Shown here: one piece after another, positions 1-35,991 of the stretch
Layout of the letters: each line of letters begins with the position of its first letter
Position numbering within the stretch: position 1 is the first letter of the stretch
NCBI GenBank assembly: GCA_904063045.1
Contig: CAJFCJ010000186.1
Coordinates: forward strand, 1-35,991
DNA length: 35,991 bases
Source: Dimorphilus gyrociliatus
Taxonomy: Eukaryota > Animalia > Annelida
Reading direction: 5' to 3'
Translations under genes and position numbers: made by a program
Notes under the pieces: generated by a model
What the model was told of the DNA's origin: nothing
Database searches by the model: none
What the model saw: only the letters and a program-made list of their open reading frames with translations

Positions 1-189
1 AGTAACTGTAATAAAAGATTTTATGGTAGACAGAGAAAGATGAAAGGCAGTGGCTGCTAAGATTATGTCCATGCCAAATGTATCAAAGTTAATAAGTCTG
101 TTTAAAGTTTCTAAGTTTTAATTAAATTATTGACTCTTTTCATTTATAATTTAGAATCTCAAAAAATATTTTGCACTTTTTTTAACCTT

Positions 190-295
190 TATTTTAAATA
201 TCTTTTCCCACTCCTAGGACATTTTTTCTCACCCTTGGGATGCTTTTTCCCAACCCTGAGGATGTTTTTTCTCAACCCTGCTAAACTGATAGCAT
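190..295. repeat. Dispersed repeat with ~20-bp tandem subunits (tttttcccaaccctgagga-like); second copy at ~35845-35895
   Basis: aaatatcttttcccactcctaggacattttttctcaccc (about 196-234) matches aaatatcttttcccaccctcaggacattttttcccaaccc (about 35854-35893). Confidence 0.7.
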
Positions 296-364
296 GTATA
301 TTAAGCAAAATGTTATCTCAAACAAAATTGAATTTTTTAAACATAAGTAGATATTCCCATTAAA

Positions 365-600
365 GCCGAAAGCGCTTTAAAACATTCTACAGTTTGGGGA
401 AAATATAGATCAATATTTCTTCTTAAAGAAGGTATTTAAAAAAGTAAAATCAGAGACAGACTTGCAAAGTATTTTAGAATTTCTCAGCTGAGAGCTTTTG
501 AAACGAAAAAAGAAAAAGAAACTTAACAATTCATATTTTGATGAATTTTGTAAAGATATTCCTGGTGGATGACATGCAAAAGAAGATGTTGGCGTGAAGA
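365..600 (+). pseudogene. Possible decayed Crypton-like tyrosine-recombinase transposon N-terminal fragment
   Basis: Stitching frames gives ALKHSTVWGKYRSIF...DLQSILEFLS...KRKKKKKLNNSYFDEFCKDIPGG*HAKEDV. This loosely parallels the STLWSxYSML...LxAFLK...KKSKxF...I..FL.EAPD..YL..KV pattern I recall from Crypton-type recombinases. It has stops and frameshifts, and no catalytic motifs were seen. Confidence 0.3.
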
Positions 601-879
601 AAAAGATATGACAGTTGAAAAAGAACCAATTCTTATTTCTGAACCTGAAATCATAATTCTAGAAAGAAGAGAGCCAAATCAGAAAAATACAACTGAAACC
701 ATTCAAAAACAGACACAAAAGGAAAAGTTAGATGATTCTGTTATTTCAAAATCCAGCAGGAAGAGAAAGAGAAACATGACCTACAAAAAGTCAGCAGAGA
801 AAGAGAAAAATTGCAATTGAAAAGAGTCAAGTTATAAATATCAATATTTAGCTATAAATTAATTAAAACATGTTGCCAT

Positions 880-992
880 TGTACAGAGCACTGAACTGTG
901 CAAAAGTAGACCAAGCCTGCTTATCTTTACCAGTGCAATAATAGTTCAATACTATTTATATATTGTAGAATAGAGCTGACAAATGTATGCAT
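880..992. repeat. Dispersed repeat matching the 96-bp tandem unit at 35541-35725 (possible LTR-end remnant)
   Basis: cctgcttatct...caata.tagttcaatacta...tagaatagagctgac.aatgtatg is shared with 35538-35720. Confidence 0.6.
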
Positions 993-1237
993 ATAGAATA
1001 AAACAAAAATATTAAATAATAAACACAAACTTTAAATAACATCAATATTTTTCAGGCTGACTGTCCAAATTGAATTTTAAAGTATCACCAACAGTAGTGG
1101 GACATTATCTCCAATTGCCTACAGCCCATAAAAAAGTATAATGAAGACTCTTCAACAAAATCATTCAACTGGATTTAGTTGCTATTTATGATTAATGTGA
1201 AATGAGAGAAAAAAGAATGAAATATGTTGAAATAGAT

Positions 1238-3055
1238 TTAAATATAATTAAAAAACTTGATAGGATTAAAATATATGTCTACATTTAAAAAGGATTTCTT
1301 GAAAATACCCTCTTTTGAATGTAATGACTGTTCAAGCCTAGACTTTTTTAATGTCATTTTGATATGTTTATATTGAGTATTAGTTAGAAAGCAATCACTA
1401 AAATCAACTGCTTTTAAAACTTTTGATGTATGTGCAAGTATATCACAGATACTTAATAATACATTTCCATACACACCATTTCCACAAAATCTGAATATTT
1501 CAATTTTAAAACATTTTCTCAATATTTCTCCAATTTTCATGCATTGACTTTCATTTTGATAACATTTACCAAAATCAACATATTTTAAATGACTTGTACA
1601 ATGAACAAGTCCATCACAAATGTCCAATAGTCCATTTTTTATCTTTGAATTCCAATTTAAGATGATTACTTCAATTTTAGAACATTTCTTCAGCATCTTT
1701 CCAATTTCTTGACATTGTTTTTCGCCTAGATCACATTTACTAAGATCAATATATTTTAAAGTATTTGATGAAGGGAGAAGTCCATCACAAATCTCTAAAA
1801 ATTCATTTTTGTTGAACAGATTCCTGTTGAAGATGATTATTTCAAGTTTAGAACAAATTTTCAGGATATTCATTATTTGTATAAACTGTCTTTCACTAAT
1901 CCAACATCCACTAAAATCAATGCATTTCAAAGAATCTGATGAATGAGCAAATCCATTACACAACTCCAGTAATCCATTTTCCATTTGAGTATTGCTATTT
2001 AAGAGCAATATTTCTATTTTAGAGCATTTTTTCAGCATATTTCCAATATCTTTACATTGAGATTTAGTTAATTTACAATTACTAAAATCAACATACCTTA
2101 AAGTATTTTTTGAGTGAGCAAGTCCATCACAAATGTCAAATAAGCCATTTTTCATATTTTGATTCCCATTTAAGATGATAGCCTCTATTGTAGAACATTC
2201 TTTTAGCCTATTTCCAAGTTGTAAACATTGTGCTTCATTTAGAGAACATCCACTGAAATTAATGTATTTTAAAGTATTTGTTGATTGAACCAGTCCATCA
2301 CAAATCTCTAAAAAGCCATTTCCCATATATCTATTGTCATCAAAATTGATTTTTTCAACTGTTGAACAATTTTTTAGCCTATCTCCAACTTTTTGAAAAT
2401 GCTTTTCTTTTAGATCACATTTACTAAAGTCAATACATTTAAGACTATTTAATGAATTAACAAGTCCGTCACAAATCTCCAAAAACCCATAGCTCAGATA
2501 TCCATTGCCATTAAAGTTGATTACTTCAATTTTAGAACATTTCTTCAGCATCTTTCCAATTTCTTGACATTCCTTTTCAGCTAGATCACATTTACTAAAA
2601 TCAATATATTTTAAAGTATTTGATGAATAGAGAAGACCATCGCAAATCTCTAATAATCCATTTTCCGTTGAATCATTTCCGCTAAAGATAATTACTTCAA
2701 TTTTAGAGCATTTCTTCAACATCTTTTTAATTTGTCTGCATTGACCTTCACTTAGATTACATTCTTCAAAACAAACATATTTTAAACTATTTGATGAATA
2801 GACAAGACCATCACAAATGTCAAATACCCCATCTTCCATGTTTTGATTCCCATTTAAGCTGATTATTTCAATATTTGAATATGCTTTTAGGACATCTCCT
2901 AGTTGCACACATTGTTTTTCAGTTAGATTACACCTAGTAAAATTAATTTCTTTTAAGGTATTTTTTGAATTAGAAAGTCCACTAAAAATTTTCAATAGCC
3001 CCCTTCTTACTCTACCCAGAGTGAGTTGCTCCATTCCAGAATAAAATTTAAACAT
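1238..3055 (-). CDS. Intronless ribonuclease-inhibitor-like (RI/NLR-type) leucine-rich repeat protein, ~19-20 alternating 28/29-aa LRRs
   Basis: 605-aa ORF with a 57-aa unit (LKYIDFSKCDL.EKQCQEIGKMLKKCSKIEVI.FNGN...GLLEICDGL..S). The DNA period is 171 nt (ccatcacaa or a close variant at 1611, 1782, 2124, 2295, 2466, 2637, 2808). The frame is open a further 23 codons upstream to a stop at ~3127, so it could be the last exon of a longer gene. No NACHT domain was seen. Confidence 0.85.
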   Translation of the reverse strand: MFKFYSGMEQLTLGRVRRGLLKIFSGLSNSKNTLKEINFTRCNLTEKQCVQLGDVLKAYSNIEIISLNGNQNMEDGVFDICDGLVYSSNSLKYVCFEECNLSEGQCRQIKKMLKKCSKIEVIIFSGNDSTENGLLEICDGLLYSSNTLKYIDFSKCDLAEKECQEIGKMLKKCSKIEVINFNGNGYLSYGFLEICDGLVNSLNSLKCIDFSKCDLKEKHFQKVGDRLKNCSTVEKINFDDNRYMGNGFLEICDGLVQSTNTLKYINFSGCSLNEAQCLQLGNRLKECSTIEAIILNGNQNMKNGLFDICDGLAHSKNTLRYVDFSNCKLTKSQCKDIGNMLKKCSKIEILLLNSNTQMENGLLELCNGFAHSSDSLKCIDFSGCWISERQFIQIMNILKICSKLEIIIFNRNLFNKNEFLEICDGLLPSSNTLKYIDLSKCDLGEKQCQEIGKMLKKCSKIEVIILNWNSKIKNGLLDICDGLVHCTSHLKYVDFGKCYQNESQCMKIGEILRKCFKIEIFRFCGNGVYGNVLLSICDILAHTSKVLKAVDFSDCFLTNTQYKHIKMTLKKSRLEQSLHSKEGIFKKSFLNVDIYFNPIKFFNYI

Positions 3056-3390
3056 ATTTTCAATTTGTGTTGATAAATTTTTTAGTAAGATAACACCAAT
3101 ATTATAACATATGATATGATAATTTTATAGATATAGCAGAGACAGAATTATAGTCATAACCATTACATATGGGGTATAACCTTATTATAACCATATCTAA
3201 GTGGTTTTATAGATATTACAGTTGAAGTTGCCATTATCAAGTCTTAGGGCTAGGATCTGCCAATCATGGTTACACAATACCATATTCTTATGACAAAATA
3301 TAGGGGATCACTTTAATTATTCTATATTCTTTAAAAAATGGATAAAAAGAAACTTGCTATGTAATTTATTACAAATGCATCATTCAAGTA

Positions 3391-3412
3391 TAGGGTTAGG
3401 GTTAGGGTTAGG
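3391..3412 (+). repeat. Interstitial telomeric-type (TTAGGG)n tract
   Basis: tagggttagggttagggttagg. Confidence 0.8.
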
Positions 3413-4168
3413 TTTCTGATACTCTGAAATATGAAATAGATTTTGAAAAGTTGAAAAATCAGTTCCTCAAAATTATACCTTAAATGCTTTTTTTATAGCT
3501 TTTTCTTTTATTTTGACGCCATAAAAAAAATGCTAAAGGAACATATTTCATTTCACCATCTTTTTCGACATAGCTGTGTATAGATAAGAGCTAATAAAAT
3601 GGAACCTTCACAACCTTGAATGTTCCATAAATAAACCAGTGATTTGACTAACCAAGCAGATAAGTTGGTGGCTGTTAAGAGAAATAAGAATTCTCTCTTT
3701 ATTTTTATAGGTGTCATCTTTGCAAAACATCATCTAGAATGAAATCTTTATTTGAATAAAAGTTCACTTCTTTGGTTCATTGAGTTTTGGTTTTTGCCTT
3801 GTAAAATTAGCAACTCTTTTCAAGTAATCAACATTTGGCAGGGAATCTGTTTTAAAATAATGATTTCTACTAATCTTTTCCCACTTGAACTAGTGTCAGT
3901 TTTACACATTTCTTTCAAAGTTTTCTAATTCTGAAGTCAGTGGCTAGATGGTCATTTTTACCATGAATGTGTTCTACCTTTGCCTTAATGATTGTTTTCA
4001 AGACATTCTTGCAAGACATATTTGTTTTTTGGTCCTTTTACTGCATAGATGTTGCTTTTAGAAGTTTTAGTTTCAAGTGTGAATGAAATCGATCATTGAT
4101 TAGAATATCTTTTCCCAGTTACAGGAGATTTCATCAAAATTTTAAAACTTTCATAAAATATACCAAAA

Positions 4169-4445
4169 CTAACCCTAACCCTGACCCTCACCTGTACATA
4201 AGAAGGAACATAGAATTGAATCTAGGTCTTCCTGAGATACATTACTCGGAGAAGTGATTATAAATTGCTAAACCTGGCGATTATTTGGAAGGATACCCTC
4301 TAATTACTGTAGGACATAGGCGACAGACACCAGTGATAGAGTCTATAGAATCTAAGGCTGCCAAAAGCCAACTTCACCCCACCACCTTCAACTTTAAGGC
4401 TCCATAGCTCTGGAACTGCTTGGCCGATTTGGCTCAAAAATAAAA
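4169..4445. mobile_element. Probable non-autonomous repeat (MITE/Helitron-derived-like) starting with a (CCCTAA)n tract
   Basis: ctaaccctaaccctgaccct at 4169-4188. Downstream, actttaaggctccatagctctggaactgcttggccgatttggctcaaa resembles the core of invertebrate DINE/HINE-like elements. Boundaries are not resolved. Confidence 0.35.
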
Positions 4446-5890
4446 CTGTTATTTTTAATTTTATTCAAAATTTGGAAGTAGCGTTTGCTAAAGAAGGTTA
4501 AGGACATTAATAAATCAACAATTGATTCTGAGTAATTGTCCTTGATCTCTATTTCAATGCCACCTTCCATTCAAAAAGATTTCCATTGTAAAGATAAATG
4601 CTAATGTTATTTTTAAAAAAACATACTATTTTTATTAAAAATACTCTTTGTTGGTGCTAAATCTCTTTACCTAATCCTGAAACCATTGACATAACCAATT
4701 GTAATATAGAATACACAGAAACTAGTCATAGTGTCCATTATATTGAGATCAAGCTAAATGATTAGAAAGAGACTACCCAGGATTGGGAAAAATTCATCCA
4801 GAAGTATCAGCAAATCAGTGATATTTGTCCCAAAGTTATTTATCAAACTTCCAAATAGAATGCCAGTATTTTCTGCAGTTTTTTAAGAGTATAAAATATT
4901 TTGTTATTGAAAGAATGAAACACTAAGGTTTAACTAGTTTGATGCTAATTAATGATCGTGTTAATTACATAGTCACTAACACTACCTACATTATATTATT
5001 CGAGTTAAATTAATGTTTAAGAAAAAAAGGGGGTGACTAAAAAACAGGTGTCTTTAATGAATATCAGTGCAGTCCATTGTTTAGTAATACCCTTTTACAA
5101 TCGTTCCCTACTTAGAAAATATAAAATCTTTCATACAATTTGATGAAAAAATCTTGTCATGTTTGATAAAAAATTACAAATTTCACTAAAGAAAAACACA
5201 ACATATATAGCTCCAAATATAAAAAATGAGAGTAAAAGACAAAAAAATCATGATTTCAATATGTGCATACACATATTATCCCAGAGAACAAAACATCTTT
5301 AGAGCCACTGTGAGCCACTGATTTTTAGAACAGCCCCTTTTTTGCATTGTGATGCTAGTTATACAATTTTCGCAGTCTTCCTTAATATACATCCCTTTAA
5401 ACTGCGGGAAAGACTCACTTCCTGTCGTTCCTAAATATAAATCAGATGCTATCTTATTATTCTTGACCATTTTTTCAATCCAAAATCAATGTAAAAACTA
5501 TATCGTTTGTGAATTTTTCTGTTGACCTGTTATCAAAACTGTCATGCGTTTTGTAAAGAGGGAAAATTAACTTTTACACAAGCAACTGTTTATGTACAAA
5601 AAAATTTACAACTAAGAAAAGCCAGCACTTATCTTAAGTGTAAAGCAATGTTGAAAAATCTTAAATAAAAGCAACAACTTAAATGGACAAATCTTATTGA
5701 AAAAGGCAATCTCTTTAATAGGCTTTGCATGTCAGATATGTTTATTGCAGTTGTTGACCATTCAATAATTAAAAATTCAAGTCCACAAATTCTTGAGCTA
5801 GCTAAACAATTTTTTTCACTTGTTATTCAAATTTTTCCCCTTAAAAGACATTTTCCAGAGAGCTCCTCATTTCAACTGAAGAAAGCAAAA

Positions 5891-6721
5891 ATGAAAACAA
5901 CTTTTCACATTCTGTGCATCTGTCTCAGTATTTTGATTCTGGTATGTAGAATTTTATTTTTTAAGGAGAAAAATAATCTCAAACGGAAATGTTTATGAAA
6001 GTATTATAAAAGGTGGTTTTGCAATAAAATCATGGTTGGAATGTGGCGAGAAAAACTCAAATGAAGAAACAAATATTGGCAATGCAGATAAAACTACATT
6101 GCCAAATGGGAATGATTTTACAACTCCCCAAGGGAATTCCAATTCTGAAGTATTATATTGCGGCAACAAATCAAAACATGCTATTGTATTGGATTGTAGT
6201 GGTAGAAATTTTACATTAACAACAAATGGTCTATACAGACCAGTTGAGTCTTGTGGCTACAATTTCATAAATACAAATGGTTTAAAAGGTGTCAGTTTTC
6301 CAAAAATTAATAAACACAATTCTATTTTCACTTCAAATTGTCTATTTTCTTTCAAATTTAGAAATTTCTATTGAAATTTAAAACATTTGGTATAGAACAA
6401 CATAACAGATGTGCTTTTGATTATTTTGGTATTAGACATAATCTTCAAGAAACTCGTATTTGTGGTTTTGGAATGAAAAGTTGACCATTTTCAAATATAT
6501 AGTTTTAGACATGTTAACTAATTCTCTTTTCTTATCAACGAACAGATCAGATTGAAAAGTTAAGAAGGTTGTCAATACCAACAATATATTTTGTTGGAGT
6601 GTACATCAATGGTAGATATTTTATAAATGTTGAGCAGTCACTTGAAATTTTCCTAAGAACTGATGACGGAAATCAATTCATATGCTTTGATGCTGAAGCA
6701 AGGTTTCAATGCGAAAACTAG
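5891..6721 (+). CDS. Small secreted CUB-domain protein (about 4 exons)
   Basis: Signal-like MKTTFHILCICLS at 5891. CUB motifs follow: CSGRNFTLTTNGLYRPVESCGYNFIN, FKTFGIEQHNRCAFDYFGIRHNLQETRICG, and SLEIFLRTDDGNQFICFDAEARF, with stop TAG at 6719-6721. The phase at the ~6290/6362 junction does not close cleanly (possible frameshift). Confidence 0.6.
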
Positions 6722-6789
6722 AGAAACTGAATCGTCAACATTAGTATTGTCTATTACCCTGTGTCTGGAGATTTCGTCCTAATATTTGA

Positions 6790-6845
6790 GGGTTAGGGTT
6801 AGGGTTAAGCAAAACCTTGGGGTTAGGGCTAGGGTTAGTTAGGGC
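6790..6845 (+). repeat. Degenerate (TTAGGG)n tract
   Basis: gggttagggttagggttaag...ggggttagggctagggttagttaggg. Confidence 0.75.
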
Positions 6846-7533
6846 AAGGACTTAAGCATATGTTGTTCTTGTATTCATGATTTGAGTGTAATATATCTTA
6901 GATTAGTCAAAAGCTCTGATTATTCTGATAATGCAATATATTATTCTAAATTGTAAAATACCGACAGTTTCCCAGAGATGTTATCCTACCACTGACAGTT
7001 TTTAGTCCTGAAACAAGTGGACCAAACGTGTTCATCCCGAATCAACGTTGTTACAATTTTTCTCTTTAAATTGAATTATCAACAAACGGGAAAGTGTGGA
7101 AAAGATTAGAAATGCTTCCAATTCATTTGAGCATCTATCCCATGATTCATCTGTAGATTGCAAACAGATATTGGGATTTTAGAAAACTGACGAAAAGTTC
7201 ATTCTAACTATGTTTATTATGAATTATTCAAAATCTAGAATTTGAATATTTGAATAATTGAATCCAAAAATTATAAAGATATATCGTCCATTTCATATTG
7301 ACTGATGTTTCATAAAACCGAAAGTGATGAGTTTGTCCATTTGGCCAATTGTCCTTTGTTCCATGGAGATTAAGCTTATTGGGAGACACTACTCACCCTT
7401 ATCTCACACATCGTATTATCTTTTACTCGGATCAAAATCTTTAATTGATTAGCATAATAAAATATATTAGATATATTGCTTTCTTATCAATATTGACATT
7501 ACGCAAACAACAAACAAACATATTTGTGTCGTT

Positions 7534-10500
7534 TCATTTCTTTATCTCTTGAACTAGGTCAGTGATTTTAGGGGATTTAAAATATATTCTTCTTGTAAAT
7601 AGGTTGAGAAGAAAGTCAAGTAACTCTAGTAAGCTAAGGACACTTCCACCCAGGAATAAACCTAGGAAGCCACCAACCTCACCTATGTAAGAGAATAGAC
7701 ACTAATTATCTAGTATTGAGTACTAAAACTGACTTACTAAAAAAGTTGCTAATATCATAACTTCTCTGTTGTTCACTCTTTTGGTATGTGAGTTGTGTAA
7801 AAAACACATCTACAGTTAGGAAATTATCTCTGAAAAGAATTGGGGCTTAAAAGGTAAAAGTTGTCAATTCATTTTATACAAACAATACAAATTGTTCATT
7901 CATTTCCATTTTAGATTTGTAAATATTGATACTTTTTGCCAAATCTGTTAAACATCTCGTAAGCGATGATTTCATGTTGAGAATGTTGTCTTCAAGATTA
8001 TTTAGAGACGCTCGTACTGGTTTAAAATAGGTGGTTAACATTTCGTTCAAATAGGAGTCGAGTAATTGTCCAAAGAATACGCTGACGTTTCTTGGTATCT
8101 ATAGAAAGAGAAATAGCTGTGAGTACATTTGTTTTAAGGTGTGGACAGGTGATAATTATCAAATTTTAATATCAAAATGTTTCTATGTACTTGCAATCTT
8201 TCGTTTGCTAAAAATGGAGTTTCTGGCTCTTCAACATTGGCCATTGGCCGCTGCCATATTGAGAAATTTTGTACCGAAAATGACAGTATAGTAGCTCCAT
8301 CTTCACCTTGATAAGCGTAAAGTGTGTCAATGTTTTCAACGGTTTCTATATAACCAAATTTCACTTTATGACTTGTTGCAGTAATCTCTTTGTTCATTGG
8401 TTCAATGATATTTGTTTGTAGTTTGTCAACGAGCGTGATAATTTTAGTAATAGCCTCATTTATGTTTGTCTCGTTCAAATTCAATTGATTATCTAAAATA
8501 TTGTTTTTATTATTGATAAGTTTTAAGTAGAACAGTTCAACATTTTTGGTGAATTGTTCAAGTTCTGACCATTCTTCATTGAAATTGAAATCGTTAAAAT
8601 TCTCAAATAATTTCCTATTGACAAACAGATGTTTAATGTTTTTTTCTTTGTTTGTCTTCCACTCTAACAGACTTTTGATAGTACTTGAATATTCATCCAA
8701 ACAGCTCAAAAAGCTGTGGAATGCTTGAGAGTATAAGATGAAATGCGATCTAAACTGGATAATAAATGTAGAACCTGAACTAAAAGTTAAAATGTCAACT
8801 AGTTTATTGACCAGAGCTTGAAATTCTTGATTTTGACGAGAGCATTCTTCCTTTCTCTCAACAGTAGCGTGTCTTCTAATTGGCAAATACACTTTCAGCC
8901 TTCTATTTTGGAGGAAAAATGTATCAAGGCTATCTACAAAACTCACGAAATCCTCTGCTATTGAAATAGTGTAAAGTAATTCTTGCTTGAGCGACATTTT
9001 CTCTTTTTTGATCTTCTCCTCAGGAATAAGATTTGATCGAGAGAAATCCAATTTTTTAAATAACTCACCTGCTTTTAAGACTGTTTCAGACAACGAATGC
9101 TTTACTTTTTCCCTCACGATTCCGAACGCTTGTTCAAAAGAGTCGTAGAATTTGAAGAATATTGGATAGAAATTAATCATATCAATATGATAGATCTCTA
9201 GTATCTTGTTCAGACAATTCCCCAATTTGAAAAACATGGATTCCTCATAAGAGAGAGTATTGGTTTTTACATATAGATGAAATTTTTTAAGGTTTTTTAA
9301 CGCTTTTCTAGAAATAGTTAAATCATTGATGAAAGTTGAACCAGTTATTCTCTGCTTTAAATGTTTTGCCTTTCGGAAATTTGAACTTAGTTTAACTGGA
9401 TTGATGCTCAAAAGACTTTCAATGCTTAGAGAGGAAAGCGCCGAATAAGATAACAATGGTTGGTAACTTTTTCTCGAGCAAGGCTCTACGCATGTACAGT
9501 TTTTTTGGTTTAAATTTGATATTTTTGAATTTGGTACAAGACAGTCGAAATATTTGGAGAGCGAACAAAATTTCTTTGACGTGTTCCTCTCTCCTTCGAG
9601 GAGAGGCATATATGAATTTAGGCAACCGCAGTTCTCCAAACTTCTATCCGTTTCACATTCCCTTTTACAAGTAGAATATGAATAGTTATCATAATATTTT
9701 AATGATTTTCTTCCACATTCTCCCCAAGGATGGGTTAAGCTAAAAACCTATAAATAAACACTTCTTGATTAATTGGTGATTGATTACCAAGGGATTGGGA
9801 GAAAAAAACGGCCCACTAGGCTAAAGTTCAGGCTAAGATTTTGGACATTTTCACAGTTTGGAGAATTTTCATTTGAACTCATTTCACTTTGTGTAGGCCT
9901 AAATTGAGGGTTAGGAAGAATAAAGTGGAAAGAAGCTTCGTAACTGGTTAGGGTTAAACACCAAAAAGTGAGCCGTTTTCTCCCTGACTCGGTTACCTAC
10001 CTCGCTGTAATGAACGGAAATCAACGAATGAAATCCAGGCGCAGCTGCAAAACCTAAATCTCTTACGAATGGAATTTCATTGGCATTGTGCAAGAAGATT
10101 TTTATTCCAGAATCCTTTTGCGGGCCAATCATATATTCGTATTCTTCAACATTTACAATCAAATTTAGACCCGAACTTGAACCTTCAACATTTTTTATGC
10201 GACTTAGAATATTTACAAGCACTACAAATCGAAATTAATTATTTCTTTACCCGTTTTCGTTGTTGATAGCAAGTTATTTTCATCCCAATTGAAAGAATGA
10301 CAGTAGCCATAATCCGTAAATTTGGATGTAAAATTTTTAAAAGAGCAAGGTACTCCTTGCCAAAAACACTCATAGATAAGATTTTCTTTTCTATGAGCAG
10401 TATCACTATGAAAAGTTTGTAGATCAATTTTATCTATAGAAGTCAATTAGTAAAATGTTTGTTAGTTTGCTACATAAGAACATTTTGCGTTTACCAATTG

Positions 10501-13500
10501 GCTGTACGTATCCTTCGATATCGTTCTTCATACTTTCCCATAGTTCATCACTAGCATTTCTTATAGCAGTTAAATTCCAACTTGAGTTTCTCTATAGAAC
10601 ACGAAATATATCTATCATAACAATGCTAAATATATAAAAGGAATTGATAAAATTCCTACTTGAAGACTGTCATTGAGACCTGTAGCTCCGATGAAAAACA
10701 ACCTAGCAGTGCCCTCTTCCTCACTTGTATCTCCTGATAATATTTCCCGAGTATTAGTAGTTGATGATGTACTGATCAAGAGTTGATTTGTTGAAGAGTT
10801 TCCGGTTGTAGAGACTGCTGTTTGAGATCTAGTTGGGTCAAGGCAAGGCTCTGTAACTGTTCTATTACATATAGAGCAGTTTGCTTCGTCCTCTCCTAAT
10901 GGGCAATCTATTTGACCATTGCAGAATAGACTTTTTGTCTTGCAAAGGGGCAAAGATGAGCAATAATACTTGGATTTACAAGCAACTGCAGATAGAAGAG
11001 AGGGAAAAGTTAATTTTTAGTTTAAACGATTAAATAAATACTTTGCGGTAGAGGACATTCTCCTACTGTAATATTATATCCATATATACTTAATCTTCTA
11101 TTTGTATACGTCCCACTTGCGACAAAAGCTATTTGACCATATCCAATTGGCAATTGAACAGCTGTCCATTGTTTATTTCTAACATGGATACCTTTGATCG
11201 TCCATATTCTTTGTTCTACTTGATTTTCTCCTTTCCAGTAAACTGATAGTGTAGATGTTTCTTTTTGTTCAGTAAATAGAAATGTAAACCTTTAGGTTGG
11301 AATCATTTTCAGTTCATTTTTATTATTAGTTTGTCATTGTTTGTAAATTAATATTCTTACCAAAATTCCAGACAACTTTCAGTCGTAATATTGAATTTAG
11401 GTGAAAATAATTTGACTGCTTCTTTAATTAAAGTTGTTGGATTTGGTACAAAGAGAGAAGCGTAGTAAACATCAACAAAAAAGTCTTTTCTTAAGATAAA
11501 AATTCCATAACTATTGGCAAAATCTTGAGAAAATCCACAAAATTTGTGTGATTGAATTAAGCATGATTTTGAAAATTCAGTTTTCCAGTGTTTTTCTATT
11601 TTTAACAAAAAAAAAACAAACAATCAAATTCATAAAGAAAATATTAAGAAAGGAACAAAAGATCTATAGATACGCATTGTACTGCAATTCTCTTTTTGCA
11701 GCTTTATCTCTTTTAACAACGTCCTATATTCATGCTGACTTGAAGATGATGTATTAAAATATATCTCAAACATTAAAACACTCTTTTGAGGATAGACTGG
11801 TACGATTATTCTATTCCATTTTTCAACCCGTAAAAACTTGAAGAGGTAGCTTGTAGATTTAAAAAATAGGTTGTAGCTAAACAGACAAAAGGAAACCAGA
11901 CTTACTTGTATAACACTTTATGGGAATCTGAAAATTGTTGAATTATTCTGAATCTATCGTTTATTGAGAAAGAAAATGTTGAATAGAGATCAAGCTCTAG
12001 GCATCCTTCTCTCTCCAAGTTTACTTCCGGTGATATTAAATTGGTTGAAAATCCTTTATTTAGAACTCCTTTCATTTCAACTATAGATTGTCGTTCTAGT
12101 TTTTTGTTTGTTTGTTTTTTTTAGAGAAAAATTCAACACATTCTTATCCCTAAAGTAGAAAAATCCATCACTTACCCCTTTCACCTCGCAGTAGAACTTG
12201 ATCCCTTTTCCATAAGCCATCCTTAGGACCACTGATTGTATAACCACACATTATCAGTGAATTGACATGAAACGTTACGTTCTGTTTGTAGCATCGTAGA
12301 CATTTATTTGGTGTTTTTTTTATACTAATCTACAAACTTGGTAAACATTCTACAGCTGTTTCGTCACTCCTATCTATACAATCTTCAATTCCATCACAAA
12401 TTTGGGTTTTATTTATGATTTCGCCAGTCTTACATAGATATTGCCAAGAATTGATTTTAATATCGCTCATAGATGTGGCATTTTTCAATATATCTTCGCA
12501 CTTTCGCCCATTATCAAAAGTAATATCATCAATAGCAATGTCTGATAGATGATTTTTTCCAATATAAGCAGTAAATAGAAATGAGAATGGTTGATTTATT
12601 GGATGTATAGTTAACCATGCCAATTGCCATTCTGCCTTTTGTCTACCAACAATTCTATACAGATGCTCAACATGAATTTCATTGAAAAATATACTAACAG
12701 TTAGATTTCCCATATCAAGTAAATTGTCAGTGAAACTATGCATATAGTAATAGAATCTTAGGCAGCTAGTTGTTTGTGATTTTGAAAAGAAGGGTGATAA
12801 AAGCTGTGCTGTTTGGCCAATCATTTGTCTAGCATTGTAAGAGTTTGTCAGCATGTAGTATCCAAAAAGTGATTTTTTTGTATGATCTCTACTAAGACTT
12901 CCAAATCCTAATAAAGTTGACCTGGTTGCACCTTTATATCTTTCCCATTTTATGGTTTTCTGCAAAGAGTCTCTATTCTTATAACCGGAAATGAAGCTGT
13001 CTTCAAAATCGCAATTTGCAATTACTCCTATATAGAGAGGGGAGAGAGAACAATCATGAACAATATTTCTATGAAAATGAGTGTGTACCGCAATTTTGCT
13101 CCTCGTCCGAATTATCATCGCAATCATTTTTCCTGTTGCACGTCTTATACTTTGGAATACATTTCTTATTGTTGCAGAGGAATTCATCTTTATTGCAGTC
13201 TATTAGTTTACGGTTTGTTTATGTATATTATTTATAGTTTAAACAGAAGAAAATATATACATACCGCAAAAAGGAATATTGCAGTATTCTTTCGAACCAG
13301 TATGAGATGTAAAACACCATGGGCCTTGCAAGTCTTTTGTTGGATTTCTACAAAAGTTTTTAGCCTGGAAGGGATAGAATTTTCTTTATATCATATACAT
13401 TATTAGTCTTATGCTTATGTTAAAAAGCTACTTCTTTTAAGCTTGTGCCAGGGAATTCGTAGCGAAGAGATTGAGACTCATTTTTAATGAATGCATGCAT

Positions 13501-15492
13501 TTCACTCCATCTTAGACAAGAATTATTTCTATTTGTTTTAGAGTGAGTGACGCCCTGGAAGTCTTCACCTATGACATTGTATTTGCATTCTGCAACTAGT
13601 TTTTTTATCTTTTAGAGTCATATCAAGATAGAATAGAAATTTTATACTTACCTATAGCGGTACACAGTCCAATTTTTATATCGTCAACAGCAATATCGCC
13701 TAAACTTCCTCCAGATACGATCCCTTCAATAGCAATTTGAAAAAGTCCGGGTTCAAACGTCACTGTAGCTCTATTCCAATCTTGAGAAATTGATGTAACA
13801 GTTCGACTCCAGATAGCCTTTTCAAAATTGCTTGTATCACGGCGTTTTATTGTTAAGAGACCAGCTTGATTGCCAAACATGCTACAAAAGAAAGAAATAT
13901 ACAAGTGAAGAGAAAGAGGGAGAGAGTGGAGGGATGAAATATTAAAATAATCTCACTTGTAATAAAACTCCATACACAGCATATTTCTTGATTGTAGAAA
14001 AGGCGAAATCAATTTTGCTACACTTCCACGTTGTCTGTTTGTCGATTCAACGTATATATAATAGCCTCTACCAGTTGTATGGTCTTCAATTGGTCCGGTA
14101 TTAAATGTACCAGTTGGTCCTTTTTGATTAATCCAGTCAAAATCATTTTCATTGTCATGATAAAAGTTACAAAAGTTTTCATCATCAAAATTACAAGTTA
14201 GAGCTCGTTTTTCACCTATAGAAAACAATGACATTAAATGGATATTTCTTCATTAGTCTTATTGAGTAGTGCCAGTGTTGGAAGGCTATGTTCTCCCCAT
14301 TGTAATTTACTTGATAATTAAAATTTGATCAACTATCTATCATTAAAGTTAGAATGTTAAATTTATGAAAAATATCATTTGCACTGCGAGATTTATCAAC
14401 TTTATTAATGCATTCATCATTCATTATATCCATTTATTTATTTGTAATTGCTCTCTCTCTCTCTCTCTCCTCTCTCTTATTAACTGATTTTGTTTACTTG
14501 ATTAGGTGGGTTGGTGAATAGGTAATTTCTTACCATTACATCTATCCCTTTGGTAGTAATTTGTCAAATTACTTGCAATTAGAACAGCTCCATCTGTCTC
14601 TTTTGTCAATCTTGTTAAATAGCAAACTTGAGTCTTAAAATTATAAACAATTGAATTGCAAGTCTTGTCAGCGAAATCAAGGCACAATGATTTACAAATT
14701 TTCTCAGTGACACCATGAAAAAATTTGTAGAATATTTCAAATCCTTTGAGATATTTATGCTCGTATTTGATTAGTTTGTCAACGCATTCTATAGATAATA
14801 AAATCATTAGTTAACTTGACTTGGAAGAGAATCAATAAATCATTATTTCATGTATCTGCTTAAAAATCAATCATCAATTAGTCTTACCATACGATCGTCC
14901 ATTCTCTGGCCATTTACTGTTAGTGCTTTTAAAAACTTGTTCAACCTTGTCATACAAACCCAATTCAAAAGTTTTAGTTATTCTTGCAAAGATGGGAAAA
15001 GATAAATGATAAATTGTTTTACAAAGCTTATTTGAAAGTATAAAAAACACCTAAAAAAGTTTTCATTGCATATTGTTACAGTTGGAAATTTCAATTCATT
15101 TGAATAGATCACTTCAACATTAACACTTTTAGGATAGCTCCTAAATGTTTTTATCCTATGCCCAAGAACATAGAGAAAACAAGCTACAGCTGTCAAGGTA
15201 GTTAATGTCCAAAATATCCTTAGAAAGAGTTAAAGGAATGAAAAATTATCAATAGTTTGTAGGTTTGTATTCTGTTTATATTTTCATACCTTCTTAATGA
15301 ATTGTTTCCACCTGTAATATACTTTACACCGTGGAATGCGGTGTCTTGAGTAAATTCTACTGTTTTCTGCAAAGTCGACTTTTCTGTTTCGTTAAATGAT
15401 GTTGAAAAGAATTGTTTTGAAAAGATAAAACACAAACTTTGCACAGAAATATTGTTGCTAATATTCATTGTTGATGGAAAGACACTAGACAT
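7534..15492 (-). CDS. Giant DEG/ENaC (amiloride-sensitive/ASIC-family) channel subunit, 23 exons, ~2,010 aa, with PAN-MAM-Kringle-LDLa-MAM-LDLa-MAM-MAM-LDLa in the finger region and a ~450-aa helical insert
   Basis: Manual exons (minus): 15492-15290, 15218-15051, 14982-14888, 14788-14534, 14215-13957, 13881-13652, 13595-13432, 13364-13265, 13199-13089, 13027-12338, 12281-12176, 12095-11906, 11849-11674, 11595-11361, 11289-11042, 10985-10660, 10591-10495, 10433-10251, 10182-10001, 9747-8191, 8098-7884, 7829-7738, 7682-7534. All introns are GT-AG with matching phases, apart from one frameshift inside exon 11. Family motifs are FTQDTAFHG (HG motif), TM1 [40 protein letters not shown]...[25 protein letters not shown]...GIKIFLH...GFAAAPG, the Cys-rich thumb (CKRECET...ENCGC...CTCVEPC), [16 protein letters not shown], and TM2 [24 protein letters not shown]. 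Confidence 0.85.
9797..9984. mobile_element. MITE-like element in DEG/ENaC intron 19
   Basis: Imperfect terminal inverted repeats gggagaaaaaaacggcccact (9797-9817) and agtgagccgttttctccc (9967-9984), with internal gggttagg motifs. The element explains the longest intron of the gene (253 bp). No TSD was found. Confidence 0.55.
10870..10985 (-). other. LDLa repeat 3 of the DEG/ENaC gene, followed by a Ser/Thr-rich linker
   Basis: [35 protein letters not shown], then an S/T-rich stretch to 10660. Confidence 0.8.
11042..12281 (-). other. Two divergent MAM domains (3 and 4) of the DEG/ENaC gene
   Basis: SCQFTDN.CGY...W...NLISP...GCLELDLY...KWNR...ENC, and SC...FCGF...KLFSP...SCLEFW...W...GEC. 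These are divergent, and there is a frameshift near 12247. Confidence 0.6.
12338..13027 (-). other. MAM domain 2 plus LDLa repeat 2 of the DEG/ENaC gene
   Basis: CDFED...RDHT...AQLLSP...CLRFYYYM...W...DIAIDDITF...C, then [31 protein letters not shown]. Confidence 0.85.
13089..13199 (-). other. LDL-receptor class A repeat 1 of the DEG/ENaC gene
   Basis: [37 protein letters not shown] in a single phase 1-1 exon. Confidence 0.9.
13265..13595 (-). other. Kringle domain (2 exons, absent from the ORF track) of the DEG/ENaC gene
   Basis: [13 protein letters not shown]...CLRW...EFPGTSLKE|[33 protein letters not shown]; the CRNP and PWC kringle signatures are present. Confidence 0.9.
13652..14215 (-). 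other. MAM domain 1 (2 exons) of the DEG/ENaC gene
   Basis: [11 protein letters not shown]...FDW...[18 protein letters not shown]...AKLISP...CMEFYYNMFG...[13 protein letters not shown]. Confidence 0.9.
14449..14476. repeat. (CT)n microsatellite
   Basis: ctctctctctctctctctcctctct in a DEG/ENaC intron; a shorter tract lies at ~22909-22925. Confidence 0.85.
14534..14788 (-). other. PAN/Apple module exon of the DEG/ENaC gene
   Basis: ECVDK...[32 protein letters not shown]...TNYYQRDRC; phase 1-1 exon. Confidence 0.75.
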
Positions 15493-16025
15493 CTAGGCTA
15501 TCAACTGATGTATTTGTCATGATGACTGCTTAAAATCTCAACCTAATACTTTTGAATAAAATATACTCTTTCATCAATGAAGAATTAATCTCATAAAAAA
15601 TACATTGAAAGATTCCAACTTATATCTCTCTTACAATTACGCATTTAACCAATCAATATGTTATATTATTCCTACAAAGATCTTAGCATGAATAGAGATA
15701 CACACTAGCTATTCCATCATCTCTTTAATGAATATAAAATTAACGCCGTGTCTCAATGGCAAAAAATCTGGATGATCAATAAAAGATTGAATTTTGTCTT
15801 TCTCAATCATTTTTTCTAGCTAAATCAATCTCATGGATCTGAATCAATTACTCAAATCTTGAGTAACTTTTTTTAAAGTTCAACCTCTTTTGAATTGTCT
15901 CTATATGAGGTTTTCTAAACTTTAGGGCTTAGTCTCTTTCAGTCATACCTACTTCAGTGAAACATACTTATAGGCAGCTGTTATAAATCTTATAATGATT
16001 AACCATTGCCAATAGCAACGATGAT

Positions 16026-16978
16026 TGTACTTTGTTGTATTGTAATTGTAGGAATTTCTGGTTCGTCACAACTGTAATCGTCCTTTCCAATCATTTACCA
16101 ACTTGCCAAAGTACTGGTCCAAATAGAACCTTTAAAGTTCGTCCACAAATAGTCTAACAAAGGCAATTTCGGTAGAAATTGATTAACAAAACACCAGTAT
16201 TTCGTCCAAAGAATATGTATTGAGTAAAATGAGCTTCTAGTTCTAAACAAGCTAGTTTAAACAACTAGCTGACGGTTAGAAAACTGAACTGACTACTGTT
16301 AAATTCGTAGGGTTTATATACTTTTCCAATAGTTCACAGTTCACGGATAAAAATATTCACACAAACAAATGTAACAATTTGGATAAAGGGAAAGTTCAAA
16401 TATACTTCCATGTTTGTTACTTTTTCTTTATCTTGGAGAACTTTTGCTCCCTATTTTAGTAGGTCAGAAAGTTGCCTAAGATGTAACAATTATTAATAGA
16501 AGTTGGATTGATTCCAAAACACAAAAATAGGAAAAGGTCAACTTGATGCCGTTTTAATATACAACAAATTATTAATAATAATTATTTGTGTAAGATAATA
16601 TGTTTCTGTGTAAAGGACTGGTAGGATAAAAGTATTAAACTTAATCATTCAATATAGTATTGTGCATACAATACTGTTGAAAAGTGACAATAATCTAAAA
16701 GCTCCAAATATAAATAGAATAGTGGAAGATATAATTAATATTCATTAAATATGATGTGTATAATAATTAGGGTTAACATCTAAGTTGTAAAATACTTTTA
16801 CAACTTAGTTTAAATAGTGTATGTTGTAGTTTTAGGTATGTAAAGTACTCTATAATACTCTTTCAATATTGCTTTCCATTGATGAATGAAATGTAACAAT
16901 TTGGGTGTATTGTGTGAGTTTGTGAGCCTGGTTACGAGCTTATGTGTTTAGTACCTACAAACTGCCTAAATGTGTACA
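16026..16978 (-). mobile_element. 3' LTR (~953 bp) of the env-bearing Ty3/Gypsy element
   Basis: Begins TGTAC four nt after a polypurine tract that abuts the env stop, and ends AAAGTACA. TATA-like agtatataaaccc at ~16310-16322. Homologous to 34701-~35355 and 22415-22671. Boundaries could shift by up to 4 nt. Confidence 0.75.
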
Positions 16979-16982
16979 AACA

Positions 16983-16994
16983 TCCCACTCCTTT
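16983..16994 (-). promoter_or_regulatory. Polypurine tract (PPT)
   Basis: aaaggagtggga overlapping the env stop codon, just before the LTR; identical in the copy at ~22399-22410. Confidence 0.75.
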
Positions 16995-19674
16995 AAGACC
17001 TTGCTTCCACGAAAGGTCTTGGGCTTGAAACAATCAGTGTGTCACCATCCTTTTTGAATGTTGGATAAGTTTGTAGTGGTATTTCTTCTGGTTCAGCTGT
17101 TGGGGCTGTAGGTAACTTTTCTTTTCTAGCTAAAAGCTTAGCTAGCTTGGTGAAGTGTACTCTTTTCCAGTCTTTCTTCCAAAGAAACCAAATCAGAATC
17201 CCAATTCCAATGATTATTGTTATTGGAAGAAGTATGTTGATGAGTGTTTTGTAAGGTGTCCTGGCCCATGATGAGAATATATGTTCAGTTTTAGACAAAG
17301 CAGCATCAATGCCCAAATCATTAGCAAAGTTTATGTGCTCTTTATGTCTTGTTAAAGTGTCTTGAATGTATTCTAAAACTTGTTGAACTTGTTGTTGCTT
17401 CTTACCAACATCCTCTTTTATACCAAGCTGTATTAACTCAGTAAGTCTAGCAACCTCTAATTTTGGTTCTTCAATTTCATTGCTTATTTTCATTCTGATT
17501 GATTGTGCTGCTGCAGTCTGAAATCTGCATCCTTTCTTTGTGTAATAGATGAATGTTTTCTTTCCAGAATACATTGCTTGTTGATTGTGTTCAATGTCCA
17601 GTGGGTTTTTCTTAATTTTGAACAGGTGTTGTGTTTGGTCACAATCTCCATATCTTATATCTTCTTTTGTTATGTGGTAAGCATGATGGAGTATTGGATC
17701 AACTGAGAATAAGAGATCTTTATACTTGATGAGAAATTCTTTGGAGCATAATCCATTTTTGGTGATAATTGTTGTATCACACACTACTTGAACTGATTTT
17801 AATTCTGTACAAGTATTTAAGGTTGTTAGATCACCAAGCCATGTACTGTGCATTCCATGCTTAGATCCAAGTATTGTTGGTAGTTGAGGTGCCAATGGTG
17901 TGAGTAATGCTACCATCTTGTTTCTCATAATGAATTCTTTGCATAGAAGTTGTGATACTTGTTTGAAAACTGTTTGTAAATTTTGGAAATTTTTATCAAT
18001 GTTATTTAATAAAGCAGATGTTCGAATAGCATCTGCTATGTCTATTTTGTGAAATTTTGGCATCTGTATGCTTTCTGATACTCTTCTCCTCCATTCATGC
18101 TTCTTTGGTGTTCTTTGCAAAAGTGTAAATTTTCCATTTGCTTGATGTGTTTGAAATTGTTTATCTTTTGGACTTTGGTACCAAGTGTCCAGTCTTGGTA
18201 AGGGATTGAAACTAATTTTCTTCTTGTTGAGTTCAAAATCTTCTGCTTTTGCCATTCTAGCAGGTTCCATTTTGGTTGTTTTCAACATTTTGAGTATGTA
18301 TTTGTTGTTAATATCCCATATATCAGGTGAGATTATTTCTCTGACCATCCAGGTCCTAACCAGTGGTGTTACATGATTTTTGATCAGCATATGATAAGTC
18401 TTGTCACCACCTCTATACCAATCATTATAGGTTAGTATATTTTGTATTTCTGTATTATTTGCTTTTCTCAAAGTTGATATCTTTCCATCATAATTCTGCA
18501 ATCTTGCAACTTCTTTGTTTGAAATGATTTTATATTTGATATCTGCCATCATTCTGTTATCAGCATAATTTGAATTTGTAAGATCAGTTCTTAATAAGTC
18601 GTATTCCTTCTGGGGTACTAAAATTCTTGTTCCAGGACCACCATATCCTTTGATATATCTATCTTGATAAGGTAAATCCATTATTGCATAGTTGGGACAT
18701 GAAAAATATCCTCCAAGCTTAATGCACTCTACATTGTAGGATACTGCTTTCCATGGGGATTCATGACCAAGGAGATTTTGTCCTTTCTGAGGATTGAAAA
18801 TAATAATGGAATCCAGAGTTCTACAAAATTTATGTTTGATAGAACAGTCCTCTAAATATTCCAAGTTGGTTGTTATCTTATCCTGACTTGGGTGCCAATA
18901 AGCTTTGCCAATTTGGAGAATTGTTGTAAATTCTTCAACCACTGTTGTTCTTGGCCATTTGTAGTTTGATCCTTTGTTTTCATTGTACATTAGAAGGTTT
19001 CCTTTTTCAATGAGTTTTTGTCCATTTAAGGTCTTTTTTGACAATAACATTTTTCTGCATTGTTTGTCACTTAAGGTAAGTGTTTGTTTTTCAACTCTGT
19101 GTTTCTTTGCTCCAAAGAAGTAATGAGTGTAAAAGTTGATTCTTCTCTTTACCAAACACTTAACAGCTTGTATTGCCAAATTATCAGCTTTAATTTCATA
19201 AATATTTGCCATTATTTTGGTCATTTGTTTAGTTTTGAATGTGCAAATTGGTTCATCAGCCAGATCAAATGACTGATGTACTTGTTGCCCTTGACAGAAT
19301 TGTACTGAAGGAAGCATTCTCACAGTTATGTTTGCTTTTGTTATTGATACATTTCCCTGAACCAAGTTTAATAAGCATAGCGCTAGCAGAGTGTAAACAA
19401 TGGATCCTCTTATAGGAAGTGTTCCAACTTTCCTTTCTTGTTTCTCTACCTTGAGTGTGTTAACTCTAGTTGGTTGTTTGTTAGCCAATCTTAGTCTACT
19501 AGCATGGTAGAATTTTCTTTTGCCATTTAATATTTCCAATTCATAAAGACATTTTGTAGTATCAGTAGCAGTTACAATGTATGGTCCACTCCATTTGCTT
19601 GTATTTATCCTATTCATTCCTTGACCAATGTGTTCATTTTTTATGTGTACCCATTCACCAATTTGGTAAGTTGG
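16993..19674 (-). CDS. env: Integrase GPY/F C-terminal module continuous with an envelope glycoprotein (class III viral fusogen-like)
   Basis: The frame opens PTYQIGEWVHIK...KWSGPYIV (GPY/F). It continues through an internal signal peptide GSIVYTLLALCLLNLVQG, a Cys-rich ectodomain with AVKC...YTHYFFGAK...QCRKM...NYKWPRT, a TM segment LINILLPITIIIGIGILIWFLW, and a ~60-aa tail. Confidence 0.8.
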   Translation of the reverse strand, partial: PTYQIGEWVHIKNEHIGQGMNRINTSKWSGPYIVTATDTTKCLYELEILNGKRKFYHASRLRLANKQPTRVNTLKVEKQERKVGTLPIRGSIVYTLLALCLLNLVQGNVSITKANITVRMLPSVQFCQGQQVHQSFDLADEPICTFKTKQMTKIMANIYEIKADNLAIQAVKCLVKRRINFYTHYFFGAKKHRVEKQTLTLSDKQCRKMLLSKKTLNGQKLIEKGNLLMYNENKGSNYKWPRTTVVEEFTTILQIGKAYWHPSQDKITTNLEYLEDCSIKHKFCRTLDSIIIFNPQKGQNLLGHESPWKAVSYNVECIKLGGYFSCPNYAIMDLPYQDRYIKGYGGPGTRILVPQKEYDLLRTDLTNSNYADNRMMADIKYKIISNKEVARLQNYDGKISTLRKANNTEIQNILTYNDWYRGGDKTYHMLIKNHVTPLVRTWMVREIISPDIWDINNKYILKMLKTTKMEPARMAKAEDFELNKKKISFNPLPRLDTWYQSPKDKQFQTHQANGKFTLLQRTPKKHEWRRRVSESIQMPKFHKIDIADAIRTSALLNNIDKNFQNLQTVFKQVSQLLCKEFIMRNKMVALLTPLAPQLPTILGSKHGMHSTWLGDLTTLNTCTELKSVQVVCDTTIITKNGLCSKEFLIKYKDLLFSVDPILHHAYHITKEDIRYGDCDQTQHLFKIKKNPLDIEHNQQAMYSGKKTFIYYTKKGCRFQTAAAQSIRMKISNEIEEPKLEVARLTELIQLGIKEDVGKKQQQVQQVLEYIQDTLTRHKEHINFANDLGIDAALSKTEHIFSSWARTPYKTLINILLPITIIIGIGILIWFLWKKDWKRVHFTKLAKLLARKEKLPTAPTAEPEEIPLQTYPTFKKDGDTLIVSSPRPFVEARS

Positions 19675-20728
19675 GGTTTTCTTGTGATAGTTTTGTTTAC
19701 TCTATCTCTATATGCCTTCTTTTTCATGACAGATTTGCACAATGCAGTAGCTCTTATTTCTTCCATTTCATGCTTTCTATCAAATAGAAATTTTGTTGTT
19801 GGTTCTAATCTTGGAACTTCCATTAACAAATCTAAGACATTCCTATTCTTCAATCCAAATAATATTTCATGTGGAGTTTTGCCTGTGCTTCCCACTGGAA
19901 TTTGGTTTAAGCATGTTTGAATTATTGGTAATTGTCTTGTCCAATCTGTTAATTGTTCCATAACTACATGTTTATGTAGTGCTCTGCGAATTTCCAAATT
20001 CTTTCTTTCTACCATTCCATTACTTTGGCTATGGAATGCTGTTGTTTTTATTTTCCTTATTCCCATTGATGTAACCATCTCTGTAAATATTTCCCCCAGA
20101 AAATTCCGTCCTTGGTCTGTGAGAATTTCTTCTGGAATACCAAATATTGGAAAGTAGTTAAAAAACAAGTGTTTTGATATTTCTTCAGCTGTCTGAGTTT
20201 TTAATGGAAATAGGTTTGTAAATCTTGACATGTGATCTATAATGACAAGTATGTATTTGTAAGATTCATGTCCTGTTAGTGGTCCCATTATGTCCATTGC
20301 AATTCTTTGCATTGGTAGAGTTGGATGGGGTGTTTCAACCAATAGATGTTTGTTTCCAGGTGCTCTTAATTGTTCACAGAATTTGCAATTCTTTATATGG
20401 TCTTTAATTGTTTTCTTAAGTTGTGGATGCCAGAAAGCTTGTTCCAAAGTATGAATTGTTATGTCTACACCATAGTGTTCAAATATTTGATGTTGATGTA
20501 TTTGGTTCAGTAGGTTTGTTAAAGTTAGTAGTGGAATTACCAGTAATGGTTGACAACCATTCAGATACCATACTAAATCATCTTTGACAAACATATGTTC
20601 AATAAAATTTTGTATTCCTTGAACATTTCAACATCAATATTTGCTCCTTCCAATTTTTCTACAATTTTCATTAGCGTGTCATCCAAAACTTGTTCAGTGT
20701 AGAAGTTTATCTCAACAGGTTTATTTTT
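19641..20728 (-). mobile_element. pol: Ty3/Gypsy pol 3' end: RNaseH-IN linker plus DDE integrase (truncated by the N gap)
   Basis: HHCC zinc finger (HQHQIFEHYG...CKFC), core RIAMDIMGP, ILTDQGRNF, SNGMVERKN, and TPHEILFG. An upstream linker (EQVLDDTLMKIVEKL) is open to the gap in another frame. Single-base shifts occur near 20608 and 19676. Confidence 0.92.
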
Positions 20729-21181
20729 NNNNNNNNNNNNNNNNNNNNNNNNNNNNNNNNNNNNNNNNNNNNNNNNNNNNNNNNNNNNNNNNNNNNNNNN
20801 NNNNNNNNNNNNNNNNNNNNNNNNNNNNNNNNNNNNNNNNNNNNNNNNNNNNNNNNNNNNNNNNNNNNNNNNNNNNNNNNNNNNNNNNNNNNNNNNNNNN
20901 NNNNNNNNNNNNNNNNNNNNNNNNNNNNNNNNNNNNNNNNNNNNNNNNNNNNNNNNNNNNNNNNNNNNNNNNNNNNNNNNNNNNNNNNNNNNNNNNNNNN
21001 NNNNNNNNNNNNNNNNNNNNNNNNNNNNNNNNNNNNNNNNNNNNNNNNNNNNNNNNNNNNNNNNNNNNNNNNNNNNNNNNNNNNNNNNNNNNNNNNNNNN
21101 NNNNNNNNNNNNNNNNNNNNNNNNNNNNNNNNNNNNNNNNNNNNNNNNNNNNNNNNNNNNNNNNNNNNNNNNNNNNNNNNN
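20729..21181. other. Assembly gap (453 N)
   Basis: Run of N in the sequence. Confidence 1.
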
Positions 21182-22671
21182 AAATTAGTTTCAATCCATT
21201 ACCAAGACTGGACACTTGGTACCAAAGTCCAAAAGATAAACAATTTCAAACACATCAAGCAAATGGAAAATTTACACTTTTGCAAAGAACACCAAAGAAG
21301 CATAAAATGGAGGAGAAGAGTATCAGAAAGCATACAAAATTTCACAAAATAGACATAGCAGATGCTATTCGAACATCTGCTTTATTAAATAACATTGATA
21401 AAAATTTCCAAAATTTACAAACAGTTTTCAAACAAGTATCACAACTTCTATGCAAAGAATTCATTATGAGAAACAAGATGTAGCATTACTCACACCATTG
21501 GCACCTCAACTACCAACAATACTTGGATCTAAGCATGGAATGCACAGTACATGGCTTGGTGATCTAACAACCTTAAATACTTGTACAGAATTAAAATCAG
21601 TTCAAGTAGTGTGTGATACAACAATTATCACCAAAAATGGATTATGCTCCAAAGAATTTCTCATCAAGTATAAAGATCTCTTATTGTCAGTTGATCCAAT
21701 ACTCCATCATGCTTACCACATAACAAAAGAAGATATAAGATATGGAGATTGTGACCAAACACAACACCTGTTCAAAATTAAGAAAAACCCACTGGACATT
21801 GAACACAATCAACATGCAATGTATTCTGGAAAGAAAACATTCATCTATTACACAAAGAAAGGATGCAGATTTCAAACTGCAGCAGCACAATCAATCAGAA
21901 TGAAAATAAGCAATGAAATTGAAGAACCAAAATTAGAGGTTGCTAGACTTACTGAGTTAATACAACTTTGTATAAAAGAGGATGTTGGTAAGAAACAATA
22001 ACAAGTTCAACAAGTTTTAGAATACATTCAAGACACTTTAACAAGACATAAAGAGCACATAAACTTTGCTAATGATTTGGGCATTGATGCTGCTTTGTCT
22101 AAAACTGAACATATATTCTCATCATGGGCCAGGACACCTTACAAAACACTCATCAACATACTTCTTCCAATAACAATAATCATTGGAATTGGGATTCTGA
22201 TTTGGTTTCTTTGGAAGAAAGACTGGAAAAGAGTACACTTCACCAAGCTAGCTAAGCTTTTAGCTAGAAAAGAAAAGTTACCTACAGCCCCAACAGCTGA
22301 ACCAGAAGAAATACCACTACAAACTTATCCAACATTCAAAAAGGATGGTGACTCACTGATTGTTTCAAGCCCAAGACCTTTCATGGAAGCAAGGTCTTAA
22401 AGGAGTGGGATGTTTGTACACATTTAGGCAGTTCGTAGGTACTAAACACATAAGCTTATAACCAGGCTCACAAATTCACACAATACACCCAAATTGTTAC
22501 ATTTCATTCATCAATGGAAAGCAATATTGAAAGAGTATTATAGAGTACTCTACATGCCTAAAACTACAACATACACTATTTAAACTAGATGTTAACCCTA
22601 ATTATTATACACATCATATTTAATGAATATTAATTATATCTTCCACTATTCTATTTATATTTGGAGCTTTT
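21182..22671 (+). mobile_element. env: Second, inverted and degenerate copy of the env 3' part, PPT and partial LTR
   Basis: Near-identical reverse complement of ~18218-16697. It carries a g>aa change near 21303, a 7-bp deletion near 21335, a 1-nt deletion near 21480, a CAA>TAA stop near 21997, and loss of a 25-bp hairpin. The LTR breaks off at 22671. Confidence 0.92.
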
Positions 22672-24590
22672 GTGGGCAAACCAAGGTTTCATTCTACTGT
22701 TGCATGTTGTTTTTCACCTTTCAATGTGGGCATAGGTCATTTATTTATTTAAAATGACGTGTTCCTCTCTAGAAGACAAGCCCTTCATTGTCAATTCAAC
22801 ATTACAACAATGATGTTTAGGGATTGCATAGAAGATTTAATGTAAAAACTATGCCTAATACTTATTTCTATTTATTTAATTCAAATTTGGCTCTTTTTCC
22901 TTTAACATTCTCTCTCTCTCTCTCTGTTATCAGAAACATTTGAAGATTAAAACTCATCTAACAACAGCAACAACAAGTGTTGATTATTTCTATGTATTGA
23001 TTAAACACTAACAACTTTTACAATATTGTCTAGTTTTAATTTTTTTATCACAATTTGGAATGGTAACGCCATCTATAGGACTTTAAAAAAATTAAAAAGT
23101 AATTTAACCAGTTTTTTTTCCACTTTTCCTCTCCAATTTGACAAAGACTAGAAAATTTCCAGAAGAGACAAACAATGGGTTATAGTAAAAAATACAATCT
23201 AGGCCTATTCTTTTAAACCAATGAATTTTATAATAGATTGCTTGATTGGTTTTTCATTAGTTTTAACATTCTACAAACTTGATTGATTTCTACTTGAGAA
23301 TATAGAAAATGGATAATGAATGTCAACAGAAAACTTTCACATATTTGAAATTTCAAGGGTAGATTTTGCATTGAAAAGAAGAAGACAGCAACTGATTTGT
23401 ACTTAGGATGGTCTCCTCCAAGGATTAGGGATAATGAACAAAGGTTGTGTAAAGTCAAGCACTGGATTAGGATTAGGATAAAAGCCATGGTTTGTGGACG
23501 TTTTCTGTTGTATCCCATTTAAGCCTGTTTGATGAGTCATCGTCAGTCTGACATATCAGATTCAGAATACTGTACAACTGCCTAAATTTGAATTTGAATT
23601 TTTTACACATGATATTCTTGGACAAAGAAACATTTAAACAAACTTTTATTAGTTGTACAACTGTCTTTTGGTTAATATTTGGCTTCAGATCAATTAATAA
23701 TTGATGAAGTATTTTATTAAATAGATATGACAGATGGAGCCACTTTTCAAATGGCAAAGGAATGTCAAAGATATGCATTACTTTGGAGGAAGCACAGTAT
23801 CCACTGGCTGGAGAATGGTTGAAGTGGTTGGCTTGGTCAATAGTGGAGGTGGATTTGAAACTTGTCTGAAAGGAATGGTGAGCACTGTTGCACAACTACC
23901 TTGAACTTTTTTCATACTTTTCTCCGCCAATCAATAAGAGTGATTGCAAAAGAATTTTTGATCCGTTTTACCAAACATGTTGATTGGAATCATTTGATTG
24001 AATTACCAATAATCATGAAACTCATCGATAAATAGGCCAAATGATATAGTTAATATTCTCTACAATAAAATAGATGATTTCAATCCAAAGGTGAAGGTTA
24101 CTTGTGATAAATGTTCCAGTAGAAGTTAAAGAAACAATTTCCCTGCTTATCTATACATTCATTACTGCACAAATATTGCAAATTTAGATAACAATCTGTT
24201 GAATTCTCTTAACACTGAAGTGGCTCCATCTATGAAGTTGTGAATGTGATGGATCTTTGAATCTTTGGATGATTGATAACTATTAGAGGTGGGCTGAAAA
24301 CAGCCAGAACCCTGATTGAAAATGGCCAGAGACCTATTTTTGAATATAGAAAATAATAAATATAAACTGATAGAAAACATATTGAATATTTGTGAATATA
24401 AAGACACCAATCAGAAACTTTTAAAGTCAGTGAAGTATGCATTTTGCAAGAGAAAACTGGTAAACTTTTTGAATTGACATTTTATTATTGAAACATATAC
24501 ATTAAACATTTAAATTGATGTGCAAAAGATTCTGGACATTTTCAGGTTTACTTAGGGAAACATGTTAAAATAAAATTACCTTGTTTTTCC

Positions 24591-27500
24591 TCATAAGAGT
24601 AGACAAGTTGATGATTTTTTAATTTCTTTAGTTGGATTCTCCTTTTCCTTTCTTAACTGTTCAATTCTTTTTCTTTCTTCTTCTAGATGCCATCTCAACC
24701 GTGCCTTGTTTAGCTCCTTGTCTATATCTTTATTGTTCTGTTTTACTTCCAATACTTCCTCTCGCAGTTGCTTTATCATATTTTCCCTGCTTTTTAATTT
24801 TTCTTCAAATTCTCTATTCTTCTCTTCTTCTGTGTGTAATTTGTTTTCCATTGATGCCTGCTTCATTCTTTCATTATCATGGTTTTCCCCTTTTCTCTGT
24901 GTCATCTCTTCTTTATTTTCACCTAGTTTATTATCTTGCTGTTTTTCCTCTTCAGATTGTTTGTTTTTTTTAGAAAGAGCATCTCTCCTTTGAGCTTTTA
25001 GTTGAAAATCAATTGTATGAAGTAACTGCATAAATTCATCACTGTCACCAATATTTCTGTCATTTACTGTTGAAAAATTAATATACTTTAAATCTGTAAA
25101 AGCCTTTGACATTGGTCCTTCGGGTGGCCATTTTATATTCTCTAAAAGTACAGGAACAATTGGTTTTCCTAATTCCGATGATAAGCCAATTTCTCTTTTA
25201 CAGTTGACACTTTGAGAATACTTTTGAGTAACACAAGATATGATAAGTTTTGCTCTCCTTACTCCATTGTCAATTTTATCAAAAAGTGAATCACCTCCAC
25301 CCATTTGAGCAATATCAAGCCAACATTCAAATCCCTTTTCCAAAAGGCTTCTACACAGAGTTGTAACTAATTTTTGATTATCCCATTGATAGGAAATAAA
25401 GAGAGGTGGAGAGTTTCCTTTTAGCATTTCGGATTCATTGGAGTGTTGCTCCTTTTTTAGATGCTTTGTCCAACCAAAGTAGGGAGAACCTTTTTTGATT
25501 AATTCCATATTAGGCTCTAAATGAAAGCGAAGTTGCATTAAAAGTTCTTGGAATTTTTCTGGATGCCAGAAAATGTTTTGATTGTTATTTTTTTCATTTT
25601 TTTGATAGAATTTGATATATAAATATTCAGCTAAAATGGGACCCAAAGGTCCGCTAGGTGGCCAAGATAAATCTTCCATTAGTAAGGGAATAATTGCTTT
25701 TCCAAGATTGGCTGAGAGATTAATTTCGCGGCAACAATTTGTTGATTTTGCGTATTTTAAACTTACACAACTCAGAATGACTTGAGCAGACCTAATTCCA
25801 TCGTCTATCTTCTGGAATAGGCTATCGCCTCCACCCATTTGACCAATATCCATCCAAGCTTTGAAGCCAGCTTGCTCCAAATGTTTGCAAAGTAGTTTGA
25901 CCTCCTCCTGATGACCCCATTGATAGCTGATAAACACTTTTGGTTTTTCTATCATTTCAACTTTTTTATCTTCAATGATGGATTTTACAGATTCAAGGGC
26001 ATTTTCAACAATCTCAGCCGCATCAAGTCTATTCATATCTTTCAAATTCTTTAAGATTGCAAATGTTGCCTCCTTTGTATTATTAGTGGCAAACCATTCA
26101 TCAATTAGGGAAAGACACGGATCAGGTTGAGTAGCCCAATTTCTGACATCATCAACGCTATAATTGAGTTTTAATGCCAGTAGTCTCCAATCATTGTCAC
26201 TTGGTTTATTCATAAGGTCAGAAAGGTGACGGGACCAAGAAGGAGCATGGCTGAGAGTCATATGACTAAGTTTTTCTACTCGTTCATCAAGATTTTCAAC
26301 ATTATATTCAATCTTTTGAACTTGATTTTTCATCATTTCCAAATCTTCTTTTACATTTTCAATCTTTTCTTTAGTCTTTACCAGATCGCTGTCAAGTTCA
26401 ACTATCTTACCACTGTTATCCGTGACTCTAACATCAAGATTTTCCAATTCATCTTGGTGATCATCTAAAATGTTTGCAATGCCCTCTAGACTCCTCCCTT
26501 CAATAACATTAATAATGTATTGAACTTGATCAACCATTGGACCATCTTTGAGTTTCAGCAGTTCATCTTTGTAAATAGCAACAGGTTGTTTAAATTTACA
26601 AACAATACCTTGTAAAGCTGATAATAGAAAGGAGCGGTGCTCAGTTTTCACTTTGTAGAAAATTTCCCAAATCAAATTTGTATAAAATGTTGCCAATTCC
26701 TCTGTTTCAGCCAATTGAGGCAGGTTACTGACAACAAAAATACTATTTGGGTGAGAGCTTTTTATGAAGTTGGCAAGTCTTTTGTGATAATTGACAAACA
26801 AATCTTTCCTGTTTGACATGAGGCTGTACGTAACATTTAAAACGAAATTTGAATTTTCTCCTTCTAAATTCTCCAATGTATATTCCAGAAATTCCTCATC
26901 TATTATACTAGGATTGTGTTCTATTATTTTTTCAACTAGTTCCATAAATTGGAATATTGTGTGATTGGGCAGGTTTTTTACAGTTGCCAGTATAGTTTGA
27001 AAATTTGTATGAACATAGCTTGATTGTCTTGGATACATTTCAAGGATTTTGGCTGTCAAATGGGAAATATGAAGAATATCACTATTTCAATAAAATATCT
27101 ACCTAGACTGGTCCCGTCACCAGCTAAAAAATTGTCAACAAGTTGTCTTTCAGCATCGCCTTTCTTCTTAACCGTTAATTCATAAGTTGAATAGACATTG
27201 TCAGCTGACACCTTTAACCATAAGAATATCATTACTTACTAATTGGTGTTGGAAAAAAGGTGTCTTGAAAGAGATAGAAGAGAAAAAGTACCTGAATCTC
27301 AATATCATCATCTTGATCTTTCAGCTTCTCAATAGTTTCAATCACAGGGGGAAGAAACTCTTTAAGAAAATTACACTGTTCAATAAAAGATGAGAGATTT
27401 CAATGACAATTCAAAAAGGAAAAAAATTGAATATCTTAAATACTTCATTATAAAATGTTTCAAGGCACTTGAGTATTATATGAGCAGAAAGGGTTCTCTT

Positions 27501-28560
27501 TGTATCCGAGTCTATGCAGATATTCAATGGAAGTTTAGAGCAGACATTGAAGAGTTGTGTTAAAGGCTTCTCTATATTGCGAAGATTGCTATTCTCCCTG
27601 TTTGGAAGATTTACCATTTGTGTCTAATTACAGCACAGAGTACTTGATATCAAAAGAATACAAAGCCTACTGGTATGAAATCCAAATGCGGTTGAATAAA
27701 ACATTAATTTGATTAAAAACATCAACATTGCAGATTATCAGTGGATTATCTACTTTTTCAATAGAATCTTTGATTTTATGCAGAATATCAACAAATGTCT
27801 TGAAATATGGCTTTTGAAGAAGCAAAAGAGAAACTTGAAGGAAAGAAGGTTAAAAACAAAAACAATTAGATTCTCACCTCCCAGTTAAGAGACCTTTGCA
27901 GCCAAGCCATACTTTCAAAGGTGTGATATGAAGAGAAATCAAAAGATTTTTCAACATAGTAGATCATGTCTTTCATCAATTTGGTATAGCCATTGGTCTG
28001 TCTGTATATAATTAGTTAATTATATATTGTTTGTTCAAAGAAAATTAATGACATTACTCAATTGCCATATCTACTGCTCTTGAAAATGAGTCATATTCCT
28101 TACTTCCTTTTGATGTTTGATCAACTTGCAATGAAAATATTGTATCATAACAAAATTTGAATAATTCTGGATTTTTGTTAAAGTTTAAAAGAATCAAATT
28201 CTGCCTTAGGAATCTCTCAATTATTGGTCTCTGAGGATTTTCCATAATAGTCTTAAGGAATAATTTTCTCTTTTCCATATCTTTTCTGTTTTTGAAAGAA
28301 TGAGAATTTCTTATTATGAAAGAAAGATAAGATAAAGGAAGAAGATGAGTGATAAAAATGCATTTGTCATTATTATTGTTGTTTGATGATGATGCACTTT
28401 TCCACTCATTCTCTTCCCAAAAAATGAATATATCTTCCTACTTAAATACTGGTAGAAGAGTCTTTTCAAAATCTTTGCCATATAATGTTATAAAATTGTC
28501 ATTGTCTGTCCCAGACTCAACTGAGCTCATATCATGGAGAAATCTATCCACATTGTCCAT
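24591..28560 (-). CDS. Helical/ARM-like - coiled coil - Death domain - TIR - TIR - coiled coil - CaaX protein (~1,100-1,150 aa if upstream exons are included)
   Basis: The 822-aa ORF contains a Death-like DWRLLALKL...CLSLIDEW...L.DMNRLDAAEIV, two TIR_2 domains (VFISYQW...WMDIGQMGGGDSLF...CCREI; LFISYQW...WLDIAQMGGGDSLF...CKREI), and a C-terminal STCLLL*. Candidate upstream exons are 28560-28442, ~28285-28057, ~28000-27870, ~27820-27670, ~27625-27440 and ~27378-27295. The last exon starts at ~27211 with a 1-nt shift near 27085. The upstream model is less certain than the core. Confidence 0.8.
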
Positions 28561-29028
28561 CTTTGTAATATTATGATGATCCACTAAAGGCAATTTTAAA
28601 GTGAAATATTTTAACAGATCAAATCTTCTTTATATTTTTCTACTGAGCAAAATGATCAATTTCAGCCTCTCGTTGCTATGCTCCCTCTAATGCTGACATT
28701 TAATCAATAATATAAAAACTACTGTACTGCTCTTGCTGGCAAAATCTATGCGTTTGCAAGTTATAACAATACTGGTTCTACTCAAACCTTTAAACAAATG
28801 TTTAAATTAAAACGGTGTATTCGCAATAATAATACTTAAGCAAGTAACAATATGAGAGTTTGATAGCAGAGTAGATAGTTTGTAAAAGCAGGTTGCCAAA
28901 TTACCAAACTGTCTTCTAATGTTGAGGAGTAGATGGATGGTTCCAGTGGAGGTTGTTTCCAGATGATTCTCCCAGGTCCTTGAGTCCAGATGGAAGCTGC
29001 ATGCCAAATGAGAATAGTGAGGATTTAT

Positions 29029-29268
29029 ATACTTTGAGGTTGCCTCTGACATCCAATCATCACTTTACAGTTGCCAAAATGTGTAGTTCATATTTATGTT
29101 TAGTAACAGGATGTTACAAGGTTGAACATTTAGGAAGGTTAATTGAATTATAACTTGGCAACACCCTAGGCAAGTTAATTAAATTATAACTTGGCCAAAC
29201 CTTTATTGGTAATTAAAGATGAGCCTTCAAGCTGACTAATCAGACTTATGTTTGGCCAATGTTATAGC
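29029..29268. repeat. Dispersed repeat, copy 1 (paralogous to 30339-30578), with internal ~36-bp subrepeats
   Basis: atccaatca..actttacagtt.ccaa...agttcatatttat...acaaggtt.aaca.tt is shared; repeated ttggccaa and aattataacttggc motifs. Confidence 0.7.
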
Positions 29269-30338
29269 ATTTTCTTGCGTAGGTTTTAAGATGTACATGT
29301 ATATGTTGCATCAAATAATACAGTTCAACCATGTAAAATATAACCAAAGTTGTACACTACCATTGCCTATTTTGTATGAATAAGGAGAAAACTGTTGATA
29401 CAGCAAATTCTACTTTTCTGCTGGACTGTATGAAAAATCTGCAAGATTTGCATTTTTGTCTAAACAGTGCTTGTCCAGACTGGTCTGTAGCATGTGACAG
29501 AGTGCTTAAAAACCTAGGCAAATATTTTCAAGTCTAGTTAAGAAAATATATTCTAATTTCTTGAAAACATTGTTAGGTACTTTTTTTATATCACCTACAC
29601 TTAAAATAGACACTGAGATATAAACTTCTGATGGCAGGTGAAGAACTATCATCTAAGTGTTTGGAGATCCCATTGTTGAATGGGATACAAGATTAGAAAC
29701 TTACTGGTGTATACAGTTTAATTTCAACCAAAGTGCTATAAAAAATTGACAATTGAAGGAGTAATTCTCTTCAATAGATTTACTCTTTTCTGATACTTAA
29801 TACTATCACAGTTTTTAAAATCTTTTCCATTAACAATCACTTCCTGATTATCCACAGATTCACAGTCGTGTTTCACTAAGTAACGGGAATTGTTGATTGA
29901 TTGGGTTAGGTAAATTTGTAAGATTTAGAGCAAATTCTGGAGATTGCATTTCCTACACATCCATTTCACTTTTAGGATCAACTTTAGAAAGAAAATTTAG
30001 AAAATTGTAGCCAATTAACAAACATTACTCACATTCTTTTGATGTAATTGTTACAGTTGAAAGTTCAATTTCAATAATGTGTCTGTCTCTTAAAGATGAA
30101 ATTTTTAAATAAATTTGAAAATACAGTTTTAAAATTTCCACAAATTATATGTGCTGAATGAAAAGTTCCAACTAACGTTCCAAGTTACTAGTTTGCTTGT
30201 AAAATAATCTGTAATTTCTACAATTTCCTCAGCAGCAAGAACACCAAGGTTGGCACATTTTTTGGGAAAAAAAATATATATTAACAATACCATCATCTCC
30301 TCTTCATAGTACAAGGAGTAAAATAAAATGATGATTCA

Positions 30339-30578
30339 TATACTTGAAGGCTTTTCTCTAATATCCAATCACGACTTTACAGTTACCAAGCCATCCAGTT
30401 CATATTTATCCTTAGGAACAATGTGCTACAAGGTTCAACACTTGAGAAAGCTAATTAATCATAGTCTGGCCAAACCTTAGACAAGTTCACCAATCATGAC
30501 TTGGCCAAATCTTAAGTGGCACTTAAGATGAACCATAAGTATGACCAAGCAAGGTCTGCATTTGGCCAGATGTTATAA
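30339..30578. repeat. Dispersed repeat, copy 2 (direct repeat of 29029-29268, diverged)
   Basis: Colinear similarity throughout, by eye roughly 70%. Confidence 0.7.
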
Positions 30579-30823
30579 AAAAAATAAATTTGAGTTAAAC
30601 TATCAATTGTATGAAGCAAAGCAGGAAACCATAAACAGGAAATAGTTTGTCAACAAAATGGCAGACCTATCATTGCATAATTATATTATCTTGTATATAT
30701 CCATTGTCCATTTTAATTTCCATGTTCATTTTTTCTTGTGGACATTTCCTCCATAAACCAATCTATATTATTGAATAGGCTCTTGGCTGTGTAAACAAAT
30801 ATAAGTTCCCAAATGCATAGTTT

Positions 30824-30882
30824 AACCCTAACCCTATCCTAGCCCTTGTCTCTGCCTAACCTCTTGAATTACCCTTAACCTT
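30824..30882 (-). repeat. Degenerate (CCCTAA)n tract
   Basis: taaccctaaccctatcctagccc...cctaacc...cccttaacc. Confidence 0.55.
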
Positions 30883-31247
30883 TAGACAGAACCCCACCTA
30901 ACTACAAATCAATAGCTACTTTGCTCCTTCTAACCATTTTTCAATCCCTAATGTTGCTTTCAAAAATCTCACTTGGAGATGTTTTCTGTTGGCCCCCTTG
31001 CCAGCACATATTAATGAACCAACATTTAACAACATAAATTTTAGGGCCAATAATAATTGTGAGGGATGACATCAAAGAATGAACAGTAAGCTACCTGCTA
31101 AAGCGTTTTTTTCCTAGATGCATTATGTTCTTTCTGTTTAAGTGTTAATGAAAAGAGAATCAGAATTATTCTGAACAAGAGAGATGAACGAAAATGACAG
31201 AAAACTATAAATGTTTTGCCATTGTTCTACAAAAGGCACTGACTGCA

Positions 31248-31604
31248 TCAAAAATGTGATGTGATGTTAGTGGAGGCGAGACGAGAATGGGAACAGTTGT
31301 GAAAGGAAAGATTCCAAAAAAAGGTCAATAATTGTACTTTCCTGCTATTTCTTTCTTGAGACATTGGCTCACTTGAACTACCAGATGGTTGATTGTAACT
31401 ACATGAACTTCCATATACAGAATTCTCAGCAAGAGTTAATGAACCAGTCTGCACATGTCTTGCAATGAAAGCATCACCATCAAGAGATCCACCCAAATTC
31501 CTTATTCCTTCCATATATTCTTCCACTTTTAGCATGTACTCACTAATTTTCTTATCACCTTTACTTGATCTACTAGCAGTGGATTCGCTTCCAGCACTAG
31601 CCAT
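31248..31604 (-). pseudogene. Truncated gag-like ORF directly after the PBS
   Basis: The ATG lies 15 nt after the PBS. The ORF runs through the duplicated LTR-end sequence at 31332-31348 into unrelated flank. The call is from position only; no Gag motif was recognised. Confidence 0.45.
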
Positions 31605-32221
31605 TTTTGAAAGATAATTATCCTGTCGACTGCGCCAAGTTTGTACTTTCCTGCTATGGGGTTGTAGGTAAGTACTGGTCCAAATAGAACCGAATTAGGA
31701 GACTGCCACTTAGAAGAGATGTAGAATTGAATAAAGATGAATATAGAACCAATTTATAATAACAATATAACTGTATTCTAAAGTAATACTAGACCTGTTC
31801 ACTAAGAGGGTTCATTCAGGACTGAATGCCTCTTACTACCTATGCCCTGTCTTATATACAATTCCTTATCAGTTGTTTGTGCCATTGGTGTCAACAACAA
31901 GGGTCTAACTCCAGATAAGGGTTGTTCACAACAAACAGGGTCAAGGGTTATCATATTATGCAATAGTGATGTAAACAACAACAACTTTGTGTAGGTAAAC
32001 CCTTAAGGGTCAATTGTTACATCATATTTATGTAAATAAACACTTGGTGTTGTTGTCAACATGTTTGGTTATGTAATATCTTATCTTTTGCCTATAAAAG
32101 GGCTTGATTCTGGTAGTTTGGTACTGTCTACCCTAGAGGCAACATCTACTCTACTACTTCTAGCATCATGTGGTAAGTACCATTAATATCATATCTATTA
32201 TCTATAGTTCATAAGTGTACA
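31333..32221 (-). mobile_element. Internally deleted LTR element: 5' LTR (~31642-32221), tRNA-Ser PBS, gag-like 5' stub, and a 16-17-bp remnant of the 3' LTR end
   Basis: TGTAC...GTACA termini, and a TATA-like tatataagacaggg at ~31845-31858. ATAGCAGGAAAGTACAA occurs at both 31641-31657 and 31332-31348. Flanks are ATAAT and ATATT (candidate 5-bp TSD, 1 mismatch). Confidence 0.6.
31620..31637 (-). promoter_or_regulatory. Primer-binding site complementary to the tRNA-Ser 3' end
   Basis: TGGCGCAGTCGACAGGAT, i.e. plus-strand ATCCTGTCGACTGCGCCA, which matches the invertebrate tRNA-Ser end (...ATCCTACCGACTGCG-CCA). It lies 4 nt after GTACA. Confidence 0.8.
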
Positions 32222-33253
32222 ATATTAATGGTACAGAGAGTGCACAGAAAATTCTTTTGAAATTTTTAAATGTTCCACTCTGTAATTTTCATTCAAGTCA
32301 ATTGCATTTCATTTAAAAATTCAAATGAAGATCACTTTGTAGTTATGTATAATGCTAGCAGTGTCTCAGTATGGTAATATCAAAAAATAATGATTTATAG
32401 TTTAATATATTTGCAATAAATATTATTGAGCGATTTTAAAAAAGAGAATTTGTTCAACTGAAATTCAACTAGGTCATTGTGTTCCTCTTATAGTTTTAAT
32501 TGGATTTTTGCTCTTTTTACAGCTAATATTGGAGCCTTTGAATTTGGGTGAATATCAAATGCAAACCTGATGGAACTGTGTCATTTCACCAATTGTTAAC
32601 AATTCATAGTTTCATAAAAGAATATGGAGAAATGAAACAATTCTCCTCATTGTTTCCAGTAATGGCGTCCAAGAAACAGACAACTTATAAGAATTTATGA
32701 ACATTGTCAGAGGCTAGCTATAACAAAACAGTAGTCTTGCACAACTTATTTGAAAAGTACTGTTGATATAAAAAAACCTGTGTAAATATCTGCAAATAGA
32801 AGAGGTACACTCAACAGCATTCCCAGGTTCCTTCAGTCCTCTCCCCTTCATAGATCTTCCTGAATAGACCAGATATTTTAAGTAGTGTAGATTTTCATAA
32901 TTTTGCAGAGAAATGAAGTATGAAAGTCTCTCTGTAATCATGTACAATGTAAGTTCTGTCGAGGCATACCAATATAAAAAGGTTGGAGGTTCATGAAAAC
33001 ACCCACTAACATTTGAATTTGTAACATCAATTGAAGGATTTTCAACGGTTTGGGAGAAGTTAAAAGAGATGATTGTATGTTTTTAAAATGACTCTTTTGC
33101 ATTACAATTCAACTAAACCATTGTGCACTTATAGAGCCTTCTCAGCCAATGTAAAAACTATATACATTGTGGTACTTTCATATAAATAATAATCTCTTCA
33201 CACATAACTACATATACATACAGATATTCTTAAGGAAAAAGCCAACAAAGAGA

Positions 33254-34700
33254 ATGTTAGGTGGACAGAGTTATTTTGCTTTTGCACTGCTGTTTCTTAG
33301 TATTTTTGTTTGTTTGTATATAAGAGTTTTTTTTGAATTTTTTCTTATGTCTTTTTTTTTACAGCTTGTGCAAATGTATTTAAATTCAATGTAAAGTACA
33401 ATTATTTCATTAAGACGAAATCCATGCCACATTTCTGTAGAGAAAAGTTTAACAGTGCTCCAGCTTGCAAGCATGTTTTTTGTTTTAAAAATATTAATTC
33501 AATATTTCAATGTTTATTTCAGCCTTAAAACAACAGCACCTGATGGAACTGAACTGCATAATGTAAATCTTGATCTACCCTCTGCTACTAATTATTATGC
33601 TATTCCACATGGTACATTAAGAGGTGTAACAGAATCCATGATGATTACTCACAGTTATATATGTACTGAAGAAGAGAATTCTGTTTCTTTTGATTTGGAA
33701 TTTCAATTATTCCGTAAAGAATTTTCTTTTACATAAATTTTTACACATTATACATGTCTTTGATTTTTAATCTAGCTGTTGATAAAGTACCTGTAAGATT
33801 TGATCCTGAGATTGATATTTCAACAAATGAAGAATTGTCAAGAGATATTTCTTTCTTGGGTGATGATACAAAAACCTATTGCAAGTATGCTTTACATTAT
33901 ATTTTTGGGAAAGTAACACTTAAGCAATAAAAAATATGATACAAGAGACAAACAAGAAGCTTAATGTAAACCTTTTATTGTTTTCTGGTGCCTCCATCCG
34001 TAATTCTGATGAAGCATTTTTGAATACATACAAAAAAGTTTATATTCCTCAAAGTGGAGTTACTTTTACAGCTACTAAAGTTGGTTCCACAAAATCAACA
34101 CTGATGAGATTAACTTGTGAAAATGAAAATTCTTTTGTATTTAGCCCAAAAATTCCAATTTTTTTACTCCAAATAGTGATCCATGGACTTCTGCATCAGG
34201 TGATCCACATTTTAAACAAATTGTTTTGGATTATCCAAGTCTGATTGCTAAGCCTACATGCTATGATGTTACTGGCTCACCTGGAGATTATTTACACATT
34301 GCTGGCTTTAGCTTTAGTGGAATTCAAGTTTATGAACAGCTTAAGGATGATTACTACATGCATAAGATTATTATAAAATCTGATTTTGGTAAAATAGCTA
34401 CTTCAACTAATAATATAATTCTTGACAATGGGCAACTAATAGAAAAATGATTAAAATACAGAAATCCATACATTATTCTTCAGAAACTCACTTGGATGCC
34501 AGTTTTAAATTGTCACCAAATGATTATAAAGAAATGGATGGACTTATAGGAGATATTGGAAAAAAGAAATACATATTTCATGAAAACATTCAATCAGAAA
34601 GGCACTTTGGATCAAGGTTAATTTCAATTGACATTGATAATAAGATAATAAAGGGGGAAAAAGTGGAAAGAAGTAATGAAGAATGTTGGCTGATTAATGT
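33254..34700 (+). pseudogene. Secreted ITIH-heavy-chain C-terminal-domain-like protein with a GDPH motif; frameshifted and LTR-interrupted
   Basis: Signal MLGGQSYFAFALLFLSIFVS, with several short exons. YALHYIFGKVTLKQ resembles ITIH LWAYLTIxQL. SGDPHF...CYDVTGSPGDYLHI...SGIQVYEQL...HLD...DGLIGDIG...ECWLI matches the ITI_HC_C pattern. One-base shifts occur at ~33928 and ~34447, and an LTR begins at ~34701. Confidence 0.55.
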
Positions 34701-35725
34701 TGTACTTTGTTGTATAGTAATTGTAGGAGTTTCTGGTTCGTCACTACTGATTTGGTCCTTTCCAATCATTTACCAATTTACCAAAGTACTGGTTCAAATA
34801 GAACCTTTCAAGTTCGTCCACAAGCAGTTTAATAAATGTAATTTCAGTAGAAATGAATCAACAAAATACCAGTATTTCGTCCAAAGAATATGTATTGAGT
34901 AAAAACGAGTTTCTAGTTCTAAATAAGCAAGTTTAAACAACTAGCTATCATTTAGAGAACTGAACTATCAACTGTGAATTTTGTAGGGTTTATATACTCT
35001 TTTAAGAGTTGATAGTTCACCAATTTCAATGTTGACAAAAACAAAAGTAACATTTTTAAGACAAAGAAAAGTTGTAAATATGGTCATGTTCTTATTGTTT
35101 TCCTCTTCCAAATAATAGTTGAATTTCAAAGGTTGAAGAGTTGCATAAGATGTAACAATTTTAATAGGACAAGTCGAACAATCAAGAAAACACAAGGATT
35201 ATATATTTGACAGTTTTTGATACTACTTTAATGGTAATAATTGGTTTGAAATAATTTTAGCATGAGTATGTAAGAAGGGAAGATATCTGATGAATATATA
35301 TGTTATGTATAGTCGGATTGTGTATACAATACTACTAATTAATGAATAAAATCTAAAATTGATGAAAAAAGCATATTTGTCATTCAATTAAATTCATTTC
35401 AATTAAAGTTGATAAATTTATAAATTAATTCATTGAAATATTCAAGTTTATGATGGAAATAACTATTTTTATATATGATTTAATAGAATGAATGCAGCAC
35501 CTTGTGTATGTACCACACTATGCAAATCTAGGTCAATCCTGCTTATCTCTATCAGTGTAATCAGCACTGCGCAATACTAGTTTAATACTACTTTTCTATT
35601 GTAAGAGAGAGCTGACGAATATATGTGTACAGCATTGCTTATCTATCAGTGTTATCAGTACTCTACAATACAAGTTGAATACTACTTATCTATAGTAGAA
35701 TAGAGCTGACGAATGTATGTGTACA
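34701..35725 (-). mobile_element. Solo-LTR-like copy of the same Gypsy family
   Basis: Roughly 80% identity by eye to 16026-16330, weaker to ~16710. Same TATA (agtatataaaccctac) and AAAGTACA end. The distal end atgtgtacaaac matches the main LTR start. No clean TSD (AATGT vs AACTT). Confidence 0.7.
35541..35725. repeat. Two-copy 96-bp tandem repeat at the distal end of the solo LTR
   Basis: gcttatct...atcagtgt.atcag.act...caatac...aatactactt...gagctgacgaat.tatgtgtaca starting at 35541 and 35637. Confidence 0.8.
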
Positions 35726-35991
35726 AACTTTATCTAACATTTTTAGCTTTTTATGATTTTAGTACATTTTTAAAAAAATTTATTAATTGTTAATTATTAT
35801 ATTCCCAGTATAATATCATTAGTTCCCAAATTATGATAATATTTTTAACCTTGAAATATCTTTTCCCACCCTCAGGACATTTTTTCCCAACCCCTAAAAG
35901 CAAATGTTTTTAGGCCTACATTTTATGACATAAAAAACAAACATTTGGAGACTAATAAGAGTATTTGGGTGCAAACTGTTAACTCTCATGG

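Follow-up and report, generated by a model that had tools for sequence, protein, structure and literature searches.

Gene structure and domain content

The window analysed in this work, a 35,991-nucleotide stretch of Dimorphilus gyrociliatus contig CAJFCJ010000186.1, contains on its minus strand (15492-7534) a gene whose curated model joins 23 exons into a single uninterrupted reading frame that encodes a DEG/ENaC subunit of 1,987 aa. Both the channel and the module motifs are borne by minus-strand stop-to-stop ORFs, and the introns of the model are all GT..AG and mostly 54-102 nt long, close to the species median of 66 nt (10.1101/2020.05.07.078311). Exon 1 (15290..15492), delimited by its ORF and splice sites, provides the start codon, the cytoplasmic N-terminus and the HG motif (FHGVKY), and is matched by an HSP of 67% identity at positions 3496-3576 of the orthologous locus L003. 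TM1 and the post-TM1 strand are encoded by exon 2 (15051..15218), where Pfam ASC profile 22-79 (E 3e-13, match spanning 14981-15229) coincides with a Kyte-Doolittle peak, and the 95-nt exon 3 (14888..14982) aligns to the conserved finger helix alpha1 of mollusc and nemertean relatives that have no modules. Because exon 2 ends in phase 2, it cannot bypass exon 3, which has a phase-2 acceptor and a phase-1 donor, to reach exon 17 or 18.

Exons 4-17 (aa 156-1195) form an insert of about 1,040 aa between finger helices alpha1 and alpha3, composed of PAN, MAM, Kringle, LDLa, MAM, LDLa, two MAM-like domains, LDLa and a Ser/Thr-rich linker. Exon 4 (14534..14788, phase 1-1) encodes a PAN/apple domain with six cysteines (Pfam PAN_1, 28.8 bits, E 1e-6) that is 55% identical to L003, and is followed by MAM domain 1 in exons 5-6 (13652..14215; 14215-13957 and 13881-13652; Pfam MAM, 70.9 + 43.8 bits) and by a six-cysteine Kringle with the NFCRNP...PWCF motif in exons 7-8 (13265..13589; 13589-13432 and 13364-13265; Pfam Kringle, 13.4 + 36 bits). 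LDLa 1, with six cysteines and a DCDDNSDE calcium cage, occupies exon 9 (13089..13199; Pfam Ldl_recept_a, 43.3 bits), while MAM domain 2 (95.8 bits) and LDLa 2 (25.7 bits), the latter with only four cysteines, share exon 10 (12334..13027). MAM-like domain 3 has its N-terminal strand in exon 11 (12176..12281), in which 5 nt are absent after 12249 and only 12231-12176 is usable in frame, and its remainder in exons 12-13 (11674..12080; 12080-11906 and 11849-11674); MAM-like domain 4 is encoded by exons 14-15 (11042..11595; 11595-11361 and 11289-11042). Exon 16 (10660..10985) combines LDLa 3 (24.4 bits) with a linker of mucin-like composition (35% S+T), and the 97-nt exon 17 (10495..10591), which is spliced to exon 16 in cDNA, leads back to the channel with an extra finger segment that carries three N-glycosylation sequons and has no counterpart in the mollusc relatives in the alignment.

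Seven of the nine modules score above Pfam cut-offs, and Pfam also gives a weak MAM match (14.5 bits) between LDLa 2 and LDLa 3. MAM-like domains 3 and 4 are degenerate; profile comparison (hhalign against MAM) supports a probable MAM identity for the fourth (95% probability, E 1.8e-8) and weakly suggests it for the third (55% probability, E 1e-4). The nine modules announced by an earlier, sequence-only reading of this locus are thus recovered as seven Pfam domains and two degenerate MAM-like ones, and its estimate of about 1,030 aa for the insert was close. Both junctions that it had proposed need correction: the only in-frame join of the post-TM1 FPTVTICN segment directly to PAN needs a GC donor, and the 95-nt exon 14982-14888 intervenes, as does the 97-nt exon 10591-10495 between the last LDLa exon and the alpha3 exon.

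Downstream of the insert, exons 18-19 (10001..10433; 10433-10251 and 10182-10001) encode finger alpha3, beta-ball and palm (Pfam ASC 137-195 + 196-263). Exon 20 (8191..9747) encodes the Cys-rich thumb (Pfam ASC 274-391), in which an alignment to ASIC2 shows the cysteines to be retained, followed by a knuckle insert of about 480 aa that AlphaFold2 predicts to be all-helical (pLDDT 80-93). Exons 21-23 (7534..8098; 8098-7884, 7829-7738 and 7682-7534) complete this insert and encode beta12 (NFLTVDVFF), TM2, a short C-terminus and the stop (Pfam ASC 429-455); TM2 carries a GGS filter, and its exon is 76% identical to the L003 counterpart. The ORFs and the Pfam ASC pieces therefore bear out the earlier statement that HG, TM1, thumb and TM2 motifs are all present.

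Kyte-Doolittle analysis of the whole protein gave two hydrophobic segments, TM1 (peak at aa 69-87) and TM2 (peak at aa 1941-1963), and because only these are hydrophobic the insert has no extra membrane span or signal peptide. By this predicted topology the whole insert is extracellular, between TM1 and TM2. No furin-type site (R-x-K/R-R) occurs anywhere in the 1,987-aa model. Each module block is bounded by phase-1 introns, a phase 1-1 arrangement that is a real exon-shuffling signature. With every cassette in this phase, transcripts could omit some or all of the modules; the join of exon 3 to exon 18 is also in frame.

Conservation and origin of the insert

The L003 ortholog, found in a relative, keeps the order of the gene all the way from HG to TM2, and its introns occupy the same positions apart from intron 3. 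Its finger alpha1 and PAN lie in one uninterrupted open exon, so that PAN skipping there would cost alpha1, and its module exons are kept as open frames with their cysteines. At an Intoshia linei locus (L002), exons for TM1 and FPRVTICN are followed, in this order, by PAN, MAM, Kringle, LDLa, three further MAM matches, another LDLa, ASC and TM2; two of the three further MAM matches score under the Pfam threshold. Capitella teleta ELU13901.1 shows an alpha1-like segment, PAN-like, MAM, Kringle, LDLa, CUB, MAM and ASC, the PAN-like call resting on alignment only. The Pfam search of the separate protein pieces found ASC, PAN, MAM, Kringle and LDLa, and the co-occurrence that the sequence-only reading had proposed to look for is present in the Intoshia and Capitella proteins. 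The caution of that reading about prior annotation was justified in that unnamed database proteins with this architecture exist (OAF70867.1 of Intoshia and ELU13901.1 of Capitella); no paper describing the channel architecture was found in the literature.

When aa 156-1195 are removed, the alignment to the mollusc and nemertean relatives without modules runs through the seam, with exon 3 corresponding to their conserved finger alpha1 and exon 18 to alpha3; aside from the worm-specific exon-17 stretch, the seam lies in one short loop. Together with the gene model, L003 and Intoshia, this alignment supports the original proposal that a single DEG/ENaC gene encodes about 2,000 aa and bears nine extracellular modules in the finger. 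The gene is a genuine member of the DEG/ENaC superfamily and belongs to an uncharacterised lophotrochozoan clade, the nearest solved relatives of which are ASICs and whose members all carry the helical knuckle insert, of roughly 450-500 aa.

Transcripts and the exon 11 deletion

The cDNA evidence, fragmentary low-depth contigs from one run, places splice joints at four predicted introns, all GT..AG and on the minus strand. In contig 9, which has 302 nt and a single mismatch, the LDLa 3/linker exon is joined at 10660 to the next finger exon at 10591; introns 11850-11905 and 11290-11360 are joined on a paralog or allele, and intron 10183-10250 separates exons 18 and 19. Within exon 10, an exact-match cDNA contig covers 12665-12850. 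The single low-depth run gave no coverage of 12856-14956, and its fragmentary contigs included no RNA for exons 4-9, the exon 3-4 junction or the full length. This copy may produce the full-length protein.

Relative to an expressed paralog or allele, exon 11 at this locus has a 5-nt deletion, and with ancestral-type splice sites (12338|12281) the frame reaches a stop. The 5 nt, present in the X2 transcript, restore an 18-residue stretch matching L003 (ERNVTCEFTNKYICGYTI). As read from the genomic frame, this copy is open only via an alternative acceptor at 12231 or exon 11 skipping, neither of which was seen in the fragmentary low-depth cDNA contigs. Full-depth genomic contigs match the window, which makes an assembly error unlikely, although the assembly may itself have been built from that run. 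Both DNA and cDNA also contain variant contigs of about 90% identity.

A proposed built-in extracellular arm and alternative readings

We favour, with a probability of about 0.55, the reading that a shuffled-in module array makes a built-in receptor or tether arm of a DEG/ENaC channel. In an annelid sub-lineage, exon shuffling would have put a block of extracellular modules into the alpha1-alpha3 finger loop. Should the channel be trimeric, as the solved DEG/ENaCs are, every subunit would contribute an arm of about 1,000 aa to the outer upper corner (up to 27 modules per trimer, provided that it is a homotrimer). Such an arm may bind a macromolecular partner, for example a matrix, glycoprotein or protease-type ligand, and because it is anchored in the finger on both sides, binding or pull could be transmitted to the alpha1/alpha3-thumb interface, which controls gating in ASIC, ENaC and FaNaC. 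The suggestion of the sequence-only reading that the channel is gated by a protein, lipoprotein, glycan or matrix ligand, or through a tether, is pure conjecture.

The architecture could be real and this copy nevertheless a recently damaged member of a small paralog family, yielding truncated or NMD-targeted transcripts while the paralogs are the working genes. To this possibility we give some weight, given the stop reached through exon 11, the agreement of the genomic contigs with the deletion (even if from the same source run) and the variant contigs; against it, each of the remaining 22 exons has an open frame, their splice sites, cysteines and channel motifs are intact, two canonical in-frame rescue routes exist, and exact-match cDNA contigs downstream of exon 11 show that the copy is transcribed and spliced. 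It seems rather unlikely that the modules are cassettes of optional use, with an ordinary channel of about 950 aa (exon 3 joined to exon 18) as the main product and module-bearing isoforms either minor or limited to one stage or cell type. The possibility of skipping any subset of phase 1-1 blocks in frame and the uncovered 12856-14956 in the one cDNA run would fit this reading, but PAN is inseparable from the alpha1 exon in L003, where module frames and cysteines are conserved, Intoshia retains the domains and their order and Capitella a variant of them, and cDNA joins module exons to each other and to a finger exon.

Modules of the PAN, Kringle, MAM and LDLa kinds typically accompany extracellular proteases (plasminogen, HGF, meprin, enteropeptidase). 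The insert might serve for autoinhibition or protease docking, much like the inhibitory tracts that are cleaved out of the ENaC finger, with proteolysis rather than an external partner setting activity; it does share the finger region with the protease-sensitive sites of ENaC (PMC11026163), but the model lacks a furin-type site and we consider this improbable. The sequence-only reading had allowed that the modules might come from a separate nested gene, which would sit within a long intron of the channel gene. Such modules often form secreted proteins, but here both a signal peptide and a start context are missing (the ATG that precedes PAN falls within the acceptor pyrimidine tract), cDNA splices the last module exon to a finger exon, L003 fuses PAN to alpha1, and the order is collinear on the same strand in three further species; a nested gene is thus extremely improbable and was rejected for practical purposes.

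Comparison with known channels

The channel shares with ASIC1/2/5 the HG motif, two TM segments, FPxVTxCN, the Cys-rich thumb and the GxS filter. Among its module-free relatives, Babylonia P0011 matches ASIC2 at E 8.5e-60, against 8e-30 for ENaC gamma and 3e-19 for FaNaC, and the predicted AlphaFold2 model of the oyster relative resembles the ASIC1 structure 2qts (E 4e-21, target-normalised TM-score 0.6). In ASICs, which have about 500 aa, the finger takes up about 80 aa and the knuckle consists of two short helices; to this plan the worm protein adds about 1,040 aa of finger modules and about 480 aa of knuckle helices. Lophotrochozoan DEG/ENaCs of 920-1,060 aa (Ostrea XP_048752185.2, Pecten, Patella, Haliotis, Babylonia, Mytilus, Lineus and Tubulanus) fall in the same tree clade, share the long helical insert in the knuckle and show a core identity of 33-39%, but lack finger modules, their ASC profile 1-391 being contiguous.

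Intoshia OAF70867.1 (2,120 aa) has a module order identical to that of Dimorphilus inside its ASC domain, and Capitella ELU13901.1 (1,109 aa, partial) has PAN, MAM, Kringle, LDLa and further modules, including a CUB domain, within ASC, although both are only 26-28% identical to the Dimorphilus channel. The Intoshia model has a transposase-like N-terminus and omits TM1 exons present in the locus, and the Capitella model is without both TM segments. The nearest named annelid relatives, Owenia fusiformis CAH1775106.1/CAH1775107.1 and a 1,163-aa tandem neighbour (core 42% identical), carry a non-channel jelly-roll domain (Laminin_G_3) and a Thr/Pro-rich linker before finger alpha3, besides the knuckle insert; a single ConA-like domain is detected, in contrast to the nine-module array of Dimorphilus.

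Throughout the superfamily, the alpha1-alpha3 corner of the finger is described as a hot spot for gating and has been proposed as a site of tethering to the matrix (PMC11026163). In the tether model, an extracellular link between the upper ectodomain of the channel and the matrix is proposed to carry force to the gate (10.1101/102756, PMC7958617, PMC11026163), the examples being the C. elegans MEC-4 complex with extracellular MEC-1/-5/-9 and the N-glycan-to-matrix tethers of ENaC. Whereas those tethers are separate proteins or glycans, in Dimorphilus the candidate matrix-binding modules lie within the channel polypeptide.

Structure of the channel gene

The sequence-only reading had proposed one DEG/ENaC gene of about 2,000 aa with nine extracellular modules (MAM, LDLa, PAN and Kringle) in its finger domain, and all the motifs that it named were found in stop-to-stop ORFs of the minus strand, from 15492 to 7534, the window being AT-rich (G+C of ~30-35%). 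Junction-by-junction curation gave a model of 23 exons with an open frame of 1,987 aa, in which all introns are GT..AG. An automatic splice-path model, which skipped FPTVTICN and cut the LDLa2 exon, was dropped. Except for two, the introns measure 54-102 nt, and the sizes found in this gene fit the median of 66 nt published for the D. gyrociliatus genome (10.1101/2020.05.07.078311). The introns at 14216-14533 (318 nt) and 9748-10000 (253 nt) are the only two long ones in the gene; the former has a counterpart of similar size (~266 nt) in L003, a contig of a relative that carries an ortholog, and longer introns were linked to open chromatin in the genome paper (10.1101/2020.05.07.078311).

Two of the joins that had been proposed were revised. 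The PAN exon had been placed directly after the post-TM1 FPTVTICN exon, a splice whose sole in-frame version to the PAN acceptor needs a GC donor; in the curated model the FPTVTICN exon has a GTGTTT donor in phase 2 and is followed by a 95-nt exon (14982-14888), which leads into PAN in phase 1. Likewise, the last LDLa exon had been set next to the finger alpha3 exon, and a 97-nt exon (10591-10495) sits between them. Every module block is flanked by phase-1 introns, which is the classical signature of exon shuffling and also makes any block skippable in frame.

The Pfam ASC profile (PF00858) matches the minus-strand product in five pieces, corresponding to profile positions 22-79 (TM1 and FPTVTICN), 137-195 (the finger alpha3 exon), 196-263, 274-391 and 429-455 (TM2). 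Four of these reach 38.8-57.6 bits, the cut-off being 23.6, and the TM2 piece alone scores 20.9. The protein has exactly two Kyte-Doolittle peaks, TM1 at aa 69-87 and TM2 at aa 1941-1963, so that everything between them is extracellular by DEG/ENaC topology, and no signal peptide belonging to the insert itself was detected in the hydropathy scan. The N-terminal HG motif (FHGVKY) and the post-TM1 FPxVTxCN motif are both present, the thumb cysteines align with those of ASIC2, a G/S-x-S selectivity filter is found in the TM2 sequence, and no furin-type site occurs in the 1,987-aa model. In ASC profile, number of transmembrane segments, HG and FPxVTxCN motifs, thumb and filter, the predicted protein has the sequence attributes of a DEG/ENaC subunit.

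Directly upstream of the channel gene there are two long ORFs on the minus strand (16993-20594). The second encodes an integrase zinc-binding domain and an rve core, which identifies the region as a retroelement, while no Pfam match was obtained for the other, of 874 aa. Further upstream, an 822-aa ORF (24591-27059, minus strand) encodes a Death domain followed by two TIR_2 stretches.

Position and composition of the finger insert

With aa 156-1195 (exons 4-17) deleted, the rest of the protein was aligned with module-free relatives from molluscs and nemerteans. Because exon 3 matches the conserved finger alpha1 of these relatives (FR-x-[TS]-x-A-x-x-x-G-x-Y), exon 18 matches their alpha3 (H-x-x-E-D-x-I-x-x-C-x-W) and the seam falls in what is a short loop in the module-free proteins, the insert is a genuine insertion of domains between the finger helices alpha1 and alpha3. 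Exon 17 is extra in comparison with the molluscs.

According to Pfam, the insert comprises, in this order, PAN, MAM (two exons), Kringle (two exons), LDLa, MAM plus LDLa (one exon), a weak MAM and LDLa. Seven of the nine modules proposed pass the Pfam gathering scores, and the remaining two are degenerate MAM-like domains. PAN (PF00024) scores 28.8 bits (cut-off 21.4) and has six cysteines; MAM1 (PF00629) scores 70.9 and 43.8 bits in its two exons and MAM2 95.8 bits (cut-off 26.4). In the Kringle (PF00051), the exon for the second half reaches 36 bits (cut-off 34.3) and the one for the first half 13.4; when joined, they give a domain with six cysteines and the pattern NFCRNP...PWCF. LDLa1 (PF00057) scores 43.3 bits against a cut-off of 24.1, with six cysteines and DCDDNSDE; LDLa2 (25.7 bits) has four cysteines and keeps the acidic cage, and LDLa3 scores 24.4 bits and is followed by a stretch with 35% Ser+Thr. 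At 14.5 bits, MAM4 fails the Pfam cut-off of 26.4. When a profile built from the window gene and its ortholog was compared by hhalign with a MAM reference alignment, MAM4 was matched over 138 columns with 95% probability (E 1.8e-8), and the candidate MAM3, matched by hhalign alone, with only 55% probability (E 1e-4).

Transcript evidence and the exon 11 lesion

Transcript contigs were taken from run X2, one of three runs labelled 'DNA?'. This run behaves as cDNA, because the parts skipped at its joints read CT..AC on the plus strand and hence GT..AG on the strand of the gene. A 302-nt X2 contig matching the window copy with one mismatch joins 10660 to 10591, which links the last module exon with the next finger exon. 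Another contig of the window copy joins 10251 to 10182, and a further one matches exactly within the MAM2 exon. Over 12856-14956, a stretch that includes exons 4-9, no X2 cDNA contig was found, so the exon 3-4 junction and a full-length RNA were unobserved.

A second version of the gene, a paralog or an allele differing from the window at ~5-9% of aligned bases, is represented both in X2 and in genomic contigs of run X1, and its X2 contigs show the introns 11290-11360 and 11850-11905 and the join of exons 11 and 12. Several more contigs, genomic and cDNA, align with the TM1 exon (15083-15345) at ~90% identity and then diverge, one of the cDNAs running on as ...SITVCNQNKF, which indicates that close DEG/ENaC paralogs exist and are expressed.

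In L003, exon 11 is the start of MAM3 (ERNVTCEFTNKYICGYTI), in phase 1. Use of the equivalent sites in the window (donor after 12338, acceptor before 12281) leads to a stop. The second version, in its X2 transcript, carries an additional 5 nt after 12249; with these added, the window regains both the exon-11 peptide and the downstream frame. The genomic contigs agree with the window at exon 11, and the run they come from may be the source of the assembly itself. The window copy is open only through donor 12334 and acceptor 12231, the route taken in the model, or by omission of exon 11. Each of these alternatives is canonical and keeps the frame, and no transcript contig shows either. The window copy may be impaired.

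Conservation of the architecture

A HMMER search with exon 20 against 1.84 billion cluster representatives matched a 2,120-aa protein of Intoshia linei (OAF70867.1, residues 1398-1898), a 1,109-aa protein of Capitella teleta (ELU13901.1) and two Logan ORFs. By Pfam, the Intoshia protein contains ASC together with MAM, Kringle and LDLa, and the Capitella protein MAM, Kringle, LDLa, CUB and ASC. The databases that they come from list the two as unnamed or hypothetical, and word-seeded protein searches with them as queries returned only the queries themselves. Segment scans of the Intoshia protein gave PAN, MAM, Kringle, LDLa, three more MAM (two below the Pfam cut-off), LDLa and ASC, the same module order as in the window gene. 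The Intoshia locus has exons for TM1 and FPRVTICN on the upstream side and one for TM2 on the downstream side (L002:8427-8540, 8915-8970 and 20626-20703; LWCA01000103.1). The deposited protein omits the TM1 and FPRVTICN exons and begins with a Tc1/mariner-like transposase fragment. At the Capitella locus, which includes N gaps, no recognisable FPxVTxCN or TM2 was found within 27 kb.

The strongest evidence in the comparative set is L003 (29% G+C), in which the exons from HG to TM2 are all collinear with the window at 30-72% identity, with HSP ends at exon boundaries. The exception is that finger alpha1 and PAN lie within one open frame without interruption (L003:3876-4229), which means that the conserved channel segment is physically fused to the first module. 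That the modules might instead belong to a separate nested gene was considered and rejected; an architecture of one gene has good support from topology, from the phases of the introns, from partial cDNA and from its conservation in three further species. The observation of one DEG/ENaC gene with modules in its finger is confirmed as real, and it is unstudied; full-text literature searches found no paper on MAM, Kringle, LDLa or PAN modules in a DEG/ENaC, and a canonical ENaC repertoire is all that the genome paper mentions (10.1101/2020.05.07.078311).

Relatives of the gene and the knuckle insert

In a quick maximum-likelihood tree of the channel core, computed without an ASIC reference set, the window gene grouped with L003 (SH-aLRT support 99), then with a second Logan gene (98) and then with Owenia (80). 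Intoshia fell within the same weakly supported group, Capitella lay on a long, unreliable branch, and the molluscs and nemerteans formed a separate clade. Contig L006 (Logan SRR23372229) holds a second gene of the clade from the L003-type organism; a single 450-aa exon spans finger alpha3 through thumb and some of the helical insert, and the 150-aa ORF upstream of it gave no Pfam match. In the Owenia relatives, a Laminin_G_3 jelly-roll and a Thr/Pro-rich linker occupy the same finger position, perhaps as a simpler or ancestral version of the insertion. The Owenia fusiformis locus (CAIIXF020000001.1, 44.92-44.95 Mb) contains two tandem DEG/ENaC genes with this jelly-roll, of 1,163 and 1,054 aa.

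Exon 20 (8191-9747) encodes the thumb and then ~480 aa predicted by AlphaFold2 to form long helices (pLDDT 80-93), for which a fold search against the PDB returned only generic helical bundles, none with E < 0.001. Relatives of 920-1,060 aa from molluscs, nemerteans and annelids have this knuckle insert too, which makes it a clade-wide trait, not one peculiar to the window gene. In the oyster protein it was modelled with pLDDT 92-96, as helices of up to 79 residues on an ASIC-like core. Across the lophotrochozoan clade, a helical domain of ~450-500 aa replaces the short knuckle (exon 20, the proteins P0155, P0018 and P0151, and the module-free Babylonia relative P0011). A database protein, P0059 (1,460 aa), has three consecutive ASC domains and is either an annotation fusion of tandem genes or a concatenated channel.

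Possible functional implications and comparison with known channels

It has long been a question how DEG/ENaC channels connect with the world outside the cell, and the tether model of mechanotransduction needs separate matrix proteins or glycans, which are hard to pin down. A subunit with matrix- or protein-binding modules of its own at the finger corner that controls gating would make the tether idea directly testable. The alpha1-alpha3 corner of the finger has been described as a gating hot spot throughout the superfamily: in FaNaC it houses the pocket for FMRFamide, in ENaC sites for ions and proteases and in ASIC residues for pH sensitivity, and matrix-tether sites have been proposed there (PMC11026163). 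The insert may plausibly serve as an arm built into the channel, as receptor or tether, and coupled to gating, an idea wholly inferred. We give roughly three chances in ten to the more specific proposal that these annelid channels are the first DEG/ENaCs in which the stimulus is read by classical, built-in receptor modules, either as a self-tethered mechanosensor or as a channel gated directly by macromolecular ligands. In the mechanosensor version, the PAN/MAM/Kringle/LDLa arm could be anchored in matrix or cuticle, with the helical knuckle serving as a strut.

The layout common to Dimorphilus, L003, Capitella and the orthonectid Intoshia makes a clean case of exon shuffling into an ion-channel loop and, as a rare genomic character, is consistent with an affinity between orthonectids and annelids. 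Among channels of solved structure, the nearest to the clade by sequence is ASIC, which is matched by a mollusc member with E 8.5e-60, whereas the same member matches ENaC gamma more weakly (E 8e-30) and FaNaC most weakly of the three (E 3e-19).
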